In this document: positions 1 through 64,000 of the stretch, in pieces | How the letters are laid out: each line of letters begins with the position of its first letter | Position numbering within the stretch: the stretch's first letter is position 1 | Source: Candidatus Aminicenantes bacterium | GTDB taxonomy: Bacteria; Acidobacteriota; Aminicenantia; Aminicenantales; Saccharicenantaceae | Assembly: GCA_963843505.1 (NCBI GenBank) | Contig: CAWJKR010000013.1 | Span: forward strand, 146,350 to 210,349 | Length of the DNA: 64,000 nucleotides | Reading direction: 5' to 3' | Notes under the pieces: model-generated | Seen by the model: the letters and a program-made list of their open reading frames with translations, nothing else | The model's database searches: none | Told to the model about the DNA's origin: nothing | Program-made: the position numbers and the translations under genes

Positions 1-1196
1 GCCGCGTTCGGATTGTTCAAAGCGATCCGGTTGAGGACCGGGCAGCCCGCGACGTCCGTCGCGGGCATCGTGCCCATGGTGTCGACCCACTCCCTCCCGC
101 GATTGACCTTGAACAACGACCCGAACGAAACGCATCCGCTTTCGATGCCGCATCTCGCCATGTCATTGAACATCGGTTCCGTGCATACGCCGTGCGGCGC
201 CGCCATCACGCGGGAGACGGGCAGCCCGTACCTCTCCTCGAACCTCCCGACCCGTGACAGGGCTTGGGCGATGATCGAGAGCCTCCTCCCGTCATCGGTC
301 TCGGTGCCGAGCTCGTTGGCCACGTGGTTATTCCCATGGATGAGGAGGGAGAGGCGCTCAGGCGCGCTCCGGAAGAGCTCGAGGGCGTCCCTGTTCGCGT
401 AATAGAGATCGAGAGGGACCGTCGCGAAGGCCGCGTGGTAATCGTGCAGGCGGGCATGCCGGACCATTTGCCTGAAATCCACGAACCCGTATTTCGCGGC
501 ATGAAGGTTGGGATCGTCAAATAAGATGCATGCGGCCTGGCGGGGACGGGAATACGCGCTCATCCCGGTGATACGACGCAGGAAGTCGATCAGAGGCAGC
601 ATCTCAATGAAACACCCTCCGTTGAGCCACTTGAACAACGGCGTCCCATCGGGGATCGCGGGCAACATCGTTCCGACGTCGTAGTGAAGATGACCGTGGG
701 CACGGCCGATGGCCCAGGTGCATACGCCTCCGATGGACGCGACCGACTCGACACCGGCGTGGCCGTTGACGGGCCCGTAGGGATTGCCCAGGACGTTCTC
801 GACGGTCCTGTTCCGGAATGACCAGGGCGCCAGCATGGAACCGGAGAAGCTTATCCGGGCCCGCGTCACGTCGGTCGAGGGAGAGGGGCCGCCGGACGCG
901 CCCAGGACGTAAGTGTGGCGCCCCAGCGTCATCGGGGGGCGCGATTCGAGGTCCTGGCGATGGACGATGCTCGCATGACAGCCCCGGCCGACAAGACCGC
1001 TCTCTTCGACGAAGCTCACGTCGAAGCACTTTTCAAGGAGGCCAAAAAGACGGGCTTTGGGGACCGATTTAGAGAGGCTGATCTTGAGGACGGTGTCGGT
1101 CGGACTCGAGCTGATCAGGGACGATTCCGCGATCCTCTGATGGCGTTCGCCGGATCTCCCGGCAAAGCGCGATGAAGCGGGCCTTCCAGACGTCAA
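1..1196 (-). CDS. Polysaccharide deacetylase-like protein (DUF2334-type), C-terminus cut by window edge
   Basis: My minus-strand translation gives one open frame from ~1196 to position 1. It is not in the track because no stop lies inside the window. Sequence includes ACILFDDPNLHAAKYGFVDFRQMVRHARLHDYHAAFATVPLDLYYANRDALELFRSAPERLSLLIHGNNHVANELG. A candidate TTG start overlaps the upstream stop (TTGA). Family call is from motif memory only. Confidence 0.45.
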   Translation of the reverse strand, partial: MTSGRPASSRFAGRSGERHQRIAESSLISSSPTDTVLKISLSKSVPKARLFGLLEKCFDVSFVEESGLVGRGCHASIVHRQDLESRPPMTLGRHTYVLGASGGPSPSTDVTRARISFSGSMLAPWSFRNRTVENVLGNPYGPVNGHAGVESVASIGGVCTWAIGRAHGHLHYDVGTMLPAIPDGTPLFKWLNGGCFIEMLPLIDFLRRITGMSAYSRPRQAACILFDDPNLHAAKYGFVDFRQMVRHARLHDYHAAFATVPLDLYYANRDALELFRSAPERLSLLIHGNNHVANELGTETDDGRRLSIIAQALSRVGRFEERYGLPVSRVMAAPHGVCTEPMFNDMARCGIESGCVSFGSLFKVNRGREWVDTMGTMPATDVAGCPVLNRIALNNPNA

Positions 1197-3470
1197 TCGG
1201 CTCGGGTATAGGAATAATATTGCCGGGCGTAATAGCCGTCCTGTTCGACGAGGTCGACGCCGTTCAGGATGACGCCCAGGCATTTCAGCCTGTGCGCGTC
1301 GAGCTTCTGTTTGGCCTGCTTCATCGCCGTTATCGGGGTCTGTCCGCCTCGCGCGACCAGGATGATCGCGTCGGCCATCGGCCCCATGGCGAGAGCGTCC
1401 GAGACGGCCAGCAACGGCGGCGCGTCGAACAGGACGAAATCGTAGCTCCGCTTGAGACAGGCGATGAGCGAGTCCATCTTCTCTGACGTCACGAGCTCGA
1501 TCGGGTTGGCCGGCAGCGCTCCGCTCGTGATCAGGTGCAAATTGGCGATCTCGGTGGGCGTGACGATCTCCTCCAGGCTCGATGTTCGAGCTGAGGTAGC
1601 CGCTCAAGCCCGGCCCGTTGGCGCTGCTCATCCCGAAGATCCTGGCCTGCCGAGGCTTCCGCAGGTCGGAATCCACGATGACGACTCGCTTGTTGGCTTC
1701 CGCCAGGGTGATACCCAGGTTGGAGACGGTGGAGGATTTGCCCTCCTTCGCCAGCGGGCTCGTGAACAGGATGGTCTTGATCCTGCCCGGGCGGGGAGGA
1801 TACGAGCAAAGTCGTTCTGATCGAGCGGTAGCTCTCGGCCTGGATCGATTGGGGCGCGAGCGTGGCGATGAGCTCGATCCTGCCGCCCGGTCCTCTGCCA
1901 TTCGTCCTGCTCGTCGGCTAACCATCGCGGCTCGAGAGGGGCCTCCCGCCTCTTGCTCTTCCGGCGGGTCTTGGCCTCCGGAGCCTCGCTCTTGCTCCTT
2001 AGCATGGACATCAGCTTCGCCAGCTCGGCCTTCGGCCCTGTCTTCCGGGTTTCCTGATCCAAGCCGGGGACGGAGCCCAGCGTGGGGACGCCGATGGCGT
2101 TCGTGACGTCCTTCGACGTCTTGACCGTATGATCCAGGTACTCGAGCCCGAGCGCCAATCCCACTCCTCCGGCCAGCCCCAGGAGGATCCCGATGAGCAC
2201 GTTCTTCCGCTTGTTCGGGGAGGTCGGATTCAGCGGGTAGTCCGCCTTGTCGACGATCCAGACGTTGAGCGCTTCCAATCCCTTGAGCCTCGACGACACG
2301 TCGGTCTCGCTCTGCCGCTTGGACAGGGATTCGAGCAGGGACTTCTTGTTCTCGAGCTCGATCTTCATGCTGTTGTAGATGACCGAATTGCTGTTGGCCT
2401 TATACGCCTCGTTCTTCTGGGCGTCCAGCAGGCGCTGGAGGGACTGTTCTTTGGTGAGGGCGGCCTGGTATTCGCTGTAGGCGATCCTGATCAGGTTCTG
2501 AGTCTCGTTCTTGAGCGCCTCCGTGGCCGCGTCGAGCTGGGATTTCAGCTGCCGCATGGCCGGGAATTCCGGCCTGACCGTGGTCAGGCGGGTGTTGTAG
2601 TCGCGGCTGAGCGTGATGTATTGCTCCCGGAGGGTCTGGATGAGGCTCCCTTCCGGCGCGTTCGGGGAGCTCGCCGAGCGGGGCGGATTGCATCTGGTTG
2701 TAGATATTGTACTTGTTGACCCGATCGAGCTTGGCGGCCGTCAAGGCGCGTGTTGATCTCCCCGATCCTGGCTACCGTCGGCGCCTCGGCCGTGGAGAGC
2801 GGCAGGATGTCTCTTTCCGAGCCGTACTGGTTGAGATCGCTCTCCATCTTGCTGATCTGCGGTCCGGAGCTCGGCGATCTGCGCGTTCAGGAATTCCGTG
2901 GCCTGCTCCGACGCCGAGTACCTCTTCTTGACGACCATCTCGATGTAGCCGTCGAAGAGGGCGTTCAGGACCTCGGCCGCGAGCTTCGGATTGCGGTTGC
3001 TGAAGCGGACATCGACGAGCCGGGACCGCTCATTGGACGAGACCCCCACGTGGTTCAGGAACTTCTGGACGAGGGTTTCCCGAAAGATCGGGTCGGCCGG
3101 ATCGGGCAGCTTCTGCCCCTTTTTCGGCCTCCCCGCGAAGTCATAGTCCTCATAGAGCTTCAGCTTGTCGATCGTGTCGGAGGCCAGCGTCCGGCTCCGC
3201 AGGAGCCGGGCGTGGCTGCCCAAGATTCGTGCCGGCGCCGAGCGTTTGGACGTCCTCGAACGGCAGGATGTTGGGATCGTCCTCGATCCAGACGCTCCCG
3301 TTCGCCGTATAGACCGGGCGTCATCGCGAAGCTGAAGATCGTCGCCGCCGGCGACGGCGGCGCAAGAAGAACGCGGCGATCATCCATTTCCACTTGAGAA
3401 GGACGCGCCAATAATGCTGGACCTGGGCGAGGAGCCCGGCTTGGGATTCTTGAGACGTTTCAGGGGCCAT
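1193..3470 (-). CDS. Wzc/GumC-type polysaccharide co-polymerase fused to BY-tyrosine kinase, frameshifted in this assembly
   Basis: Several fragments join into one protein. ATG at 3470 gives MAPETSQE...WKWMIAAFF (TM1). ORF 2741..3223 has NRNPKLAAEVLNALFDGYIEMVV. The first ~190 aa of 1628..2557 give a coiled coil and TM2 (NVLIGILLGLAGGVGLALGLEYL). My translation of ~1560-1800 gives a Walker-A-like FTSPLAKEGKSSTVSNLGITLA and VVIVDSDLRKP. ORF 1193..1540 has DFVLFDAPPLLAVSDA and a Tyr-rich tail YYARQYYSY. At least 6 frame changes. Confidence 0.8.
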
Positions 3471-3497
3471 GCGGTCTTCCTTTGGATTCCCGTCAGA

Positions 3498-4346
3498 TCA
3501 GGGGACGATGACGACGTCGCCCTCCTCGAGGACGATGTCGGCGACCTTGCCGCTGATCATGCTTCTTCAGGTTCACGTTGATCTTCATCTCTTTTCCGGT
3601 CGCTCCGGTCCTTGCGCTTGATCACGACCTTCGTTTTCTTGGCCCATTCGGTCGGTCCCCCGGCCTGGGCGATGGCCTGGAGAAGCGTGATCTTCTTGGA
3701 GCTCAGGTAGGGGATGACGCCGGGGGTCCGGACCTCGCCGTAGACGAAGACGTTGAGCGTCTGATCGATCGGGATCATGACCACGTCTTTGGGCTGCAGA
3801 GTGATGTTGAGGTCCTGGTTTCCCCCGCTCGTCACGTCATCGAGGCTGACGGCGATCCGCTCCTGCCGGCCGTCCGGCCCCGTCCTGTAGACGTAGAGAT
3901 CGGTCATGGCCTGGGCCGTCAGCCCGCCCGCCTGGGCGATGGCCTGGAGGAGGGTCGTCGGGCCCACGAGCTCATATTGGCCGGGCCTGCCGACGGCCCC
4001 GAGGATGGAGATCTTCTGGTATTCCTTGATGAAGACCGTGACGTGGGCCTCCCCTTGGGTGACTTTCTCTCCCACGATCTTGGCCAGTCTCTGTTCCAGT
4101 TCCTGCGCCGTCAGGCCCGCGACGTCAACTCGACCCAGGAGGGAAAGCGTTATCGAGCCGTCCTCGGCGACGCGGACGGTCTGGTTGAGCTCGGGCAGCT
4201 CGAAGACGGTGATCTCGAGCAGGTCCTTCGGTCCGATCCGATAATCGTTGACCGGGAGGCCCTGCGTTTCCTGGATGGCCCCCAGACCGGGGACGACGAT
4301 GGCGCCCATGAAGAGGGTCGCCGCGAAGGCCAGATGTTATCCGCAT
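3498..4346 (-). CDS. Wza-like periplasmic/OM polysaccharide export protein, frameshifted at both ends
   Basis: ORF 3557..4309 contains DYRIGPKDLLEITVFELPELN and two SLBB-like blocks (ISILGAVGRPGQYEL, VFVYGEVRTPGVIPY). The real C-terminus (MISGKVADIVLEEGDVVIVP*, stop at 3498) and the signal peptide (LAFAATLFMGAIVVPGLGA) lie in other frames. The start is uncertain (4346 or 4367). Confidence 0.8.
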
Positions 4347-4439
4347 CCTAAGAGAGAAGGCTTTCATAGGCATCTCCCTCGATCGTAACTCGATCATTAT
4401 ATATGGCTTCAGTCGGACAGTCCATACGGAGGATGCGGG

Positions 4440-5747
4440 CTATCGGACCAACTCGCCCAGCAACGACGGCATTCCGCTGCCCGGAAAGCCGTAGGTCAGG
4501 CCGAGACCGACGAAATACCGGTCGCGTGTGATCTCGCCGCCGTCCCGAGCCCGCCGGCCGAATGTGCCCATCAAGACGACGCCGAGATGACGGGCCAGCC
4601 TGAGGTTCAGGCTGACCGCGTGGGCCACGAAGCGATCGCCTCGACCCTGGATATCCCCGTCCCGGGGATAGACGGCGCGCCCGAGGGACACGTCGTAGGA
4701 GAGGACGGCCTTCCGCGACAGGAGCTGCGACAGGCCGGCCCGGTAGGTGGTCGCGAGGTAATATGTGGCGCCGGAGAAGATCGGAGAACTGAAAACCTCT
4801 CGAAAAGAAGAGCTGCAGCGACGTCCGATTCGTCAGATCGGCCGCGACATTGGCTTCGCCGGCGAACCCGGACCCGTCCCTCAGTCCGGGGTCCACAAGA
4901 TCCAGGCGAGTGTATCCCAGCTTGAAACCGCCGCGGAGCCCCGAGCCAATGGGCGTCTCTCCCACGCCGGGAATGAATTCAGCGCCCCCGAAGATCCCGT
5001 AGCTCTTGGCGTCCCGGACGCCGGATGTCGCCCCCGTGAACGCGAACAGGCCGTATTGGCCGTCCAGGAGAAGCCGTGTTCCGGGCCCAGGCTGGATGTA
5101 AGCGATCACGTCGACATGATCCTCGTTCCGGTTGAGCATCTCCGAGAGATTCGAATCGAGGTATTCGGCGTCCCCATAGTCGTACTTGGACCTCTCGTAG
5201 AGGATCGCCAGCGAGGCGGTCTTCGAGGCTTGCCAGAGGAACGTGCCATCCGCGCTGTCCCTTTTTTCGCGGACATTGATATCAAGCTCGGGGCTGAACC
5301 GCCTCCGGACGTCGGACATCCCGCCGCCCGCCTGGAGATATACCCTCTCCAGCGCGACATGGACCTGTCCCCTGAACGTGTTGTTGACGCACCGTTCCCC
5401 TTTTGTATCGAGATAGAACACATACTGCGGCGATGTCCACGAGGTCCAGCACGACGTTCTTGCTGAGAGGCAGAAGGATCTGCACCGGGGCTCCGGCAGC
5501 GAACGTCCAATCGGGGACGGGATCGCCGAAGTAGCCATAGAAGACGTCGGAGTCGTAGCCGGAACTGGCCAAGGTGAATGCCGCGTTGGCCCGGAGCACG
5601 CCGATCCGCCAGCGGGCTCCATCGAGCATCCGCGTCAGCGCGGCGCCTGGCCACGTCAGGCCTTGGCCGTGGGCCGTCCCGGCCGTGCCGATGAGCCAGG
5701 CCGTCAATGCAAGACCCGCCGACCGCGAGGAATCTCTTTCCGTTCAT
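4440..5747 (-). CDS. Putative outer-membrane beta-barrel (porin-like) protein of EPS loci, frameshifted
   Basis: Fragments 5106..5747 (MNGKRFLAVGG), 5282..5707, the middle of 4348..5622 and 4440..4691 join into a ~430-aa protein. It has a signal peptide (LTAWLIGTAGTAHG), an alternating strand pattern and a terminal FVGLGLTYGF strand. At least 3 frame changes. Family assigned from pattern only. Confidence 0.5.
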
Positions 5748-5786
5748 GGGTTCGTTTTCAATGACCCGCCGCCCAACGGCCTGCCG

Positions 5787-7196
5787 TCAATAGGCCCCGA
5801 TCCCGAACAGGACGACGGGCACGGTCTTCAGGAGGATCTTGGCGTCGAGCCAGAGCGACCAGTTGTCGAGATACTCGAGATCGAGCTTCATCCAATCCTC
5901 GAAGGCGATGTTGTTCCGGCCGTTGACCTGCCAGAGGCAGGTGATGCCGGGCTTCATCGAGAAGCGGCGCCTCTGCCAGTCCTTGTACTTCTCGACCTCG
6001 TCGGGGACCGTCGGCCGGGGGCCGACGATGCTCATGTGGCCGACGAAGACGTTGAACAGCTGGGGCAGCTCGTCGATGCTGAATTTCCTCATGAATCGGC
6101 CGACGGGCGTGATCCATTGCGTCTTCTTCTCCCGGAATTCCGGCGTGGTCATCGATTGGAGGTCGGTGACGTCGGACAGGACGTCGTGGGCGCCCTGGCG
6201 CATCGTCCGGAACTTGTAGAGCGTGAACCTCCGGCCGGCGAGGCCCAGCCGGTTCTGCTTGAAGAAGACGGGCCCCTTCGAGGTCGTCTTGATGAGGACG
6301 GCCATGATGAGAAAGAGCGGGGACAGGACGAGGATCCCCAGCCCGGAGGCCGCGAAATCGAAGAGCCGCTTGATGAGAAGCTCCCACTCCTTGGCGTGGG
6401 TCGTCTTGAAGTGGAGCAAGGGCAGGCCGTCGAGCTCGGCGACCGAAGATCTGGCCAGCTTCGTGTCGAAGAGGTCGACGGCGACGGTCACCACGACCCC
6501 TTCGGTCTCGCAGTCTTCGATCGCGCCCTGGAGGGAGTTCAGGCGCGACCGGGGAACGACGAAGACGACCTCGTCGACGGCGTCCCGGTGGAAGATCCTG
6601 GGGATGTCCTCGAGCGTGCCGATGACGTCCAGCCGGCCGACCCGGGTGGACGCCGCGGCCGGGCTCGTCGTCGATGGCCCCGAGGACCTCGAATCCCCAC
6701 TCGGGATGCTTGTCGGCCTTCTTGACGAACTCGACGGCCCGCTTGCCCGTCCCGACGACGAGCAGGCGGCGCGTGTTGAGCCCCTGGCGGCGGACGTAGT
6801 GCGAGCTCATGAAGATGGCCGTCTTCTCGAGCCAGATGAACAGGAAGCTCAAGCCCATGAAGAGCATGAAGAAGAGCCGGCTCATGAATTGGAGCTTGAA
6901 GAGGAAGATGAACGTCCCGAGCAGCAGGAACGTCACCACGGCGGCCTTGATCACCGCCCAGAGGATCTCGAGATAGGAGCGGGTCCTCATGGACTGATAC
7001 ATGCCGTTCGCGTAGAGCGCCAGGCACCAATAGGGAATGGCGAAGGCGAGGGCATGCCAGAATTTCAGGAGGGGGACGGGGGGCTGGCTGAGAAGGTTAT
7101 TGAACGAGATAGGCGAAGAGGTAGGCCAGGACGAGGACGCAGGCATCGACAGAAGATCAGGAACCTGCGGAGAACGGCTTCCCTCTCCTTGAACAT
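5787..7196 (-). CDS. Polyprenyl-phosphate sugar phosphotransferase (WcaJ/EpsL-type initiating transferase), frameshifted
   Basis: ORF 5787..6494 carries the bacterial sugar-transferase domain (LIKRLFDFAASGLGILVLSPLFLIMAVLIKTTSKGPVFFKQNRLGLAGRRFTLYKFRTM, DELPQLFNVFVGHMSIVGPRP). The N-terminal TM region is in 5758..7146 (LLKFWHALAFAIPYWCLALYANGMY). ATG at 7196 gives MFKEREAVLRRFLIF. At least 3 frame changes. Confidence 0.85.
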
Positions 7197-7234
7197 CGCT
7201 TCAAACCCCTCTGTCTCAAAAGCTCCCCGATTAT

Positions 7235-7715
7235 CTACTTTTTTTCGATCTTGCGCAAGACCTTGGCCGGGTTTCCGGCCACGATCGTCCAGGGGGGGAC
7301 GTCCTTGGTCACGACGGATCCGGCCCCGACGATGGCCCCCTCGCCGACGGTCACGCCGGCCAGGATCGTCGCGCTCGAGCCGACCGAGGCGCCCTTCCTG
7401 ATGAAGGTCGGGACGACCTTCCAGTCGGCTTCGGTCTGGAGCCCGCCGCCCTCGGCGGTCGAGCGCGGATACATGTCGTTGATAAAGGTGACGTTATGGC
7501 CGATGAAGACATCGTCCTCGACGGTCACGCCCTCGCAGATGAAGGTGTGCGAGGAGATCTTGCAGTTCTTGCCGATGAAGGCGTTCTTCTGGATCTCGAC
7601 GAACGTCCCGACCTTGGTGTCGTCGCCGATCGTGCAGCCGTAGAGGTTGACGAAGGCGAAGATCTTGACGTCCTTCCCCAGCTTGACGTCGGGCGATGAC
7701 TCTGCAGAATTCCAT
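7235..7715 (-). CDS. Left-handed beta-helix (hexapeptide) N-acetyltransferase, WbpD/WlbB-like
   Basis: The tail of ORF 7235..8746 reads DVKLGKDVKIFAFVNLYGCTIGDDTKVGTFVEIQKNAFIGKNCKISSHTFICEGVTVEDDVFIGHNVTFINDMYPR...GAIVGAGSVVTKDVPPWTIVAGNPAKV. The ATG at 7715 is one base out of frame with the body. Confidence 0.8.
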
Positions 7716-7725
7716 GGGTGCTCCT

Positions 7726-8746
7726 TTACAGCTCGATCCTCTTGCCGCCGTGCTTGAGGGATTCGTCCGCGGCCTCGAGGAGGCGGACGACCTGGAGCCC
7801 GGCCTGACCGTTGTTGAAGGGCTCCTGGCCCTTCTCGACGCATTCGACGAAATACTGGGCCTCGGCCTTGAGGGCCTCGGTCGCCTCGAGCTTGGGGATG
7901 TGGACGTCGCCGGACCGGTAGCTGACGAGAAGCTCGTGGATCCCGTCCTTGCCCCCGTTGGCGCTCTTGACGTCGACGCCCCGGTCGTAGATCTTGACCT
8001 TCTCGTCGGCGTCGAGGTCGTCCCAGACGAGCATCTTCTTGTCGCCGCTGATCAGGGTCTTGCGGATCTTGACCGGGCTGAGCCAGTTGACGTGGAAGTG
8101 GGCGATGAAGCCGTTGCCCTCGAACTCGACGGAGACGTAGGCGATGTCCTCGTAACCGTCCCTCGAAATGGACGGAGCCGTGGGCCGCCAAGGCCACCGG
8201 CTTCTTGTCGATGACGTGGGCCATGATGGACAGATCGTGGGGCGCCAGGTCCCAGATGACGTTGACGTCGTGCTGGAAGAGCCCCAGGTTGACCCGGACC
8301 GAGTCGTAGAAGAGGAGCTTGCCCAGCTCGCCCGAGTCGATGACCTGCTTGATCTTCTTGACGGCGCCGGTGAAGAGGAAGGTGTGGTCGACCATGATCC
8401 TGAGGTTCTTCTCGGCGGCGAGGTCGATGAGCTCCCGGGCCTGGGCGCTCGTCGAGGTGAACGGCTTCTCGACGAAGATGTGCTTTCCCGCGAGGAGCGC
8501 CGCCTTGGCCATCTCGTAATGGGCGAAGACCGGCGTGACGATGGCCACGGCGTCGACGTCCGTGGACCGGATGAGGTCCAGAGGGTCTTTCAGTCCCTTG
8601 ATGAAGGGAAACTGGTTCTGGGCCAGGGCCAGGCGCTTCTCGGAGATGTCGCTGACCGCGACGAGCTTGGCCCCGGTCGCGGCGTGGAAATTCCGGGCCA
8701 CGTTGGGCCCCCAATAGCCGTATCCGACGACACCGATATTAAGCAT
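7726..8746 (-). CDS. Gfo/Idh/MocA oxidoreductase, WbpB/WlbA-like sugar-nucleotide 3-dehydrogenase, frameshifted
   Basis: N-terminus MLNIGVVGYGYWGPNVARNF...HIFVEKPFTSTSAQARELIDLA (Rossmann fold). C-terminus in ORF 7726..8034 (LVSYRSGDVHIPKLEATEALKAEAQYFVECVEKGQEP). Frame changes near 8160 and 8035. Confidence 0.8.
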
Positions 8747-8852
8747 GATGCCCGCTCCCTTTTTTCAGGCCGATTCCCCCACCGCCGCCTCTTGGCGAAA
8801 GACTGACAGTGGAATGAATATTACTCACACATCTTCATACCAAGCAATCGGC

Positions 8853-9963
8853 CTATCCCTTGTAGAATTCCCTGATGGACTCAGCGACATAGGCGATCTG
8901 TTCGTCCGCGAGCTCCGGGTACATCGGCAGCGACAGGATCTCGTCCTGGCAGGCGTAGGCGACAGGGAAATCCGACGGGTTTGTGCCCCAGATAGCGGTA
9001 GGCGGGCATCAGGGGAAGGGCCGTCGGGTAATGGATGCCCGTGAAGATCCCCTTTGTCTTGAGGAAGGCGGCCAGATCGTCCCTGCGCTCGGCCCGGATG
9101 ACATAGAGGTGGAAGATGTGGAACGTGTCCGGGCCGGAGCTTCGGGCACTGGATCTGGTCGACGCCGCTCGAGGAGCTCGTTGTACTTCAGGGCGTGGCC
9201 GTTCCGGGCCTTGTTCCAGTCGTCGATATGCCCGAGCTTGACCTGAAGCACCGCCGCCTGGATGGCGTCGAGGCGGCTGTTGATGCCTTCGATCTCGTGG
9301 ATGTACTTCTGAAGGGAGCCGTGGCTGGCGAACAGGCGCGCGTTCCGGGCGAATTCGTCGTCGTCCGTGATGATGGCCCCGCCGTCCCCGTAGGCGCCGA
9401 GGTTCTTCCCGGGATAGAAGCTGAAGGTCCCGGCGATCCCGAAGGTCCCGGTCTTCTTGCCCTGCGCACGTGGCGAAATGGGACTGGGCGCAGTCCTCGA
9501 TGAGGAGGAGGCCTGCGCCTGTCGCAGATCTCCTTGACGGCCTCGATGTCCACCGGCTGGCCGAAGAGGTGGACCGGGATGATGGCCTTGGTCTTCGCCG
9601 GTGATCTTCGCTTCGATGCTGGGCCGGATCGATGTGGAAATATTCGTCGATGTCGACGAAGACGGGCCGGGCGCCCGTCTGGCTGATCGTCTCGGACGTG
9701 GCGATGAAGCTGTTGGCGACGGTGATGACCTCGTCGCCGGGACCGATGCCCAGGGCCTTGAGGGTGATGTAGATGGCATCCGTCCCGTTGGCGCAGCTGA
9801 CGCAGTGCTTGACGCCGAACTTCTCGGCGAAGGCCTTCTCGAACCCGTCGACGTACTTGCCGCCGACGAAGGCCGTCTCGCTGATGACCGACTGGATGGC
9901 GGGATCGATCTCGGACTTGATGGACTGGTACTGGGCTTTGAGGTCAACGAACGGTACGTTCAT
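8853..9963 (-). CDS. DegT/DnrJ/EryC1-family PLP aminotransferase, WbpE/WlbC-like, frameshifted
   Basis: MNVPFVDLKAQYQSIKSEIDPAIQSVISETAFVGGKYVDGFEKAFAEKFGVKHCVSCANGTDAIYITLKALGIGPGDEVITVANSFIATSE. My translation gives the true end VAYACQDEILSLPMYPELADEQIAYVAESIREFYKG* with the stop at 8853. RBS AAGGAG lies 8 nt before the ATG. Several frame changes. Confidence 0.85.
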
Positions 9964-10132
9964 GACGAATAATGACTCCTTATGTTGAATATGAATAATT
10001 CCGCCTTATCGTAAGCAAGATTCATGCCATGACTGAGGCAGCTCGGGACCAGACATGCGCACTTCGATTTGCATTCCGCAACCATCCTAAGGCTCGGCCT
10101 CCCCCTTGGATATCACCTCGGGGGGGGATTTC

Positions 10133-10177
10133 AGGGGTGAGAAAACGAAGCCCTTTCTCACCCCTAGAGGTGAGGGG
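10133..10177. repeat. Perfect 12-bp hairpin plus 20-nt motif shared with 12672-12691
   Basis: AGGGGTGAGAAA (10133-10144) pairs with TTTCTCACCCCT (10154-10165). TCTCACCCCTAGAGGTGAGG (10156-10175) is identical to 12672-12691. The GGTGAG arm occurs three times, allowing alternative pairings. Confidence 0.6.
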
Positions 10178-10197
10178 ACGGCCGGGACCCCGCGCTT

Positions 10198-11571
10198 TCA
10201 AGCCGAGGGCTGCGGGGCCAGATCGGCCTCCTCACCCGGCTTGGCCCGGATGACGATGGAAGTTAGGAGGAAGAGCAGCCAGAGCAGGGCCGAGGGCTTC
10301 CCGTAGCTCGATTCCGAGAAATTGTGGAAGAAGATCATCATGAACAGGACCGCCTTGAGCTTGCTGAACTCCGGGTCGCCGTCGAACGAATGGATGATGT
10401 TCTTGAAGGTCTGGACCAGGAGGAGGAAGAGGAGGAGCAGGCCGATGATCCCCAGATCCAAAAAGACCTCGATATAGCCATTGTGGGCCGTCGTCGGCGT
10501 CCAGTTGACCCGGCTCCAAAGCTCCGAGAGACGCGCCGGGTTGAGCCAGAAGGCCGCGAAGCCGCTTCCGAGGATGGGAGTCCGGCTCCCCATCTGGATC
10601 AGTTCCCGCCAGAGAGGGATCCTCCCCGTCAACGAGGCGTCCTTTCCGGCGGCCGCGAAGACTCCCGGCGCGATCGAACGTCCGATGAAGGAAACGGCCA
10701 GGACCTGAACGACGAGAAGAACGCACAGCCCGACAATGATGGCGCGGTTGAGCTTCCGGAAATCCCACTTCATCAAGGATTGGGCTATGAGGAGGGCGGT
10801 GCCGAGGAGGAACACGATGATGGAAGTCGTGCTTTTTGCGCCGCGCAGGAGGTAGGCGGTCAGGGCCAGGAGGCCGACATCCAGAAGATCCACTTTGGGC
10901 CATTTCTCCAGATTCCGCCAGACGAGGACGATCCCCATGAAGGCGCAGAGGAACCCGAGCGAGTTCTTGTGGCCGGCCACGCCCACCCACATCTGGGTCC
11001 CATAGACCGTATAGATCCTCCCCATTTCGGGATAGAACTTGGCCAACAGGGCGGATAGGGGCAGAAAGAGGATCGCCATCCGGCGCATGATCCTGTAGAC
11101 CTTTTCCCCCGCCTGTGACTCCGTCAGGATCAGCAGGATCATGGTCGCGTCCCCGATGAACCGGATCCACTTCTTGAAGATGACGCCCGGGTAGTCCGAC
11201 CAGACGATGCTGACGAGGCAGTAGGCGAAGAACGCGATCAGCCATCCGTTGTCCGCGAGCTTCAACCGAAATCTCCCTCGGCGGCCTATCAAGGCGATCA
11301 GTCCTAGGACCATTAGGATAAAGACGATATTCCGGTCCAGGGAATCGCCCTGGATGATCTCGATGCTGTGCTGCTGTTCCCAGGCGATCCTCTGGCTGAA
11401 GCCCACGAACAGACGGGGATGCACCCAATAGATGACCGGCCTTGAAGCGATGATGGCGATCCAGGCGAAGGAGATCCACATGCCTCCGGAGAAACGCTGG
11501 CCCTGGCGCAGATCCAGCCTGAGGGCGTAGACGATGAAGGCAACGGTCAAGAGTAGCGCGAGTTGGGCCAA
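10198..11571 (-). CDS. O-antigen polymerase/ligase-family membrane protein (Wzy-like)
   Basis: Intact 457-aa ORF with about 10-12 hydrophobic helices and a large loop. Typical Wzy/O-antigen-ligase block: GHKNSLGFLCAFMGIVLV...TTAHNGYIEVFLDLGIIGLLLLFLLL. Confidence 0.8.
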   Translation of the reverse strand: MAQLALLLTVAFIVYALRLDLRQGQRFSGGMWISFAWIAIIASRPVIYWVHPRLFVGFSQRIAWEQQHSIEIIQGDSLDRNIVFILMVLGLIALIGRRGRFRLKLADNGWLIAFFAYCLVSIVWSDYPGVIFKKWIRFIGDATMILLILTESQAGEKVYRIMRRMAILFLPLSALLAKFYPEMGRIYTVYGTQMWVGVAGHKNSLGFLCAFMGIVLVWRNLEKWPKVDLLDVGLLALTAYLLRGAKSTTSIIVFLLGTALLIAQSLMKWDFRKLNRAIIVGLCVLLVVQVLAVSFIGRSIAPGVFAAAGKDASLTGRIPLWRELIQMGSRTPILGSGFAAFWLNPARLSELWSRVNWTPTTAHNGYIEVFLDLGIIGLLLLFLLLVQTFKNIIHSFDGDPEFSKLKAVLFMMIFFHNFSESSYGKPSALLWLLFLLTSIVIRAKPGEEADLAPQPSA

Positions 11572-11583
11572 CGGGCCTCCTGC

Positions 11584-12479
11584 CTATCGGCCCGCCCGGC
11601 GAGGCGCGTTCGTCGTGAAGGCGGCCTTGAGGCGCCGCATTTGTTCCTGCCGGCAGAACCGGATCACTTCCGGAGGCGCTTTTCTCTGTTCCCTCCTGAG
11701 GGCTGCCGCGAGGTACCCTGCCAGGATCGCCAGCCCGCCGAAGCCGAAAGGCGGGCGGGTCATCTGATAAAGGGAGCGGAAAACCTGCCAAGCGGGGTGG
11801 CTTCCCAGATAATATTCCTTGACACCCTGGCGGAACAGAAAGCCGAGTTGCTTGCCGCCCCCGGTTCCGATCTTACGATGATGGACGACGCTGCGCTCCG
11901 TGAACGTCCGGGTCTTCCAGCCCATCATCCGCGCCGTCGTGACGGCCAGCCAATCGATCCCGCCGCCCTCGATCGGCCGGTACCCGCCGATGGCCTCAAA
12001 GCACTCGCGCCGGAAGATCTGGCAGGCGCCGGACACGTGCTCGATGTTCGTGATACCGGTAGTCGTAGGCCGGACCCGCCTGTTCGACGAAGGGGACTCC
12101 CGCGACGCCGAGACGACGGGTCTTCGGCGAAGCGGGCCAGGAGGAACTCAAAAATGTCGGGGCCGAATGACAGGTCGGCGTCGAGATTCCCGATGATGTC
12201 ATGCGGGACCTGCCGGACGACTGCGTAGCCGGCGGCGAACGCTCGGGCCTTGGCCGCGAACTGACGGTCGGGATGCTCCGGGCCCTTCACGTACCGGATC
12301 CAGGTGTGGCGGGAGGCATGGTCCTGGACGATCTCATCCGTCCTGTCCGTGGACCCGTCGCTGACGATGACCCATCGTTCAGGCAGGACCGTCTGACCCG
12401 CGACCGACAGGATAGCCCCTTCCAAGAAGGCCTCCTCGTTCCTGGCGGGCGTGATCAAGACGTATTTTGGGACCATCAT
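11584..12479 (-). CDS. Family-2 glycosyltransferase, frameshifted
   Basis: ORF 11925..12479 reads YVLITPARNEEAFLEGAILSVAGQTVLPERWVIVSDGSTDRTDEIV...IIGNLDADLSFGPD (DxD). ORF 11584..12036 reads SGACQIFRRECFEAIGGYRPIEGGGIDWLAVTTARMMGWK. Two frame changes near 12040-12130. Confidence 0.8.
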
Positions 12480-12642
12480 CGAGGAACTCGTTCGGGCATG
12501 CGTTCTTGACCCATGGGGTTGTCCGCTGGCCTTCCGCCGCCCCTTTCATCCCTGGTTGGCTTTCATCCGCTCGATCGCCGATCGACGGGAAAAATCTATT
12601 ATTATTCGCCGGGAGAGTCAAGATATTGCGGTGGGCGGAAGG

Positions 12643-12672
12643 TTGTAATCCGGCCGGGTCCTTTGATATAAT
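12643..12672 (+). promoter_or_regulatory. Candidate sigma70-type promoter for the ACP-algD operon
   Basis: TTGTAA (12643-12648), 18-nt spacer, then TGaTATAAT with the -10 at 12667-12672. It lies ~150 nt upstream of the ACP start. Recognised by consensus only. Confidence 0.4.
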
Positions 12673-12691
12673 CTCACCCCTAGAGGTGAGG
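12672..12691. promoter_or_regulatory. 20-nt imperfect palindrome over the predicted transcription start, identical to 10156-10175
   Basis: TCTCACCCCTAGAGGTGAGG has arms CTCACC/GGTGAG and starts at the last base of the -10. Further palindromes follow: GGGGAT..ATCACCCC and CTTGATTCATCAAG (about 12712-12725). Confidence 0.45.
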
Positions 12692-12824
12692 CTAAGGGGA
12701 TAAAGATCACCCCTTGATTCATCAAGAAAGGTGGATTCCTGTTCCCCCCTTGGCATTGTATGCTGATGTTTTGATCTCATTGGGATGATTTATTCCTAAT
12801 CCGGAATCTGAGAAGGAGCGAGGC

Positions 12825-13112
12825 ATGAACATGGCTAGCCACGATGCCACAGCCGTCAAATCTTCCATAAGGGACTTCCTCACGCATTCCGTCATGCCTC
12901 TGGCGAGGGTCGACGCTTTCAGGGACGATGAATCGTTCCTCGAACGGGGCATCCTCGATTCCACGGGCGTCCTGGAGCTGGTCGGATTCATCGAGAAGCA
13001 GTTCTCCGTCCGCGTCGAAGCCGATGAGATCACTCCCGACAACCTCGATTCCCTTGAAAAGCTGGCGGCCTTCGTGTCGCGGAAGACGGCCGCGGCGGGA
13101 CCCCGAGGCTAG
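12825..13112 (+). CDS. Acyl/peptidyl carrier protein (DltC-like)
   Basis: 95-aa ORF with the phosphopantetheine-site context GILDSTGVLELVGFIEKQF. RBS GAAGGAG precedes it. The stop lies 2 nt before the algD-like start. Confidence 0.8.
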   Translation: MNMASHDATAVKSSIRDFLTHSVMPLARVDAFRDDESFLERGILDSTGVLELVGFIEKQFSVRVEADEITPDNLDSLEKLAAFVSRKTAAAGPRG

Positions 13113-13114
13113 AT

Positions 13115-14428
13115 TTGCGTATCAGCATCTTCGGCCTGGGCTATGTCGGGAGCGTGAGCCTTGCCTGTCTGGCCCAAGGCGGCCATGAGGTCGTCGGCGT
13201 CGACGTCAACCCGAGCAAGATCGACCTCATCAACCGCGGCCAATCGCCGATCGTCGAAAAGGACTTGGGGCGGATCATCAAGGAAGCGAGGCTGAAAAAG
13301 ATGATCTCCGCGACCTCCGACGCCGAGGCCGCCGTTCTCGCTTCCGATGTCAGCTTCATCTGCGTGGGGACTCCGCCTACGAAGGAAGGTCATCTGAATC
13401 TGGCGGGCATTTTCGGGGTGGCCCGGGATATCGCCGTGGCGCTCGCCAAGAAACCCGGCTTCCATGTGGTCGTCGTCCGATCCACGGTGATGCCGGGGAC
13501 CAATCGGAAGATCACCGAGCTCATCGAGCGCACTTCGAAAAAGAAGAGCGGGAGGGACTTCGCGGTCGTTTCGAATCCGGAATTCTTGCGCGAGGGAACG
13601 GCCGTCCATGATTTCTTCAACCCCCCCTACACGCTGATCGGGGCGGCGGAGAGCCGGGGCATCGAATCCTTGAAGAGAGTCTACGCCGCCGTCGATGCTC
13701 CGGTCGTCCAGGTGGAAGCCAAGATCGCCGAATTGATCAAGTACGTCAACAACTCCTTTCACGCGCTCAAGATCTGTTTCGCCAACGAGGTCGGGAACAT
13801 CTGCAGCGCCCTGGACATCGATTCCCATCGGGTCATGGAGACATTCTGCCTCGACACGAAATTGAACATCTCCCCGAGCTACCTCAAGCCGGGCTTCGCC
13901 TACGGGGGATCGTGCCTGCCCAAGGACCTGAGGGCCCTCTGCGCCATCGCCCACGATCATTACATCAGGTGCCCCGTCCTCGAGAACATCGAACCGAGCA
14001 ACGAAACCCAGAAGGGGAGGGCCCTGGAGAAGATCATCGAGTTCGGCAAACAGAAGATCGGCTTCTTGGGCCTGAGCTTCAAGGCCGGGACAGATGACCT
14101 TCGCAGCAGCCCGATCGTGGACGTCCTGGAAAACCTGTTGGGGAAGGGCTTCGACATCAAGATCTTCGACGAGAGCGTCAGCCTGGCCAAGCTGGTCGGG
14201 GGGAACAGGGATTACATCATGCAGCGCATCCCTTTCATCTCCCGGTTCCTGGCCGACGATATCTCCGAGGTCATCTCCCATGCCGACGTCATCGTCATCG
14301 TCAATAAAGAGCGCGGCTTCAGCGAGGCCCTGAGGAAGCTCCCCCGGAACAAGATCGTCTTCGATCTGGTCAATATCGATTTTCCCGGGCGGAAGAGCCA
14401 TAGGAACTATCACGGTGTTTCATGGTAA
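13115..14428 (+). CDS. algD: GDP-mannose 6-dehydrogenase (AlgD family)
   Basis: Intact 437-aa ORF with a TTG start. It tracks my memory of P. aeruginosa AlgD from N-terminus to C-terminus: MRISIFGLGYVG...HEVVGVDVNPSKIDLINRGQSPIVE, NPEFLREGTAVHDF, GFAYGGSCLPKDLRAL, GLSFKAGTDDLRSSP, and the end GVSW (AlgD ends GICW). Confidence 0.85.
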   Translation: MRISIFGLGYVGSVSLACLAQGGHEVVGVDVNPSKIDLINRGQSPIVEKDLGRIIKEARLKKMISATSDAEAAVLASDVSFICVGTPPTKEGHLNLAGIFGVARDIAVALAKKPGFHVVVVRSTVMPGTNRKITELIERTSKKKSGRDFAVVSNPEFLREGTAVHDFFNPPYTLIGAAESRGIESLKRVYAAVDAPVVQVEAKIAELIKYVNNSFHALKICFANEVGNICSALDIDSHRVMETFCLDTKLNISPSYLKPGFAYGGSCLPKDLRALCAIAHDHYIRCPVLENIEPSNETQKGRALEKIIEFGKQKIGFLGLSFKAGTDDLRSSPIVDVLENLLGKGFDIKIFDESVSLAKLVGGNRDYIMQRIPFISRFLADDISEVISHADVIVIVNKERGFSEALRKLPRNKIVFDLVNIDFPGRKSHRNYHGVSW

Positions 14429-15628
14429 AGGCCGGCCATATCCTCTTCATCGTCGAAAACAACACGGTGCCGTTCGACCGGCGCGTGTGGGCCGAAGCCC
14501 GGGCGGCCCGCGAATTCGGCTACGAGGTCTCGGTCATCTGCCCGTTTGACCGGACGCCGCGATTCCGGCCCGGACATCATCGACGGCATCAGGATCTACC
14601 GACATCCCCGCCCGATCGAGGGGTCGAGGAACGGAGCGACCATCCTCGAATATATCAATGCCTTCTTTTGGGAATCGCTGTACTCGCTCCGCATCTTCCT
14701 GAATCGTCCGTTCTCGGTCATTCACAGCGCCAATCCCCCGGACCATGTCTTCCTGATCGCGCTGGCGTACAAGATCGCTGGGCGTCAAGTTCATCTTCGA
14801 TCACCATGATCTGACGCCGGAGACCTACATCGCCAAGTTCGGGACCAAGAACCTCATCCACAAGATCCTCTTGGAGATGGAACGGCTGTCTTTTCGATCC
14901 GCGGACCTCGTCATCTCGACCAATGAGTCCTATAAGACGTGTCGCGATCGAGCGGGGAGACAAGAGCGAGAGGGACATCGTCGTCGTGAGGAACGGCCCC
15001 GAGATCTCGGCGATCCCCGACGTCCGCCCCGACCCCGGCCTGCTCGACGGGTTCAAGCACCTGGTCGGGTACGTCGGGATCATCGGGAAGCAGGAAGGGA
15101 TCGAGAATCTGCTCGAGGCCGCGAACCATATCCTTCGGGTCAGGAACAGACAGGACATCAAGTTCGCCGTTGTCGGCACGGGCCCGCATCTCAAGACCGT
15201 GATGCAGAGGTCGAAGGCCATGGGCCTGGAGCGTCATGTCCAGTTCTTCGGATATGTCCCCGACGACCGTCTTTACGAGATCCTGGCGACCTCGGATATC
15301 TGCGTCAATCCCGAGTTCAACAACGAGTTCACGGACCGGTCGACGATGATCAAGATCATGGAGTATATGTGCTTCCGGAAGCCCATCGTCCAGTTCCGGA
15401 CCACCGAGAGCGAGTACTCGGCGGGGGACGCGGCGATCCATATCCGGAACAACGATGTGCCCCAATTCGCGGACGCCATCCTGGCCCTGCTGGGCGATCC
15501 CGTCCCGCAGGGAAAGGATGGGCCGGATCGGGAGAGAAAGGGTCGAGAAGCTGTTGAGCTGGGAGATCCAGAAGAAGAGCCTGGAGACGGCTTACGGCCG
15601 GGTCATCCCCCCGCGACGCCCGCGATGA
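14422..15628 (+). CDS. Family-4 (GT-B) glycosyltransferase, frameshifted
   Basis: The start overlaps the algD stop (ATGGTAA). Fragments: MVKAGHILFIVENNTVPFDRRVWAEARAAREFGYEVSVICP, IDGIRIYRHP...VIHSANPPDHVFLIALAYK, KFIFDHHDLTPE...ADLVISTNESYK, GYVGIIGKQEGIENLL...EFNNEFTDRSTMIKIMEYMCFRKPIV. At least 4 frame changes. The stop at 15628 comes from my own translation. Confidence 0.8.
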
Positions 15629-15706
15629 AAGGGGCCGAGCGCCGGGCTTGTGCGGGAGCTCCTCTCGGAATATGATCGGCGCCGGACGCCCGCAGGCCCA
15701 AAGAAC

Positions 15707-16877
15707 ATGCCGAACCCAGCGATCCGAGAGAGCCTCGACCGGGTGGAGAAGTGGATCGAAGCCCATGATCTCAAAGGCTATGAGCCCTTCGACGGATTGA
15801 CCTCGCTACCTGCTCCCGCTGACGATGAAGTCCCGGTTGGCGAGGCAGGCCCTCCAACAGGCCGTGCGGCGCGCGCCCGTCAACCTCAGGCCCCTCCTCG
15901 GCATCAAGCCCCTCGATTCGACGAAAGGGAGAGGCTATGTCGCCTGGGGGTACCTGAAGCGATTTCGGCATACGAGCGACATGACCTATCGGGACAAGGC
16001 TATCGAGTGCCTTGATTGGCTGGACAGGAACAAGTCGCCCCTCTATCCCCGGCACAGCTGGGGCAATCATTTTACGTATGCGAGCCGGAGCGGCGACATT
16101 CCCCTGCACGAATCCACCGTCGTCTGGACCGGACTGATCGGCCAGGTCTACCTCGAGGCCTACGCGCTGTTCGGCTTGCCCCGTCACCGGGAGATCATCG
16201 AGAGCGTCGCGGATTGGATCATGGCTCTCCCCCGGGAGGAGACGGCCAGCGGCTCGTGTCTGAGCTACATCATGCCGTGTCAGAGATCGATCCACAACTC
16301 GAACATGATCGGAGCGGCCTTCCTGGCCGGCGCCGCCGCGGCGACGCAAAGGCGCGAATACGGACAGGTCGCCCGGCGCGCGATGGAGTACAGCTGCGCC
16401 CGGCAGCTGAAGGACGGGGGCTGGTTCTACGGCGAAGAGCGAAAGCATCAATGGATCGACGCCTTTCACACGGGCTATGACCTCGACGCCCTGAGGAGAT
16501 ACCAGACATTCTCGGGCGACACGAGCTTCTCGGACGCCCTAAAAAGAGGGTATGAGTATTTCAGCGGACACTTCTTCGAGCCGAGCGGCCGGGTCCGGTA
16601 TTACGGCGACAGAACGAGGCCCGTCGATATTCAATGCGCCTCCCAGGCCCTCGATACCCTGGCGCTTTTCGCCGTCGACGATCCCGATGCGGGAGCGTTA
16701 GCCGAACGAACCGCCTTGTGGTATATCCGCCGCATGCAGGACAAAGACGGGCATTTCTATTTCCGTCACTATGCGGGCGGTGTCAACAATAAAGCGGCGA
16801 TGATCCATTGGGGGCAGGCCACGATGCACAAATCCCTGGCCAGCCTCGTTTTGATCGAGCCACAGAAAGCCCGCTGA
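15707..16877 (+). CDS. (alpha/alpha)6-barrel-like protein with prenyltransferase/cyclase-type repeats, function unknown
   Basis: ORF 15825..16877 plus an N-terminus in another frame (MPNPAIRESLDRVEKWIEAHDLKGYEPFDGLTS). Repeat-like motifs RQLKDGGWFYGE, MQDKDGHFYF and HSWGNHF. One frame change near 15810. Confidence 0.4.
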
Positions 16878-16915
16878 CCGCGGCTTTTCATCTCACGTCG
16901 GCAACGGAGACCCGG

Positions 16916-18707
16916 ATGCCAGGGCTTGTCGGGATCATCGGGACGGGGCCCGCGGGCCTCCTTCGGGAAGAGCTCCGCCGTATGACCGCCTGCATGTACA
17001 GAAGGGATTCTTTCGCTTCCGGGACCTACGTCGACGAGAGCCGGCACGCCTATGTCGGGTGGACCTGCCACCCCGGCTCCTATGCGGACGGCCTGCCTAT
17101 CAGGAGCTCTTCGGGCGATGTCACGGTGTTCTTCGCGGGAGAACACCACGGCCCGGTGGGGAGCGATGAGAAGGCCGAGATCCTCCTGCCGCTCTACCTC
17201 GAAAAGGGCGAATCGTTCTTCCCCCATCTGAACGGCTTCTTTCACGGCTTGATCATCGATGCCCGCAACGACGAGGTCATCCTGTTCGATGACCGCTTCG
17301 GCATGCAGCGTCTCTATTATCATGAAGAGCCCGAAGCCTTCTATTTCGCGTCCGAGGCCAAGTCCATCCTGGCCGTGCGCCCGGAGCTGCGGGCCTACGA
17401 TCTCAAGGGCCTCGGCGAATGGCTGAGCTGCGGGGCCGTCCTCGATCATCGCAGCCTTTTCCGGGGCATCGATGTCCTCCCCGGGGCGGCCCGCTGGACC
17501 TGGCGCCGGGACGCCCCTCTCCAGAAGCGGACCTACTTCACGCCGAAGTCCTGGGAGGGCCTGCCGAAGCTCGGGCCGGAGGAGTTCTATTCGCGTCTGC
17601 GCTCGACGTTCGTGTCGAGACTTCCCGCCTATCTCCGAGCCGAGGGGACGATCGGATTGTCCGCGACGGGCGGATTGGATACGCGGATGATCCTGGCCAA
17701 CCTGGGGGCCGGATCAAGCGCGATCCACTGCTATTCGTTCAATGGGCCCTATCGGGAGAATCTCGACGTCTCGATCGGCCGGCGGGTCGCCCGGGCCGTC
17801 GGGCTGCCTCACACGACGGTCACCATCGGGGAGGATTTCTTCCGCCGATTCGACCAGATCGCCAACGACGTCGTCTCGAGCACGGACGGCAACCTGGAAA
17901 TGAGCGGAGCGCCGAACATCTACGTGAATCGGATCGGCCGGGAGATCTCGCCCATCCGGTTGACCGGGAACTACGGCAGCGAGGTCCTGCGGCGGCACGT
18001 CGCCTTCTCCCCGTCGAACTCGATCCGCCGGGTGCTCCGGAAGGAGTGGGCCGAATCCGTGGAGAACACGGCCGCTGTCCTGGCAGGCCATCTCCCGCGA
18101 TCATCCCTTGAGCTTCGTGGCCTTCCGGCAGATCCCCTGGTACAGCTTCAACCGGCTGCAGGCCGAGCAATCGGTCCTGAGCATGCGGTCTCCGTTCATG
18201 GATAACGCCTTTCTGGAGATCGTCTACCGGGCGCCGGAGAAGTGCACCCAGTCCCGGGACATCAGCCTGCGCCTCATCGCCGACGGCGACCGGAGGCTGG
18301 GGGAGATCATGACGGACCGGGGCGTCACCTATCCCCGGAAGCCCTCCTGGATCTGGACGAGGGCCTATTATGAGTTCATTTTCAAGATGGAGTATTACGC
18401 GAGCCACGGGATGCCGAGGTTCCTGGCCTCGATCGACAGACGCCTGGGGCCCTTCGGCCTCGAACGCAACTTCCTGGGACGGAACAAGTACTATCATCTC
18501 CACAAATGGTTCCGCGACGAGCTCGCGCCTTATGTGAGAGATATCCTCCTCTCTGAAAGGGCTTTGTCGAGGGATCACCTCGAACGCCGCGAAGTGATCA
18601 AGGCGGTCGAGGCGCACCTCGCCGGCACCGAAAACAACACCTATGCCATCGACGCCTTATTGACCGTGGAGCTCACGAACAGGCTCCTCCTGGACGGCGG
18701 CTCATGA
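16916..18707 (+). CDS. Asparagine synthase (AsnB)-family amidotransferase homolog lacking the N-terminal Cys nucleophile
   Basis: It starts MPGLVGIIG where AsnB has MCGI. Ntn-domain pattern: FFAGEHHG, FHGLIIDARNDEVILFDDRFGMQRLYY. PP-loop-like GLSATGGLDTRM. C-terminal half is in 18108..18707. One frame change near 18100. Confidence 0.75.
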
Positions 18708-18747
18708 CGCCGCGCCGCAACTTGACAACCGGACCGATTGCCGCATA

Positions 18748-19749
18748 ATGATTTCACCCATGAAGACGTCCGGCCGCGGAAGCGGGAGAGAGACCACCGA
18801 GATCAGCGTCGACGGGAGGTTCCTCACGGTCCCTGCGGTCGTCCTCGACACGGTCACGGTCGCCGTCACGGGCCGCTTCCTCCGGACGGGGTTCATCAAG
18901 GGCGAGGGGTGGCTGGATCCGCGCCAAGTGGGCACGCCCGAGAGCATCGTCGAGGCGCTGAAGCAGAGACAGGCCCCGCTGGACCTCTTCGTGTTCCATC
19001 AGCGGCTCCCCGAGATCGAACCCCGGTACGCCTATCCTCATGAACGGGAGAATGTCGCGGCCATTCCCCTGACCACGTTCGAGGCCTGGTGGGAAGGCCG
19101 GGCTTCCCAGGTCACGCGAAAGAACGTCCGCCGGTCGGTCAAGCGCGGCGTCGAGGTTCGCCGCGTCGATTTCGACGATCGCCTCATCGAGGCCATCGTC
19201 CGGATCAACAACGAAATGCCCTTCCGGAACGGACGGAAGTTCTGGCATTTCGGAAAGGGCTTCGACGCGGTCAAGAAGGACTATTCGGCCTATCTCGACC
19301 GCAGCGAGTTCCTCGGCGCCTTCCACGACGGCGAGCTGATCGGATTTCTGCGGCTCATCGACCAGGGCGAGGTGGCCAGCATCATGCAGCTGCTGAGCCT
19401 GAACAGCCACTCCGACAAGCGGCCCTCCAACGCCCTGATCGCCAAGGCCGTGGAGCTCTGTGTGGAGAAGGGGAAGACGTTCCTCGCCTACGGCCAGTAC
19501 CTCTACGACGATGACGCCGATAACCCCTTGACGGAATTCAAGAGACGGAACGGCTTCGAGGAATTCCTCGTCCCGGTCTTTTTCGTCCCTTTCACATTCC
19601 GGGGGAGGGCCGCGATCAAGCTCCATCTGCACGCCGGGGTGCGGCGGCTGGTCCCGCGGAGGCTCTTGAAGACCGCGCGGACGGTCAGGGCCAAGGTCTT
19701 CGAGCGGCGAAAGAAGGCCGTTACGCCGGATTCGCCTGAAGGAGAGTAG
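18748..19749 (+). CDS. GNAT-fold protein of the FemAB/CelD-like (Acetyltransf_6-type) group
   Basis: Intact 333-aa ORF. Block TRKNVRRSVKRGVEVRRVDFDDRLIEAIVRINNEMPFRNGRKFWHF...EFLGAFHDGELIGFLRLIDQGEVASIMQLLS...ALIAKAVELCVEKGKTFLAYG. Family assigned by pattern only. Confidence 0.45.
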   Translation: MISPMKTSGRGSGRETTEISVDGRFLTVPAVVLDTVTVAVTGRFLRTGFIKGEGWLDPRQVGTPESIVEALKQRQAPLDLFVFHQRLPEIEPRYAYPHERENVAAIPLTTFEAWWEGRASQVTRKNVRRSVKRGVEVRRVDFDDRLIEAIVRINNEMPFRNGRKFWHFGKGFDAVKKDYSAYLDRSEFLGAFHDGELIGFLRLIDQGEVASIMQLLSLNSHSDKRPSNALIAKAVELCVEKGKTFLAYGQYLYDDDADNPLTEFKRRNGFEEFLVPVFFVPFTFRGRAAIKLHLHAGVRRLVPRRLLKTARTVRAKVFERRKKAVTPDSPEGE

Positions 19750-19774
19750 CCCGCCGGAAGCGATCGGTGTGTGA

Positions 19775-19847
19775 GCCGGTGTAGCTCAATGGGCAGAGCA
19801 GCTGAGAAGTTTTCAGCAGACGGAGCGTTCGATTCCTCCCGCCGGCT
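19775..19847 (+). tRNA. tRNA-like gene, positional anticodon AGT (Thr?), non-canonical anticodon loop; possibly specialised, pseudo or assembly-damaged
   Basis: Cloverleaf folded by hand. Acceptor GCCGGTG/CGCCGGC (7 bp including one G-U). D arm GCTC-AATGGGCA-GAGC. Anticodon arm GCTGA-GAAGTTT-TCAGC. T arm GGAG(C)G-TTCGATT-CCTCC. Discriminator U, no encoded CCA. The loop has G32 A33 instead of Y32 U33, and the T stem carries one extra C (19826). Confidence 0.6.
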
Positions 19848-19886
19848 TGATCCTTTCGGGACTTCGGGATACCGGGAACGTGAAAA

Positions 19887-20699
19887 GTGCTCATCATCAC
19901 AGCGGACGACCTGGGCCGGGATCGAGCGGCCACGGATTCCTGCCTGTCGTGTTTCCGGCAAAAGAGGATCACCTCCGCGAGCCTCATGGTCTTCATGGCC
20001 GACTCGGAACGCGCCGCCGAGCTCGCTGAGAGAGAGGGCCTGGAAACGGGGCTTCATCTCAATCTGTCCCTGAGCTATGAGGCCCCCGGGGTCCCCGAGA
20101 GCGCGCGGCGGGCCCAGGACGCGGCCGTCCGTTTCTTTCAACGGGGCCCCTGGACCCAGGTCCTCTATAATCCCTTCATCGCCAGAGCCGTCGCCTCGGC
20201 TTTTCAAGCCCAGCTCGACGAATACCGCCGACTCCTCCGAAGGGACCCCGCCCATATCAACGGGCACAAGCACTTTCATTTGAGCATCAACATGATCTTC
20301 GGGGGCGTCCTGCCGGCCGGCTCGAAGGTCCGGAGGAGCTTTACCTTTTATCGGGGCGAGAAGGGACCGCTCAACAGGGCCTACCGTCGCCTGCTCGACG
20401 CCTGGCTGATCAAGAGGCATATTTCCACCGACGCCTTCTTCAGCCTCAGCCCCACCGACGACGCGCCGCGGCGGGCCCGGATCCTCCGTCTTGCGCAGAC
20501 GCATTGCGTCGAGCTCATGGTCCACCCCTGGAGCCCGGATCATTATGCGCTTCTGACCGGAGGGGCGTTCCCGCCTTCAGCGGCGTCCGCCGTCTTGGGG
20601 AGCTTCTCCGATCTCGGATCCAAGCCGGAAGCCGGTCCCGGCCCTTCATCCCGCGAGGGCCGCCCCGCCGGCCGGCTCAGCGGGACACCATCTCCTTGA
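19887..20699 (+). CDS. YdjC/ChbG-family carbohydrate deacetylase
   Basis: GTG start. LIITADDLGRDRAATDSCLSCFRQKRITSASLMV...HINGHKHFHL matches the YdjC signature (xIxxADDFG, H-x-H). Confidence 0.75.
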   Translation: MLIITADDLGRDRAATDSCLSCFRQKRITSASLMVFMADSERAAELAEREGLETGLHLNLSLSYEAPGVPESARRAQDAAVRFFQRGPWTQVLYNPFIARAVASAFQAQLDEYRRLLRRDPAHINGHKHFHLSINMIFGGVLPAGSKVRRSFTFYRGEKGPLNRAYRRLLDAWLIKRHISTDAFFSLSPTDDAPRRARILRLAQTHCVELMVHPWSPDHYALLTGGAFPPSAASAVLGSFSDLGSKPEAGPGPSSREGRPAGRLSGTPSP

Positions 20700-22220
20700 T
20701 GAGCGAGAAGAAGCTGAAAACGGGCTTGAGCCCCCTGAACAGAACGGCGATCAAAGCCACGATAGAAAACCGGGTAGACGATCGACGTGAGGCCGATGCG
20801 GACCCACGTCGCCCCTTCCGCGTTGGACGACCGCCACCGGCATCACCCGCGTGAACAGCAGCCAAAAGAGAAGGCCCGAAACGAGGGCGGCCGTCCAGTA
20901 CTTCCAGAGGATCCCCACATAGAACGAGGCTTTGATCCCGGCCGGCTTCCCGGCATACCACAAGGCGGGGATGAGCAGGATGTAGAACATGACCGAATAG
21001 GCGATCGCGACGCCGACGGGGCCGAACAGCAGGCCCAGAGAATAGAAAAGGACGGATGAGCCGAGCATGACGAAGCCCCATTTCAACAGCCGGTCCACGC
21101 GCCCGAGCGAGATGTGGAGCCAAACGTTCGTGTTGTAGATGACAAAGGCGCCGATGCCCGGGCCGAGGGCCGCGAAGACGGTGCCGGCGATGCTCCACCG
21201 GTCGCCGAGGAGAAGGGTGATCAGGTCTTTTCCCAAGAGCGTGAACAGGACGCTGCCCGGGAAGCCGACGAAGGCCAGGACCGAGAGCGCCTTGGAAAAG
21301 TAGCTGCGGTATCTCGGGGGGTCGTCGGCCAGCCGGCTCAACGTCGCGATCCCCACTCTCGTCAAGGCGATCGTCAGCTGGCTGGGCAGCACCGAGGACA
21401 GCTGAAACGCCCGGTCATAATGGCCGAGCGGAGCTTTGCCGAAAGCCTTGCCGACGAGGATCTTGTCGAGGTTGTTCCTCACGTAGGTCAAGAGGAAGCT
21501 GCCGTAGGTCCTGTAGCCGAAGGTCAGGATCGGGCGGATCGACGTCCCTCTGGCGGGGATGCCCGGTTTCCAGCGGCAGAGCAGCCAGGCCAGAACCGTC
21601 ATCGCCAGCGGCAAGGAGACATTCCGCATGACCAGAGACCAGAGGCCGAAGCCCCTGAGGGCCATGACGATCCCGAGCCCCGTGCTGACGAGCGCGGCCA
21701 GGACTTGGATGATCGCCGCCAGCTTGAATTCCATATTCCGGTTCAGAAGGGCCAGGTGGCAGGTCCCCAAGCCGCTGAAGATGATCGACAGGGCCATGCC
21801 CATGGCGATGCTCTTCAGCTGCGCTTCCCCGAAGAACCACGCGATCGCCGGGGAGAGCGCGATGAAAAGGACGGTCAGCCCTACCATGATCAGGACATTG
21901 ACCCAGAAGAGCTTTTTCATCTGGTCGCTGGTCAGGCCTTCCCGTTGCATGACCGCTTCCGTGAATCCGTTGATCCCGAAATTCTGGACGAGAAGGCTGA
22001 ACGTGGCGACCATCGAGACGAGGCCGAAGTCCTCCGGGCTCAGGATCCGAGCCAGAACGATCGTCCCCACGGTCTGGATCCCGAAGTTGGCGGTCTGGGC
22101 GAAGACGGTGAATCCGGCCCCCACGAGGGCCCTCTTCTTGAGCCCTTCCCGGAGATGTTCCGTTCCGAGCATATCCCTGGGCCTCGGTTCGTTTGGGTCG
22201 CGCTTTTCTGTGCCGGGCAA
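20677..22220 (-). CDS. Wzx-like polysaccharide flippase (MOP/PST family), one C-terminal frameshift
   Basis: ORF 20751..22220 has about 12-14 TM helices (FTVFAQTANFGIQTVGTIVLARILSPEDFGLVSMV...). The last helix and the end (IVALIAVLFRGLKPVFSFFSLIKEMVSR*) are in frame 20677..21198. Confidence 0.8.
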
Positions 22221-22288
22221 GTCCCTGGTTCCTTAAACTTTCATCAGACAATACCATATTCCCCTCGTTCGTCGCCACCCGGCCGCCA

Positions 22289-22317
22289 TTGAAATGGCGT
22301 CCGGGAAATAATAGAAT
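22289..22317 (+). promoter_or_regulatory. Candidate promoter giving a leaderless or near-leaderless transcript of the DltX-like ORF
   Basis: TTGAAA (22289-22294), 17-nt spacer, TAGAAT (22312-22317). The ATG at 22326 is only 8 nt after the -10, and no Shine-Dalgarno sequence is present. Confidence 0.4.
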
Positions 22318-22325
22318 AGACCGGA

Positions 22326-22475
22326 ATGTTCAAGAGAATCCGGGCTTGGGCGATCTTCCACCGCAAGACGATCATCCTGACTTTCGAGATATTCTGGGTC
22401 CTGGTCTTCCTGCTCGACCGCGTGACCAGCGGCAGATCCGTCGGCATCCCCCAATTCATCTATGTGAATTTCTGA
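22326..22475 (+). CDS. DltX-like micro-protein (49 aa, single TM, C-terminal FIY motif)
   Basis: My translation (below the track's size cut-off): MFKRIRAWAIFHRKTIILTFEIFWVLVFLLDRVTSGRSVGIPQFIYVNF*. Basic N-terminus, one hydrophobic helix, tail ending FIYVNF. The stop lies 6 nt before the SGNH gene start. Confidence 0.65.
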   Translation: MFKRIRAWAIFHRKTIILTFEIFWVLVFLLDRVTSGRSVGIPQFIYVNF

Positions 22476-22481
22476 TCTGGA

Positions 22482-23543
22482 ATGATGAAGAAGAAGGCCG
22501 TCGTCGTTCTCCTGACGGTCCTGGTGTGCTTGATCATGCTCGAGCTGGGGCTCAGGGCCATCGGGCGGGCGCCGACGAACATGGCCGACGGGATCGCGGA
22601 CCAGTACGGCGATTCGTTCAGGCTCAAGAAGAACGTCACCAAGGTCATGAAATTTCCCGCGTTCTCTTACACCGTGCACACCGACGAGTTCGGCTTCCGC
22701 GCCAAGGCCGTTGGACCCAGGGACCTCCAGGATCGGCGATTCTGCGTGTTCCTGGGCGCCTCGGACGTTTTCGGGAACGGCGTCGATTACGAGGATTCGT
22801 TCGTCGGCGTTTTCGCCGACGAGGCCTCCCGGCGCGGGCTGGACGTTTTGAATCTCGCCGTAGGGGGGCATTATTTCCTTGATCAAGAGTCCCTGCTCAA
22901 GGAGTTCATGGGGCGCACCGGCCTGAGGCCGGCGACGATCTTCCAGTGCGTCAACGCCCTGCATATCCCCAAGTTCGACCGCCGGAATCGGAACATCATC
23001 GTCAAGAGCGGGTACGTCATCGATAAGGCCGGCTGGCGGATCGCCTACTTGAGGCTCATGGCCGGGAACATCTCCTCGGCCTTTTGCTTTTTCCGCGACG
23101 GGATCCGGAGGATCCAGGAGAGGTACCTGAATTACGAAGTCACCGAGAAATCCCCCGAGTTCCTGCAGATCTATGCCAAAAGCAACGACATCAGGAAGCC
23201 GGAGCGGATCCGCGCGTTCTACGAGTACCTCGAGGGCTTTGAGTCCTTCTGCCGGGAGAACGCCATCGACCTCGTCTACGTCTACATGCCCCTGTCCGAC
23301 GCCTTCAAGCTGCCGGAGATGGTCAAGCAACTGGGGCTGGACCCGGACGGCTACGATGCCTCATTCTATGAGGATCTCATCCGGTCCCATTGTGAGAAGA
23401 ACGGCATCCGGCTGATCGAACCAGGGACCGCCCTCAAGCCCTATTTCGACCAGGGGAAGGGCCTGCGGTTCAAGCTGGACCCCCATTTCAACGCCTTCGC
23501 CAACAAGGTCATCGGGGACTATCTCGTCGAACAGGTCTTCTAG
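22482..23543 (+). CDS. Membrane-anchored SGNH-type acyltransferase/esterase (DltD/AlgX-like)
   Basis: Intact 353-aa ORF. N-terminal anchor MMKKKAVVVLLTVLVCLIMLELGL, serine block FCVFLGASDVFGNG, C-terminal Asp/His block FKLDPHFNAFAN. Confidence 0.65.
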   Translation: MMKKKAVVVLLTVLVCLIMLELGLRAIGRAPTNMADGIADQYGDSFRLKKNVTKVMKFPAFSYTVHTDEFGFRAKAVGPRDLQDRRFCVFLGASDVFGNGVDYEDSFVGVFADEASRRGLDVLNLAVGGHYFLDQESLLKEFMGRTGLRPATIFQCVNALHIPKFDRRNRNIIVKSGYVIDKAGWRIAYLRLMAGNISSAFCFFRDGIRRIQERYLNYEVTEKSPEFLQIYAKSNDIRKPERIRAFYEYLEGFESFCRENAIDLVYVYMPLSDAFKLPEMVKQLGLDPDGYDASFYEDLIRSHCEKNGIRLIEPGTALKPYFDQGKGLRFKLDPHFNAFANKVIGDYLVEQVF

Positions 23544-24484
23544 GCCGGATCGCGCGGGGAGGGGGCGGCGGTCCCCTCATAGGGCCTCTCTTTGGCCGGC
23601 ATGATCCCGAAGTGCGCCAGGACCTTGGAAAGGTGGTCGCATTCCTTGACCAGGTATTTCATGAAAACGTGTTGCCCCATCAGGAGCGTGAACGGAAGGG
23701 CCAACGCATAGAGCGGGATCGCGACGCACGAACGGAGCGTGGTCATGCTCAGGAAGCGGCTCTGCCGGCCTTCGACCATTCCCCGGGTGAGGGCCCTCTT
23801 CAGATAGTAGGATCTCCGGCGGCGTTCGGGCGGGACCGTCTCGAAGACCACGGCCTCCTCGCACCAGATGAAGGTCTTGCCTTTCCCCAGCATGCGCTTG
23901 AAGAAGACCGCGTCCCCTCCGCCGGTCTTTCCGAACTTCGGATCGAACCGATCGGCCTCGTCGGCGAAGACGCTCTTCAAGAGAAGGGCATTTCCCGTCC
24001 GCGTTTCGCGATAGCTCTTGATGACATAGCCGGTGGGAAACCCGCCCCTCTCCAGGAGCCGGCTCTTGATCAGCCACGCCGGGGTGAGAGGGTCGTACCG
24101 GGGCTTGACAGGGCCCAGGACCCCGTCCGACCGGGACGCCCGAAGCGCGCGGTGATGCTGGAAAAGCCAATCGTCCTCGGGGAGCTCATCGTCGTCGATG
24201 AAGGCGATCAGGTCCCCCCGGGCGTTCTCGATCGATCGGTTCCTCGCCAGCGAGATGTTGCGTTCCGGCTCGACTTGATAGGAGACCGGCAGGCGCGCCT
24301 CGTCGTGAGAGGACTGGGCCGCGCCCCTTCCGGACTCCTGGGCATCGTTGTCGACGACGACGGCCGAGAACGTGAACAGGCCCTCCGTTCTCTGCCCCTT
24401 CAGCCTGTCCAGAAGCTCGCGCAGGAGCTCCGGCCGCTTATAGGTGCATATGCAGACGCTGATATGGTCCATGCCGTCGAACAT
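23540..24484 (-). CDS. Family-2 glycosyltransferase
   Basis: Intact 314-aa ORF. ISVCICTYKRPELLRELLDRL...VVVDNDAQESG...LIAFIDDDELPEDDWL (DxD). Confidence 0.85.
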   Translation of the reverse strand: MFDGMDHISVCICTYKRPELLRELLDRLKGQRTEGLFTFSAVVVDNDAQESGRGAAQSSHDEARLPVSYQVEPERNISLARNRSIENARGDLIAFIDDDELPEDDWLFQHHRALRASRSDGVLGPVKPRYDPLTPAWLIKSRLLERGGFPTGYVIKSYRETRTGNALLLKSVFADEADRFDPKFGKTGGGDAVFFKRMLGKGKTFIWCEEAVVFETVPPERRRRSYYLKRALTRGMVEGRQSRFLSMTTLRSCVAIPLYALALPFTLLMGQHVFMKYLVKECDHLSKVLAHFGIMPAKERPYEGTAAPSPRDPA

Positions 24485-24671
24485 CGCCTCTCGCTTCGGC
24501 CGGAGATCGGGGCCGCGTTTTTTTCACCCCATGGTATATATCCGGCGGATCCGGAAAGTCAAGGAACCGGGAGCGCCGCGGACGGAAAGGCGGCGGGCCA
24601 TGGCGGACCGCCTCGATCGCCTTGACAGGCGGGAGAACGGTATAGTAATTAGGAAAGCCGAGGGACCATCG

Positions 24672-25301
24672 ATGACGAACTGGAAGAGGCTGCGCGCGAT
24701 AAAGCGATTCGTCTGGCAGGACAACGCGGCCCTCTGGTATGAGAAGGACCTCCTCGGGGGGACCGCGGCGCCGGACATGACATTGCCGGTGCGCCTCGAT
24801 ATCCATGATACCGAAGGCACCCTGAGCTGGCTGAGGTCCTTTCGGGAATCCTGGATGTACGACCCGAAGGAGATCGATGTCGGGCTGAGAGAGGGGCACT
24901 ATTTCGCCAACGCCAAACTCGAAGGACGGATCATCGGGTACACGAAGATCGGCCTCGGGAGCGTCTATCTCTACGACTTCGGGACCTGCCTGGTCCTTCC
25001 CGGCCAGGTCTCCTTCCTCTATCATGTCTATGTCGACAAGGAGTTCAGGAAGAACAACATCGCGCAGAACCTCATCATCGCGGTCATCTCCGACCTCGTC
25101 CCGCGGGGGTACCGGAAGATGGCCTGCCATATCGCCGCGTGGAACAAGCCTTCGATCCGTCTTTTCGAGGGCCTGGGATTCCGGTGCATCGCTGACGTCC
25201 GGTTCCACGGGCTTTTCCATCTGCTGAAGATATGGACCTACCGGACATCCGGGGCGAGCCGGCGGAAGATCTCACTGCGCTTGCCGAACATCCTGTGCTA
25301 G
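24672..25301 (+). CDS. GNAT-family acetyltransferase
   Basis: Taken from the internal ATG of ORF 24444..25301. GYTKIGLGSVYLYDFG...LYHVYVDKEFRKNNIAQNLIIAVISDLVPRGYRKMACHIAAWNKPSIRLFEGLGFR. The start is uncertain (24600 or 24672). Confidence 0.6.
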   Translation: MTNWKRLRAIKRFVWQDNAALWYEKDLLGGTAAPDMTLPVRLDIHDTEGTLSWLRSFRESWMYDPKEIDVGLREGHYFANAKLEGRIIGYTKIGLGSVYLYDFGTCLVLPGQVSFLYHVYVDKEFRKNNIAQNLIIAVISDLVPRGYRKMACHIAAWNKPSIRLFEGLGFRCIADVRFHGLFHLLKIWTYRTSGASRRKISLRLPNILC

Positions 25302-25370
25302 CCGCCCCCGCGCCCATGCCGGGCCGGCGTCGTTTCGCCCGCGGGAAGCGAAGCTCCAAAAGGAGAGTCC

Positions 25371-26480
25371 ATGCACCGCCGTTATGACGGCCTGATCGCG
25401 GACATCAACGAGGCCTCCGAGGCCGAATGGGCCGAAGCCTTGACCTCCTTCGCCGACGCGAGCATCTATCAGTGTTGGCCCTACGGAAGCGTCAAATGGG
25501 GCGCTGGCCATAACGAACATGTCGTCTTGAAGAAGGACGGGACCGTCCTGTCCCTGGCCCAGGTGGCGATCGTCAAGCCCCCCATCCCGGGAGTGGGGAT
25601 GGCCTACGTGACGTGGGGGCCGCTCTGGAAGAGGAGAGGCCTCCCTCCCGACGAAGCCCCCTTCCGGTCGATGTTGGAGGTCCTGAAGGACGAATACGCC
25701 CATCGCCGCAAGCTCCTGCTCAGGATCAAGCCCTACGGCTTCGAAGAGACCGACGGGGCGATGAGGTCCGTCCTGGAACAGGCGGGCTTCCTCCCCACCC
25801 GAGGGGTCCAGAAAGCGAAGAAAAGGACCATTCTGGTCGACCTGGGCCCCTCGCCCGATGAGATGAGGAGAAGGCTGTCCAAGAAATGGAGGAACAGCCT
25901 GACCAACAGCGAGAAGGAGGGCCTCACGGTCAAGGAAGGATTCTCGGGGCAGCCGCTGGGCGCCATCCAACCGATGTATCATGCCCTCATGAAGAAGAAG
26001 AACTTCTCCGGATGGGACCTGGATGAGCTGGCTCGGATCCAGGATCTGCTCGAAGGCCGCCAGAAGATGCGGATCAGCACCTGCGAAGAGGAAGGCCGGA
26101 CCATCGCGGCTTCCGTCTGCTCCGCGCTCGGAGATACGGCGGTCGGCCTCATCGGGATGACCAGCGACGAGGGCCGGAAGAGAAGGGCCTACTATCTTCT
26201 CCAGTGGGACGAGATCCTCTGGGCCAGGAAGATCGGCGCCGCGACCTACGATCTCAACGGGATCAATCCCGAGACGAATCCGACGGTCTATCACTTCAAG
26301 TCCGGCCTCAACGGCGACGAGGTCACGCTCCTGAGCGTCTATGATTATTGCCGGAGCCGGTGCCTTTCCTTCCTCATCGATCGGGCCGAACGCCTCGTCG
26401 ATTTGAAACTGGCCAAGGTGTTCCTGCGGCTGGCCAAGGGCCCCTTCCGACGGCCGCCGGGACGCTCCGCGGACCTTTAG
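25371..26480 (+). CDS. FemAB-family-like protein (aminoacyl-transferase fold, EPS-locus type)
   Basis: Intact 369-aa ORF with RBS AAAGGAG. IYQCWPYGSVKW...RRLSKKWRNSLTNSEKEGLTV...YYLLQWDEILWARKIGAATYDLNGINP...VYHFKSGLNG. Family assigned by pattern only. Confidence 0.55.
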   Translation: MHRRYDGLIADINEASEAEWAEALTSFADASIYQCWPYGSVKWGAGHNEHVVLKKDGTVLSLAQVAIVKPPIPGVGMAYVTWGPLWKRRGLPPDEAPFRSMLEVLKDEYAHRRKLLLRIKPYGFEETDGAMRSVLEQAGFLPTRGVQKAKKRTILVDLGPSPDEMRRRLSKKWRNSLTNSEKEGLTVKEGFSGQPLGAIQPMYHALMKKKNFSGWDLDELARIQDLLEGRQKMRISTCEEEGRTIAASVCSALGDTAVGLIGMTSDEGRKRRAYYLLQWDEILWARKIGAATYDLNGINPETNPTVYHFKSGLNGDEVTLLSVYDYCRSRCLSFLIDRAERLVDLKLAKVFLRLAKGPFRRPPGRSADL

Positions 26481-26548
26481 GGCTCCGCGCGGCCGGCCCG
26501 CATCGTCCATCCGGACGTCGCCGGACTCCCCGGACGCCGGAAGCCGGA

Positions 26549-27820
26549 TCATAAGCCCGCCAGGACGGCCACGGCCAGGATCCGGAGCTTTTCGATATCG
26601 AGGACGAACAGGGACAGGCCGATGGCGAAGAAGTTGAACGTCGCGACCGTCCCCAAGACCGTGCTGAGCTTGGATCGGAAATATTTCTGGAGGAACGGCG
26701 AGCGCGCCTTTCTCTTTTCACGCTGGTAGATGGTCAGGACGGCGATGCCGATCCCGTGGTAGGCCCCCCAGAGGACGAAATGCGGCGCCTCGCCATGCCA
26801 CATGCCGCAGACGACGAAGGTGATGATCATGCCGAGGTTGGAGAGAAAGACGGGGTGACGCCGGAAGAAGTCGAGGCCCCTGAACTTGCGGACGATCGGC
26901 CAGTAAATGTAGTCGACGAGCCAGCTCGTGAGCGACATGTGCCAGTTGGCCCATAGCTCCCGGATGTTCCGTTTGAGGAAAGGGTTGTTGAAATTCTCCG
27001 GAAGCTCGACGCCGATCAGCCGGGCACAGCCCAGGGCCAGGTCCGTGTACCCGGCGAAGTCGAAATAGAAATAGAGGGCATAGGCGTAGAGGCCGGCCAC
27101 GGCTCCGAGGGGCCCCATCCCGGATAGACGGTCGGGCTCGGAGGACAGGATATGGGGGTAGAGGATCTGGGCCATGACGAACTTCTTGAACAGCCCGTGC
27201 ACGATCCGCTCGAGACCCGCCCGCAGATCGGGGGCGAGCCGGGACACGGTCGGGGAACAGACCTGGGAAGCGAAGGGATTGTACCGGTTGATGGGGCCGC
27301 TGATGAAGCCGGGAAAGAAGATGATGTAGTCGATGTAGACCAGGAGATCGAGGTTCTCGATCTTCTTCCGATAAGACTCGACGAGGAAATGGATCATCCG
27401 GAAGGAAAAATAGGAGACGCCGATCAGCCGGATCATGTCGGCCGGAGCGGATCCTCCCGGCCTCGCGGCGGGAAGGAAAAGCCCTTGGATCGGACCGTAT
27501 TTGAAGAAGGCCAGGAAAGCCAGGACGGAAGCGATGCCCAGGCCGGCCTCGAGCTTCCGGCCCGCGTCCCCCCGACTGGCGTCCCCCTTCAGGCGGGATC
27601 CCAAGGCGAAGGTAATCAAGGAGAGACCGAGGACCAGGCCCATCGAGGCGAGGCCGAACCCGGGAAGGGCCAGCAAGCATCAGGATCGAGGTCAGACCCA
27701 GGAAGAGCCGTTTCCCAAGGGCCGACCGGCCGAAGATCCGGGCGCCGAGGGCGACAAGGACAGCGGAGACCCAAAAGGGCGCGCTGTAATAGAAATTGAA
27801 GTTCCAGCTGAAAGGGCTCA
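26549..27820 (-). CDS. MBOAT-family membrane O-acyltransferase (DltB/AlgI-like), one N-terminal frameshift
   Basis: ORF 26549..27676 contains GVSYFSFRMIHFLVESYR, FFPGFISGPINRY, YFDFAGYTDLALGCARLIG, ENFNNPFLKRNIRELWANWHMSLTSWL and the conserved-His block VCGMWHGEAPHFVLWGAYHG. The N-terminus MSPFSWNFNFYYSAPFWVSAVLVALG is in another frame, with ATG at 27820. Confidence 0.85.
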
Positions 27821-27841
27821 TCGGGTATATCGGGCCGGGCG

Positions 27842-27871
27842 CATTATATCGGCGCATCTCGCGGCAAGTCA
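27842..27871 (-). promoter_or_regulatory. Near-consensus sigma70 promoter for the MBOAT gene
   Basis: Read on the minus strand: TTGACT (27871-27866), 18-nt spacer, TATAAT (27847-27842), then 21 nt to the ATG. Confidence 0.5.
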
Positions 27872-27898
27872 ACTCGGGATGTGATACGAAGGGGAATC

Positions 27899-27908
27899 CT
27901 GCTATAAT
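27899..27908 (+). promoter_or_regulatory. Extended -10 element (TGcTATAAT) for the beta-helix gene; near-leaderless
   Basis: TGCTATAAT at 27899-27908, with the ATG at 27918 only 9 nt downstream. No good -35 was seen. Confidence 0.35.
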
Positions 27909-27917
27909 CCGGGACGG

Positions 27918-29771
27918 ATGAACAGCGCGGCCCGACGGGGACGGCCAGGCGTGGGCGGCTCTTCCTTCTTGGCGGGAGGATCCATCGTTCTCTTTGGCTT
28001 GTTCGCCCTGCTGGCGGAGTGCGGCCGGGCGCTCCGGCCGGAACATCCGGCGGCAACGCGCAGTTTCCGGCAGCCGCGCGTCAGCTCAGGACGCCGTCGG
28101 CCCGGCCGAGATGGGGTCGACAGCGTCCGGCACTGCGGACAGGCTGTATGACTGGACCTCCGCCGGCGTCCCCGGGGGGATCCCTGACAGGTCGACCATC
28201 TCCAGAACCCTGACGCCGTCCAATACCCTGGATGAGATCAACGCCGCCATCGCGGCCTGCCCGCCGGGCCAGGTCGTCTGCCTTTCGGCGGGCGTGTACG
28301 ATGTCGGGCCGATCACGTTCGGGGTCAAGTCCGGAGTGACGCTGCGCGGCGCGGGCGCCGGCCAGACCGTGATCAACACGACGGCCGTCGCCGCCATCGT
28401 GAATTCCCACGACGCCTACGCGGAGGCCAGCGGGATCGCGCTGGCGCCCGGCGGCGGACACATCAAGGGATCGACGCGTATCACGCTGGCGACCCCGCCC
28501 TCCGCCACCTTCGTTGCCGGGAACATCATCGCCATAACCCAAGAGGCGGACCCGGATACGTTCGCTCCGGGCTGCGGGACCTATTATCGGACCGGGCTGT
28601 CGTCGTCGGTGTATCATCTCGATCCGACGAGGGTTTTCCGGCACCTGGCGAGGATCACCGGCGTGGCCGGCAACGTCATCACGCTGGCGACCCCTCTGCC
28701 GCTGGACTTCTCCGACGTCCTCAAGCCCAAGGCGTACGCCAAAGGGCGGGACGGCGACGCAATCCCTGTGCGGCGTGGAGAACCTGACGATCGACGGGAA
28801 CGGCTCCGCCGACTGCGCCGTGCTGTTCTATTCCGCGGACAGGTGCTGGCTGAAGGACGTCGAGATCAAAGAACTTCATCGGAAGCCTGGGACAGGTCCG
28901 GTGGGAGATGTCCGTCCAATGCGAAGTCAGGCGGTGCTTCATCCACGACGCGGCGGGTTATCCCGGGCAGTCCGACGGCTACGGGATCATGCTCAACTAC
29001 GGGGCCAGCAATTGCCTGCTGGTCGACAATATCGCGGACAGGACCGCGAGCTTCGTGATCGCCAACGGGGCGTCTTCTTGCGCCGTGGTCTACAACTATG
29101 TCCACGACACGTGCCGGGCTCGGAGGTATTCCCGGGGCATTACGGTCAACCACGGCCCCCACGCCCTGATGCTCCTGATCGAGGGCAACGTCCTGCCCAC
29201 CGTCGTCAACGACGGCTACCACGGCAGCGCGTCTCACGTCGTCGTGTTCAGGAACAGCATCAACGGGCTCAATTCGACCGAGCCCATCCAAAGGAAGCTC
29301 CTCAATCTGTGCCGCGGGAGCTATTATCATTCCATCGTCGGGAACGTCCTGGGCGACCCTTCGTGGCGCCCGGACTATTGCGACCAGCCGTATCCGACAT
29401 CGCGCGTCGGCGCGGTCTATGCCCTGGGGTGGCCGAGCGCGGACTCGGTCGGGCTCGCGGATTTCGCGGACGTCCCTTGGACGGATTGGACGCAATCGAC
29501 GAGCGCTCCGGACGCCGAGGTCGCCCGGACCTTGCTTCGGCACGGCAACTACGACCACTATCATAAGGCCGTTGCCTGGGGCAGCAGCACGGCCTCGCGG
29601 ACGATCCCGGCGAGCCTCATCTACGCCGCGAAGCCTGATTTCTTCGGCCCTCTCCAGTGGCCTCCGATCGGCCCGGATGTCGGCGGTCTGGTCACCAGCA
29701 TCCCCGCCAAGGCCAGATGGGACGCCTATCGGCGCTCCGGCCGGCTCGACGCTGTCTTCAAGGCCCGCTGA
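27918..29771 (+). CDS. Secreted right-handed beta-helix protein (pectate-lyase-3-like; candidate EPS glycanase, lyase or epimerase), frameshifted
   Basis: Signal-like N-terminus MNSAARRGRPGVGGSSFLAGGSIVLFGLFALLA, then ORFs 27994..29058, 28775.. and 28908..29771. It is alignable by eye to the C-terminal 550 aa of 29933..34123: LYDWTSAGVPGGIPDRSTISRTL..INAAIAACPPGQVV.LSAGVY, RRCFIHDAAGYPGQSDGYG, NHGPH, DGYHGSASH, LLRHGNYDHYHKA, FFGPLQWPPIGPDVGGLVTSIPAKARW. Confidence 0.7.
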
Positions 29772-29882
29772 GCCGGTCCTATCTATCTGAGAGAACACGC
29801 GACTAGCCATTTCCTTGGGCAAATACTCTACGTTATCCCCTTTTGGGGTGATTCGACCCCTTTCCCGCCCCGCCATACTGGC

Positions 29883-29909
29883 CTCGACCCGGCGACCGAA
29901 CGGGTCGAG
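29883..29909 (+). promoter_or_regulatory. 9-bp GC-rich hairpin in the leader of the PKD/beta-helix gene
   Basis: CTCGACCCG (29883-29891) pairs with CGGGTCGAG (29901-29909) around a 9-nt loop. RBS AGGAGG follows at 29919-29924 and the ATG at 29933. No U tract. Role unknown. Confidence 0.3.
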
Positions 29910-29932
29910 ACATCACCCAGGAGGCGAGAGAC

Positions 29933-32900
29933 ATGGCGAGAACTTCAAGGGTCCCGAACCGGAATCTCACGACCTCAATATCCTTCATCCTGATATTCGC
30001 CGCCTTCTTCCTGTTCGCATCGACGGGTCTGATCGCGCAGATCACGACGCGGCCGAGTAATCTCCAGTCCCGTCTGTCCCCAAGAACAACCGTCAATCTC
30101 AAAGTGTCCTTTACCTGCAGTCCCAAGGTCGCCATAGTCGGCCAACCCGTTCAATTCGTCGATACTTCGTCGGGGGCTCCGACATCTTGGATTTGGGATT
30201 TTGGCGACGGGACGACCAGCAATGCGAAGAACCCCACCCATGTCTATACGGCCCCTGGATTCCGGAGAATATCGCTCCTCGCCACGGCCGGCGCGACGAG
30301 CAGGAGAACGAACCGCACCGTCACCGTCGTGTCCGATACGTCGAGCGCGACCTTCGTTTTCAGCCCGACGACTCCCGGACCAGGACAGACGGTCCAATTC
30401 GCGGACACGACAGCGGGAACGCCGACCTCCTGGCAGTGGAGCTTTGGAGACGGGTCCACGAGCACCGTAAAGAACCCGAGCCACGCTTACGGCCGGACGG
30501 GAGCTTTTACCGTAATGTTGGTGGCCAGGAACAGCTCAGGCGAGAGACAGGGGAGCAAGGTGATCAATGTGGCCACGGTGGCCGTACTGGCCGCTTCCTT
30601 CACTCACACGCCGTCCCTCCCCATGGCCAACCAATCGATCCAGTTCACAGACATGTCGACGGGTTCTCCGACCGCGTGGCTCTGGGATTTTGGAGATGGC
30701 GGGACGAGCTCCGCCCAGCATCCCCTCCATACCTACGCGACGGCCGGATCTAAGAGCGTGACGCTGACCGTCACCAACAGCACCGGATCGAACTCGACGA
30801 CCCGGGCCATTTCAATCGGAACGCCGCTGGCGGCCTCATTCAGCTATAGCCCGACTTCCCCGACGGTCGGTCGCTCCATGCAATTCACGGACACCTCGGT
30901 CGGCTCGCCCACCTCCTGGCTGTGGAATTTCGGCGACGGAGGAACCAGCAGCCTTCAGAATCCCCTCCACACCTATACGACCGCCGGTTCGAAGTCGGTG
31001 ACGCTGACTGTCACCAACAGCGGCGGATCGAACGCGATAAGTCGAACGGTCACCGTTGGGGCCGCCCTCGCGGCGTCTTTCAGCTATAGCCCTGCCTCGC
31101 CGACGGCAGGCCAATCCGTGCAATTCACGGACACCTCGGTCGGCTCTCCCACCTCCTGGCTCTGGAATTTTGGAGATGGCGGAACGAGTACGGCACAGAA
31201 TCCGAGTCATACATACGCGACGTCCGGATCGAAGACGGTGACATTGACGGTAACCGGGGCTTCCGACTCCAACAGCGCGAGCCAGACGGTGACGGTGGGG
31301 GCGGCGCTGGCGGCCTCGTTCGGTTTCAGCCCGGCCTCTCCCGCGGTGGATCAGTCGGTACAGTTCACGGACACGTCGACCGGCGCGCCGACCTCGCGGT
31401 CATGGAACTTCGGGGACGGGGCGACCTCGACGGCCCAGAACCCCAGCCACAGCTACGCGACGGCCGGGGCCAAGACCGTGACCCTGACGGTCACGAACGC
31501 CTCGGGCTCGAACAGCACGAGCCGGACGGTGACGGTGGGGGCGGCGCTGGCCGCCTCGTTCAGCTTCAGCCCGGCCTCTCCCACGGTGGATCAATCGGTG
31601 CAGTTCACGGACACGTCGACCGGCGCGCCGACCTCGCGGTCATGGAACTTCGGGGACGGGGCGACCTCGACGGCCCAGAACCCCAGCCACAGCTACGCGA
31701 CGGCCGGGGCCAAGACCGTGACCCTGACTGTCACGAACGCCTCGGGCTCGAACAGCACGAGCCGGACGGTGACGGTGGGGGCGGCGCTGACCGCCTCGTT
31801 CAGCTTCAGCCCGGCCTCTCCCACGGTGGATCAATCGGTGCAGTTCACGGACACGTCGACCGGCGCGCCGACCTCGCGGTCGTGGAACTTCGGGGACGGG
31901 GCGACCTCGACGGCCCAGAACCCCAGCCACAGCTACGCGACGGCCGGGGCCAAGACCGTGACCCTGACGGTCACGAACGCCTCGGGCTCGAACAGCACGA
32001 GCCGGACGGTGACGGTGGGGGCGGCGCTGGCCGCCTCGTTCAGCTTCAGCCCGGCCTCTCCCACGGTGGATCAATCGGTGCAGTTCACGGACACGTCGAC
32101 CGGCGCGCCGACCTCGCGGTCATGGAACTTCGGGGACGGGGCGACCTCGACGGCCCAGAACCCGAGCCACAGCTACGCGACGGCCGGGGCCAAGACCGTG
32201 ACCCTGACGGTCACGAACGCCTCGGGCTCGAACAGCACGAGCCGGACGGTCACGGTTTCGCCGTCGACCATCATCTCGTCGTCGTTCTCCTTCAGCCCGT
32301 CCGCGCCGGCCCCGGGGCAGACGGTGCAGTTCACGGACACCTCCACAGGGACCCCGACCTCGTGGCAGTGGGACTTCGGCGACGGATCATCGAGCACGTC
32401 CCAAAATCCCAGCCACGCTTTTTCGACCGAGGGCTCCTACACCGTGATGCTGATCGCGAGCAATGCGTCCGGTTCGGACACGGTCAGCCGGACGGTGACC
32501 GTGGCGACGACGACCGAGATCCTGCCGGACGACAGGATTTATGATTGGACCACCACCGGCATCCCCGGGGGTATCCCCAGCCGGACGACCATTTTCAGGA
32601 CCCTGGCGCCTTCCAATAGCCTGTCCGAGATCAACGCCGCTATCGCCGCCTGTCCGTCCGGCCAGGTCGTCTTCCTGTCCGCCGGGACCTATAACATCAG
32701 CGGCATCGGCCGGAAGTCCGGCGTCACGGTGCGCGGGGCCGGGGCCGGCCAGACGATCATCAACTCCGGCGGATCGACGGCGTTCTCTTCCACGGGCGGG
32801 TCGTTCAACTACGACGGCGGACATCAGGCCATCGCCAACGGGACATGGCTGCAGAAGGGATCGACGAACATCACCCTGACATCCACCCCCGGAAGCCAGT

Positions 32901-34123
32901 TCGCCGTCGGACGGCTCATCATGATCAATCAGAACGACGATCATATATTGGTCTTCCCCCGCACCGGGAATTGGGCGGGCACGAGAAACCTCCGTCATGT
33001 TTCCCGCATCACCGCGATCTCCGGGAACACCATCACGTTCGCGACCCCGCTCCCCTACACGTTCGTCAACGCGCAGAGCCCCGGCGCCCAGGCCATCTCC
33101 GCGAACGACTCCCAGTTCGGCATCGAGGACATGACCATCGACGCCGGATCGTGCGTCCGCTTCCAGGGATCTGACCGGTGCTGGATCAAGGGCTGCGAGC
33201 TCCGGGGGTTCGACAATGAAGCCGTCTTCATGAGAGACAGCCACCAGCTCGAGATCCGGCGGTGCTACATCCACGACGCCGAGGGCTTCCCCAACCAGAG
33301 CGACGGCTACGGGGTCTATTCCCAGTACGCCGTCTCCAACATCCTCGTCGAGGATTGTATCGGCACCCGCATGTCGTACATGACGGTCATGAACGGGAAC
33401 GACTCGAGCGCATTCCTCTACAACTTCATCTGGGGCATGGGTCGCGCCGGCTTCGCCTGGCAGAATCCCGGATTCAACTGCAACCACGGCCCGCACAGCA
33501 TCATGAACCTCTGGGAAGGGAACAAGACGGAGCGGTGGCAGAACGACGCCTACCACGGATCGGCTTCGCACCAGACGCTTTTCCGCAACCATATCCACGG
33601 CAAGCACCCGTCCTACACGCTCGACCGGCGCATCATGGACTTCGGGCGCACGAGCTACTACTACAATGCGGTCGGCAATGTCGTCGGTGACTCGTCGTGG
33701 AACCCGACCTACTATCAGGCCTCGAAACAGACGGGGACGGGATATTTCACGGGCGGATTGGACCGTTCGCAGGGCTATCTGTGGGTCCTGGGCTACCCCA
33801 ACATGGGGAGCGGGAGCCTGAGCGAGGAGACGTCATTGACAGGCTTCACCCCGCCGGGCGGATCGTACCCCGACTCGAAGGTCCTGACGACGCTGATCCG
33901 GCACGGCAACTACGACTACTACAATAAGGCCACGATATGGGACAGCGGGATCTCTTCGCACGCGCTTCCCGAAAGCCTGAAGTATTCATCCAAGCCCAGC
34001 TACTTCGGCGCCGCCCAGTGGCCTCCGATCGGTCCCGACGTCAGCGGACTGGTCACGGCCATCCCGTCCGAAGCCCGGTGGAACGCCTACCTGAGCTCGG
34101 GCCGAGTGAGCGACCTCTTCTAG
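29933..34123 (+). CDS. Large secreted protein: signal anchor, 10 PKD domains and a C-terminal right-handed beta-helix catalytic-type domain
   Basis: Intact 1396-aa ORF. N-terminus LTTSISFILIFAAFFLFASTGLIA. Ten ~80-aa modules carry the PKD signature (VQFTDTS.G.PTSW.W.FGDG.TS...NPSH.Y...G...VTLTV.N). The C-terminal ~550 aa are paralogous to 27918..29771. Confidence 0.85.
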   Translation: MARTSRVPNRNLTTSISFILIFAAFFLFASTGLIAQITTRPSNLQSRLSPRTTVNLKVSFTCSPKVAIVGQPVQFVDTSSGAPTSWIWDFGDGTTSNAKNPTHVYTAPGFRRISLLATAGATSRRTNRTVTVVSDTSSATFVFSPTTPGPGQTVQFADTTAGTPTSWQWSFGDGSTSTVKNPSHAYGRTGAFTVMLVARNSSGERQGSKVINVATVAVLAASFTHTPSLPMANQSIQFTDMSTGSPTAWLWDFGDGGTSSAQHPLHTYATAGSKSVTLTVTNSTGSNSTTRAISIGTPLAASFSYSPTSPTVGRSMQFTDTSVGSPTSWLWNFGDGGTSSLQNPLHTYTTAGSKSVTLTVTNSGGSNAISRTVTVGAALAASFSYSPASPTAGQSVQFTDTSVGSPTSWLWNFGDGGTSTAQNPSHTYATSGSKTVTLTVTGASDSNSASQTVTVGAALAASFGFSPASPAVDQSVQFTDTSTGAPTSRSWNFGDGATSTAQNPSHSYATAGAKTVTLTVTNASGSNSTSRTVTVGAALAASFSFSPASPTVDQSVQFTDTSTGAPTSRSWNFGDGATSTAQNPSHSYATAGAKTVTLTVTNASGSNSTSRTVTVGAALTASFSFSPASPTVDQSVQFTDTSTGAPTSRSWNFGDGATSTAQNPSHSYATAGAKTVTLTVTNASGSNSTSRTVTVGAALAASFSFSPASPTVDQSVQFTDTSTGAPTSRSWNFGDGATSTAQNPSHSYATAGAKTVTLTVTNASGSNSTSRTVTVSPSTIISSSFSFSPSAPAPGQTVQFTDTSTGTPTSWQWDFGDGSSSTSQNPSHAFSTEGSYTVMLIASNASGSDTVSRTVTVATTTEILPDDRIYDWTTTGIPGGIPSRTTIFRTLAPSNSLSEINAAIAACPSGQVVFLSAGTYNISGIGRKSGVTVRGAGAGQTIINSGGSTAFSSTGGSFNYDGGHQAIANGTWLQKGSTNITLTSTPGSQFAVGRLIMINQNDDHILVFPRTGNWAGTRNLRHVSRITAISGNTITFATPLPYTFVNAQSPGAQAISANDSQFGIEDMTIDAGSCVRFQGSDRCWIKGCELRGFDNEAVFMRDSHQLEIRRCYIHDAEGFPNQSDGYGVYSQYAVSNILVEDCIGTRMSYMTVMNGNDSSAFLYNFIWGMGRAGFAWQNPGFNCNHGPHSIMNLWEGNKTERWQNDAYHGSASHQTLFRNHIHGKHPSYTLDRRIMDFGRTSYYYNAVGNVVGDSSWNPTYYQASKQTGTGYFTGGLDRSQGYLWVLGYPNMGSGSLSEETSLTGFTPPGGSYPDSKVLTTLIRHGNYDYYNKATIWDSGISSHALPESLKYSSKPSYFGAAQWPPIGPDVSGLVTAIPSEARWNAYLSSGRVSDLF
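30101..32500 (+). repeat. Coding tandem array, 240-bp period x 10 (PKD modules)
   Basis: Module starts were read at about 30101, 30341, 30581, 30821, 31061, 31301, 31541, 31781, 32021 and 32261. The outer modules are diverged. Confidence 0.85.
31301..32260 (+). repeat. Core of 4 near-identical 240-bp repeats
   Basis: Copies at 31301, 31541, 31781 and 32021 differ at only about 1-7 positions per 240 bp by eye. Most differences are synonymous (gtcatgg vs gtcgtgg, ctgacg vs ctgact, aaccccagc vs aacccgagc). Confidence 0.9.
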
Positions 34124-34148
34124 TTCCGCTAGATGGGGTGAAATCAGG

Positions 34149-34178
34149 GGCCTGCCGGCGCCGCGGGCGCCGCAGGCC
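34149..34178. terminator. GC-rich hairpin between convergent genes (possible bidirectional terminator)
   Basis: GGCCTGCCGGCGCC...GGCGCCGCAGGCC, about 13 bp with one bulge. It lies between the stops at 34123 (+) and 34206 (-). No clear U tracts. Confidence 0.3.
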
Positions 34179-34205
34179 GCCCGGTCGGAGGGCGGCGAAG
34201 GCCGA

Positions 34206-35777
34206 CTACATCAGCTTGCGCTTGAGGATCTTGCCGGATTCGTTCTTGGGCAGGGAATCCCGGATCTCGTAGAGCTTCGGGATCTTGTACACCGCCAGCC
34301 GTTGCTGCAGGAACGCCGGCAGCTCCTCCGAGTGATCTCTCGGAAAACCCCGGCCTGACGACGATGAAGGCTTTCGGGGCCTCCCCCAGGACATCATCCG
34401 CTACGCCGACGACGGCGACTTCGATGACCGCCGGGTGTTCGTGGAGCGCCTCCTCGATCTCCTTGGCGCTGACCCGGTTCCCGCCGATCTTGATCATGTC
34501 CTTGCTCCGGCCGACGACATACAGATAACCTTCGTCGTCCATCCGGCCGATGTCCCCGGTGAAGTAGAAGCCGTTCTTAAGGACCTTTTCCGTCTCCTCG
34601 GGGTGGTTCCAGTACCCGGACATGATGTTGGAGCCGCGGGCGACGATCTCGCCTTCCCGCCCCGCGGGCAGGGGAGTCCCTCGTTCGTCGGCCACGAACA
34701 GCTCGACGTTGGCGATGGCCTTCCCGATCGATCCCCATTTGCGGGGAAGATCGTCGGGATGGAGATAGGACAATCGGGCCGAGGCTTCGGTCGCGCCGTA
34801 CATGACGAAGAGCTTGGCCGGGGCGAAGGCCTCGGCGACCTCCTTCTGGACGGAGGGGGCCAGGGCCCCGCCGGCCTGGGTCACATACCGGAGCCGGGGG
34901 AACTTCGACGTCCGGAGGTTGGAGCGGCCGAGAAGGATCGTGTAAGTCGACGGCACGCCGGCGAAGCCCGTGACCTCCTGTTCCCTCATGGTCTGGAGGA
35001 CGACGTTGGGATAGAGGAATCTGTTATCGATGACGACCGATCCGCCGGCGAAGAAGTGGGTGTTCAGCAGCGACTTGCCGTAGATGTAATGGAACGGCAA
35101 GACGACCAGGATCCTGTCCTCCGGCGTCAGCCCGAGATAATCGACGATCGAGCGCGTGTTGGCCACAATGTTGAGATGGGTCAGAACGACGCCGCGCGGC
35201 TTCCCCGTGCTCCCCGAGGTGTAGACGATGGAGGCGACGTCGAGGTCGATCAGTCGCGCCTCCGGGTTGACGTCGGGCCGTCCGTCCAGCGCCTCGGGAA
35301 GTCGGACCGCCGGCCGGCCCAGCAGGCTCGGGGCTTCGCCCTCCGGCCCGTTCCAGAGGAAGACGGATTCGAGCGGGCCGGGGACATCGGGCGGCGAAGG
35401 GGCCCGTCCCACTGGGCCGGACATCAGGGTCCTCGCCGCGAGCCGGTGGCCGGCGATGAGGAATCGGACGCCGCCGTCGCGGACGATATAGGCCACATCG
35501 TCGGCGGTGTTCTCCGTGTTCAACGCCACGGTCGTCCCCCCGGCCTTGAGAATGGCGTAGTAGGAGACGACGTATTCGGCGGAATTCTCGATGAAGAGGG
35601 CCACCCGGTCGCCCTTCTTCAGGCCCCGGTCGAGGAGGAGATGGGCCAGCCGGTTGGCCCGGGCGTTCAGCTCGCCGTAAGGTATGCCAGCTCCCGCCGA
35701 GCGAAGAGGGCCAACTTGTCCGGGAACCGGACCGCCGAATCCTCGAGGAAGCTGTGGACGAATTTCGTATGGCCCAT
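34206..35777 (-). CDS. AMP-dependent synthetase/ligase (adenylating enzyme, DltA/acyl-ACP-ligase-like), frameshifted
   Basis: ORF 34144..35889 contains IVYTSGSTGKPRGVVLTH, YGATEA, GYWNHPEETEK and YFTGDIGRMDDEGYLYVVGRSKDMIKIGGNRVSAKEIE. The C-terminus is in 34206..34397 (LAVYKIPKLYEIRDSLPKNESGKILKRKLM*). ATG at 35777 gives MGHTKFVHSFLEDSAVRFPDKLALFA. Two frame changes. Confidence 0.85.
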
Positions 35778-35799
35778 GGTCTCTTCCTGAGGAGACTCG

Positions 35800-36780
35800 C
35801 GCGCGTCCTAGCCGAGGTGCTTGCGGCTCCGCTCTCAAGTACTCGGTCGCCTTGATCTTCCGCTTGATGTCGTTCTGGATGTTGAGCACCTGGTCCTCGC
35901 CGAGACCGAGCTCTTCGGCGACCTCCGCCGACGGGAACGCCCTTTTCCATGGCGTACCAGACGAGGTCTCCGATCTCGAACGGGACCCGGAAGAAGAACT
36001 CCTCCTGGGTGCATTCGGCGCTGTAGGTGTCGGTCGTCGGCGTGCGCTCCCGGATCTCCTGCGGCACGCCGAGGTAGGCGGCCAGCTGGAAGACCTGCGT
36101 CTTGAAGAGGTGGGCGATGGGCTTGATATCGGCGCCCGCCGTCCCCGTACTTGACGAAGAAACCCTGCTCGTGCTCGTTCTTGTTGCCCGTCCCGATGAC
36201 GGCGTAGTTGAGACGGTCGGCGTGATAGTAGAGCATGGACATGCGGCTGCGCTGCTTGAAGTTGGAGGCGGCCACGATCTGGAGGTATTCCTTGAGCGGG
36301 ATCCTGCTCGGTCTTCTCCTCCCCTTCGGGCGAGATGATCGTCAGCTGGAAGACATTCAGGCTGGTCCTTGTCCCCCAGGGCCGACGGCAGGACGATCTT
36401 CGCCCGGTAGGTGGCGTCGTATTCGGGAAAGACGTTCTTCATGGCTTCGTCCCGGCGCCGGTAGGTCCCGAAACCGGCCAGGGCCGCGGTCATGTCTTCG
36501 ACGATGTAGGGGACGCCGAACGTGCCGGGCCAGCTTTCTGGCCAGGACCGCGCTGAGGGGATTGGAATCGGATTCGGGCATGGTGATGCCCAGCACCCGT
36601 TCCGGCCCAAAGGCCTTGGCGCTCAGAGCGAGGCAGACGCTCGAATCGATCCCGCCGCTGATGCCGATGACGCCGCCGCGCTTGTGGAGCTCCTGCCCCA
36701 CGACGCGCACGCATGGCGATGACGATGCGTTCGGCCTCGGCGGCCGCGTCGATCCGTATGTCGTTCTTAGAAAAGGACAT
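35800..36780 (-). CDS. NAD synthetase (NadE)-like PP-loop ATP pyrophosphatase, paralog 1, heavily frameshifted
   Basis: MSFSKNDIRIDAAAEAERIVIA (ATG 36780). Other fragments: LHKRGGVIGISGGIDSSVCLALSAKAFGPERVLGITMPE, FKQRSRMSMLYYHADRLNYAVIGTGNKNEHEQGFFVKYGDGGADIKPIAHLFKTQVFQLAAYLGVPQEIRERTPTTDTY, VLNIQNDIKRKIKATEYLR. The 3' end is approximate. Confidence 0.7.
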
Positions 36781-36861
36781 CTGACTCTCCCTGTCGGAAT
36801 CTGACCCGATCCCCGTCGCCGGGTCCCAAGACATTTCAATATATCAAAAGGGCGAGGACAG

Positions 36862-37704
36862 TCAATGGCTCTCAGGCTTTGAGCCCTTGAGGCCCGCCAG
36901 GGTCCGCAAGAGCTCGATGGCGACGACCTGCCGTCCCAGCGAGTTCAGATGGCCGCCGTCGTCCGTGTAGGCGGAACGCAGCAACTCGTAGTCCTTCCCC
37001 TTCTCCTTGAACGTGGCCTTCTTCGTCTCGTCGATGCGGGATTCGACCGCGGCCAGGTCGAAGAGAGAATCCCCGAAGCGGGCCCTCAGCTTGTCGTTGA
37101 AGAGGTTCCTTTTCACATTGTCTTCTTCATGCCAGGGCAGCCTTCCCAGGAGCTTCTTCAGCCGGGTCAGGAATCCCATCGGCCTCGACAACAGCGGGAC
37201 GGTGAAAGTGACGATCGTCAGGTCCGGAAAACGTCTCTCCAGGTCCTCGACGAGCTCGACGTAGGCGTTGAAGACCGCGTCGATGTCTGTCTCATGGTCG
37301 AAGTCGACGAAACAGAACTTGAGGAAAGCGATGTCCGCCTTCTCGCCGACCCCGCCGTTCAGGATCTCCCGGAACGCTTCGATCTTCGAAAGCGGGGCCT
37401 TGTTCCTCCCGACGGCGGCGTGGGCGAACACCGGGCCCGAGAGGTCCGCCGGATCGGCGGTCTCGCGAATATTCAGCTTGATCCCGGGCCTCCGGGCCAT
37501 GACCTCGGCGAGGCCTTCGACGATATTCGCCCCGACGGACTTATGGCCGAAGAAGATCGTCTTTTGGGACAGGGCCTCCCAGCGGTCTCCGGATATGCCG
37601 TCGAGCCGGGCATATCCGGCCTGCAGATTCTTCATGCCGGTCTCCTTGCAGGAAGCGGAGAAAAGGATGCCGAGGACGACGGCAAGACCGGGGCGGATAT
37701 TCAC
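36862..37704 (-). CDS. Lipoprotein with SGNH-like blocks, function unknown
   Basis: Intact 280-aa ORF. Lipobox VVLGILFSASC, then IFFGHKSVGANI and a C-terminal YTDDGGHLNSLG (Asp/His block). Confidence 0.5.
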   Translation of the reverse strand: MNIRPGLAVVLGILFSASCKETGMKNLQAGYARLDGISGDRWEALSQKTIFFGHKSVGANIVEGLAEVMARRPGIKLNIRETADPADLSGPVFAHAAVGRNKAPLSKIEAFREILNGGVGEKADIAFLKFCFVDFDHETDIDAVFNAYVELVEDLERRFPDLTIVTFTVPLLSRPMGFLTRLKKLLGRLPWHEEDNVKRNLFNDKLRARFGDSLFDLAAVESRIDETKKATFKEKGKDYELLRSAYTDDGGHLNSLGRQVVAIELLRTLAGLKGSKPESH

Positions 37705-37735
37705 GGCGTGTCTCCGGCGCTCACTTCCGCTTCGA

Positions 37736-38705
37736 TCATCCAGGCAGGGACGGGGGGAACCGTCTCAGGTGCTCGGTCGTATTGAACTTGCTCGCAAAGT
37801 CGCGGAAGGCCCTCTTGACCTGGTCCTCGGTCAGTTCCATGACCCGGCAGACCTCGGGGATGTCCACCTTGTTCTCCCAGGCATAGAGCAACAGGTCCAG
37901 AGTCTTGAATGGCATCCGGAAAAACCATTCCTCGTCCGTCACCGGGGCGCTGTAAGTGTCCGGGCAGGGCGCGCGCTCGAGGATCTCCGGGTATCACGCC
38001 CAGGTGTTCGGCCAGCTGGAAGACCTGGTTCTTGAAGAGGTGAGCGATCGGCTCGATGTCCACGCCGCCGTCCCCGTACTTGACAAAGAGCCCTTGGAGG
38101 GCCTCGCTCTTGTTGGTCGTCCCGCAGACCAGGTAGTTCTCCTTTTCGGCGTAGTAGTACTGGGCCATCATGCGCGTCCTGTGCTTGGTGCACGTGGCGG
38201 CGATGATCCCCTGGGCCTGATCGTTGCCGAGCCGGGTCGTTTTCACGGTCCCCTGGGGATCGATCGACCGTCAGGGTGAAGAAGTTGTACCCGTCTTTGT
38301 TCAGGATATCCGAGGGAAGGGTGATCTTCAGCTTATGGCCGTCGCCGAAATCGGGATAGATGGCCTTGGCGACGGCGTCCCGTTTCGCGTAGGTGCCGAA
38401 GGCCGTCAGGACGGGGGTGATGTCGAACGGTGAGGGCTTCGATGCCCAGTTGAGCCGCCTGCTTCTCGGCGAATTCGGCGCTCTGCGGGCTCGATTCCTT
38501 GTCCGGAAGGAGCAGGGCCAAGACCCTGTCCTTGCCGACGGCCTCTGACGGACAGCGCCGCGGACAGCGCGGAATCGACGCCGCCGCTCAAGCCGATGAC
38601 GATCCCCTTCCGATGCATGGACCGGACCTGTTCGCCGATGAAGGAGACGATCCTCGCGGTCTCGGCCGTGCGGTCGATCTTAAGGACTTCCCGGGAAAAG
38701 GCCAT
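37736..38705 (-). CDS. NAD synthetase (NadE)-like PP-loop ATP pyrophosphatase, paralog 2, frameshifted
   Basis: MAFSREVLKIDRTAETARIVSFIGEQVRSMHRKGIVIGLSGGVDSALSAAL (ATG 38705, RBS AAGGAGG). Other fragments: CTKHRTRMMAQYYYAEKENYLVCGTTNKSEALQGLFVKYGDGGVDIEPIAHLFKNQVFQLAEHLGV, and the C-terminus in 37736..37942. Confidence 0.7.
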
Positions 38706-38755
38706 GATCCGCCTCCTTGCGATCCTGTCTCCAGCCCGATGAACCAAGAGATAGC

Positions 38756-38777
38756 ATTGACCTCCGGTCAAGTCAAT
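38756..38777. promoter_or_regulatory. Nested palindrome in the divergent intergenic region (candidate operator)
   Basis: ATTGACCTCCGGTCAAGTCAAT contains TTGACC-tcc-GGTCAA nested within ATTGAC...GTCAAT. It lies between divergent starts at 38705 (-) and 38885 (+). Confidence 0.3.
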
Positions 38778-38884
38778 AGCGCCGGCCTCGGGTCCGGCCC
38801 GGAGTTCGCGGATCCGCCAGGCCGTCCGCGGGCACTGGAGGGACGGGGCGATCCGCTTGATTTGTCCGCCGATTCGCGGTAATC

Positions 38885-39549
38885 ATGGGGGCCATGGAAA
38901 CGACCGGCCCGATCCCCGTGACGCTCGACGTGAACGAGATCGCCGCGCGGCTGCGGTTCGACCCCGCGAAAGCGGGATTCGAGAGCCTTGACGAGCTCGT
39001 CGCGTTTGCCGAGGGGCTCATCAAGCCGCGGGGCGTCATGTTGATCGCCTATGTCGGGGCGAAGGGAGAGAGGACGGTCGAGGTGGCCGGGGTCACGTTC
39101 GAGAGCCCGATCCTGCGGCAGAACCTGGAGAAGGCCAACAAGGTCTTCCCTTACGTCATCACGATCGGCCCCGAGCTCGAGAGGGCCGCCGCCTCTCAGG
39201 GCGACCTCCTCAGGCAATATTATCTCGAGGAGATGGCCAATATCGCCCTGGAAAAGGCCGCGGCCTGGCTGGCCGCGCAGACTCGAAAAGCGCTACGGCG
39301 TCGGTCCGCTCTCCAACATGAGCCCCGGCTCGCTCGAGGATTGGCCCATCACCGAGCAGACCAAGCTCTTTTCGATGCTTCGGCGATACGGAGCGGACGG
39401 TCGGCGTGCGCTTGACCGACAGCCTGCTCATGATCCCGCGCAAGTCCATCTCCGGGATTCTCTTCCCGTCCGAAGAGGGATTCGTGGCCTGTCAGCTCTG
39501 CGACCGGGAGCGCTGCCAAGGCCGGAAGGCCCCATACTCAGGGGGCTGA
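38885..39549 (+). CDS. Stand-alone protein resembling the methionine-synthase activation (AdoMet-binding) domain, one frameshift
   Basis: ORF 38885..39415 (LRQYYLEEMANIALEKAAAWLA) continues in 39051..39653 and a third frame (YGVGPLSNMSPGSLEDWPITEQTKLFSML...GVRLTDSLLMIPRKSISGILFPSEEGFVACQLCDRERCQGRKAPY). The stop at 39549 comes from my own translation. Confidence 0.5.
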
Positions 39550-41100
39550 TCATTTCATTTGATTATGCGGGCTCTTCTCCCGCATCAGCTTCTCGATCTC
39601 GGCGATCTCCTTGGGGACGCGGCCCGATAGGATCTCGTTCCCGGTGTCCGTGATCAGGACATCGTCCTCGATGCGGACGCCCATGCCCGCGTATTTCTTG
39701 TAGACCGGGCCGGCCTTCTCCCGGAAGGCCGCCAGCTCCGCGTCCGGGACCTTGCCCTTGAGCGCGTCGAGAAAGGCGTCGAACCGCACCTCGGGGAAAT
39801 ACAGCCCCGGCTCCATGGTCATGACCATGCCCGGGGCCATGGCGACCTTGTCGAGGCGAGGGCTGTGCCAGTTCCAGACGTCATGGACGTCGAGCCCGAT
39901 GCCGTGGCCGAATCCGTGCTGGATGTAAAGGCGCCTCTGCCATGGGCTCTTGACGTCAGTGACGAGGCCCAGCTTCTCCAGCCCCGCCATCAGGATGTCC
40001 TCGACTTCGGTCTGGACGGCCTTGAACGTGACGCCCGGGACGAGCTTGGCGCAGCCGGCCTTCTCGGCCTCGAGAACGAGAGCGTAGAGCTCCCGCTGCT
40101 CCTTCGTGAAGCGCCCTTTCGCCGGGATCGTCCGGCTGATATCGGACGTGTAGCCACGGATCCAGGCGCCGACGTCGAAGACGACGAGGTCGCCCGCCGC
40201 GAGGGGACGGGCCGTCGCCCCGAAGTGGACGTTGGTCGAGTTCGGCCCGGAGGCGGCCTGGAGGAACGAGTCCTCCGTTTCCCGCTTGTCGAACGCGTAC
40301 CTGAGGATCGCCGCCAGATCGACCTCGCGCATCCCGGGTTCGGCCGCCCGGAACGCCTCGTTGAGGGCTTCGGCCGTGAGATCGATGGCCTCGCGCAGAG
40401 CGGCGATCTCATCGGCGTCCTTGGTCAGGCGCAGCTCCGAGAGGGTCGGGTCGACGTTGAGGATGGCGTCGGATTGGGTGAGGGGGTTGGGAAGGCCCGA
40501 GCCGCCGAAGGTGCGGGCCAGGAAATCGAAGTCGGAGAAGGGGAGAAAGACCCGCTTGGCGCGTCCGGATCGGATCAAACCGAAAAGGACGGAAGACAGC
40601 TGCGTCTGAGGTTTCTCGACGATCCCCTTGGCAGGCTCCTGCTGCCGCGGCCTGGGTCCCGCCCCCGGCGGCCGGCGCGGCGGTCACTTCAGGCCCGCCC
40701 GACCCGGCCATCGCGACGACGCCTCCCCGGGCCCCGGGACCGCCGCCCGTCCGCCGGAAGATCGTCTCGCGCGGGCTTCCCGCCCGGATCGAGGACGAGG
40801 ACCGCATCGGCTTCCTTGAGGCCGGTGAGGTAAAGGAAATTGAGGTTATCTCGCATTCCGCCGCGGGTCTCATACTGGGAGGGGATGATGATGACGCGCG
40901 TCCTTATGGATCTCCATCAGCCTGGCCCGTCGCGCGGCGACGGCCGGGGCGTTGGCGGCGTCGAGCGAAGCGCCGGGGCGGCCGGGCTGATCTTGAGCGG
41001 ATCGGGGGGCGGCCCAGAGACTGGCCGCGAGGGCCAGGGCGAAAAACCAGCCTATGAATAGGGCCGAGCTCGCTTTCGGATGATTCGTTCTTGTCTTCAT
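39550..41100 (-). CDS. Secreted Xaa-Pro aminopeptidase (M24B, PepP-like), frameshifted in the N-terminal half
   Basis: ORF 39550..40578 contains LRLTKDADEIAALREAIDLT, VVFDVGAWIRGYTSDISRT, HGFGHGIGLDVHD, MVMTMEPGLY and GVRIEDDVLIT. The signal peptide is in 40870..41100 (FIGWFFALALAASLWA). Confidence 0.85.
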
Positions 41101-41149
41101 GATTCCTCTTTATGTCCCAAGACCTTCAGATCATAATCCCAAGAAGGGG

Positions 41150-42372
41150 TCAGGTCCACTCTAACTCGATCTTCTCGATGACCTTGCCGGTGGCCTTGTC
41201 CTTCAGGATCCGCTTGACGCGGCCGTCGGGGAGGCGCTCGGTTTTGATCGCGATGAAACCGGCTTTCCGGGCTTCCCCCGGCCTTTCCCCTGGTTTCCCC
41301 CCGTTTTGGCCTCCTGGGGCCTCCCAGGGGCCTTAAAAGCGAGCTTCACGGCCTCCCAGCGGCCCGACCTCATCGATCTGTAGCAGGCGTCGATGATGGC
41401 ATTGACGACATACCCGTCGTGGAACGTCTCCACCGGCTCCCGGCCCGCCTCCATGGCGTCGAGCATGTCCTGGAACATGTGGATGTAGCCGAGCTCATGG
41501 GCCTCGTCGCCGACCGGGAAGAGCCAGCCCGTCCGGCCTTCGGCTTTTTCCGCGACGTACCCGCCTTCGCCCGCGGCGGTGAACATCTCGAAGCCCGTGC
41601 GAAGGAAATGATCGAGGCGGATCGTGCCCTCGGTGCCGCTGACCTCGTCCCGCAGGTCCATGCCGCCCCGGAACGTCCAGCTGACCTCGAACTGGCTGAT
41701 CGCGCCGCCCTCGTACTCGACGAGCCCGATGGCGTGGTCCTCGGCCTTGATCGGGTGGACCTGGGTCGCGCCCCAGCAAAAGGCCCGGAGCGGCCGCTTG
41801 TCCTTGCCGATGAACGAACGGCCGATCTCGATGCAATGACAGCCCATGTCGATGATCGCGCCTCCGCCCGATCGCTCCGCGTCCCAGAACCAGGCGCTGT
41901 GGGGCCCGGGATGGGTTTCGCGCGAGCGCGTCCAGAGGATGCGGCCCATCGCGCCGTTGCGCGTCGAGGCGAGGGCCTTGAGGGTTTTCGGCGTGTAGAC
42001 GAGATCCTCGAGATAGCCGGCGAAGACTCCCGCCTTCTCCACGGCCTCGAGCATCTCTTGCGCCTCGGCGGCCGTCCGTCCGAGCGGTTTCGTGCACAGG
42101 ACGGCCTTTCCGGCCTCCGCGGCGAGCTTGACCGCCTCCCGATGCATATCGTTGGGGAGCCCGATGACGACGATCTCCGAGCCGGAATTCCGGACGGCGT
42201 CCCGAAGGTCCGAGGTCCAGCGCTCGATCCCGTGCTCCGCCGCGAACGCCTTGGCCCTTTCCGGAGACCGCGAATAGACATTGACCACCCGGTCGCGGCT
42301 CCGCAGCCCATGGAGCGTCTGCGTGTAGAAGGTCCCGATAAGCCCCGTTCCGAGCATCGTGATCTTGGCCAT
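41150..42372 (-). CDS. Gfo/Idh/MocA-family oxidoreductase; C-terminus ambiguous
   Basis: [20 protein letters not shown]...[19 protein letters not shown]. An in-frame stop lies at 41203 after a low-complexity tail. A more protein-like end ([36 protein letters not shown], stop 41150) is in another frame. Confidence 0.75.
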
Positions 42373-42597
42373 GCCGGCTCCTGCGGAGGACTGCCCTATT
42401 AATCCCTCCCTTTATAGCCCGTCGGCGCTCGATTCTCAAGTCCAAAAAATGCTGGACTTTCAGGATGATGTTGATTATTCTTGGCCCAAGGAAAAGACAC
42501 CTGGGGCGCTGGAATTCCTCCGTGTCCGAGGGGAATTCATATTGGCATAAATAGCTCGTGATTCTGTCTCTCATCATGGGACAGAAAGGAGGGGAAA

Positions 42598-42894
42598 ATG
42601 TCTCATCGCTTCTTGGGGTGTCTTGTCATTGGCGCGGTTCTCCTGGCCGGAGCCTCTTGCACCCGGCTGGGCGAGCCGGGGGAGGGAGAACAGGCCCTCG
42701 CCCTGCAGACCCTGACGAAAACGGATTCCATCCCCGCAGCATGGGGAAAGCTGGTGTCCGTAAGCAGCAGCCCGGGCATCGCCGACCTGGTCCAGCTATG
42801 GTTCCAGGACGATGCGGGGATCATCAGGATGGCCCACTATAACGTGAAGACCAATCTCCTTTCGAAACAAGTCCGGGCGATCGGCCGCGATTAG
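42598..42894 (+). CDS. Small lipoprotein, unknown function
   Basis: 98-aa ORF with RBS AAAGGAGGGG and lipobox VLLAGASC. Confidence 0.55.
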   Translation: MSHRFLGCLVIGAVLLAGASCTRLGEPGEGEQALALQTLTKTDSIPAAWGKLVSVSSSPGIADLVQLWFQDDAGIIRMAHYNVKTNLLSKQVRAIGRD

Positions 42895-42903
42895 AGGATC
42901 AAG

Positions 42904-43128
42904 ATGAAGAATATGGAAAGCATCATTCGGCGCGCCTTCTTTTATGGCGCTTTCGTCGTCGCGGCGGTCGCGGTGATCGAGAAGATCGCGAATATCATGA
43001 AATACACGCTGTTCAAGGGGATTCCAGAGCCCAGCCGACTCCTCGAGTACGCGGCTATCGGTCTCCTCTTCGCGATCGCCATGCAACTGCACCAGATCCG
43101 GCTGCTGCTGAGCGCGAAGCCCAAGTAG
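42904..43128 (+). CDS. Small two-helix membrane protein, unknown function
   Basis: 74-aa ORF 9 nt after the previous stop. Hydrophobic segments FFYGAFVVAAVAVI and AAIGLLFAIAMQL. Confidence 0.45.
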   Translation: MKNMESIIRRAFFYGAFVVAAVAVIEKIANIMKYTLFKGIPEPSRLLEYAAIGLLFAIAMQLHQIRLLLSAKPK

Positions 43129-43160
43129 ACCGGACCCGCGGGAGGGCACGAGGCCGGGCT

Positions 43161-44851
43161 TCAGCGCGGCGCCTTCACGAACGCGATCCCCGCCGCCCGG
43201 CCGACGCTGACGGTGAAGCCGCTCACGCGTCCGCCCCTGCCGCGCGCGAACTCGATGTTCAGCCCGTAGCCGGGGACCGTGAACTTGTCCGGGGCCATGG
43301 CCTTGAGCTCGGCCCGCGGCGTGTCCCTCGTCTTGAGCACGAGCTTGTCCTTGTCGACGCTGATCAGGTACTTGGCGTCGAGAAGCTCTTCGCTCATGTA
43401 AGCTCCCGCGTATTCCGTCAGCGCCGCCGCCCCTGTCGCCGTGAGCGGGGCCGCCTTGGCGAAGCGATACTCTTGCGCCTTGCCGACGGCCATGTGCGCC
43501 GTCGCCGGCCTCCCTTTCTCCGCCGCCTTGAATGCGATCTCGATGTCCGCCCTCCCCGGGACCACGAACTTGCCCGGCCCGGCCGGCTTGAGGGCGAAAT
43601 TCCGGGCGCCCATGGCCGCCATGAGCTGACTCTCCTTCAGCGTCATCGTCAGCCAGAGGCCGAAGCGGTCGTCCTGCCAATTGCCGACGAGGGCCTCGAG
43701 CTCGGCCTTGGGGACGGTCATTCCGGCTTCTTCCTGTGCCGGCACTCCCTCCTCGCTCTCCTTCTTCGCCTCTTCCTTCGGCGGCTCCTTCAGCTGCCCC
43801 GCCAAATAGATATCCGCCACCCGGAAGGCCAGGCCCGACGGATCGATGTCGTCGAGATTGGCCAGGATGATGACCGAGAACCTCTGCTCGGGGAAGCGCA
43901 CCAGCGCCGCCCTGAATCCCACCCAGGCCCCGCCGTGCTCGACGACCTTGAGGCCCTTGTACTCGCTGACGACGAGCCCCCAGGCGTAATCGATCGCTTC
44001 GCCCGAGTTGAGAACGCCCGTCGTTTGGAGCATGTCCATCAGGTCCTTCCCGAGCGCGCCTGTATAGAACGCCTGGTCCCAGAGATAGAGGTCCCTCACG
44101 GTCGTGTAGACGTTGCCGTCGCCGGTCTCGTCCCAGTTGCTCATGTTGATCTTGAAGCCGCCGTCGCTCCGGGTGTATCCCGTCGCCCGGTCCTTGATGA
44201 TCTGCGTGTGATCGTCCTGAAAGAGCGTCCTGGTCATGCCCAGCGGCCTGAAGATCCGTTCCTGGGCGAAGGCGTTGAGCGACTTCCCGCTGACCCGCTC
44301 GACGATCTGGCTGAGGAGGAAGAAGCCGCTATTGGTGTAAGAATATTCCTCGCCCGGCAGGTAGTTGAGCTTCTTCTGGCGCCGGATGATCTCGACGCGC
44401 CTCCTCGACGGTGGGCGAATCCGACGTCCGCCCGGAAGCCGGCCAGCTCGAGCAGGGCGTTATAGTCGCGGAGCCCGCTCGTGTGATGGAGGAGGTGGCT
44501 CACGGTCACCGGCTTCTCGTAGGCGGGCATCTCCGGCAGGTACTTGCGGATGTCGTCGTCGAGCCCGACCTTGCCCTCCCGGATGAGCATGGCCACGCAC
44601 GCCGCCGTGAACTGCTTCGAGACCGAGCCGATGTCGAAGATCTTGTCCGGCGCGTTGACGATGCCGTCCTCGAGCTTGGCCATGCCGTAGCCGCGCTCGT
44701 AGACGATCTTGCCGTCCTTGATCACGGCCAGCGTCGCGCCGGGCGACGTCGTCTTGTCCCAGGCGGCGAAGAGCTTGTCGACCTTGTTCGTCGTCTCGTC
44801 CGCCCCGGGAAGGGCAGGGGAGGCCGCGGCGAGACAGCCAGGGTCAGCCAC
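43161..44851 (-). CDS. Beta-lactamase-related serine hydrolase (class C/PBP4-like) with C-terminal extension, frameshifted
   Basis: ORF 44234..44851 contains LAVIKDGKIVYERGYG, the SxxK motif FDIGSVSKQFTAACV and HLLHHTSGL. ORF 43161..44237 continues the protein. The signal peptide and start were not resolved. Confidence 0.75.
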
Positions 44852-44976
44852 GCATCAGCATTCCGAAGATGTGCCTGACATGGGCCTCCTGACTGCGGGT
44901 CTGCTCATTTCCCGGCCTGCCATGCGATCCCCCATCTTACTCCGGCGACGATAATTCACAAGGGGCGGGCCTCGAC

Positions 44977-45006
44977 TTGACAAATCCCTTTTCTTATGAA
45001 TAATTT
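44977..45006 (+). promoter_or_regulatory. Candidate sigma70 promoter for the HTH-TPR gene
   Basis: Perfect TTGACA (44977-44982), then a 17-18-nt spacer and ATAATT/TAATTT (45000-45006). It lies ~40 nt upstream of the ATG at 45048. Confidence 0.4.
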
Positions 45007-45047
45007 ATAGCTAGCAAAAGCGAATCTTCCCTCTCGGGGATAGGCCG

Positions 45048-46893
45048 ATGAGCGCGCGCGAGGTCCTCCAGTCCTGGAAGGAGATCGCCGCCTACCTCGG
45101 CCGCGACGTCCGCACCTGCCGCCGCTGGGAGGAGCACCTCGGCCTTCCCATCCACCGCCTCAACGGCTCGCGCCGGGCCCGCGTCCTCGCTTACAAGGAC
45201 GAGATCGACTGGTGGCTGGAGACGAAGCTCCACGAGCGCGACTCCGCCGCCTCGCCTGGCGCTCCCGGCCTCCGCGCCCCTCCGCCGCGGCCCCCGTCGT
45301 GTCGATCCATCTCCCCCTTCCGCCGCTGGTACGCCCTGATCGCGTTCACGGCCTTCTCCGTCATCGCCGTCCTCGGCTGGCGCACGATCTCCAACGGCCG
45401 TCCCCGCTTCGTCCCGAGCGGCAGCCGGCCGACGCTCGCCGTCCTGCCCTTCGTCAACGGCACGGGCGACGAAGGCCTCAACTATCTCCGGGAGTCCCTC
45501 CCCGACCATCTGGTCCGCGATCTCCAGCGGAGCTCCGAGCTCCTGACCGTCTACAGCTTCGACGTCGTGACCGACGCCGTGCGCAAGCTCGGCCTCGAGC
45601 CGGGCGCGTCGCTCACGTCCGAGGACCTCGCCGCCGTCTCGGCCAGGACCGGGGCGGACTGGTTCCTCATCGGCTCTCTCTCCCGGGCCGGGTCGAAGAT
45701 CCGCATCGATTACGAGCTCCGCGGACCGCGAGGCCGCCGAACCCATCAAGACGGACCGCCTGCCCGGGACCGAGGCCGAGATCGCGGTCCTCGAGGACCG
45801 CGTCGCCGACGGTGTCCGACGGGCTTTCGGCGTTCCCGACCTCGGCCGGGCCCGAGGCTCTGGCGCCCTGTTCGGTGCAGGCCACCCGCTTCTACGAAAC
45901 GGCCCGGGCGATCGAGCGCAGATATACGGTCTCATCTCGATCCGGCCGACCTCGAGAAGATCATCGGCCTCTTCGACCAGGCCCGCGAAGCCGATCCCGG
46001 CTGCCCCCTGGCCTATATCGGCCTGGGCGACGCTTTCCAGCATCGGTTCGTCTACGAGGGCTCGGGCCCGGAGGTCCTGCGGCTCATGGAGGAGAACTAT
46101 CGCCGGGCCTACGAGATGGCCCCGGACCGGGCCGAGACCCACGTCGGTCTGGCCTGGGTCCACTTTTTCAAGCGAGACAACGATCAGGCCTATGCGTTCC
46201 TCAAGAAAGCCGTGACGCTCGATCCGTCGAGCCTCCACGTCCTGACTTCGAGACCGGGGCCTTCCTCCGGAGCATCGGGATGCTGGAAAGGGCCGCCGAG
46301 TACTTCACGAGGGTCATCCAGGCCGGGGGAACGACGGCGGACGTCTTCATGCTCCGGGCCTGGACCTATGAGCAGATGGGACTTTATGAGTCGGCGCTTG
46401 ACGACTTCGACAAGATGATCGAGCTCGAGCCGGCCGACTTCCGGCCGCGCTGCTACCGGGCCCGGGTGCTCATCCTGATGAAGCGCTACGACGCGGCGGC
46501 GGCCGAGCTGGCGACGGCCGAGACGCTCGAACCGGGCGACCCCTACATCGGGCTCGTGAAGGCCCTGGCCGCGGCCGCGGGACGGGGACAAGAAGATCCG
46601 CCCTGGCCGCGATCGAGGCGGCCCGGGACGCGAGCCGTCCGACGAGGGGCACGTATTACCGGTCGCGGGTCTTCGCCGCGCTCGGCATGCTCGACGAGGC
46701 CGTCGCTACGATCGAATCGGGCATCGACCGGGGCTTCGAGGACGTCTACGACTACCTCTATTTCTTCCCCTTCCTCAACAACACGCGCGATTACTTCTAT
46801 GACAAGCTGAGGGACGATCCCCGCTTCGCCGAGATCCTGAGGCTCGAAGAGCGCAAGTACGCCGAGAAGCTCGAGAAGTACAACGGGCTGTAG
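45048..46893 (+). CDS. HTH-domain protein with TM segment, TolB-N-like region and TPR repeats, frameshifted
   Basis: N-terminus SWKEIAAYLGRDVRTCRRWEEHLGLPIHRL, TM WYALIAFTAFSVIAVLGW, then LAVLPFVNGTGDEGLNYL. TPR-like segments appear in 45048..46418, 45212..46810 and 46687..46893. At least 4 frame changes. Confidence 0.65.
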
Positions 46894-46964
46894 ATCCGGG
46901 GCTTTTCTCCCCTCTGGAAGATTTCCAGCCTCCTCCCGTCTAATAGGATACGGAGGAACAGGCG

Positions 46965-47327
46965 GTGAAACTGGAACTTGACCCCAAGAAGACGCTGGTC
47001 GTCGCCCTGACCGCGCTCGTTCTGATCTTCGCGGTCTGGCTCGTTTCGCCTTTCTTCCGCCTCACCGAAGAGACCGAGGCCCACGGCGCCGTCAACAGCT
47101 ATCGGCTCTTCATCGGCCTCATGATCATGATCGGGTTCGTCGGGAAATCGCTCTGGGACGTGCTCGCGCCTCAGGGCCTGGCCAAGAAGGTCTCGAACGC
47201 CAAGGCCATCGCCCTCGTCGCCCTGGCCATCATCGTCATGGGCTTCGTCGTCTTCACGGTCGCCCGGGCCCTGTCCTTCTACCTCGATTCATCGATCGCC
47301 TCCGACGCGTCCCAGTTCCTGCCATAA
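46965..47327 (+). CDS. Small membrane protein, unknown function
   Basis: 120-aa ORF with an alternative start and 3 hydrophobic helices. Confidence 0.4.
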   Translation: MKLELDPKKTLVVALTALVLIFAVWLVSPFFRLTEETEAHGAVNSYRLFIGLMIMIGFVGKSLWDVLAPQGLAKKVSNAKAIALVALAIIVMGFVVFTVARALSFYLDSSIASDASQFLP

Positions 47328-47402
47328 GGAGCTATTCGCGGGGATGGGCATCCCTGACAAGACAGTCACCCTCTGGACCGGGGAGCAGGCTGGGTTCTTA
47401 TT

Positions 47403-48038
47403 TCAGGGACGGCTTTTTCTGCGGCGTATCGGCTGGAGATCTTTGGCGGTTCCGCCAAGCCGGGATAACTTTCTGCCGGCCTCGCGAGTCAACTCGGACA
47501 CGAGCTCATCGAATTTGCTGAGGAAACCGCCGTCAATGGACTTATCGAAATCCGAGAGCCAGCTCTCAATGTGATCTCTGTCATAACCCGGGTTCTTCAG
47601 GAGGATCGCCCTAACGTCCTCGATATCCCTCGCCCTTCCGGCCACTATTTTGTGGATGACAAGATCTTCGAGCGACGCGAACCGGACAGATATCTCATCA
47701 AACTTCGCAATATGGGCTCGCTCGATGGCCGCCCTTTCGAACGGCGAGAAGGAAAAAACGAAATCAACGCGGATGCCGTTCTTTGGATCCGTCGCGGGAA
47801 GGACCATTGTGTCCTTGACGAACGAATCCACATCGTCGGCTTCGATGCTCAATCCCAACGTGCGTACCGTGTCTTTGATAACAGACAACTTTTCAATGCC
47901 CACTCCGAGGGTGATGTCAATGTCTTTTGTGAGCCGGGGTTCGCCGTAAATGAGGACGGCCTGCCCGCCGATGATCATGTAGGGAATTCCGCGGTTCGAA
48001 AGCTCCGCGGCGATCCTCTTAATCAGCTCTTTGAACAC
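47403..48038 (-). CDS. Minimal nucleotidyltransferase-fold protein (toxin/antitoxin-associated NTase type)
   Basis: Intact 211-aa ORF in a locally lower-GC stretch. NTase signature IPYMIIGGQAVLIYGEPRLTKDIDITL. Confidence 0.55.
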   Translation of the reverse strand: MFKELIKRIAAELSNRGIPYMIIGGQAVLIYGEPRLTKDIDITLGVGIEKLSVIKDTVRTLGLSIEADDVDSFVKDTMVLPATDPKNGIRVDFVFSFSPFERAAIERAHIAKFDEISVRFASLEDLVIHKIVAGRARDIEDVRAILLKNPGYDRDHIESWLSDFDKSIDGGFLSKFDELVSELTREAGRKLSRLGGTAKDLQPIRRRKSRP

Positions 48039-48227
48039 AATTCACCACTTTGGCGATCCGGATCTTGAGATCGATCCCTTCGAGGGGGTCTTTGGGAGGC
48101 AGTGCGCCAAGCATCACGGCCTCTTCGTAAAGGGCATCGAGGATCCGGAGATTCTGTTCGACGTCGACCTTCCCGGCCGGATCCTTGCCGCTTCGAAAGC
48201 CTGAAGCCTCTTTGAATTCTTGATCAT
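48019..48227 (-). CDS. Small partner ORF upstream of the NTase gene (about 68 aa, one frameshift)
   Basis: My translation gives MIKNSKRLQAFEAA... then KDPAGKVDVEQNLRILDALYEEAVMLGALPPKDPLEGIDLKIRIAKVVNCVQRAD*. It overlaps the NTase start by 20 nt. Confidence 0.4.
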
Positions 48228-48338
48228 TGGAGTGACGATTCTAAGTTGATTATACCACAAGAATGCCCCCCTGCGGATGGCCTAAATTATTTTATATGTT
48301 CAACTTGTAGGAACCGCCAAAAGTCGATGGTGAAGGCC

Positions 48339-49346
48339 CTATTGTACGCTCGATTTGTTAGCTTGGCGCAATCTCGAGCGGCTGATGATGACGATGTTCT
48401 TGATGAGGTCGACGGCGATGATCAGGGCGACGAAGAGAAGCGTGATGAGGATCGTGTTCTTCGCCCACGATGCGACCTTGGGCGGGTGCTTCTGAAGCTT
48501 CTCGGCGATCTCGGCGACGAAGAGATTGTCGAGGGGCTGGGTCAGGATCAGGCCGATGAGGGCGAGCGAGATCGTGTTCGAAACGACGTCGACCCAGCGC
48601 GAGCGGGTGACAAGCTTGACGAGGAGCGCCATGGTCGAGACGGCGAACATGGCGATGACGATGAGGGAGATGCGACGGCCGGGGCCCGGCGTGAAGAGCG
48701 GCCGCAGGTCGTCCCAATCCAGGTTGATAAAGAAGATGGTCTGGTGCCTGGCGAAGAGATAGAGCGCGAAGTCGGTGACGGCCAGCATGATGACCGCCCC
48801 GACGGCCGTCGCGATGCGGCTCAGCCAGAAGTTCTTGGCCGGGGGCTTGATCTCGTCGAGGTCGATCCCGAACTTGGGCCAGGGGAGCTTGACGTCCTTG
48901 CCGCTCTGGGTGATGAAATAGAGGACGAGAGCGACCGCGCCGAGGTCGGTGAGGAAGGCCGCCGGCAGGTACATCAGGGCGTCGATGAAGCTGAGGCGGG
49001 GCATGTAGAGGAGAGGGAAAAGGACGAGCTCCTTCTTCAGGAAGACGGCGAGAACGGTCAGCGCGGCGTGGAGGGCGAAGAGGAGCGAGGTGTAGCGGAC
49101 GAGGAAGCGCTTGTAGGCCGGGGCGATGATCGGCCGGCTTTCGTCGAGGTATCTTTCGGCGACCTTGCGGGCCGGGCCGAAGGCGGCGATGGCCTTTTCG
49201 ACGGCGGCGTCGGTGAATTCGCCGGGTCCCTCGGCGGCCTTCTCCGTGATGTGGCTGCGGATCTCGGTCAGGATCTCCTCCCGTTCGGCCCGGCCGGAGA
49301 GGAAGTGGCTGATCTCTTCGAGATAGGCTTCGAGCTTGTCAGACAT
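48339..49346 (-). CDS. Membrane protein of the DUF1700/HAAS type, partner of PadR
   Basis: MSDKLEAYLEEISHFLSGRAEREEILTEIRSHITEKA, followed by 6 or more TM helices. The start overlaps the PadR stop (ATGTCTGA). Confidence 0.6.
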   Translation of the reverse strand: MSDKLEAYLEEISHFLSGRAEREEILTEIRSHITEKAAEGPGEFTDAAVEKAIAAFGPARKVAERYLDESRPIIAPAYKRFLVRYTSLLFALHAALTVLAVFLKKELVLFPLLYMPRLSFIDALMYLPAAFLTDLGAVALVLYFITQSGKDVKLPWPKFGIDLDEIKPPAKNFWLSRIATAVGAVIMLAVTDFALYLFARHQTIFFINLDWDDLRPLFTPGPGRRISLIVIAMFAVSTMALLVKLVTRSRWVDVVSNTISLALIGLILTQPLDNLFVAEIAEKLQKHPPKVASWAKNTILITLLFVALIIAVDLIKNIVIISRSRLRQANKSSVQ

Positions 49347-49644
49347 GGGATATCTCCTTGGTGATCTCATCGAGGACGCGGTTCTGGTTCTTCCAGACTT
49401 CGAGAAGGCCGGCGCGCAGGGCGCGGCCCGCGGCGGTGATGGCGTAGAACTTGCGGGGCCTGTCCTCGGTCAGGTCCCACTTCGAGGCGATCCAGCCGTT
49501 CTTCTCGAGCCGGCGGAGAAGGGGATAGAGGGTGTTCTCCTCGACCTTGTAGCCCAGGGTCTCGATGTGCTTGACCATGGCATAGCCGTACATGTCCTTT
49601 TCGAGAAGGGCCAGGACGAGGATGTGGAGGAACCCCCGGTTCAT
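49339..49644 (-). CDS. PadR-family transcriptional regulator
   Basis: FLHILVLALLEKDMYGYAMVKHIETLGYKVEENTLYPLLRRLEKNGWIASKWDLTEDRPRKFYAITAAGR. Confidence 0.85.
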   Translation of the reverse strand: MNRGFLHILVLALLEKDMYGYAMVKHIETLGYKVEENTLYPLLRRLEKNGWIASKWDLTEDRPRKFYAITAAGRALRAGLLEVWKNQNRVLDEITKEISHV

Positions 49645-49730
49645 CTCCGTTACGAGGCTGCCGATGTCGGGTGGCCTGCAACCGCGGAATGTTGTGTTTT
49701 GTCGGTCATGATGTGTATCTCACTATATCG

Positions 49731-49758
49731 TGTAATATACAATAGTGTATAATACACT
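49731..49758. promoter_or_regulatory. Two TGTA..TACA palindromes upstream of padR (candidate PadR operator)
   Basis: TGTAATATACA (49731-49741) and the perfect 15-bp palindrome AGTGTATAATACACT (49744-49758), which also contains TATAAT. Confidence 0.4.
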
Positions 49759-50176
49759 GCTTGTCAAGGGCTTTCTTTAAATTCCAGCTGATTATCCAAA
49801 TGCCCTATCTTGACGTGATCTTCCATGCGATTATTTTCCTAAATTGGACACGATTTCCCTGCTTTTTTCCTAATTTTCAGGATTTTTCAGTGACCTGAAC
49901 TATAGCCAGCGGGAGTTCCTTGGGGAGGGCCTCCAGGGCCAAGCGCCGTCGGATCGAAAATGGGTGCTCTAGGTCCCCAAATAAGCCCGGAATCCGCGTA
50001 TAGGAAGGGTGCTTTTATCATCATTTTCGGGCGGCGGCGCCTGACCGACATTATCTGAGGGTGCCAGCCAGATCGGAGGCCGGGCCGGTCAGGAGGATAG
50101 GGCGGAAAACGGGATAAGGACCCCGCAGCCCTGTCGGTTTGACAGCCGCGGGAGGGTATGCCACCATGGACCCAAG

Positions 50177-51025
50177 ATGTGCGAATTCTGCCATCAGCAC
50201 GGCGAGGGGAAGAAGTGGTACCTCAACGCCAATAACTACGCCGAGGACCTGATGAGCGACCTGAGGCGGCGGCGCTTCATCACCAGGTTCTTCGAGAACC
50301 CCGGCCATCTGGCGAAGGGGGAGAGGAGCCTGACGGCGCTCGACGTGATGCCCGATTTCCTCTGGAAGGGCCTGCGCAGGAAGGTCACGGCCAAACAGCA
50401 GGTCAAGCACTTCGGGCAGGTCGTGCCCATCGAGGATATCGAGCGCATTCTGGCCTTGACGACCTCGGTCGTGCGCCTGTCCTGCATCTGCCGGCACGTA
50501 TCGGCCGGCAAAGAGCAGCGGTACTGCTTCGGCGTCAGCATGGGGCCGAACGGCGGCGGCATCGCCGAGCTCCTTCGGGAGATCGACGCGTCCTATCTCG
50601 TCGGGCCCCATACGGCCGGGCTCGAATCGATGCCGAAAGAGGAGGCCCTGGCCCGGATCCGCGAGACCGAGCGGGAGGGCAACTGCCACACCGTCTGGAC
50701 GTTCGTGACGCCGTTCCTGGCCGGGATCTGCAACTGCTCGCTCCCGTCCTGCTATGCCATGAAAACGACGGTGACGCACAAGACGCCGGTCTTCTTCCGG
50801 GGGGAGTATGTGGCCCGCGTCGACGCCGAGAGGTGCACCGGCTGCGGACAGTGCGTCAAGCTGTGTTCGTTCAAGGCCTTCAAGCCGCGCCAGAAGAAAG
50901 CCAAGTCCGAGATCGACCCGCTCAAGTGCTACGGCTGCGGCATCTGCCGGACCGCCTGCGTCAGCGACGCGATCAGCCTCACCGACCGCGCCGAGATCCC
51001 CGAAGCCGCCTCTCTCTGGCTTTGA
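50177..51025 (+). CDS. 4Fe-4S dicluster-domain protein with Cys/His-rich N-terminus
   Basis: Intact 282-aa ORF. MCEFCHQHGEGKKWY, then two ferredoxin motifs CTGCGQCVKLC and CYGCGICRTAC. Confidence 0.7.
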   Translation: MCEFCHQHGEGKKWYLNANNYAEDLMSDLRRRRFITRFFENPGHLAKGERSLTALDVMPDFLWKGLRRKVTAKQQVKHFGQVVPIEDIERILALTTSVVRLSCICRHVSAGKEQRYCFGVSMGPNGGGIAELLREIDASYLVGPHTAGLESMPKEEALARIRETEREGNCHTVWTFVTPFLAGICNCSLPSCYAMKTTVTHKTPVFFRGEYVARVDAERCTGCGQCVKLCSFKAFKPRQKKAKSEIDPLKCYGCGICRTACVSDAISLTDRAEIPEAASLWL

Positions 51026-51076
51026 GTCAGATTCCGTGTTCCTTCAATCCCCGCCGCTTTGCCCCACGGTGAGCGC

Positions 51077-52354
51077 ATGACCGTTTGGGGCCGGGCGCGC
51101 GGATTCCTGAGGAAGGCCGGACCCGGGTTCATCACGGGCGCGGCCGACGACGACCCTTCCGGCGTCGCCACCTACTCCATCGCCGGCGCCGCGTACGGCT
51201 ACGGGATGAACTGGATGGTCCTTTTCCTGCTCCCGGCGATGGTGGCCATCCAGGAGATGTGCGGGCGGATCGGCCTCGTGACAGGGGAAGGTCTGGCCGG
51301 GGTCATCAAGCGCCATTATTCCCGTCGGGTGCTCTGGTTCGCCGTGGGCCTCTTGGCCGTCGCCAACACCATCAACATCGGGGCCGATCTCGGGATCATG
51401 GCGGCGTCGCTCAAAATGCTTTTTGGTTTGCCCTATCACCTTTGGCTTCTCGTGGTGGCCGTGACGATCGTCGGGCTCGAGATCCGCGTGCCTTATAAGA
51501 AGTACTCCCGATGGCTGAAATGGCTCGGGCTCAGTCTGCTGGCCTATGTCGCGACGGCCTTCCTGGCGAAGCAAGACTGGAAGGGAGCGGCCCTGGCGAC
51601 CCTGATCCCTCATATCGAGCTGAATATGGGCTTTCTGATGACGCTCGTCGGGTTCGCGGGCACGACGATCTCTCCTTATCTCTTCTTTTGGCAGGCCTCC
51701 GAGGAGGTCGAGGAGGAGATCGCGCTCAAGAAGATCGCCGATTTCAACGACGAACCGGACGTGACCTGCCCGGAGATCCTGGCGCTCGGGACGGACACCA
51801 AGATGGGGATGGTCTTTTCGAACGTGATGACGTTCTTTATCCTTCTCACGACGGCGGCCACCCTGCACAGGAACGGCATCTTCAGCATCGACACGCCGCA
51901 GCAGGCCGCGTCGGCCCTCAGGCCGCTGGCCGGCAACATGGCCTATTGGCTGTTCTCTTTGGGCATCCTCGGCATCGGCCTGCAGGCGATCCCGGTCCTG
52001 GCCGGCTCCGTGGGATACGCCGTGGCGGACGCTTTGGGGATCGAGCAGGGCTTGGGGAAGCGATTCTCGAAAGCCAGGGGATTCTATTCCGTCCTGGCCC
52101 TGGCGACGATCCTCGGGTCCCTGATGAATCTCCTGGGGATCAACACGATCAAGGCGCTGTACTTCGCGGCCATCGTGAACGGAGTGGCGGCCGTGCCCCT
52201 CATCTTCATGATCATCCGGATGGCGCGGGACCGTCGCATCGTGAAAGGATTCCGGACGCCGGTGACCCAGACCGTCGTGGGCTGGCTGACCTTCGCGTTC
52301 ATGGCCGCGGCGGTCGTTCTCATGGTCGCCAGCCTGTTGAAACCCAGGCCCTGA
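51077..52354 (+). CDS. NRAMP-family divalent-metal transporter
   Basis: GPGFITGAADDDPSGVATYSIAGAAYGYGMNWMVLFLLPAMVAIQEMCGRIGLVTG with about 11 TM helices. The first ATG inside ORF 51059..52354 is at 51077. Confidence 0.85.
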   Translation: MTVWGRARGFLRKAGPGFITGAADDDPSGVATYSIAGAAYGYGMNWMVLFLLPAMVAIQEMCGRIGLVTGEGLAGVIKRHYSRRVLWFAVGLLAVANTINIGADLGIMAASLKMLFGLPYHLWLLVVAVTIVGLEIRVPYKKYSRWLKWLGLSLLAYVATAFLAKQDWKGAALATLIPHIELNMGFLMTLVGFAGTTISPYLFFWQASEEVEEEIALKKIADFNDEPDVTCPEILALGTDTKMGMVFSNVMTFFILLTTAATLHRNGIFSIDTPQQAASALRPLAGNMAYWLFSLGILGIGLQAIPVLAGSVGYAVADALGIEQGLGKRFSKARGFYSVLALATILGSLMNLLGINTIKALYFAAIVNGVAAVPLIFMIIRMARDRRIVKGFRTPVTQTVVGWLTFAFMAAAVVLMVASLLKPRP

Positions 52355-52381
52355 GCCGGGTCTCCCGCGGCGTCCGGGCCT

Positions 52382-53938
52382 TCACTCGGCGTAGATGAGC
52401 ACCAGGATGATCGAGTTCGGCACGAGGCCCGGACGGGTGCCTTGGGCGATGCCGATCCCCACGCGCCTGGCTTTGTCGACCGAGGGATTGGAGGCGGCCT
52501 GCTTGGCCCCCTCCTCGAGCGAGCCGACGACGCCCAGAGTGGCGATGACCGACTGGGCGTTCCGCACCGTCTGCGCGATGCGCTGTTTCAGCCGGGCCAT
52601 GACATCGTCCTGGGTCAGCGCATGGTCGTCCAGGAACTCGCGGGCCGTTTCGCCGGCGAGCGCGCTCAGCGCGTCATCCTCTTCGAGCGCCGCGGCGCCG
52701 GTCGAGCCGCGGAGCCCGTTGAGCTCCGCGAGCAGGATGACCTTCGCATCCGACCCAAGCGGCGGGATGCGCCGGATGAAGAGCTCGGTGACGAGATAGC
52801 TCGTGCGGTCGTTCTCCTTCTCGGACACGATGCCGATCCCGACGTGGGTCGCGCCATGGAGCAGGATCGCGGCGCGATGCCCGGGGCTGTTCATGAAGCC
52901 GTTGTGGATCTCGTCGGGCGAATAGCCCTTGCCGACGCACTCCGCGGCCAGGTCCGTCGCGATCCCCGCCCTGAGCAGGCGCTCTTCGGAGCCGCCCGTC
53001 GTCGGCGAGACATGGCCGACGAAATCGCCCGTCTGCATGTCCTCGCTGTGCTTCAGGGCGACGCGGGCGAGCGCGGGATCGAATGCCAGCCCGTCGAGGC
53101 CGGCCTTGGACCGGTCGGCGTTGATAAGCTCGAGCAGCCGCCACTCCGCTTCGTCCGCCGTCGCGGCGCGCTTGGGCGCGGCCGCGGTCTCGGCGGCCTC
53201 GTCGACCGGCACGCCGACATAAACGGGGAAATTGGCGATGACGTCCGGGCCCTTCGGTCCCTGGGCCAGGATCTCCAGCCGGTGCCGGCCCGTCTCCGCC
53301 AGACTGACTCTGACGGTGAATCCGGGACCTTGGCCGAGGGGTTCGATACGGGTCTCGCCGCTGGGCAGCGTATGAGCGAGCTCGGGCTGTGTGAACGCGC
53401 CCACGAGGCGGCCGCCGAGGGTGATGTCGCCCGGAGCGGACAGGCTGCGCGGCACGGGCGTCATCTCGACGTGCCTTCGGCTCAGGGCGATGATCACGAC
53501 GACCCCTCCCGCCTCTCTCTCGGCGACGCCGCCGATGTGGGTGTAATCCGCGAGGTCGAAGACGCTGGCCAGGCGCGCGGAGACGACATTGGCCAGCCGC
53601 GGGGCGTCCCGGGATCCGGTCAGGAGCAGGTGCGGCAGCGGTTCGGCCAGGCCGAGCCGCTGCGTCAGAAGATCGAACACGCCCTGCTGAGGAAGGGCGT
53701 TATCGGGGCCGAGATGGTCGTAGACCCAACGGGCCATCTGGGCCAGGCGCTTGTCCGGCTGCAGGGACGTCCCGAGGGCTTTGTTGATCCGGGCCAGCGA
53801 ACGGCCCAGGACGGCGGCCTCGCTGCCGAGGAATCCGGCGCCCTTGGGCGCCTCGGTCCGGTATTCGGGCGCGCTGGGGACCGCGCTGAGGTCGACGATC
53901 GTCTCCTGGCGGGCCGGGCGGCCGCGATGGCTCAGCAC
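52382..53938 (-). CDS. CAP/SCP-domain protein with large N-terminal region
   Basis: Intact 518-aa ORF. CAP block LELINADRSKAGLDGLAFDPALARVALKHSEDM...GHVSPTTG...GFMNSPGHRAAILLHGATHVGIG. Confidence 0.65.
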   Translation of the reverse strand: MLSHRGRPARQETIVDLSAVPSAPEYRTEAPKGAGFLGSEAAVLGRSLARINKALGTSLQPDKRLAQMARWVYDHLGPDNALPQQGVFDLLTQRLGLAEPLPHLLLTGSRDAPRLANVVSARLASVFDLADYTHIGGVAEREAGGVVVIIALSRRHVEMTPVPRSLSAPGDITLGGRLVGAFTQPELAHTLPSGETRIEPLGQGPGFTVRVSLAETGRHRLEILAQGPKGPDVIANFPVYVGVPVDEAAETAAAPKRAATADEAEWRLLELINADRSKAGLDGLAFDPALARVALKHSEDMQTGDFVGHVSPTTGGSEERLLRAGIATDLAAECVGKGYSPDEIHNGFMNSPGHRAAILLHGATHVGIGIVSEKENDRTSYLVTELFIRRIPPLGSDAKVILLAELNGLRGSTGAAALEEDDALSALAGETAREFLDDHALTQDDVMARLKQRIAQTVRNAQSVIATLGVVGSLEEGAKQAASNPSVDKARRVGIGIAQGTRPGLVPNSIILVLIYAE

Positions 53939-54035
53939 CCGGTCGCGCCGGCGGCCGCGAGGCCGTAGTCAAGCCGGCTATGACGGTCGCCGCGAGCGGC
54001 CCGGTCCGCGGACCGACGGCCGGCCGGCGCAGGGA

Positions 54036-55292
54036 TCATCGCCTGTTTTTCTTCTTGGCCGGCGGGACCCAGTTCTCGATGAACTTCTTGGGGCCGCCCT
54101 GGTGCTCCTCGACGAGCGCCTGGAAGATGGCCTTCAGGTGCTCGTAGGGGAGCGTCCCGATGATCATCCGGTTGTTGATGATCATGGTCGGCGTCGAGCG
54201 GATGCCGTGGGAGAACTTCTCCGAGGTCCTCTCGTACTCGGCCCCGGTGTCGATGATCTTCTTCACGAGCTCGCGCAGGGCCGGGTCGCCCGCCGCGCCC
54301 TCCGCGCCGTACTTCTTGGCCAGCGCGGCGCGCCAGGCCGGGTCCTTCCGCGACGGCGAAGTTGGCCCAGATCTCGTCGTGGATCTCGGCGAACCGGCCC
54401 GGGTTCCCGGCCGCGATATAGGTCAGCTCGCACGCTCCGGGGTGGAGGTTGGCCTTCTCCGGGACGACCGTGTTGCACGCGCCGTCGAGCGGGAAGAACT
54501 GGATGGCGACGTTGATCTGGCCCGCGAACTCCTTTTTGAGCTTCTCCAGCTGCTGGCTGAGATAGAGGCAATCGGGGCACATAAAATCGGTATATTCAAT
54601 GACTTGGATGGCCGCGTCCTCGAACTTCTCGGTCGATTTGACGGCCCAGTACGGCGTCAGGAACGACGGCGAGGCGACCTTGGGCAGCTCGTAGAATTGC
54701 TTGACGATGTTGACGGCCGTGCCCGTCTGCGCGGCCTTGCGGGCGTCGTGGTAGGCGATCATGCCGTACGCGCCGGCCGCGGCGGCCAGCGGCGAAGACG
54801 AGGATGAGCTTCGGCGACGGCCGGACCCAGCGGCGCACCAGGTCTTTCGTCTCGTGGTCGATGCCCGTGACCGCGAAGAGGATGAAGCTGAATGATCGAG
54901 AACAGATAGAAGCCCGAGCAGAGGAGGCACAGGCTGCCGAGGTGGAGGACGGAGTAGAGGAAGAGCGTGATGACCCCGAGGACGTTGAGGAGCGAGAGCG
55001 ACTTGTTCGTCCGCTCGAAGGCCTCCGACGGGAAGACCGCGCCCAGGACGACGAGGAGGCCCATGAACATGCCGAAGAAGCCGAGCGGGATGCCCATGAT
55101 CTGGGAGATCTTGGAGAAGGCCGAGCTGTCGCAGTTGAAGAAGGCGCTGATGTCGCAGAACGAGCCGGCGAAGATCGTCTTGGGGTAGTTGGCCTTGAAG
55201 AAGTGGTCCATGGTCATGACCGAGGCGGCGATCATGCCCGACCCGGCGATGAAGCTCAGGATGCGGGGCAGCTTGAGGCCGTCGAGCGTCAA
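54036..55292 (-). CDS. VKOR-thioredoxin/DsbA-like fusion (disulfide-bond formation), frameshifted
   Basis: ORF 54759..55292 carries the VKOR cysteines (FCDISAFFNCDS, LCLLCSGFY). The DsbA-like part has IEYTDFMCPDC. The C-terminus is in 54036..54266. About 3 frame changes. Confidence 0.75.
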
Positions 55293-55374
55293 CGTTCGGC
55301 GCGTGGGATTCGTCCATGCGCTCTCTCCTTTTGTCGAATCATGGGGACACGTACCTCCGGTCCATGTCCCCGGC

Positions 55375-56940
55375 TCAGGCCGGCGGGGGCGGGGGCACGA
55401 TCTTCTTCCGGCGGCGGTGCTTGTGCGGACGGGACCGCGGCGGCGTGCCGAAGCGGTTCCGGTAGATGACCGAGAACGGATCGTCGCAGGCGCCGAACGT
55501 GCCTTCGACGAGGAGCGAGGCGATCCGCGAGGCTTCGGGGTAGTGGGGGCGCTCCCTGAGGACCCAGCGCATCTTGCCGTCCTCGAGCGCCCGGAGCATG
55601 TGTTCGACGATGGCCAGGGTGTGAACGGTCTCGAGGAGGAGCGTCTTCGGCACCGTGGCCGTCGCGTGCGATCCCCGGAACGCGTCGTAGAGGACCTTGG
55701 GCTTGTCGCCCTGGATCGCGGCGAGCAGCGGCTCGGCCCAGGGCCAGAGCAGCAGGCCGTACATGACCTCGGGCGGGGGCGCGCCGCCCGAGCCGATGGA
55801 GGCGTCGAGGGCGCCGAGCAGGAAGGTCAGCCGCTCGAAGGCGTTGTCGGAGGCCTGGTAGATCTCCCCGACGTTCCCCAGGACGCGGGGCAGGATGCCG
55901 TGGGCGCGGGCGGCCTGGAAGAAGGCCCGGACGCTCCCCGACTTCATGTCCTTGTTGAGCTCCTCGAACAGGCGCGACCCGGAGCAGATGTCGAGGCGGT
56001 GGCTGTGGCGCGGGATGGCCCCGGCCGTCTTCTCCTCGATCGCGAAGCCGAGGCGCGAGGCATGGCGGAGGACGCGCCAGATGCGGACCGGGTCCTCGGT
56101 GTAGCTCGCGTCCGGGTCGCCGATGATGCGGATGCGGCCGGCTTCGAGGTCGTCGAGGCCGCCGACGTAGTCGATGACGGAGTAGGTGGCGATGTCGTAG
56201 AAGAGGGCGTTGACCGTCAGGTCGCGGCGGAAGGCGTCCTCGCGGGGCGTGCCGTAGGCGATGGGCTTGAGCGGGAGACGGCCCCGGCGCCGGCCCGCGG
56301 CCGGGACGGCGCACTCGGGCAGGGGCCCGGCCTCGGCGGCGTCCGGGGTCTCCGGGTTCTCGGGCTCGATCGGAACCGGCTCTGTCGGCGTCGTTTCCGT
56401 CGGGCCCGGCTCATCGGCGCCCGCCTCGAGGGGCTCTTCTTCAAGCGGCTCCGCCGCGTCTTCCGCCCGCTGGGCCTCCGCCGCGGCGGCCCGGTCCTCA
56501 TCCTCCCGGGCGGCTTCGGCGGCCCGGGCCGCCTCGTCCTCGCGCTCGGCGGCGAGCTCCTCCTCGTCGGGCTTGCGGCGGAAGGTCGACACCTCGATGA
56601 TCTTGCCGTCCTGGAACCGGACATGGGCCAGGCGGAAACGGCGGCCGATGAGGAAGGCGTTGCGGAAGAGCTTCTTGATCTGATTGGGGTGGGCGTTCGT
56701 GCTGACGTCGAAATCGGCGGGCTTGCGGCCGAGCATGAGGTCCCGCACCGCGCCTCCGACGAGGTAGGCGGTGAAGCCGTGCGCGTTCAGGCGGTAGAGG
56801 ACCTTGAGGCAGTCGGGATCGATGTCGCGGCGCGAGATGCGATGGCGGCCGCGGTCGAGGATCGTCGGCGCCTCGAGCTCGGACTGGGGCGCTCGGCCGG
56901 GGGCTTCTTCGGGGTCGGTCATGGACACCCAAAATAGCAA
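55375..56940 (-). CDS. pcnB: Poly(A) polymerase / tRNA nucleotidyltransferase family protein (PcnB-like) with acidic insertion
   Basis: AYLVGGAVRDLMLGRKPADFDVST, RRFRLAHV, EVSTFRR, YGTPREDAFRRDLTVNALFYD. A basic C-terminal tail is present. The likely start is the ATG at 56922. Confidence 0.8.
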   Translation of the reverse strand: MLFWVSMTDPEEAPGRAPQSELEAPTILDRGRHRISRRDIDPDCLKVLYRLNAHGFTAYLVGGAVRDLMLGRKPADFDVSTNAHPNQIKKLFRNAFLIGRRFRLAHVRFQDGKIIEVSTFRRKPDEEELAAEREDEAARAAEAAREDEDRAAAAEAQRAEDAAEPLEEEPLEAGADEPGPTETTPTEPVPIEPENPETPDAAEAGPLPECAVPAAGRRRGRLPLKPIAYGTPREDAFRRDLTVNALFYDIATYSVIDYVGGLDDLEAGRIRIIGDPDASYTEDPVRIWRVLRHASRLGFAIEEKTAGAIPRHSHRLDICSGSRLFEELNKDMKSGSVRAFFQAARAHGILPRVLGNVGEIYQASDNAFERLTFLLGALDASIGSGGAPPPEVMYGLLLWPWAEPLLAAIQGDKPKVLYDAFRGSHATATVPKTLLLETVHTLAIVEHMLRALEDGKMRWVLRERPHYPEASRIASLLVEGTFGACDDPFSVIYRNRFGTPPRSRPHKHRRRKKIVPPPPPA

Positions 56941-56981
56941 AAAACGGGCTCGGGCTCAATCGGGGCGAGCATGGAGCCCCA

Positions 56982-59204
56982 TTACCTGAGCCAGCCGGCG
57001 GCTTTGAGGAAGGCGATATAACGGGCGAGCTCCTTCATTTCGATCTCGGCGCCCGTCTCGGCTTCGGCCCAACGGCGGATCACGGCCAGCGTCCGCCGGC
57101 CGTCGATGAAGTTGAGGACCGACCGCCGCGCGGCCGCGGTGAGCTTCAGCTCCTTGGCGGCCTCGGGATGGTCCTTGATGTAATTCCTGTAGCGCTCGCT
57201 TCCTTCGAGCGAGAACTCCTTGCCCTTGATACCGGCGGCCAGGGCGGGCACGGCGGCGCCGGCCCTCTTCTCCTCGGCGCTCGGGGCCCGGACCGCCGGC
57301 GCCTTCGTTCCGAGCGCGGCGGCCCGGCTGGCGGCGAATTCCCGGACCTGCCGGTCGAGGGAGGCGCCCGTGATCTCCCACTGCTTGAGGTGGGCGGCCA
57401 CGGCGGCGCGGGCCTTGGCCGAGCCCGTGTAGACCTCGCGGACGCTTTCGACGGCGCCCTTCTCCCGGGCCACGGCGAAGGCGGCGAGGTCGAGGGCCCG
57501 GTTCATGGCCTTCCCCAGGTCCCCGGCCCCGGCGCCGGCGACGAGCTGCATGGCCCGGGGGATCTCTCGTTTCCCGATCCGGGCGTAGCCGAAGCTCGAG
57601 ACGGCCTCGAGCAGTCCCGGCAGGACCTCGTCGTCGCAGCTGGCCGCCGCCCACGCGGCCGCGGCCCCGATGAAAGCGATCCGCCTCATCTCGGTCGGAT
57701 CGGATTTGTCGGGCGTGTCGGCGTCGGCATGGTACCACTGGTCGGGCCAGGTGAAGAGCTCGATCCCCGGGACGGCCACCGAGGGATTGTTGAAGCAGAC
57801 GTGGTCGCTTCCTCCGGTCGCCTCGTGGACGAAATAGCGGAAGGCGTCGAGCGAGCCGCTCTTCTCCCAGAGCGGCCGGGGCAGGTACTGGCCGCCCGGC
57901 CGGCCGCGGGGCGAATCGTTGGTGTAGACGATGTCGTTCGTGCGCCAAACGTAATTCATGACGGCGTCGGCCAGCCCGTCGAGGTAGCTCGGCAGGTGGT
58001 TCGGGCACTCGCTCATGGTCAGAACGGCGTTGTTCTTGCGCAGGCCCTCGCCGACCATGTCCATGTTGATGTTGACGCTGAAGCGGTCCGCGAAGCCCTC
58101 GGTCCGCTTGATCTCCTCGTAAGTCCCCGAGATCTCCTGGGGCCAGAGGAAGGCGATCGTCCGGCGCGGCCGGGGCAGGGCGCCTTCGCGGATGAGCTCG
58201 GTCAGGGCCCGGAGGATCTCGAGCTGCACGACGCAGCCGCTCATGTTGTCGTTGGCGCCGCGCTTGACGTAGCCCTCGAAAAGATGGGCCGAGAAGATGA
58301 CGCCTTTCGCGCCGGGCTCCGTCCCGGGGATCGCGCAGAGGACGTTCTCGAAGCGGTCGGTGTGTTTCTCGACGCGGGCGGCGGCCCGGACGGTGACGCC
58401 CCGTCCGGCCTCGACGTCCTCGAGGAGCTCGGACCATTGCCGCCAGGACACGTTGAAGCCGAAGAGGAGGTTCTTGAGGCCGGTCGCGGCGCCCCGGCCG
58501 TAGACGACCTGGTTCGGGTCGAAGTAGCGCTCCCTCGAGCCGAACGAGATGACGCCGGCGACGCCGGCCGCGTCGAGGGCCTTGGCTTCGTCCTGCCGCG
58601 GCTGGCTCCACATCAGGGCGATCTTCCCGGCCATCTCCCTTTTTGGCCCTGCGCCGGCCCAGGCCTTCGCCTCGTCGGCGTCGAGCGGCGGGATATAGAC
58701 GAGTCCGGCCGTCAGGTCGAGCTCGGGCGGGGCCGAGGCGACGAGGGCCGGGTCCGCCTCGAGCCGGGCGACGAGCCGCTTTTCGGGCTCGATCGTCCAG
58801 AACTCGGCGGCGACCGGATAGTCGAAGGGGTTCTCGCGCGGGAAGCGGTCGATGCGGACGTCGGCGGCGCCGTAGCCCCGGGCCAGCGCGGCGATCGTCT
58901 CCGATTCATAGAAACCGTCCTTGAACTCCCGTTCCTCCCTGATCCAGGGCGCCCCGGCCAGCTTGACCTCGTTCGTGAAGATGATCTGGCCCGAGATCTC
59001 GTTGGCCAGGAGGTCGAGGACGTCCTGGCGAAGCGGGGTGCGCGGCATGATATTGGGACGGGTCTCGCGCGGCGGCGTCGGAGGCTGCTGGGGCTGCGGC
59101 GGCTGCTGGGAGAGGAGCGCGGGGGGCGATATCAGGAAGGCCGGAATCGCGATGGCCCCGGCGAAGAGAACGATCAAACTGAGGGCTTGGCTTCTTTTCA
59201 TCAT
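56982..59204 (-). CDS. Secreted M28-family metallopeptidase with PA domain and long C-terminal region
   Basis: Intact 740-aa ORF. Signal LSLIVLFAGAIAIPAFL. HLFEGYVKRGANDNMSGCVVQLEILRAL, NINMDMVGE, ATGGSDHVCF. Confidence 0.75.
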   Translation of the reverse strand: MMKRSQALSLIVLFAGAIAIPAFLISPPALLSQQPPQPQQPPTPPRETRPNIMPRTPLRQDVLDLLANEISGQIIFTNEVKLAGAPWIREEREFKDGFYESETIAALARGYGAADVRIDRFPRENPFDYPVAAEFWTIEPEKRLVARLEADPALVASAPPELDLTAGLVYIPPLDADEAKAWAGAGPKREMAGKIALMWSQPRQDEAKALDAAGVAGVISFGSRERYFDPNQVVYGRGAATGLKNLLFGFNVSWRQWSELLEDVEAGRGVTVRAAARVEKHTDRFENVLCAIPGTEPGAKGVIFSAHLFEGYVKRGANDNMSGCVVQLEILRALTELIREGALPRPRRTIAFLWPQEISGTYEEIKRTEGFADRFSVNINMDMVGEGLRKNNAVLTMSECPNHLPSYLDGLADAVMNYVWRTNDIVYTNDSPRGRPGGQYLPRPLWEKSGSLDAFRYFVHEATGGSDHVCFNNPSVAVPGIELFTWPDQWYHADADTPDKSDPTEMRRIAFIGAAAAWAAASCDDEVLPGLLEAVSSFGYARIGKREIPRAMQLVAGAGAGDLGKAMNRALDLAAFAVAREKGAVESVREVYTGSAKARAAVAAHLKQWEITGASLDRQVREFAASRAAALGTKAPAVRAPSAEEKRAGAAVPALAAGIKGKEFSLEGSERYRNYIKDHPEAAKELKLTAAARRSVLNFIDGRRTLAVIRRWAEAETGAEIEMKELARYIAFLKAAGWLR

Positions 59205-59207
59205 GAC

Positions 59208-61930
59208 TTACTTGTCCTTGGCCTGGTCGACGGCAGTGAAGACGCGCATGAAGTTGCCGCCGAGGATCTTGCGGATATCGGCGGGCTTGTAGCCGCGGCG
59301 GACGAGCTCCTTGGTGATGTTCGGAAGCAGGCCGGCGTTCTCGAGCCCCTTCGGCGTGACGCTGATGCCGTCGAAGTCCGAGCCCAGCCCGACGTGGTCG
59401 GCGTCGCCCGTCACCTTGACGACGTGGTCGATGTGATCGACGACGGTCTTGACGTCGACCGGGGGCAGCGTTCTCTGGAGCTCGGCCCAGCGCTTCCTGA
59501 AGTCGGCGTTGACGGCGTCGCGCACGGCCGGCTCGAGCTGGGCGATGGCGATCCAGCCCTCCGGCAGGCCGTGCTCCTTGGCGACCTTGGCGAGAAGCTC
59601 GGTTTCGGCCCGGTCGATCTTGTCGTTGAGGAAACCGGGCCAGAAGTTGATGCCGATGACGCCGTTCTTCTCGGCCAGGGCCTTGAGCATCTCGTCGCTC
59701 AGGTTCCGATGATGGGGCGCGAGGGCCCGGCAGCACGAGTGGGAGGCGACGACGGGCGCCTTCGACAGGCGCAGGACGTCCCAGAAGGTCTCGTCGTGGG
59801 AGTGGGAGACATCGATGATCATGCCCAGCCTGTTCATCTCGGCGACGACCTTCTCGCCGAATTCCGTGAGCCCGCCGTGGACGGGCTTGGGGTCGCCCGA
59901 GGCGTCGGCCCAGTCCGTCGCCGTCCAGTGGGTCAGCGTCATCAGCCTGACGCCGGCCCGATGGAACTCGCGCAGGAGAACGAGGTCGTTCTCGATGGCG
60001 TAGCCGCCCTCGATCCCGATGAGGACGCCGGTCTTGCTGTCGTTGCGGGCCGTCGTCGCCTCCTGGGGCGAGAGGACGAGGGCCAGGCGGTCCGGGTTCT
60101 TCCCGACCAGGCCGCGGACCGCTTCGATCTGGGCGAAGACCTTGTTGGACGACTGGAATTTCTCCTGGTCGTTCGACGGCGGCGGGGCGAAGCAGGCGAA
60201 GACCTGGAGGTCGACGCCGCCGCGCTCGAGCTTGGGGACGTCGATGTGTCCCTTGGGCAGGTCCTTGCTCAGGTCCTCGCCGGCCATGGCCCGGGCGATG
60301 GTGTCGCAGTGCATGTCGACGACGGCCGCGTCGCGGTGGAGGAAAAGCGTCCGATGGACGGGGTCGAGGAGGTTCTCGCGGCTCGCGGCCAGCTGGCGGA
60401 GGATGTCGCAGTGATACTGGCTGGCTTCGCGCAGGCGCTCGGGGTCGATCAGGCCGGGGCCGTCCCCCGGCATGTGGTACTCGGGGTGCTCGTCGTCGAG
60501 CATCTCGGTCAGGACCTCCCCGCTGCGGAGGCTGATGGCCGGCACGTCCTTGCCCCAGAACGAGGTGTGGTCCGAGCCGCGGTAGTTCGGCCGGGGCTTG
60601 AGCCTGGCGATCGTCTCCGCGTCGAGGCCGCGCTTGACGATCTCGAAGAGCTCGGCGAATTCGGTCATGCCGCCGACGAGGAGATCGCTGTCGCCCGTCC
60701 CGACCATGTCGATGTTCATGTAGAGGACGGTCTTGTCGAGGGGGACCACCGGGTGCTCGGTGTAGTAGCGCGAGCCCTGGAGCCCGAGCTCCTCGCCGGC
60801 CCAGGAGCCGAAGACGATGGTCCGGGCCGGCTTGAAGCCGGCCTCGTGGAGGGCCCGGGCCGTCTCGAGCACGACCGCCGCCGAGCCGGCGTTGTCGTCC
60901 GCGCCGGGGTAGATCCAGCCGTCGATGCCGACGCCGAGGTGGTCGAGATGGCCGCCCATGACGAGGGCCTCGCTCTTGAGCTTGGGGTCGGTCCCGGGCA
61001 GGATGCCGATGACGTTCGGGGCCGTCCGCTCGCCGGAGACGAAGTGGGCCTCCATCTCGGCCTCGACGCCGAGGTCGAGCGTGAACGACCGCTTGAGGCG
61101 GAGGGTCTTGCTGACGAGGTCCCGCCAGCTCTTGCCGACGAGATAGAACGCGTCGTTGAGGAAATCGCGTCCGGCCCGCATGACGACGAAGCCCTCGGGG
61201 CACTGGCCCGGAGTGAGCAGTGCCGGGCCGCGGCCGCCGCTGGCCCGGCTGGCGGGGTTCGCCGGGCGTCGAAAGGTCCATCTCGATGAGGCCGACGGCG
61301 CCTTTCTCGGCGGCGGTCTTGACCTTCTTGGCGAAGGTCCAGGCGGCCTTGGCCTCGTTGCCGAACGAGTCGGGGAGGTCGGGCAGGACCAGGACGATCT
61401 TGCCTTTGACGTCGACCGACGCGTAGTCGTCCCAGCCATCCTTTTCCGAGACGACGCCGTATCCGGCGAAGGCGAGCCCGCCGCGGACGACGCCCGAGCC
61501 GGTGCCGCTCGACGGGCGCGAAGTCGCGGCCGCGGCCGGCGAAATAGACGCGAGGCGCGGGCGCCAGGATCTCGAGGCGGATGGGCTGCTCGAAGTCCGT
61601 CCAGGTCTTGAACGGGACCTCCTGGAACCAGGTCCCGTTGTCGCCGCCCGGCTTGAGGCCGGCCTTTTTCATCTCGGCGGCCACGTACTCGGCGGCCCGG
61701 CGGTATTCGGGCGTGCCGGACTTCCGGCCCTTGAACTCGTTCGAGGCGAGGAACGCGACGTGGGCGAAGGCTTTCGCGCCGTCGGCGACGGGCCGGACGG
61801 CGGCCCGCTCGGCCGCGCCCGCGCCGGGGACGCCCGCGGACGGGGACAGGACGAGGTAGGCGGCGATGGCGGCGAACGAGACGAACAGGGCGAAGACGAG
61901 GGCGGAGGGGCGGGCGGTCGTGCGATTCAT
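59208..61930 (-). CDS. Fusion of an M28 aminopeptidase (PA domain) and an M19 membrane-dipeptidase domain, N-terminal third frameshifted
   Basis: N-terminus in 60716..61930 (signal ALVFALFVSFAAIAAYL). M28 motifs GGHLDHLG, GADDNAGSAAVVLE, GEELGLQGS, NIDMVG, SDHTSF. The frame continues in-frame (ASRENLLDPVHRTLFLHRDAAVVDMHCDT) into M19 motifs LIGIEGG, LTHW, IDVSH, ASHS and LGSDFDG. Confidence 0.75.
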
Positions 61931-63344
61931 GAGGGGTTCCTTTGGCTCGAGCTTTTTCGAGGGCGTCGGCGGCGGCCTTGCCGAAGCCTTCCGATACGGT
62001 CGGGTGGTTGTAGACCATGTCCTTGATGTCCTCGGCCCGGGCGCCCATCTTGATCGCCAGCGCGGCGAAGTGGATGATCTCGGAAGCGTCCTGGCCGGCG
62101 ATGTGGGCGCCGATGAGCCGGTGCGTCGCCCCGTCGAAGATGAGCTTGAAGAAGCCGGTGACGTTGGCGTCGAGGCAGGAGCGGACGAGGTCGTTGTAGC
62201 CGCACTCGCCGATGACGAGATCCCCGCCGCCGGCCCGGGCCCACTCCTCGGTCACGCCGACCGAGCCGACCTCCGGGTCGGTGTAGATGCCCCAAGGGGC
62301 GCAGCTGTAGTCCATCAGGACGTCGAGTCCCATGGCGTTCTCGGCCGCGACCCGGGCCTCGACGACGGCCATCGACGAGAGCATGAACCGGGCCAGGACG
62401 TCGCCGGCGGCGTAGATGCCCGGCGACCGACGTCTGCATCCGGTCGTCGACCTGGATCTCTCCCCGGGGGCCGGGAGCGATGCCGGCCGCGGCGAGGCCG
62501 AGCCCGTCCGTGTTCGGGAGGCGGCCGATGCCGACGATGATCCGGTCGAGCTCGATCGTCTCGCCGCCTTCGAGGACGGCGCGGGCCGGCCGTCGGCGCC
62601 GGAGGCCGGCGATCCCTTCGACGCGCTCGAGGCCGGCGCCGAGGACGAGGCGGATGCCACGCTTCTTGAGCTCGCGGGTGATGAGGGCGGCCACGTCGTG
62701 GTCCAGGCCGAGGAGGGCCCGATCCGCCTTTTCGACGATGACGACCTCGGAGCCGAGCGACCGGAAGATGAAGGCCAGCTCGCAGCCGATGACCCCGGCC
62801 CCGACGATGAGCAGGCGCGCCGGGGACGGCGTCCATGGCCGTGAGCTCGTCGGCGGAGAGGACGACCTTTCCGTCGAAGGGCAGGTCGGGCAGGGCGATG
62901 GGCCGCGAGCCCGTGGCGATGATCGTCCGGGGCGCGTCGATGACGCGTCGTCGTGCCGTCGGGAAGCCGGACCTCGATCTCGCGCGGGCCCTTGAACGAG
63001 GCCGTGCCGGTCAGCGTGGCGATGGCGTTCTTGCGGAGGAGCGTCGCCAGGACGCCGAGCTCGCACATCGTCGTCTTGTGGCGGCTGTCGAGGATGGTCT
63101 TGTAGTCGGCCTTGGCGTTCTCGACGACCGGGACGCCGTAGCGCTTGCCCTTCTTGAGGTTCTCCAGGAAGTGGGCGGCGTTGCTCAGGATCTTGCTGGG
63201 CAGGGTGCCGGTCCGGACGCAGCCGCCGCCGAGCTCGGCCTCGCGGTTGATCATGCAGACCTTGGCCCCGAGCTGGGCGGCGCGGAGGGCGGCCGAAATG
63301 CCGGCTTCGCCGCCGCCGATGACGATGATGTCGTAGTCGCTCAT
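61927..63344 (-). CDS. FAD-dependent pyridine-nucleotide-disulfide oxidoreductase, SthA/Lpd family (single-Cys active-site variant), frameshifted
   Basis: MSDYDIIVIGGGEAGISAALRAAQLGAKVCMINREAELGGGCVRTGTLPSK has Thr where Lpd has its second Cys, as I recall for E. coli SthA (GGGCTHWGTIPSK). The C-terminal dimerisation domain has YTDPEVGSVG and HPTVSE. Several frame changes near 62300-62950. Confidence 0.75.
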
Positions 63345-64000
63345 GCGGTCCTCGCTGCTCAGGGCCTCGGGACGCCTCAGCCCGGCGACGACTTCCTCGA
63401 AGGACGGGGGCGGCGGCGCCTCGACGGTGACGCGCTCGCCGGAGGGCAGGGCGAATTCGATGGCCAGGGCGTGGAGCATGAGGCGGGGCACGCGCTCCTG
63501 GCGGGCGCGGTCGCCGTAGCGGAGGTCGCCGAGGATGGGATGGCCGATGTGGTAGAGATGGACGCGGATCTGGTGGCGCCGGCCGGTCGACGGGTTGACG
63601 CGGAGCAGGGTCGCGCCGTCGAGCCGCTCGGCGATCTTCCACGCGGTCGACGACGGCTTGCCGCGCTTCGCGTCGACGCCCATGCGGCCGGAGCCGAACT
63701 CGCGGATCGGGGCGTTGATCTGGCCGCGGCTCACGGCCATCGTGCCGTCGACGAGGGCGAGGTAGGTCTTGCCGACCTCGCGGCGATCGAACTCGCCGTT
63801 GAGGCGGCGGTGGGCCGCGGCGTTCTTGGCGAAGACGATGACGCCGCTCGCGCCGCGGTCGAGGCGATGGACGGGATAGAGCTTGCCGGGATGGCGGTCC
63901 TTGAGGAGCTCCGGGAGGCCGCCCTTGCCGGCCTCGGCGAGCGGAGACGACGCCCTCGGGCTTATCGACGGCGAGGTAATCGTCCGTCTCGAAGAGGACC
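63345..64000 (-). CDS. RluA-family pseudouridine synthase, N-terminus outside the window
   Basis: VLFETDDYLAVDKPEGVV, LYPVHRLDRGASGVIVFAKN and TGRRHQIRVHLYHIGHPILGDLRYG. One frame change near 63940. No in-frame stop precedes the next gene, so the 3' end is approximate. Confidence 0.75.

Follow-up and report, generated by a model that had tools for sequence, protein, structure and literature searches.

A tRNA family with a bulged T stem, encoded beside a predicted aminoacyl-tRNA-dependent transferase, as candidate amino acid donors in bacterial glycan gene clusters

INTRODUCTION

The description of dedicated tRNAs that do not serve translation has until now been confined, in essence, to one narrow case: the staphylococcal tRNAGly species that take part in building peptidoglycan. 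In Staphylococcus aureus, the normal synthetase charges the non-proteogenic (NP) tRNAGly isoacceptors (NP1-3), whose T-stem pairs make them poor ligands of EF-Tu; features of the D- and T-arms cause FmhB to favour them, and their lineage is present only in staphylococci (PMC7826273). Here we describe a tRNA gene in the window, the 64,000-nucleotide stretch of DNA that was analysed, and the family to which it belongs. Like the S. aureus NP tRNAGly/FmhB/FemA/FemB system, this family deviates in the D and T arms and adjoins the gene of a Fem-fold enzyme. The S. aureus NP tRNAs are glycine tRNAs of peptidoglycan synthesis having a regular T stem with weak pairs, whereas the family members are mostly of threonine type and have a bulged T stem. 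Unlike the former, they abut or overlap a transferase ORF, lie in a Wzx/Wzy glycan cluster and are spread over nine differently named lineages. The S. aureus NP tRNA genes presumably reside in tRNA/rRNA clusters and not beside fem genes. The window tRNA is not of the staphylococcal tRNAGly lineage, as it has threonine identity, another scaffold and a non-staphylococcal host; the resemblance is one of proposed function.

The enzymes most similar in fold to the neighbouring protein, which we named FAM (the product of ORF 18748-19749 and its homologues), also use tRNA-bound amino acids. FemX of Weissella viridescens and FemA and FemX of S. aureus are tandem-GNAT proteins like FAM and take aminoacyl-tRNA as a donor. 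With Sba18/Sbb17 and MprF, the aminoacyl group of the tRNA ends up on a small molecule or a lipid and not on peptidoglycan. To our knowledge, no dedicated tRNA belongs to the Sba18/Sbb17 or MprF enzymes. The terms 'dedicated' and 'tRNA gene' are absent from a 2026 review of how natural products are made by aminoacyl-tRNA-dependent enzymes. A combination of Fem-like and AsnB-like (asparagine-synthase-B-like) proteins in an EPS locus, as found here, is known from the XrtA/PEP-CTERM system, where a FemAB-like protein (TIGR03019) is paired with an amidotransferase (TIGR03108). Unlike that pair, FAM is without any NCBIfam match and its AsnB-like partner scores far under the TIGR03108 cut-off. We know of no tRNA in the described PEP-CTERM system.

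Bulged T stems have a precedent among non-canonical tRNAs of soil metagenomes. According to PMC5389517 and PMC7609411, some of the minor 8/4 tRNASec, selC* tRNACys (A51a) and acidobacterial allo-tRNA species carry a one-base T-stem bulge, and they are discussed there as translation-active or toxin-antitoxin-linked. They have an 8/4 or 9/3 configuration, long variable arms and Ser, Sec or Cys identity. In contrast, the family described here is 7/5, with a pyrimidine bulge beside G53-C61, a short variable loop, Thr or Gly identity and linkage to a transferase gene. Full-text literature searches, whose coverage leaves out most subscription journals, returned no description of this bulged tRNA family or of its pairing with FAM.

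RESULTS

A tRNA-like gene with an aberrant anticodon loop in a glycan gene cluster

The tRNA-Thr-like gene (Table 1) lies in a cluster of Wzx/Wzy-type glycan genes and is the sole tRNA called by ARAGORN in the window, as tRNA-Thr(agt) at 19774-19848. In a sensitive local scan of a 221-nt region, Rfam model RF00005 matched it with 44.1 bits (gathering score 29, E 1.4e-8); the default Rfam run over the whole window missed it. The family covariance model R1 gave 86.1 bits (E 6e-21), and the minimum free energy structure in RNAfold is a cloverleaf. An earlier inspection of the bare letters (the sequence-only reading) had placed a 73-nt cloverleaf here, on the strand of the adjacent ORFs, and both ARAGORN and the local Rfam scan agree with it. 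Its distances were also correct: the 5' end lies 25 nt past the TAG stop of FAM, and the 3' end 39 nt ahead of the YdjC-like ORF.

Table 1. Features around the tRNA-like gene (positions in the window)
Feature	Position	Strand	Basis
AsnB-like (asparagine-synthase-B-like) partner gene	16916..18707	+	Pfam GATase_7 and Asn_synthase
Sigma-70-like promoter match: TTGACA, 16-nt spacer, CATAAT	18722..18749	+	consensus match alone, 11/12
FAM, unannotated 333-aa tandem-GNAT protein, predicted aminoacyl-tRNA-dependent transferase	18748..19749	+	AF2, Foldseek
tRNA-Thr-like gene, tRNA positions 1-73	19775..19847	+	ARAGORN, Rfam, family covariance model R1, MFE fold
Anticodon loop G32 A33 A34 G35 U36 U37 U38, 7 nt	19806..19812	+	read directly
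T arm: GGAG, bulged C (19826), G, loop UUCGAUU, C, CUCC	19822..19839	+	bulged-register pairing
YdjC-like gene, putative sugar N-deacetylase	19887..20699	+	Pfam YdjC, E 2.7e-28
Second Fem-like gene	25371..26480	+	Pfam FemAB, E 4.1e-11

Divided into its structural segments, the tRNA reads GCCGGUG UA GCUC AAUGGGCA GAGC A GCUGA GAAGUUU UCAGC AGAC GGAG C G UUCGAUU C CUCC CGCCGGC U, and CCA is not encoded. Decoding requires U33 and a purine at position 37 in a 7-nt anticodon loop. The window loop has A33 and U37, so that both are absent; G32, the missing U33 and the positional anticodon AGU had been recognized in the sequence-only reading and are plain in the letters. RNAfold pairs G32 with U38 and A33 with U37, leaving an AGU triloop. 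The additional C in the T stem, likewise seen before, is a one-nucleotide bulge in the 5' strand of a 5-bp stem, next to the loop-closing pair. D-loop G18-G19 and T-loop U54-U55-C56 form the tRNA elbow; the window D loop (AAUGGGCA) contains GG, and the T loop is UUCGAUU. The elements that had been named as fitting ThrRS recognition, G1-C72, C2-G71, G35 and U36, are all four present.

Among the neighbours, the promoter-like match sits just 5' of FAM, and no terminator-like sites were seen between FAM, the tRNA and the YdjC-like gene. The latter, directly 3' of the tRNA, has a homologue near FAM in 18 of 80 loci. The second Fem-like gene had been noticed correctly; its homologues occur in 3 of 80 loci, where the ARAGORN tRNAs are family copies alone, and no tRNA adjoins it in the window. 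Two further genes, hyp389 and hyp364, have only sub-threshold profile matches.

The oddities of the tRNA are not sequencing noise

The sequence-only reading had suspected indels, and had offered an ordinary tRNA-Thr damaged by them, or a pseudogene, as an alternative. For the window in general, this suspicion is well founded: relative to a syntenic contig (L081, 87% identical), the GT4, AsnS-like, DegT, Wzx and hyp389 genes are each broken into several frames. For the tRNA it is not. In the window and four related contigs (L202, L081, L001 and L002, with upstream proteins 96, 87, 68 and 52% identical to that of the window), the tRNAs align gap-free while the flanks diverge. The GAAGUUU loop with its anticodon arm and the extra T-stem base are not assembly noise, being identical in these five independent assemblies. 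On this concordance, and on the finding that the bulge is a family hallmark with compensatory changes (below), an ordinary tRNA-Thr damaged by indels, or a pseudogene, is rejected. An att-site remnant or pseudogene was rejected as well, the cloverleaf being complete, covarying and intra-operonic.

A related explanation is an ordinary housekeeping tRNA-Thr that is in the operon by chance, or for a bldA-like tuning of the translation of the cluster, and that owes its oddities to indels. Such a gene would be called a tRNA by both ARAGORN and Rfam, as this one was, and frameshifts are numerous in the window, but the aberrant loop and the extra base are common to the five assemblies. Further evidence on this explanation comes from the family.

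A bulged T stem marks a tRNA family with relaxed decoding features

We collected 126 distinct family tRNAs, of which 125 have a 7-nt anticodon loop and are the basis of the counts for that loop. The T stem is bulged by a pyrimidine in 123 of the 126. Over 59 aligned sequences, the bulged T-stem register gives 100% pairing with 12 compensatory cells, as compared with 65.5% pairing in the standard register, and RNAfold arrives at the same fold. When the one-base T-stem bulge is allowed, 99.6% of the cells of the whole cloverleaf (7-bp acceptor, 4-bp D, 5-bp anticodon and 5-bp T stems) are paired among these 59 members. Judged from the alignments, it is this extra base that characterizes the family.

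The nucleotides that a synthetase would read are retained. G1-C72 and C2-G71 are invariant (59/59), U73 is found in 125/126, and G35 and U36 in 118/125 and 119/125, respectively. On the other hand, U33 is kept in 95/125 and lost in 30/125, being replaced by C33 in 19 and by A33 in 11; position 37 is a pyrimidine in 21/125, and the wobble base varies freely between U, C and A. The D loop is usually 7 nt long and lacks GG (missing in 112/126). CCA is encoded by most family members, not in the clade of the window. Comparison of the sequences indicates that the synthetase identity elements are kept across the family and the decoding elements are relaxed. About three quarters of the family retain U33 and the majority a purine at position 37; provided that EF-Tu binds them, such tRNAs could still be capable of decoding. 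Horizontal transfer of the cassette could in part explain why the tRNA sequences are so alike in different phyla.

An ordinary tRNA-Thr would be expected to keep U33 and A37 and may encode CCA, as most members do. It would not account for a covarying bulge in 123 of the 126 tRNAs, nor for the loss of U33, the pyrimidines at position 37 and the free wobble base.

The tRNA and FAM are linked in both directions

Of 80 genomic loci with FAM, 62 have a family tRNA 3' of the gene in the same orientation, as called by ARAGORN. Nine lineage names are attached to the FAM loci: Verrucomicrobiota, Acidobacteriota, Nitrospirae, Aminicenantes, Dormiibacterota, Methylomirabilota, Oscillospiraceae/Eubacteriales, Betaproteobacteria and Syntrophobacteraceae. 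A median of 26 nt separates the FAM stop from the tRNA (92 loci measured), and about half of the loci have a FAM reading frame that enters or crosses the tRNA. Conversely, a metagenome search with the T-arm/acceptor motif gave 65 loci in which 600 nt or more of preceding sequence was available, and every one of them has a FAM homologue 5' of the tRNA in the same orientation. The sequence-only reading had made its proposal depend on conservation of the element at homologous loci, and both searches bear it out. Presence of the motif only beside FAM, in 65 of the 65 loci examined, is again difficult to reconcile with an ordinary tRNA-Thr. The same motif had no match in the viral contigs searched, and a phage origin of the tRNA was rejected on this ground. 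No cultured host of the FAM/tRNA loci was found; all the named records are MAGs, with the proteins labelled 'hypothetical'.

In the other 18 of the 80 loci, no tRNA lies within 6 kb of FAM; two of these contigs end at most about 260 nt from the gene. A covariance-model search of the 18 loci returned nothing at E values up to 1. In 12 of them that were aligned, the FAM stop is followed directly by the start of the AsnB-like gene, so that no degenerate tRNA remnant is left there. A tRNA beside FAM is therefore not strictly required.

The gene arrangement raises the question of whether the element is a tRNA-shaped processing or regulatory signal. Cleavage of the polycistronic mRNA there by RNase P and RNase Z would uncouple FAM and the AsnB-like gene in their expression, or limit it, and in loci with an ORF that overlaps the tRNA it would leave a stop-less FAM mRNA. 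Its intra-operonic position without a terminator-like site would suit such a signal, as would the FAM frames that end in or read through the tRNA in roughly half of the loci, and the constant location of the tRNA between or beside FAM and the AsnB-like gene. However, G35-U36, U73, the encoded CCA of most members and a coordinated switch to glycine would be of no use to a pure processing signal, which also leaves unexplained the two FAM residues that co-vary with tRNA identity (below). We regard this explanation as quite improbable on its own, while a processing role and a donor role are not mutually exclusive.

FAM is predicted to have the fold of aminoacyl-tRNA-dependent transferases

FAM has 2818 homologues (clusters at 90% identity). 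It has no match in Pfam or NCBIfam at E 1e-3; the sub-threshold Pfam hits are Acetyltransf_1 (0.0073) and Acetyltransf_6 (PF13480; 0.027, 15.1 bits versus 22), and Pfam FemAB (PF02388) gave no match. A profile search of the PDB yielded generic GNATs only. Translation may begin at an ATG at 18760.

The AF2 model (mean pLDDT 87.1, pTM 0.82) ends in a basic C-terminal helix. Its top Foldseek matches are Sba18/Sbb17, FemX and MprF (TM about 0.53, E about 1e-10). The best is Sba18 (PDB 9wqy, of the Sba18/Sbb17 set 9wqy, 9wqx and 9wqw), with E 1.2e-10 and a target-normalised TM of 0.61. The FemX and FemA structures take ranks 2-8, 11 and 45 (TM 0.49-0.54), and the MprF domains have TM 0.48-0.54. Overall, aminoacyl-tRNA-dependent enzymes reach TM 0.49-0.54, versus 0.29-0.41 for the acetyl-CoA tandem GNATs listed. 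Identity to Sba18/Sbb17 and MprF in the structural alignments is 11-15%. There is no significant sequence match to FemA or FemX, and the long coiled-coil arm of FemA is absent, with the basic helix at the end instead. The GNAT CoA-binding motif is Q/R-x-x-G-x-G/A; in its place, FAM has a conserved D-K-R-P-x-N-A at residues 223-229, which, together with the two-way linkage to the tRNA, would suit aminoacyl-tRNA as the donor in place of acyl-CoA. The model predicts that FAM has the tandem-GNAT fold of aminoacyl-tRNA-dependent transferases, a Fem-like assignment made by fold alone. Accordingly, the label 'FemAB/GNAT-like' given in the sequence-only reading holds for the predicted fold and not for the sequence, which has no match at E 1e-3. 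A GNAT toxin acting on aminoacyl-tRNA (TacT-like) was considered and rejected, being contradicted by gene context, protein size and fold. From the gene neighbourhood, a peptidoglycan precursor is unlikely to be the acceptor of FAM.

Amino-acid identity switches together with FAM residues

The exact E. coli ThrRS set consists of G1-C72, C2-G71, G35 and U36. PMC9976931 places tRNA-Thr identity in acceptor-stem pairs and anticodon nucleotides, and gives the bacterial glycine identity set as G1-C72, C2-G71, U73, C35 and C36, with G3-C70 belonging to glycine identity only for the archaeon A. pernix. In four genomic loci, the same tRNA scaffold carries G1-C72, C2-G71, G3-C70, U73 and the anticodon UCC. 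Throughout these sequences, G35-U36 and G1-C72/C2-G71 are either kept or jointly switched to what reads as the glycine set. FAM positions 125 and 249 co-vary with this switch: they are K and G in 105 of 114 Thr-linked proteins and R and C or R in all four Gly-linked proteins. In two metagenomic tRNAs (L084 and L147), a Thr-type acceptor is combined with a CC anticodon, and the tRNA of L101, alongside another Fem-like gene, possibly has Asn identity.

The glycine switch on the same scaffold is a further point against an ordinary housekeeping tRNA-Thr. The sequence comparisons largely refute that explanation, and we now regard it as very improbable.

An AsnB-like enzyme lacking the glutaminase cysteine is a third partner

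An AsnB-like homologue is found in 77 of the 80 FAM loci, which makes it the third conserved partner. The gene of the window is frameshifted near 18100-18200 in this assembly and is split relative to L081. Its N-terminus, MPGLVG in the window and L202, has Pro in place of the glutaminase nucleophile Cys2, departing from the MCG start, and Pro2 is found in 59 of 61 loci. The PP-loop motif SGGxDS occurs in variant form in the AsnB-like genes of 109 loci, TGGLDT being the commonest (67). The match to TIGR03108 has E 4.8e-18 and 65 bits, against a cut-off of 817. Since the cysteine is lost and the PP-loop is kept, the enzyme probably couples a carboxylate to some amine that is not ammonia from glutamine.

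The tRNA is always located between or beside FAM and this gene. In four loci (L014, L017, L057 and L071) with DNA inserted between FAM and the tRNA, the tRNA still lies about 300 nt upstream of the AsnB-like gene. This arrangement would suit a tRNA that carries its amino acid through a modification before transfer, as known for Asp-tRNAAsn, Sep-tRNACys and Ser-tRNASec. Here, a carboxylate, for instance that of a uronic acid, would be activated as its adenylate by the AsnB-like enzyme and joined to the α-amine of Thr-tRNA; the N-acylated residue would afterwards be transferred by FAM. The frequency of the AsnB-like homologue, its lost cysteine and retained PP-loop-like motif, and a UDP-sugar dehydrogenase gene in the cluster are in line with this order of events. 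Nevertheless, the results fit a simpler order equally well, with transfer first and amide formation after. We know of no AsnB-family enzyme that acts on aminoacyl-tRNA, and we consider pre-transfer modification unlikely.

DISCUSSION

We consider it likely, from the comparative sequence data, that the window element is a dedicated, non-translating tRNA that donates threonine for glycan decoration. The sequence-only reading had preferred a translation-incompetent donor tRNA of this kind, and the comparisons lend it support. The tRNA would be transcribed together with the preceding FAM gene and then cut out of the operon transcript, and in the window's clade, whose tRNA genes of this family encode no CCA, the CCA-adding enzyme would complete it. 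Since G1-C72, C2-G71, G35 and U36 are kept, the housekeeping ThrRS would charge the tRNA with threonine. With Thr-tRNA as its donor, FAM would next attach threonine to an intermediate of the Wzx/Wzy-type glycan that the cluster produces; a sugar amine exposed by the YdjC-like deacetylase may be the acceptor. The AsnB-like enzyme probably forms an amide on the same product at the expense of ATP.

The T-stem bulge, by a presumed effect on EF-Tu, together with the usually GG-less 7-nt D loop of the family and the relaxed loop of the anticodon, would cause EF-Tu and the ribosome to accept the tRNA poorly, and the window loop, with A33 and U37, may close to a triloop. The donor pool would thereby be kept out of competition with translation, and the same deviations could double as recognition marks for the transferase. 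If the window loop is truly a triloop, reading of G35-U36 by ThrRS may be impaired.

More tentatively, we can envisage, as a possibility that we rate below even chances, that FAM, the marked tRNA and the Cys-less AsnB-like ligase form a self-contained aminoacylation cassette orthogonal to translation. In such a cassette, the tRNA would serve as an ACP-like carrier, its identity (Thr, Gly and possibly Asn) would co-evolve with the transferase pocket, and the products would be amide-linked amino acids, possibly cross-links, in the extracellular glycans of abundant uncultured soil phyla. As the transferase ORF often enters the tRNA, enzyme synthesis and tRNA maturation from one transcript may be mutually exclusive, which would give the cassette a built-in control of their ratio.

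The logic known from staphylococci would here be much broader, since a marked tRNA family is tied to a transferase family of about 2800 homologue clusters and is found in the glycan clusters of nine named, soil-dominating lineages, Acidobacteriota and Verrucomicrobiota among them. Confirmation of the donor role would also bear on annotation, as the family genes are counted as ordinary tRNA-Thr or missed, and the transferase ORF is often extended through the tRNA. In that case, the bulged T arm and FAM would provide a sequence signature for finding such pathways. The pair would be a natural tRNA-enzyme pair orthogonal to translation, with Thr/Gly switches on one scaffold, and would be relevant to tRNA evolution and engineering. 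For the bacteria themselves, it would represent a new route for amino acids onto polysaccharides or glycolipids.

A tRNA-Thr-like gene with a bulged T arm

We found a tRNA-Thr-like gene in the polysaccharide operon, 25 nt after the stop codon of a 333-residue protein (here called FAM) and 39 nt before a YdjC-like ORF (Pfam E 2.7e-28). Its anticodon loop is G32 A33 A34 G35 U36 U37 U38, the T arm contains an extra C, and CCA is not encoded. RNAfold predicts for the window sequence the same bulged cloverleaf as the family alignment described below; it also pairs G32 with U38 and A33 with U37, which leaves AGU as a triloop. The sequence-only reading had described this gene correctly in every factual point (coordinates, loop GAAGUUU, extra C, spacing). 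ARAGORN called tRNA-Thr(agt) at 19774-19848 as the single tRNA of the 64-kb window, and the Rfam tRNA model gave 44.1 bits (gathering score 29, E 1.4e-8) in a local region search. A default Rfam run over the whole 64-kb window (gathering threshold, standard filters) did not report this tRNA; thus, routine annotation may overlook members of the bulged tRNA family.

Coordinates of the features in the window and in other contigs (L-numbers) carrying a FAM homologue or a family tRNA
Location	Positions	Strand	Feature
Window	8965-18722		Genes split over several frames relative to contig L081: DegT, GT4 (five frame segments), hyp389 (hypothetical protein), AsnS-like, Wzx
Window	12825-13109	+	95-aa ORF just upstream of the UDP-sugar dehydrogenase gene
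Window	16916-18707	+	AsnB-like (AsnS-like) gene
Window	18748-19749	+	FAM
Window	19775-19847	+	tRNA-Thr-like gene, read directly: GCCGGUG-UA-GCUC-AAUGGGCA-GAGC-A-GCUGA-GAAGUUU-UCAGC-AGAC-GGAG-C-G-UUCGAUU-C-CUCC-CGCCGGC-U
Window	19826	+	Extra T-arm base (C)
L003	6982-7057, 7145-7220		Tandem bulged tRNA genes
L007	5898-5990	+	Type-II tRNA-Ser-like gene, 93 nt
L015	6973-7048, 7163-7238		Tandem bulged tRNA genes
L101	7224-8216	-	Fem-like gene other than FAM, 330 aa
L101	7159-7233	-	tRNA-Asn(GUU)-like gene

Linkage of the tRNA and FAM

Conservation at homologous loci, which the sequence-only reading had named as a test, was evident in both search directions. With one genome per species, 297 loci encode a FAM relative, and 62 of the best 80 carry a family tRNA downstream of FAM on the same strand. 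By record title, the linked loci belong to Verrucomicrobiota, Acidobacteriota, Nitrospirae, Aminicenantes, Dormiibacterota, Methylomirabilota, Oscillospiraceae/Eubacteriales, Betaproteobacteria and Syntrophobacteraceae. An insertion of 0.6-2.8 kb follows FAM in four of the 62, where the tRNA is still about 300 nt upstream of a gene for an asparagine-synthase-B-like (AsnB-like) protein. The 18 tRNA-less loci mainly represent one acidobacterial arrangement; the FAM stop abuts the next gene in all 12 that were aligned, and on two of the 18 contigs little sequence follows the FAM gene. In reverse, the motif GGRGYGTTCAAWTCCYCCCGCCGGCT matched at least 120 metagenomic contigs, and among the 80 fetched, all 65 loci with at least 600 nt of upstream sequence are preceded by a same-strand FAM homologue. 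The motif had no match in viral contigs. By a rough estimate (about 50 tRNA genes per several Mb), chance alone would rarely place a tRNA gene 200 nt or less from a given gene. In a Verrucomicrobiae MAG (L007), a tRNA-Ser-like gene with an 8-nt anticodon loop ('gcaa' per ARAGORN) lies immediately upstream of FAM.

Structure and base statistics of the tRNA family

In a structure alignment of 59 tRNAs adjoining FAM homologues, 100% of the T-stem cells pair in a bulged register with one base between T-stem pairs 4 and 5, against 65.5% in the textbook register, where one 'pair' never forms. In the bulged register, twelve cells vary in both partners of the pair; examples are A-U replaced by G-C and an A-U pair displaced by one position in the stem. 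The bulged base is a pyrimidine in 123 of 126 distinct family tRNAs, a T-arm statistic that is not independent for the 80 metagenomic members because these were selected through a T-arm/acceptor motif; their anticodon and D-loop statistics are independent of this choice. The discriminator is U in 125 of the 126, and the D loop is 7 nt long in 117 and lacks GG in 112. Among the 125 tRNAs with a 7-nt anticodon loop, G35 is found in 118 and U36 in 119, U33 in only 95 (C33 in 19, A33 in 11), and a pyrimidine at position 37 in 21. At position 34 the base is C, U or A, apart from a single G in the tRNA-Asn-like gene of L101. The synthetase recognizes pairs of the acceptor stem and bases of the anticodon (PMC9976931); here these are the pairs 1-72 and 2-71 and the bases G35-U36. 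As judged from these base counts, the family retains the elements read by the synthetase, and those needed by the ribosome are relaxed. Two loci, L003 and L015, have tandem copies of the bulged tRNA that are identical or one base apart.

Sequencing noise and conservation of the anticodon loop

The sequence-only reading had raised the possibility that indel noise damaged an ordinary tRNA. The noise itself is real: frameshifts split at least five window genes in comparison with the syntenic contig L081 (87% identical), as is typical of an uncorrected long-read assembly. The AsnS-like gene of L081 is itself apparently frameshifted at its N-terminus. However, the concern does not extend to the tRNA, which aligns without gaps to the tRNAs of four other assemblies (L202, L081, L001 and L002), whose upstream proteins are 96, 87, 68 and 52% identical to that of the window. 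All five have the same anticodon arm, GCUGA-GAAGUUU-UCAGC, and the same extra base in the T stem, and in the two most distant loci the spacers flanking the tRNA can no longer be aligned. This identity amid diverged flanks indicates that the aberrant loop of the window clade is under purifying selection, and an ordinary or damaged tRNA, the reading that the frameshifted neighbours would favor, is highly improbable.

FAM and its predicted fold

FAM matched nothing in Pfam and NCBIfam at E 1e-3; its sub-threshold matches were GNATs (Acetyltransf_1 at 0.0073, Acetyltransf_6 at 0.027), and PDB sequence and profile searches returned generic GNATs only. The family comprises 2818 clusters at E ≤1e-3 and is 'hypothetical' wherever named. 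A confident AlphaFold model built with 27 homologues (mean pLDDT 87.1, pTM 0.82) consists of two halves, each GNAT-like, followed by a basic helix at the C-terminus. Its top Foldseek matches in the PDB are all aminoacyl-tRNA-dependent transferases (E about 1e-10, TM 0.49-0.54), namely Sba18/Sbb17, Weissella FemX, S. aureus FemX and FemA, and MprF aminoacyl-PG synthase domains; acetyl-CoA tandem GNATs among the matches listed reach TM 0.29-0.41. A conserved D-K-R-P-x-N-A motif occupies the place of the usual CoA-binding motif. Given these fold matches and the failed sequence thresholds, FAM is Fem/MprF-like by predicted fold and outside Pfam FemAB by sequence, so the earlier label 'FemAB/GNAT-like' holds for the fold but not for the sequence.

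Besides FAM and a bulged tRNA-Thr, contig L101 carries another Fem-like gene (Pfam FemAB E 1.4e-11), directly followed, with an overlap of about 10 nt, by a tRNA-Asn-like gene with the loop CUGUUUA (U37), a 7-nt D loop, a normal T stem, G73 and CCA. Thus, the arrangement of a Fem-like gene with its own tRNA may be more general.

Transcript layout

No terminator-like site was found around the window tRNA, and one promoter-like site lies upstream of FAM. The median FAM-to-tRNA gap is 26 nt in the 92 loci measured, in 20 of which the reading frame of FAM extends 10-30 nt into the tRNA before its stop. For another 40 or so loci, missing distances suggest that the frame runs through the whole tRNA; read-through was confirmed directly in six of seven inspected loci and adds about 25-30 codons. 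In roughly half of the loci (L021, L029, L030, L039, L056, L072 and others, not the window), FAM has no stop before the tRNA. The missing terminator, short gap and overlapping frames make co-transcription of FAM and the tRNA very likely. In overlapping loci, excision of the tRNA by RNase P cleavage would give a stop-less FAM mRNA, and gene callers would over-extend the FAM ORF. A processing or regulatory element with no donor role is the alternative that such overlaps bring to mind; with the synthetase-read elements retained across the family, we consider it quite unlikely.

Thr and Gly identities

Four genomic loci (L034, L051, L079 and L080) have tRNAs with the family body and the bulged T arm, but with the anticodon UCC; these contain G1-C72, C2-G71, G3-C70 and U73. 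The bacterial glycine identity set is G1-C72, C2-G71, U73, C35 and C36 (PMC9976931). In window numbering, FAM residues K125 and G249 are conserved as K/G in 105 of the 114 proteins linked to a Thr-type tRNA; all four Gly-linked proteins have R with C or R at these positions, and 18 of the 22 from tRNA-less loci have R with C, Y or H. The Gly-linked proteins show 54-58% identity and are no closer mutually than to Thr-linked ones. This co-variation is suggestive of the tRNA being a FAM substrate, with phylogenetic confounding possible. Metagenomic L084 and L147 combine the Thr-type acceptor stem GCCGGUG with C35-C36 anticodons (ACC and UCC), and metagenomic L092 combines it with an irregular anticodon loop. 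By their sequences, these three tRNAs may be intermediates of a Thr-to-Gly identity switch.

The glycan cluster and the AsnB-like partner

The window cluster is a Wzx/Wzy-type glycan locus encoding a DegT aminotransferase, Wzy_C, GT2, GT4, a UDP-sugar dehydrogenase, a Wzx flippase, GNAT, MBOAT and a second Fem-like protein. The GT2 and YdjC-like pair suggests, by inference only, a deacetylated amino sugar as a candidate acceptor. The L081 homologue of the 95-aa ORF matches Pfam PP-binding (E 2.4e-4, 21.8 bits vs cut-off 20.8), which points to a carrier-protein-like component of the cluster.

The constant neighbors of FAM are the AsnB-like gene (77/80 loci) and Wzy_C (58/80). The usual order is FAM, tRNA, AsnB-like, (GT2), Wzy_C; in the clade of the window it is AsnB-like, FAM, tRNA, YdjC. 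MPGI/LxG is the N-terminus of the AsnB-like protein in 59 of 61 loci, the window and L202 among them, so the glutaminase nucleophile Cys2 is replaced by Pro, and the proteins of 109 loci retain a PP-loop-like motif, most commonly TGGLDT. The partner probably combines a dead glutaminase domain with an active adenylating domain. Other AsnB homologues that work without glutamine include lasso-peptide cyclases, which match it weakly, and beta-lactam synthetases. By analogy, we infer that the partner would use ATP to form an amide on the product that it shares with FAM. The near-constant AsnB-like gene could also suit a carrier tRNA, whose residue is modified first by this enzyme; we consider this reading unlikely.

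A probable dedicated donor tRNA

The bulged tRNA is likely a dedicated Thr donor, kept off EF-Tu and the ribosome. ThrRS would charge it with Thr, FAM would take the aminoacyl group from the charged tRNA, and three features, the bulge in the T stem, an altered elbow and damage to the anticodon loop, would help it to avoid EF-Tu and the ribosome. The precedent is the non-proteogenic tRNAGly of S. aureus, in which T-stem pairs weaken EF-Tu binding and which FmhB favors via D and T arm determinants (PMC7826273; PMC3239215). The full-text literature, in a coverage outside which most subscription journals lie, gave no account of the bulged tRNA family or the FAM-tRNA pairing. Dedicated non-translating donor tRNAs for Fem-type transferases are already known; apparently new here are the way the tRNA is built, the family to which the transferase belongs, the acceptor pathway and the operon-fused arrangement.

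Follow-up and report, generated by a model that had tools for sequence, protein, structure and literature searches.

We propose that a 49-codon gene in an exopolysaccharide locus of Candidatus Aminicenantes encodes a detachable acyl-shuttle subunit of a three-part trans-membrane acyltransferase. Reasoning by analogy with characterised systems, we put the probability of this reading at about 0.8. The gene (22326-22475, forward strand) lies in the window, i.e. the whole stretch of 64,000 nucleotides that was analysed, and its product, hereafter the microprotein, is a putative acyl-tyrosine shuttle that would work as follows. A DltB-like MBOAT, with its catalytic His in GMWHG, would take an acyl group from a cytoplasmic thioester donor and pass it, at the outer face of the membrane, onto Tyr46 in the FIYVNF end of the microprotein. 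The flexible tail of the microprotein would then bring the acyl-tyrosine ester to Ser94 of a membrane-anchored SGNH protein, and the latter would esterify the polysaccharide that the Wzx-dependent locus around these genes produces. The carrier protein encoded at 12825-13112 is the probable donor, and it would be loaded by the FadD-like ligase encoded at 34212-35777. We infer the acyl-tyrosine chemistry by analogy with DltX and PatA, and we also infer the identity of the donor and that of the polysaccharide acceptor of this MBOAT-SGNH machine. A preliminary description of the DNA had already proposed the shuttle of an MBOAT-SGNH machine acting on an exopolysaccharide. This proposal is supported by purifying selection on the gene, by the invariant FxYxxF motif, by genetic linkage, by MBOATs that lack the motif, and by a locus with Wzx, glycosyltransferase and UDP-sugar dehydrogenase genes.

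Reading and translating the window sequence from 22326 to 22475 gives MFKRIRAWAIFHRKTIILTFEIFWVLVFLLDRVTSGRSVGIPQFIYVNF and then a stop, with FIYVNF at the C-terminal end. The TGA stop codon (22473-22475) is followed by six nucleotides (tctgga) and then by the ATG of the SGNH ORF at 22482-23543, and the two ORFs are in one common frame. This bears out the earlier report of a 49-codon ORF that ends in FIYVNF and stops 6 nt before the SGNH start codon. The microprotein has a basic N-terminus with a net charge of +5 over its first 15 residues, one transmembrane helix with an invariant TFE.FW and a hydrophobic window that covers residues 16-30, and a flexible tail; its last six residues are F44-I-Y46-V-N-F49, in which Tyr46 is the fourth residue from the C-terminus. 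AlphaFold2 models residues 2-11 and 13-35 as helices, and the tail with low confidence. Given the positive-inside rule, the microprotein is predicted to cross the membrane once, from a cytoplasmic N-terminus to an external C-terminus.

A candidate promoter precedes the gene. The sigma-70-like site TTGAAA-17-TAGAAT is present on the forward strand at 22289-22317, ending 8 nt before the ATG of the microprotein gene just as first described, and no other sigma-70-like site emerged when 2 kb were scanned (it matches at 10 of 12 positions; chance expectation 0.6 +/- 0.8). Its hexamers are kept in two related loci (L001 and L010), partly kept in a third (L008) and not kept in a fourth (L006). With a promoter so close to the start codon, the mRNA would be leaderless or nearly so.

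The microprotein gene is real, conserved and under purifying selection. It is not a chance ORF, because it has 15 full-length homologues with 53-96% identity and because 75 clusters, out of 1.84 billion representatives searched, match its profile at E<=1e-3. With few exceptions the members that match are 45-86 aa long, and the match extends to their C-terminus. The dN/dS of the gene is 0.07-0.28. All of 55 diverse family members have F44 and Y46, and conservation is at least 90% for N48 and F49, the C-terminal variants within the family being FIYVNF, FVYVNF or FIYANF. The last F of the motif is directly followed by the stop codon in all 72 complete metagenome copies. Hence, both the conservation of the ORF under purifying selection and that of its terminal tyrosine, which the preliminary description had put forward for checking, are found in this family. 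The family is found in Aminicenantes/Acidobacteriota, Syntrophales, Oscillospiraceae and further lineages, within polysaccharide loci. The expectation that gene callers would miss such a component holds in part: homologues have in fact been called in JGI, ENA and Logan, but they are named there only as 'hypothetical protein'. Pfam and NCBIfam scans of the microprotein returned no family match, PDB sequences searched with the profile of the peptide gave chance transmembrane matches to CD47 only (E>0.8), and tblastn found no match to the peptide in plasmids.

ORFs of 40-60 codons are abundant in this sequence of 60-65% GC, an ORF lying 6 nt before the SGNH gene fits translational coupling, and a degenerate second copy of the micro-ORF is found in L009, L044 and L045. 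One might thus take the gene for a chance ORF, for an upstream regulatory or leader ORF of the SGNH gene, or for the C-terminal remnant of a broken PatA/AlgI-type MBOAT. We regard all this as scarcely credible given that amino-acid conservation extends over several phyla with a dN/dS below 0.3, and that a free-standing gene with its own start codon is kept in about 75 clusters. Moreover, in 32 loci the neighbour of the ORF is the MBOAT gene and not the SGNH gene, which shows that the ORF is not bound to SGNH translation. All Rfam matches between 22100 and 22600 were sub-threshold and due to chance. An artefact from a single contaminant is excluded by the 53-96% spread in identity and by the varied contexts of the gene. 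Some stop-to-stop ORFs of 224-507 aa that end in the motif (L036, L060, L062, L068, L081) had the appearance of MBOAT-microprotein fusions. We rejected these fusions because the upstream part turned out to be the high-GC MBOAT gene read through out of frame. In these five loci the micro-ORF starts with a Met of its own and either overlaps the MBOAT stop or lies directly against it.

We collected 85 non-redundant related loci, of which 38 extend for 1.5 kb or more on each side and 17, the long loci, for 5 kb or more on each side. Every one of the 38 has an orthologous MBOAT or SGNH gene near the micro-ORF, and this partner is at most 300 nt away in 36 of them. Both partners are present in 16 of the 17 long loci. 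With few exceptions the partners belong to a single MBOAT clade and a single SGNH clade. Gene orders are diverse: micro-SGNH (34 loci), MBOAT-micro (32), SGNH-micro-MBOAT (3), MBOAT-micro-SGNH (2) and micro-MBOAT (1). Loci that were fetched via the SGNH protein alone also contain the micro-ORF (five out of five). Co-occurrence with MBOAT or SGNH genes, which had been named at the outset as something the shuttle reading depends on, is therefore observed in 38/38 well-flanked loci, in any gene order. No partner gene is found in 11 short or truncated loci. In a subgroup (L043, L046-L048) a Wzy-like gene lies upstream, and the downstream sequence, of 0.3-2.5 kb, contains no SGNH gene.

The MBOAT gene of the window lies at 26549-27821 on the reverse strand (Pfam MBOAT, E=5e-27) and was first described as an ORF at 26549-27820. 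There is no such intact ORF: a 1-nt insertion (an extra g) near 27674 splits the gene into a main ORF at 26549-27676 and 48 N-terminal codons that start at ATG 27821 in another frame. The ligase and NadE-like genes presented below are frameshifted as well, and the three disruptions are either assembly indel errors or marks of a system that is decaying in this organism. DltB is the best and only characterised relative of this MBOAT. The sole NCBIfam match is TIGR04091 (DltB), with 232 bits for the window protein and an end at profile position 376 of 380, and the sole matches among PDB sequences are the DltB entries 6BUG and 8JEM (E~1e-40). The match with DltB stops at an equivalent C-terminal position, and the His of the WHG motif is aligned, with GMWHG of an orthologue of the window MBOAT placed on GFWHG of 6BUG; the window ORF has GMWHG too. 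The MBOAT differs from DltB in scoring 232-237 bits, below the equivalog cutoff of 375, and in lying outside a dlt operon. Its C-terminus reads ...LRILAVAVLAGL and contains no FxYxxF motif. The same is true of the family at large: the MBOATs associated with the microprotein are DltB-like and have no shuttle motif of their own. F.Y..F is absent from 53 of the 54 MBOAT ORFs in these loci, and their ends coincide with that of DltB. The sole exception is a second, classical MBOAT in L063, which has an 82-aa extension ending in FIYFQF and represents the fused type in our dataset. Since the MBOATs lack FxYxxF and the microprotein carries it, the latter most likely provides the acyl-tyrosine shuttle in trans, like DltX.

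Could the microprotein instead play an accessory part without catalysis, as assembly factor, membrane tether or regulator of the MBOAT-SGNH pair, with a C-terminus that serves as docking peptide for the SGNH active site and not as covalent carrier of the acyl group? Tight linkage and the conserved transmembrane face TFE.FW indicate physical interaction only. DltX's C-terminal peptide binds DltD and DltE (PMC13653941), and binding of this sort could by itself explain the conservation of the motif. Yet, every characterised MBOAT-SGNH pathway needs a shuttle tyrosine (PMC12148441), the associated MBOATs have none of their own, and the invariant residue of the microprotein is precisely that Tyr, placed relative to the C-terminus as in DltX and PatA. 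We consider an accessory role to be unlikely on these grounds.

The second partner, and proposed final acyltransferase, is a membrane-anchored protein of 353 aa with an SGNH fold (22482-23543, forward strand), whose gene starts 6 nt past the microprotein stop. Residues S94 (in LGASD), G129, D333 and H335 (in DPH) are invariant and N158 is nearly so; S94, D333 and H335 form a candidate catalytic triad. The AlphaFold2 model (pLDDT 88.5) has an SGNH fold and an N-terminal helix at residues 2-26. Helix and invariant residues agree with the N-terminal anchor, the GASD serine block and the DPH block that were initially pointed out. When the model was used as a query in Foldseek, the 31 PDB matches at E<=1e-3 were SGNH/GDSL proteins, PatB among them. 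A search of PDB sequences with the SGNH profile gave nothing meaningful, so that the fold search alone was informative. The window protein itself has no significant Pfam match; a weak match to PF16822 (ALGX) is found in 20 of 40 homologues, and a match to DltD in none of the 40. Judged by these matches, the SGNH partner is AlgX-like rather than DltD-like. It resembles AlgX/AlgJ and PatB, which are O-acetyltransferases of polysaccharides or peptidoglycan, in its fold, its N-terminal membrane anchor, its pairing with an MBOAT and, for half of the homologues, the weak PF16822 match. It differs from them in the D-x-H spacing of Asp and His (D333, H335) and in belonging to a sequence family that is otherwise unannotated. 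Of the features of bacterial MBOAT-SGNH acyl-tyrosine relays (Dlt, PatAB, AlgIJFX, WssHI), those found here are an MBOAT with a catalytic His, an anchored SGNH protein with Ser, Asp and His residues, and an FxYxxF motif available on the microprotein.

DltX (Pfam PF12459/DUF3687) is the acyl-shuttle microprotein of the dltXABCD system for D-alanylation of teichoic acids in Firmicutes, and its resemblance to our microprotein is extensive. When compared with DltX of B. thuringiensis (sequence from PMC5541007), both measure some 48-49 aa and consist of a basic N-terminus, a single transmembrane helix at about residues 16-30, an external tail of 14-15 residues, and F-I-Y-x-x-F at the extreme C-terminus with the Tyr fourth from the end. 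Both are encoded beside an MBOAT that has no shuttle motif of its own and a membrane-anchored SGNH protein, and the locus in the window, like that of DltX, includes genes for a carrier protein and an adenylating enzyme. There are also clear differences. The transmembrane signature of the microprotein is TFE.FW, with a membrane-embedded Glu, whereas that of Bacillus DltX is Y-Y-L...LLWLY. The microprotein goes together with an SGNH protein similar to AlgX, a FadD-like ligase and an ACP of non-DltC type, and the genes are dispersed through an exopolysaccharide locus instead of forming a dltXABCD operon (DltA, DltB, DltC, DltD). A DltX-family match, whose absence the preliminary description had counted against its own reading, was not obtained: neither the window peptide nor nine divergent relatives match PF12459 at E<=10, although a genuine DltX, that of B. 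thuringiensis, scores E=2e-21 (75.7 bits) in the same search. Alignment of the 55 family members with nine Bacillus DltX by hhalign gave a probability of 2.1% and E=0.023 over the last nine columns, in a comparison of low power because the proteins are very short and DltX was represented by the B. cereus group only. Hence, the notion that the microprotein works like DltX is supported, but by sequence it is not a detectable member of the DltX family. As there is no detectable homology, the resemblance could be convergent.

The motif itself also links the microprotein to PatA. The hexapeptide FIYANF of N. gonorrhoeae PatA donates acetyl from its Tyr to PatB in vitro (PMC12148441), and some members of the microprotein family end in an identical FIYANF. 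As in PatA, AlgI and WssH, the motif is placed behind a transmembrane helix, at the external face and beside an SGNH partner. In these proteins, however, it is fused to the MBOAT on two extra transmembrane helices, whereas here it is found on a separate gene product with one helix.

The window encodes a phosphopantetheine-binding carrier protein of 95 aa with an LDS motif (12825-13112, forward strand; PF00550, 22.2 bits for a cutoff of 20.8), a candidate acyl donor carrier and DltC analogue. Its best NCBIfam match is to OlsHI-type ACP, the DltC match being weak (22.7 bits, cutoff 68). A FadD-like AMP-binding ligase, the candidate loader of this carrier, is spread over three frames at 34212-35777 on the reverse strand and was located by tblastn with the intact orthologue of L002 (71% identity). 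That orthologue scores 400 bits with PRK06187 and 383 bits with TIGR03098, neither score reaching its cutoff, and the 25 best families listed for it do not include DltA. Next to the ligase gene lies a frameshifted NadE-like gene for an ATP-pyrophosphatase or amidotransferase (35821-36707, reverse strand), whose family is found directly 3' of the microprotein gene in many related loci. Overall, 18 loci contain NadE-like genes and 20 contain AsnB-like ones. Among the 17 long loci, nine have PP-binding carrier genes and six have AMP-ligase genes, often beside the MBOAT; homologues of the window carrier adjoin the MBOAT in L004, L028 and L030. The recurrence of carrier, AMP-ligase and NadE/AsnB-like genes suggests a carrier-dependent, non-acetyl acylation of the exopolysaccharide. 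Carrier and ligase, neither of which had been noticed in the preliminary description, are both present in the window but 9-12 kb from the microprotein gene, and these genes are missing from about half of the long loci (e.g. L009, L038, L079, L081), so the donor could be an acyl-CoA.

These data also bear on the idea that the microprotein is a highly diverged but true DltX, in a locus for D-alanylation of a polymer other than teichoic acid, like the dlt/dra loci of some Gram-negative bacteria. DltB is indeed the closest characterised relative of the MBOAT, the locus does encode a carrier protein and an adenylating enzyme, and DltX of Gram-negative dlt operons has the topology of Firmicute DltX but not its sequence (Kamar et al., PMC5541007). 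Yet, component by component the Dlt signature is wanting. The ligase is FadD-like or TIGR03098-like, with DltA outside the best 25 families listed; the carrier fits another ACP type best and is far below the DltC cutoff; the MBOAT fails to reach the DltB equivalog cutoff; the SGNH protein is AlgX-like, with no DltD match among 40 homologues; PF12459 is not matched; and the genes are scattered over an exopolysaccharide locus and do not follow the dltXABCD order. A true Dlt system is thus very unlikely, if somewhat less so than a chance or leader ORF, and we favour a shuttle that works like DltX in a system of another kind.

How does such a shuttle fit with current knowledge? Present descriptions recognise two types of MBOAT-SGNH systems: Dlt, with a carrier protein and a separate DltX, and all others, with acyl-CoA and a motif fused to the MBOAT (PMC12148441). 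Accordingly, pathways other than Dlt are stated to have neither a DltX-like microprotein nor a carrier protein (Anderson, Schultz et al. 2025, PMC12148441). Our literature search found no DltX-like microprotein outside Dlt, the split design being described solely for D-alanylation of teichoic acids. The family reported here, which spans several phyla, most likely represents a variant of the DltX-type mechanism and is not described in the literature that we searched. It breaks the two-type scheme in that a separate shuttle and a DltB-like MBOAT are found in exopolysaccharide loci, often with a carrier and a ligase of their own, and it is a natural case in which to see whether carrier-protein donors go with the split architecture. 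It also provides a simple sequence rule for finding hidden subunits: next to an MBOAT with an early end, one would look for an ORF of 45-55 aa that finishes in F-[IV]-Y-x-x-F. Annotation could now be given to about 75 clusters whose proteins are unnamed or 'hypothetical', and the family points to acyl decoration of environmental biofilm polysaccharides. One might speculate further, at somewhat less than even odds, that the FadD-like ligase, the ACP, the NadE/AsnB-like amidotransferases, the DltB-like MBOAT, the microprotein and the AlgX-like SGNH protein form a single pathway. A non-acetyl acyl group, possibly an amidated or tailored carboxylate, would be built on the carrier, relayed via the acyl-tyrosine and esterified to the exopolysaccharide. 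This pathway would be widespread in uncultured phyla, the split into MBOAT and microprotein would be a general signature of carrier-protein-dependent MBOAT systems, and Dlt would be their special case in Firmicutes.

A Wzx/MOP-family polysaccharide flippase is encoded at 20751-22220 on the reverse strand (PF13440, E=1e-72; MOP flippase in NCBIfam) and is transcribed divergently from the microprotein gene; its presence identifies a polysaccharide biosynthesis locus, which also holds glycosyltransferases and a UDP-sugar dehydrogenase. Between the SGNH and MBOAT genes are found a family-2 glycosyltransferase (23540-24484, reverse strand), a GNAT acetyltransferase (24444-25301, forward strand) and a FemAB-family protein, similar to aminoacyl-tRNA-dependent transferases (25371-26480, forward strand), the last two being conserved in syntenic loci.

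The 49-codon ORF at 22326-22475 (+), for which the preliminary description proposed a role as DltX-type shuttle subunit of an MBOAT-SGNH machine, is a real, conserved gene. Sequence and translation agree with that description: the ORF encodes MFKRIRAWAIFHRKTIILTFEIFWVLVFLLDRVTSGRSVGIPQFIYVNF, and its TGA stop lies 6 nt before the ATG of the 353-codon SGNH ORF (22482-23543, +). Both are in the same reading frame, with only the TGA and two codons between them, and in the clade resembling the window the microprotein match ends 10-11 nt, stop codon included, before the SGNH match starts. This short spacing suggests translational coupling; a read-through fusion seems topologically implausible. Naturally, the existence of the ORF proves nothing by itself, since short chance ORFs are common in this region of 60-65% GC. 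Conservation and purifying selection, which had been put forward as a check, are both found: pairwise dN/dS is 0.07-0.28 (conserved 36 codons, pairs with unsaturated dS). A word-indexed search returned 15 full-length homologues, mostly of exactly 49 aa and 53-96% identical. Their N-termini vary, but no substitution occurs at the transmembrane core positions (I16, T19, F20, E21, F23, W24, F28-L30) or in the tail (I41-P-Q-F-I-Y46, F49). When 1.84 billion cluster representatives were searched exhaustively with a profile, 75 clusters matched at E ≤ 1e-3, of which 42 reached E ≤ 1e-10; almost all measure 45-86 aa, and the match extends to the last residue. Among 55 diverse members F23, F44 and Y46 are the sole invariant positions, W24, L30, N48 and F49 are conserved in at least 90%, and the terminal hexapeptide varies only within F-[IV]-Y-[VAT]-[NKQSY]-F. 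All sources label these proteins 'hypothetical' or leave them unnamed. The microprotein is modelled as a helix (residues 13-35) followed by a low-confidence flexible tail. In mid-helix lies a glutamate, E21 (22386-22388, within TFE.FW), which all close family members share and many of the more distant ones have; a charged MBOAT residue may be its partner.

A TTGAAA-17-TAGAAT site is indeed present at 22289-22317, ending 8 nt 5' of the microprotein ATG, and is the sole sigma-70-like match in a scan of the surrounding 2 kb. Its hexamers are kept in the closest relatives (loci L001 and L010), partly kept in L008 and not kept in L006. It is a plausible candidate promoter, which would yield a leaderless mRNA.

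The expected association with MBOAT and SGNH genes is pervasive. All five loci retrieved via the SGNH protein alone (from two Aminicenantes MAGs, one unclassified, one Syntrophales and one Oscillospiraceae MAG) contain the micro-ORF. Pooled with 73 metagenome contigs found via the microprotein and with exact look-up contigs, they make 85 non-redundant loci. Every one of the 38 loci with at least 1.5 kb on both flanks has an orthologous MBOAT or SGNH gene, within 300 nt in 36, and both genes are found in 16 of the 17 loci with at least 5 kb on both flanks. The 11 loci lacking a partner gene are all short or truncated. Gene order is micro-SGNH in 34 loci, MBOAT-micro in 32, SGNH-micro-MBOAT in three, MBOAT-micro-SGNH in two and micro-MBOAT in one. 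The microprotein gene thus changes its position relative to its partners, so its link is to the MBOAT-SGNH pair as a whole and not to translation of a single neighbour. In L009, L044 and L045 an intact copy, flanked by the SGNH and MBOAT genes, is accompanied by a degenerate second one 5' of the SGNH gene (L009 9839-9952 (+), L044 4566-4679, L045 1684-1797), which ends in LFWIIIFILNIVVSVCVIGIPQFIYTNFLILNKSIRL with the motif displaced from the C-terminus and looks like a relic of a change in gene order. In L043 and L046-L048 (e.g. L046 1065-2692) the micro-ORF is preceded by a 454-aa Wzy/O-antigen-ligase-like membrane protein, and the 0.3-2.5 kb of sequence available downstream contain neither an SGNH nor an MBOAT gene; the only ORFs there are GC-rich and doubtfully coding.

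The SGNH protein has no significant match in Pfam or NCBIfam, but it has at least 168 homologues. S94 (LGASD), G129, D333 and H335 (DPH) are invariant and N158 nearly so, which bears out the GASD and DPH blocks recognised earlier. The protein's AlphaFold2 model (pLDDT 88.5, pTM 0.85, N-terminal helix at residues 2-26) has 31 PDB matches (Foldseek, E ≤ 1e-3), which are SGNH/GDSL proteins; PatB, a peptidoglycan O-acetyltransferase, is among them, as are TesA and acetyl-xylan esterases. Weak matches to PF16822 (AlgX) occur in 20 of 40 homologues and to Lipase_GDSL_2 in 17; none of the 40 matches DltD. By predicted fold and conserved residues, the protein is a membrane-anchored SGNH enzyme. According to their labels, homologues P0043 and P0079 come from MAGs of a Methanosarcinaceae archaeon and of Candidatus Brocadiia; Planctomycetota may be part of the distribution, and the archaeal assignment could be due to mis-binning or horizontal transfer.

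The MBOAT is complementary to the microprotein. DltB is its sole NCBIfam match (TIGR04091, 232 bits against a cutoff of 375, ending at profile position 376 of 380), and its orthologue finds relatives of solved structure only in DltB 6BUG and 8JEM (E~1e-40), where GMWHG aligns with GFWHG. The protein ends in LRILAVAVLAGL, without FxYxxF, and 53 of 54 complete MBOAT C-termini in related loci also end at the DltB-like position without the motif. L063 provides the exception: beside its micro-associated MBOAT, which lacks the motif, it encodes one of the classical type (1-1221, +) with an 82-residue C-terminal extension ending EFIYFQF. This second MBOAT is a natural internal control and shows that both architectures can occur within one genome region. 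This contrast is exactly that of Anderson, Schultz et al. (PMC12148441): acetyl-CoA-dependent MBOATs such as PatA, AlgI and WssH have two additional helices at the C-terminus that bear the shuttle hexapeptide, whereas DltB lacks these helices and DltX supplies the motif. In the same work the acetylated FIYANF of N. gonorrhoeae PatA is a competent acetyl donor for PatB; several microprotein family members have this exact ending.

The window MBOAT had been placed at 26549-27820, where there is no intact ORF: one extra g near 27674 breaks the frame, and the conserved N-terminus (MSPFSWNFNFYYS, ATG at 27821) lies in a different one, so that the gene spans 26549-27821 (-). An AMP-ligase gene (34212-35777, -) and a NadE-like gene (35821-36707, -) are likewise split over frames relative to intact orthologues. 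Frame-split genes also occur in the Nanopore-type MAG loci L008 and L010. Systematic indel errors in a long-read assembly most probably explain the splits; pseudogenes in a decaying locus are the less probable reading.

B. thuringiensis DltX (sequence from PMC5541007) has the same anatomy: 48 aa against 49, a hydrophobic window at residues 16-30 in both, the tyrosine fourth from the C-terminus in both, and 14 against 15 residues from helix to tyrosine. Yet its transmembrane signature is YYL...LLWLY, not TFE.FW, with nothing comparable to E21. The window peptide and nine divergent relatives have no match to PF12459 at E ≤ 10 (DltX itself, E=2e-21), and hhalign, a weak test here because the DltX alignment covered the B. 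cereus group only, joins no more than the final nine columns (2% probability). The DltX-type assignment thus stands on anatomy and not on sequence. The microprotein would work like DltX, and we call it DltX-like in its working only, because sequence homology is not demonstrable.

We put the probability that the microprotein is an acyl shuttle at about 0.8. Catalysis by the MBOAT histidine would move the acyl group of a cytoplasmic thioester onto Tyr46 of the microprotein, at the outer face of the membrane, the flexible tail would pass it to Ser94 of the SGNH protein, and this enzyme would esterify the polysaccharide; the covalent chemistry, donor and acceptor we infer. MBOAT-SGNH pathways other than Dlt are said to lack both microprotein and carrier protein (PMC12148441). 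Kamar et al. (PMC5541007) mention only that some Gram-negative dlt operons have a small ORF of similar topology without sequence similarity. Full-text literature searches yielded no account of a DltX-like microprotein in any system other than Dlt, an earlier mention in Schultz et al. 2023 being possible. We propose that these trans-acting acyl-shuttle microproteins form a new family, spread over several phyla, that pairs DltB-like MBOAT with AlgX-like SGNH proteins in exopolysaccharide loci.

The window also has a gene for a PP-binding carrier protein (12825-13112, +), which exceeds the gathering score of PF00550, scores best as another ACP type and matches DltC only weakly. Comparison with an intact orthologue identifies the split ligase (~34212-35777, -) as FadD-like; the orthologue's top scores, to long-chain acyl-CoA ligase or the exosortase-A-associated ligase TIGR03098, are below cutoff, and DltA is absent among its 25 best families. 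Carrier genes adjoin the MBOAT in L004, L028 and L030, and among 17 long loci nine have carrier and six ligase genes. In many SGNH-MBOAT-micro loci a NadE-like gene lies directly 3' of the micro-ORF, and AsnB-like, ACP (PP-binding) and ligase (AMP-binding) genes often come next. In all, 18 loci have NadE-like genes and 20 have AsnB-like ones; the former (PF02540) directly follow the micro-ORF in L080 (1426-8947), L059, L060, L062, L065, L067, L071-L073, L075, L077, L082 and L084. As a conserved donor-building module, these genes hint at a tailored, possibly amidated, acyl group, and gene content suggests a Dlt-like carrier-dependent route delivering a group other than acetyl or D-alanyl. We give carrier dependence slightly less than an even chance: acyl-CoA is a possible donor, because about half of the long loci lack carrier and ligase genes.

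Gene content marks the window locus as a Wzx-dependent polysaccharide locus. A Wzx/MOP flippase (20751-22220, -) is divergent from the microprotein gene, and beyond the SGNH gene come a family-2 glycosyltransferase (23540-24484, -), both with Pfam and NCBIfam matches, then a GNAT (24444-25301, +) and a FemAB-like protein (25371-26480, +), each by family matches, and the MBOAT (Pfam match at 26549-27676, -). Further upstream are a UDP-sugar dehydrogenase, a GT4, an amidotransferase and YdjC. Just past the MBOAT, at 29933-34123 (+), lies the gene for a 1396-aa protein that has a beta-helix region and roughly ten PKD domains and may be an exopolysaccharide-associated surface protein or polysaccharide lyase; the syntenic locus L001 has PKD-repeat proteins at the equivalent position.

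What the first reader, a model, noticed from the sequence alone, without database searches (positions are those of the whole stretch)
34206..38705. Operon of two NadE-like PP-loop enzymes flanking an SGNH-like lipoprotein, followed by the adenylating ligase
Seen in sequence, minus strand in order: NadE-like 2 (GLSGGVDSA, FVKYGDGGVDIEPIAHLFKNQV), a lipoprotein with GHKSVG and DGGHLN blocks, NadE-like 1 (GISGGIDSS, FVKYGDGGADIKPIAHLFKTQV), then the AMP-ligase. Gaps between genes are short. Established knowledge: NadE adenylates a carboxylate (NaAD) and amidates it with ammonia. Neither copy here carries a glutaminase domain. Two diverged copies in an EPS locus are unlikely to be housekeeping NAD synthetases. 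Inference: they may amidate uronic-acid carboxylates of the polymer or its precursors, since AlgD supplies mannuronate. Such a role has not, to my knowledge, been assigned to NadE-type proteins. Both copies are among the most frameshifted genes in the window.
Basis: partly seen in the sequence, partly recalled or inferred. Interest (0 to 1): 0.6.

Follow-up and report, generated by a model that had tools for sequence, protein, structure and literature searches.

The report
Two mis-named "NAD synthase" paralogues
Two extra, intact copies of an enzyme that databases call NAD synthase sit with an acid-activating ligase and an exported esterase-like protein in a slime-polysaccharide locus; they most likely help build an amide-bearing side group on a small carrier protein rather than make NAD, and their product is unknown.

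Summary
The four genes are there exactly as described, on the minus strand: NadE2, an SGNH-fold lipoprotein, NadE1 and an ANL ligase.

- **Frameshifts:** all 14 are single-base insertions. The substitution pattern against an intact relative shows purifying selection. They are assembly errors, not pseudogenes.
- **Family:** both NadE copies pass NCBIfam NF002048 (PRK00876, "NAD(+) synthase") and carry a structured insert of about 70 residues.
- **Not housekeeping:**
  - The genome has two other, glutaminase-fused NadE genes.
  - NF002048 occurs in only 20 of 121 genomes of the class; ordinary NadE occurs in 113.
- **Uronate idea not supported:**
  - Across 80 loci from several phyla the constant neighbours are an ANL ligase (59), a small carrier protein (46) and an AsnB-type amidotransferase (44).
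  - A sugar 6-dehydrogenase is nearby in only 5.
  - Natural fusions join the NadE-like domain to the ligase, and single sequences join it to a carrier domain or a phosphopantetheinyl transferase.
- **Known counterpart:** the cassette matches the uncharacterised Sinorhizobium meliloti asnB-ACP-ligase-nadE operon.
- **What is new here:**
  - a second, deeply diverged NadE paralogue where AsnB usually sits
  - an inserted SGNH lipoprotein
  - the carrier-protein gene 21 kb away

The substrate is unknown.

The parts
37736..38705 (-). NadE2: single-domain NadE-like PP-loop enzyme of the NF002048 subfamily. It is broken in this assembly by four 1-bp insertions at about 38542, 38426, 38266 and 37987.
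   Evidence: It is 91% identical to an intact gene called at 329 codons in a relative. It belongs to a separate deep clade of 14 sequences with 100 SH-aLRT support. Synonymous to non-synonymous codon differences are 62:25, with no stops.
36862..37704 (-). Exported SGNH-fold protein, probably a lipoprotein, with a signal peptide ending ..LFSASC. The reading frame is intact.
   Evidence: AF2 pLDDT is 89.8. Foldseek top hits are sialate O-acetylesterase (7pzh), the SGNH domain of a Salmonella LPS acetyltransferase (6se1) and PAF acetylhydrolase. S56, N101, D249 and H252 are invariant. There is no Pfam or NCBIfam hit.
35808..36780 (-). NadE1: NadE-like PP-loop enzyme of the NF002048 subfamily, orthologous to the single copy in other phyla. 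It is broken by seven 1-bp insertions at 36708, 36521, 36360, 36305, 36135, 35931 and 35823.
   Evidence: It is 93-94% identical to intact 321-aa proteins. The orthologue model has pLDDT 89.0 and a NadE fold (TM 0.83-0.86 against 2e18, 1xng and 3fiu), plus a structured insert of two helices and three strands.
34206..35777 (-). ANL (AMP-forming) ligase, probably the carrier-protein loading enzyme. It carries three 1-bp insertions at 35699, 35681 and 34327.
   Evidence: It hits AMP-binding and AMP-binding_C. It scores 381 bits on TIGR03098 (exosortase-A-associated ligase), below the 592 cut-off. It is 38% identical to S. meliloti SMb20650, which acylates its ACP in vivo (PMC7232532).
12825..13112 (+). 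95-aa carrier protein (Ser in GILDSTG), directly upstream of the algD-like dehydrogenase. It is the probable partner of the ligase, 21 kb away.
   Evidence: PP-binding scores 22.2 bits against a cut-off of 20.8. It is 35-64% identical to the small carrier proteins next to the NadE-like cassette in 46 of 80 loci, and 40% identical to S. meliloti SMb20651.
36838..36865 (-). Promoter-like site (TTGACT-16-TG-TATATT) that starts in the last bases of the lipoprotein gene and runs into the gap before NadE1.
   Evidence: It matches 10 of 12 positions. It is a consensus match only, with 1 site found against 0.5 expected.
26575..27944 (-). MBOAT (DltB-like) gene of the same locus, a possible membrane step for the carrier-bound acyl group. 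This is context and is not shown to be linked.
   Evidence: The aligned gene of the close relative carries PF03062 MBOAT. The window ORF I tested gave no Pfam hit; two 1-bp insertions lie in this region.

Best explanation
**What the genes are.** NadE1 and NadE2 are intact accessory genes in the living organism. They belong to the NadE subfamily that NCBI names 'NAD(+) synthase' (NF002048). They keep the ATP-pyrophosphatase machinery of NadE, so they most likely adenylate a carboxylate and let ammonia, or another amine, attack it.

**What they act on.** The substrate is probably not deamido-NAD. They belong to a conserved cassette made of a carrier protein, an ANL ligase and a NadE-like enzyme, usually with an AsnB-type amidotransferase.
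1. The ligase loads an acid onto a dedicated carrier protein, here encoded at 12825..13112.
2. The PP-loop enzymes convert a free carboxyl group of that acyl group into an amide.
3. The product decorates the exopolysaccharide.

**What differs in this lineage (Aminicenantia).** An old second NadE paralogue occupies the place that a linked AsnB holds elsewhere. An exported SGNH enzyme is inserted in the operon. It presumably transfers or trims the acyl group outside the cytoplasm, possibly downstream of the locus's MBOAT.

**Shown here:** gene integrity, family membership, accessory distribution, conserved neighbours, domain fusions and folds.

**Inferred:** amidation chemistry, a carrier-bound substrate, the link to the distant ACP and MBOAT, and the identity of the acid, which is unknown.
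For: **Integrity.**
- All frameshifts are +1 insertions, with no deletions and no stops.
- Synonymous to non-synonymous codon differences against the relative are 68:21 and 62:25.
- Other genes also carry such breaks: the PRK13981-type nadE on C8, the second fused NadE on C6 and rpoB.
- Relatives have intact genes.

**Accessory status.**
- There are four NadE-family genes in the genome.
- NF002048 is in 20/121 genomes against 113/121 for canonical NadE.
- A long, supported branch (96 SH-aLRT) separates the NF002048 clade from canonical NadE.

**Chemistry.**
- The PP-loop and R140, R142, T160, E165, D176 and K189 (E. coli numbering) are 100% kept.
- T172 is always Val. K261 of the (E/H)HKR motif is Leu.
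- The insert carries invariant Y106, R109, D110, K127 and R158.

**Partners.**
- Of 80 loci, 59 have the ligase, 46 the ACP and 44 AsnB.
- In one Aminicenantes subgroup the ACP gene lies directly upstream of NadE2.
- An 849-aa ligase + NadE-like fusion occurs in 3 independent records. Single sequences fuse NadE-like with AMP-binding_C and PP-binding, or with a PPTase.
- S. meliloti pSymB has asnB-ACP-ligase-nadE. Its ligase acylates its ACP and does not act as an oleoyl-CoA synthetase (PMC7232532).

**SGNH protein:** fold and catalytic triad.
Against: - No biochemical data exist for any NF002048 member. NaAD amidation is not excluded, because most NadE active-site residues are kept.
- In this window the ACP is 21 kb away and no AsnB is linked, so the cassette is incomplete by adjacency.
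- A 45-48% identical AsnB sits unlinked on contig C5. This weakens the idea that NadE2 replaces AsnB.
- The 13 two-copy loci represent only one or two evolutionary events.
- The fusions with PP-binding and with PPTase are single sequences and could be gene-calling artefacts.
- The ligases next to the NadE-like genes fall into several subfamilies with different substrate-pocket motifs, so the acid may differ between lineages.
- The frameshift density is uneven (7 per kb in NadE1, 0 in 4.2 kb of the PKD gene, 1 in about 4 kb of rpoB).
Confidence: 0.5

Rival explanations
1. The NadE-like enzymes amidate a free small dicarboxylic or amino-dicarboxylic acid before it is loaded. The ligase then puts the resulting amide-acid on the carrier protein. 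The pathway is the same but the order and substrate form differ.
For: NadE-family enzymes are known to act on soluble substrates (established knowledge). The gene order NadE1 then ligase, and the ligase-NadE fusions, fit either order of steps. The closest solved relatives of the ligase include malonyl-, oxalyl- and feruloyl-CoA synthetases.
Against: Fusions with a PP-binding domain and a PPTase, and the conserved charged insert, fit recognition of a carrier protein somewhat better. Nothing here is decisive.
Confidence: 0.2
2. One reading: the enzymes amidate the C6 carboxylate of uronic acids (sugar nucleotide or polymer) supplied by the AlgD-like dehydrogenase, giving uronamides in the EPS.
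For: An algD-like UDP-glucose/GDP-mannose dehydrogenase is in the window. The chemistry (carboxylate to carboxamide) is what NadE does. Uronamides are known in O-antigens (from memory: made by AsnB-like WbpS).
Against: Only 5 of 80 loci have such a dehydrogenase within about 8 kb. The S. meliloti operon has no sugar genes around it. The conserved partners and the fusions are carrier-protein machinery.
Confidence: 0.12
3. They are genuine extra NH3-dependent NAD synthetases. One possible role is to regenerate NAD locally if a partner enzyme consumes the NAD amide or NAD itself.
For: The NadE fold and nearly all catalytic residues are kept. NCBI names the family NAD(+) synthase. A preprint notes NAD synthetase genes beside biosynthetic clusters that encode a terminal amidation domain, and considers NaAD recycling (10.1101/2024.10.28.620694).
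Against: The genome already has two glutaminase-fused NadE genes. The distribution is patchy. T172V and K261L are fixed changes at residues invariant in canonical NadE. There is a conserved 70-aa insert. Linkage and fusion are to the ligase, ACP and PPTase.
Confidence: 0.1
4. The two genes are real pseudogenes that are decaying in this organism.
For: There are 7 and 4 frameshifts per roughly 1 kb, well above the window average and above rpoB.
Against: All events are +1 insertions, with no deletions and no stop codons. Synonymous differences dominate. Other genes, including the other NadE genes and rpoB, are also frameshifted. Estimated completeness is 58%, against 90-96% for same-genus genomes of similar size. 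Intact orthologues occur in all close relatives.
Confidence: 0.03

Closest known systems
Sinorhizobium meliloti pSymB operon asnB (smb20652) - ACP SMb20651 - ligase SMb20650 - nadE (smb20649)
   Same: The NadE-like protein (48.6% identity to the NadE1 orthologue), the ANL ligase (38%) and the carrier protein (40%) are homologous. The S. meliloti ligase is reported to acylate its ACP in vivo and not to act as a long-chain acyl-CoA synthetase (PMC7232532).
   Different: Here there is no linked AsnB. Instead there is a second, deeply diverged NadE paralogue. An SGNH lipoprotein is inserted, the ACP gene is 21 kb away, and the ligase belongs to another subfamily. The product is unknown in both.
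NH3-dependent NAD+ synthetase NadE, short type (P. horikoshii 2E18, H. pylori 1XNG), and the Francisella NMN synthetase (3FIU)
   Same: They share the fold (TM 0.83-0.86), the PP-loop SGGxDS, the Mg/ATP residues and the GDGG(A)D motif. 3FIU shows that substrate shifts occur within this fold.
   Different: There is a structured insert of about 70 residues with invariant charged residues. T172V and K261L are fixed changes. The distribution is accessory, and linkage is to carrier-protein genes.
Dlt D-alanylation system (DltA ligase, DltC carrier, DltB MBOAT, DltD SGNH-like, DltX)
   Same: The locus holds a stand-alone adenylating ligase, a small carrier protein with a DSTG-type serine motif, an MBOAT and exported SGNH-fold proteins.
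   Different: Dlt has no PP-loop amidating enzymes. The target here is an exopolysaccharide of a Gram-negative-type bacterium. The functional link between this operon and the MBOAT is inferred only.
XrtA/PEP-CTERM-associated ligase (TIGR03098) and amidotransferase (TIGR03108)
   Same: The setting is an EPS locus. The ligase scores 381 bits on TIGR03098, and cassette AsnB proteins score 417-457 bits on TIGR03108.
   Different: All these scores are below the curated cut-offs (592 and 817), so these proteins are not members. Those models describe no NadE-like partner.
AsnB-type sugar amidotransferases that make uronamides (e.g. WbpS; from memory)
   Same: Both perform ATP-dependent amidation of a carboxylate in a surface-polysaccharide locus.
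   Different: They belong to a different branch of the PP-loop superfamily. The neighbour statistics here do not point to uronates.

Membership tests
NCBIfam NF002048 (PRK00876, 'NAD(+) synthase' subfamily) | Full-length match above the curated cut-off of 313 bits | tested here: met
   The stitched NadE1 scores 447.5 bits and NadE2 384.8 bits, covering model positions 6-321 of 330. The raw frameshifted DNA gives only sub-threshold pieces.
NCBIfam NF002048 (PRK00876, 'NAD(+) synthase' subfamily) | Insert of about 70 residues between the two halves of the NadE core | tested here: met
   The Pfam and PDB matches are split into two stretches. See also the alignment. The insert is modelled as two helices plus three strands.
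Bona fide NAD+ synthetase (NadE, EC 6.3.1.5) | PP-loop and ATP/Mg2+-binding residues | tested here: met
   S48, G49, G50, D52, S53, R140, R142, T160, E165, D176 and K189 (E. coli numbering) are 92-100% conserved in both clades; all are 100% except T160, which is 92% in the NadE2 clade.
Bona fide NAD+ synthetase (NadE, EC 6.3.1.5) | All residues that are invariant in canonical NadE, including those I recall as NaAD contacts (T172; K261 of the HKR motif) | tested here: not met
   T172 is Val in 100% of sequences. K261 is Leu in 100% of the NadE1 clade and 78% of the NadE2 clade. NadE2 also has N136C (57% of its clade) and PTAD changed to PCPD. The role of these residues in NaAD binding is from memory and was not verified.
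Bona fide NAD+ synthetase (NadE, EC 6.3.1.5) | Being the genome's (near-universal) NAD synthetase | tested here: not met
   Two CN-hydrolase-fused NadE genes lie elsewhere. NF002048 is in 20/121 genomes of the class, against 113/121 for canonical NadE.
Bona fide NAD+ synthetase (NadE, EC 6.3.1.5) | Catalyses NaAD + ATP + NH3 to NAD | not testable with these tools
   This needs an enzyme assay or complementation.
Conserved AsnB-ACP-ligase-NadE-like cassette (S. meliloti smb20652-20649 type) | An NF002048 NadE-like gene next to an ANL ligase | tested here: met
   NadE1 stops 30 bp before the ligase start. The ligase is near the NadE-like gene in 59 of 80 loci.
Conserved AsnB-ACP-ligase-NadE-like cassette (S. 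meliloti smb20652-20649 type) | A dedicated small carrier protein in the same operon | tested here: inconclusive
   There is no ACP in the operon. A homologous ACP (35-64% identity to cassette ACPs) lies at 12825..13112 in the same locus.
Conserved AsnB-ACP-ligase-NadE-like cassette (S. meliloti smb20652-20649 type) | A linked glutamine-hydrolysing AsnB-type amidotransferase | tested here: not met
   None of the 13 two-copy loci has one within about 8 kb, against 44 of 67 single-copy loci. The window's AsnB-like gene at about 16.9-18.7 kb is only 27% identical. The nearest homologue is unlinked on C5.
SGNH/GDSL hydrolase superfamily (the lipoprotein) | SGNH fold with Ser (block I), Gly/Asn (blocks II/III) and Asp-x-x-His (block V) | tested here: met
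   Foldseek probability is 1.00 to SGNH esterases and acyltransferases. S56, G99, N101, D249 and H252 are invariant.
SGNH/GDSL hydrolase superfamily (the lipoprotein) | Match to a curated sequence model (Pfam Lipase_GDSL family) | tested here: not met
   There is no Pfam or NCBIfam hit for the window protein. One homologue carries a precomputed PF13472 and one is named SGNH/GDSL by NCBI.
XrtA/PEP-CTERM-associated acyl-CoA ligase (TIGR03098) | Score above the curated cut-off of 592 bits | tested here: not met
   381.2 bits.

The most novel reading that the evidence does not exclude
The NF002048 'NAD(+) synthases' are not NAD synthetases at all. They would be the first NadE-fold enzymes whose substrate is an acyl group held on a dedicated carrier protein. 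In Aminicenantia two such paralogues would act in series without an AsnB partner. That could mean two amidations, or carboxylate to amide to nitrile as QueC does in one enzyme. The product would then be moved by a Dlt-like MBOAT/SGNH route onto the exopolysaccharide.
Probability: 0.3. Interest if true: 0.75.

Novelty: new variant of a known kind. Interest (0 to 1): 0.5.

Why it matters
Thousands of proteins in public databases are auto-named "NAD(+) synthase" through model NF002048. If the family works on a carrier-protein pathway, that name is wrong, and metabolic reconstructions that count it as NadE are misled. The cassette occurs in many phyla and in the model symbiont S. meliloti, yet its product is unknown. 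The Aminicenantes variant (two NadE paralogues, no linked AsnB, an added exported SGNH enzyme) offers a natural comparison for deciding what each amide-forming enzyme does. It also links the cassette to extracytoplasmic decoration of a polysaccharide. The window is also a practical warning: 14 frameshifts in three genes are technical, not biological.

Tried and rejected
- **Raw reads.** I tried to find sequencing runs to check the insertions.
- **Cause of the insertions.** I looked for a sequence motif or homopolymer context at the 27 insertion sites. None is clear.
- **Literature.** Searches for a NadE role in polysaccharide loci and for NadE paralogues found nothing specific to this subfamily. 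The 2009 paper on SMb20651 itself was not among the papers returned; I used a later paper that summarises it.
- **Sequence models for the lipoprotein.** Pfam and NCBIfam gave no hits. The fold search settled the question.
- **Pfam on other window ORFs** (MBOAT, SGNH-2, Fem-like, the Met_synt_B12-like gene). No hits; for the MBOAT ORF, broken reading frames are a possible cause. I used the relative's annotation instead.
- **Substrate of the ligase.**
  - The closest solved structures are mixed: a gramicidin A-domain and malonyl-, oxalyl- and feruloyl-CoA ligases.
  - The A4-region motif varies between ligase subfamilies: FHY/FYY here, FDYG in S. meliloti. This is inconclusive.
- **'NadE2 replaces AsnB'.**
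  - Linkage supports it (0/13 against 44/67, Fisher 7e-6).
  - Against it, these are only 1-2 evolutionary events.
  - An unlinked AsnB on C5 also cannot be told apart from the cassette AsnB by NCBIfam models; all hit TIGR01536.
  - I keep the idea as tentative.
- **Recent duplication.** Rejected. NadE2 is a deep, separate clade.

Full report
**1. What is in the sequence.**

Four genes lie on the minus strand of 34206-38705:

| Gene | Coordinates |
|---|---|
| NadE2 | 38705..37736 |
| exported 280-aa protein | 37704..36862 |
| NadE1 | 36780..35808 |
| ANL ligase | 35777..34206 |

- The gaps between them are 31, 81 and 30 bp.
- Read across the frameshifts, NadE1 and NadE2 score 447.5 and 384.8 bits on NCBIfam NF002048 (PRK00876, 'NAD(+) synthase' subfamily, cut-off 313). 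Both hit Pfam NAD_synthase in two stretches.
- Neither has a glutaminase domain.
- The ligase hits AMP-binding and AMP-binding_C. It scores 381 bits on the exosortase-A-associated ligase model TIGR03098, below that model's 592 cut-off.
- The middle protein has no hit in either library.

**2. The frameshifts are technical.**

- The window comes from an Aminicenantes (Acidobacteriota) metagenome-assembled genome of 3.3 Mb in 15 contigs. Its estimated completeness is only 58%.
- I aligned it to a relative with 87% nucleotide identity. All breaks in the three genes are single-base insertions in the window:
  - 4 in NadE2
  - 7 in NadE1
  - 3 in the ligase
- After removing them there are no internal stops. 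Codons with only synonymous differences outnumber non-synonymous ones 68:21 in NadE1 and 62:25 in NadE2.
- The same kind of insertion breaks neighbouring genes, the other NadE genes on C8 and C6 and rpoB.
- Relatives carry intact genes of 321 and about 329 codons.
- The density is uneven: 7 per kb in NadE1, none in the lipoprotein or the 4.2-kb PKD gene, and one in about 4 kb of rpoB. I found no sequence motif that explains this.

**3. They are not the cell's NAD synthetase.**

- The genome has two further NadE genes fused to CN-hydrolase (glutaminase) domains. One is a PRK13981-type gene at C8:543162-544809. The other is at C6:~338500-340100.
- In 121 genomes of the class at least 80% complete, NF002048 is found in 20 (10 of 51 genera). 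A canonical NadE synthetase domain is found in 113 (51 of 51 genera).
- In a tree, the NF002048 sequences sit behind a long, supported branch (96 SH-aLRT), apart from E. coli-type and glutamine-dependent NadE.
- NadE1 groups with the single copies from Calditrichota, Ignavibacteriota, Zixibacteria and Chloroflexota. NadE2 forms its own deep clade of 14 Aminicenantes sequences (100). It is therefore an old paralogue, not a recent duplicate.

**4. What the proteins keep and what they change.**

- I took 33 columns invariant in five canonical NadE sequences. The NF002048 clade keeps the PP-loop and R140, R142, T160, E165, D176 and K189 (E. coli numbering). These are the adenylation machinery.
- T172 is always Val. 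K261 of the (E/H)HKR motif is Leu. NadE2 additionally has N136C and PCPD in place of PTAD.
- An AlphaFold model of the intact NadE1 orthologue (pLDDT 89.0) has the NadE fold, with TM 0.83-0.86 to 2E18, 1XNG and the Francisella NMN synthetase 3FIU.
- The model also has a confidently folded insert of two helices and a three-stranded sheet (residues ~95-160) that no solved NadE has.
- The insert holds invariant Y106, R109, D110, K127 and R158.

**5. Who the partners are.**

I fetched 80 loci from several phyla, clustered their ORFs and counted neighbours within about 8 kb:

| Neighbour of the NadE-like gene | Loci (of 80) |
|---|---|
| ANL ligase | 59 |
| carrier protein of about 85 aa, homologous to the window's ORF at 12825..13112 | 46 |
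| glutamine-hydrolysing AsnB-type enzyme | 44 |
| sugar 6-dehydrogenase | 5 |

- Three of the loci place glnA directly before ACP-ligase-NadE.
- The surroundings are usually polysaccharide genes: Wzc-like, glycosyltransferases, deacetylases, Fem-like genes and a PPTase.
- In a library of 1.8 billion representatives, the NadE-like domain occurs fused to a full ligase. That protein is 849 aa and appears in three records from separate sources.
- In single sequences it is fused to AMP-binding_C + PP-binding, or to a phosphopantetheinyl transferase.
- After earlier notes of this scan pointed to it, I confirmed that S. meliloti pSymB carries asnB-ACP-ligase-nadE.
- The S. meliloti proteins are 49%, 38% and 40% identical to the NadE1 orthologue and to the window's ligase and ACP.
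- A paper reports that its ligase acylates its ACP in vivo and cannot replace FadD (PMC7232532).

**6. What is special here.**

- All 13 loci with two NadE copies lack a linked AsnB. Among single-copy loci, 44 of 67 have one (Fisher 7e-6). These are only one or two evolutionary events.
- In one Aminicenantes subgroup the ACP gene lies directly upstream of NadE2.
- NadE2 may therefore take AsnB's place. An unlinked AsnB on C5 is 45-48% identical to cassette AsnBs and cannot be distinguished from them by NCBIfam, so this stays tentative.
- The inserted protein is an exported SGNH enzyme:
  - Its model has pLDDT 89.8.
  - The top structural matches are sialate O-acetylesterase, the SGNH domain of an LPS O-acetyltransferase and PAF acetylhydrolase.
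  - S56, N101, D249 and H252 are invariant.
- The same locus holds an algD-like dehydrogenase directly after the ACP gene, and an MBOAT.

**7. Most likely mechanism.**

1. The ligase loads an unknown acid onto the carrier protein.
2. NadE1 and NadE2 adenylate free carboxyl group(s) of that acyl group, or of the acid before loading, and ammonia converts them to amides.
3. The acyl-amide is passed to the polysaccharide. The exported SGNH enzyme, and possibly the MBOAT, act outside the cytoplasm.

The gene facts, distribution, neighbours, fusions and folds are shown here. The chemistry, the substrate and the links to the distant ACP and MBOAT are inferred. I put this explanation at 0.5. The rivals are:

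| Rival | Confidence |
|---|---|
| free-acid order of steps | 0.2 |
| genuine NAD synthetases | 0.1 |
| real pseudogenes | 0.03 |

**8. Novelty.**

The cassette's existence is on record for S. meliloti, and earlier notes of this scan found it repeatedly. No function is known for its NadE-like member, and my literature searches found none. This window adds a new variant: two NadE paralogues, no linked AsnB, an SGNH lipoprotein and a dispersed ACP.

Noticed in passing
window 34206-38705 versus 29933-34123 and G000:C5:413019-417181: The density of 1-bp insertions is very uneven. NadE1 has 7 per kb, NadE2 4 and the ligase 2. The lipoprotein has 0, the 4.2-kb PKD gene has 0, and rpoB has 1 in about 4 kb. 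In these four operon genes and the PKD gene the counts rise with conservation against the close relative, which may mean that reads from related populations blurred the consensus.
   Followed up: partly
L079, L080, L083 (e.g. L083:4842-8969): In three loci (labelled Zixibacteria or Ignavibacteria) a type-I glutamine synthetase gene (441 aa) sits directly upstream of ACP-ligase-NadE-like, with no AsnB. This is a third kind of nitrogen-handling partner for the cassette.
   Followed up: partly
P0255 (849 aa), P0258 (510 aa), P0264 (479 aa), P0345 (612 aa): Natural fusions of the NadE-like domain exist with a full ANL ligase, with AMP-binding_C + PP-binding, with a 4'-phosphopantetheinyl transferase, and with a streptomycin-adenylyltransferase-like domain.
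   Followed up: partly
G000:C6:~338500-340100: There is a second CN-hydrolase + NadE fusion besides the PRK13981-type gene on C8, so this 3.3-Mb genome has four NadE-family genes. This one is also heavily frameshifted in the assembly.
   Followed up: no
window 36838-36865 (-): A near-consensus promoter-like site (TTGACT-16-TG-TATATT) starts in the last bases of the lipoprotein gene and runs into the gap before NadE1. NadE1 and the ligase may also be transcribed on their own.
   Followed up: no
window 38885-39540 (+) and L090:7229-7909: A small protein with a weak Met_synt_B12 (methionine synthase activation domain) hit and a peptidase M55 gene lie divergently upstream of the operon in most Aminicenantes loci. 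Whether they are functionally linked is unknown.
   Followed up: no
L009, L017: MAGs labelled 'Eisenbacteria' and 'Eubacteriales' carry the full Aminicenantes-type four-gene operon at 81-92% protein identity. This indicates mis-binning, mislabelling or recent transfer.
   Followed up: no
control genomes: Methanosarcina acetivorans is the only one of 14 well-known control genomes with an NF002048 member above cut-off. Its gene context was not examined.
   Followed up: no
G000:C5:20815-22800: An intact 661-aa AsnB lies downstream of a two-component system (histidine kinase plus LuxR-type regulator) and a 277-aa protein with an N-terminal signal-like sequence. It is 45-48% identical to cassette AsnBs and is unlinked to any ACP, ligase or NadE gene.
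   Followed up: partly
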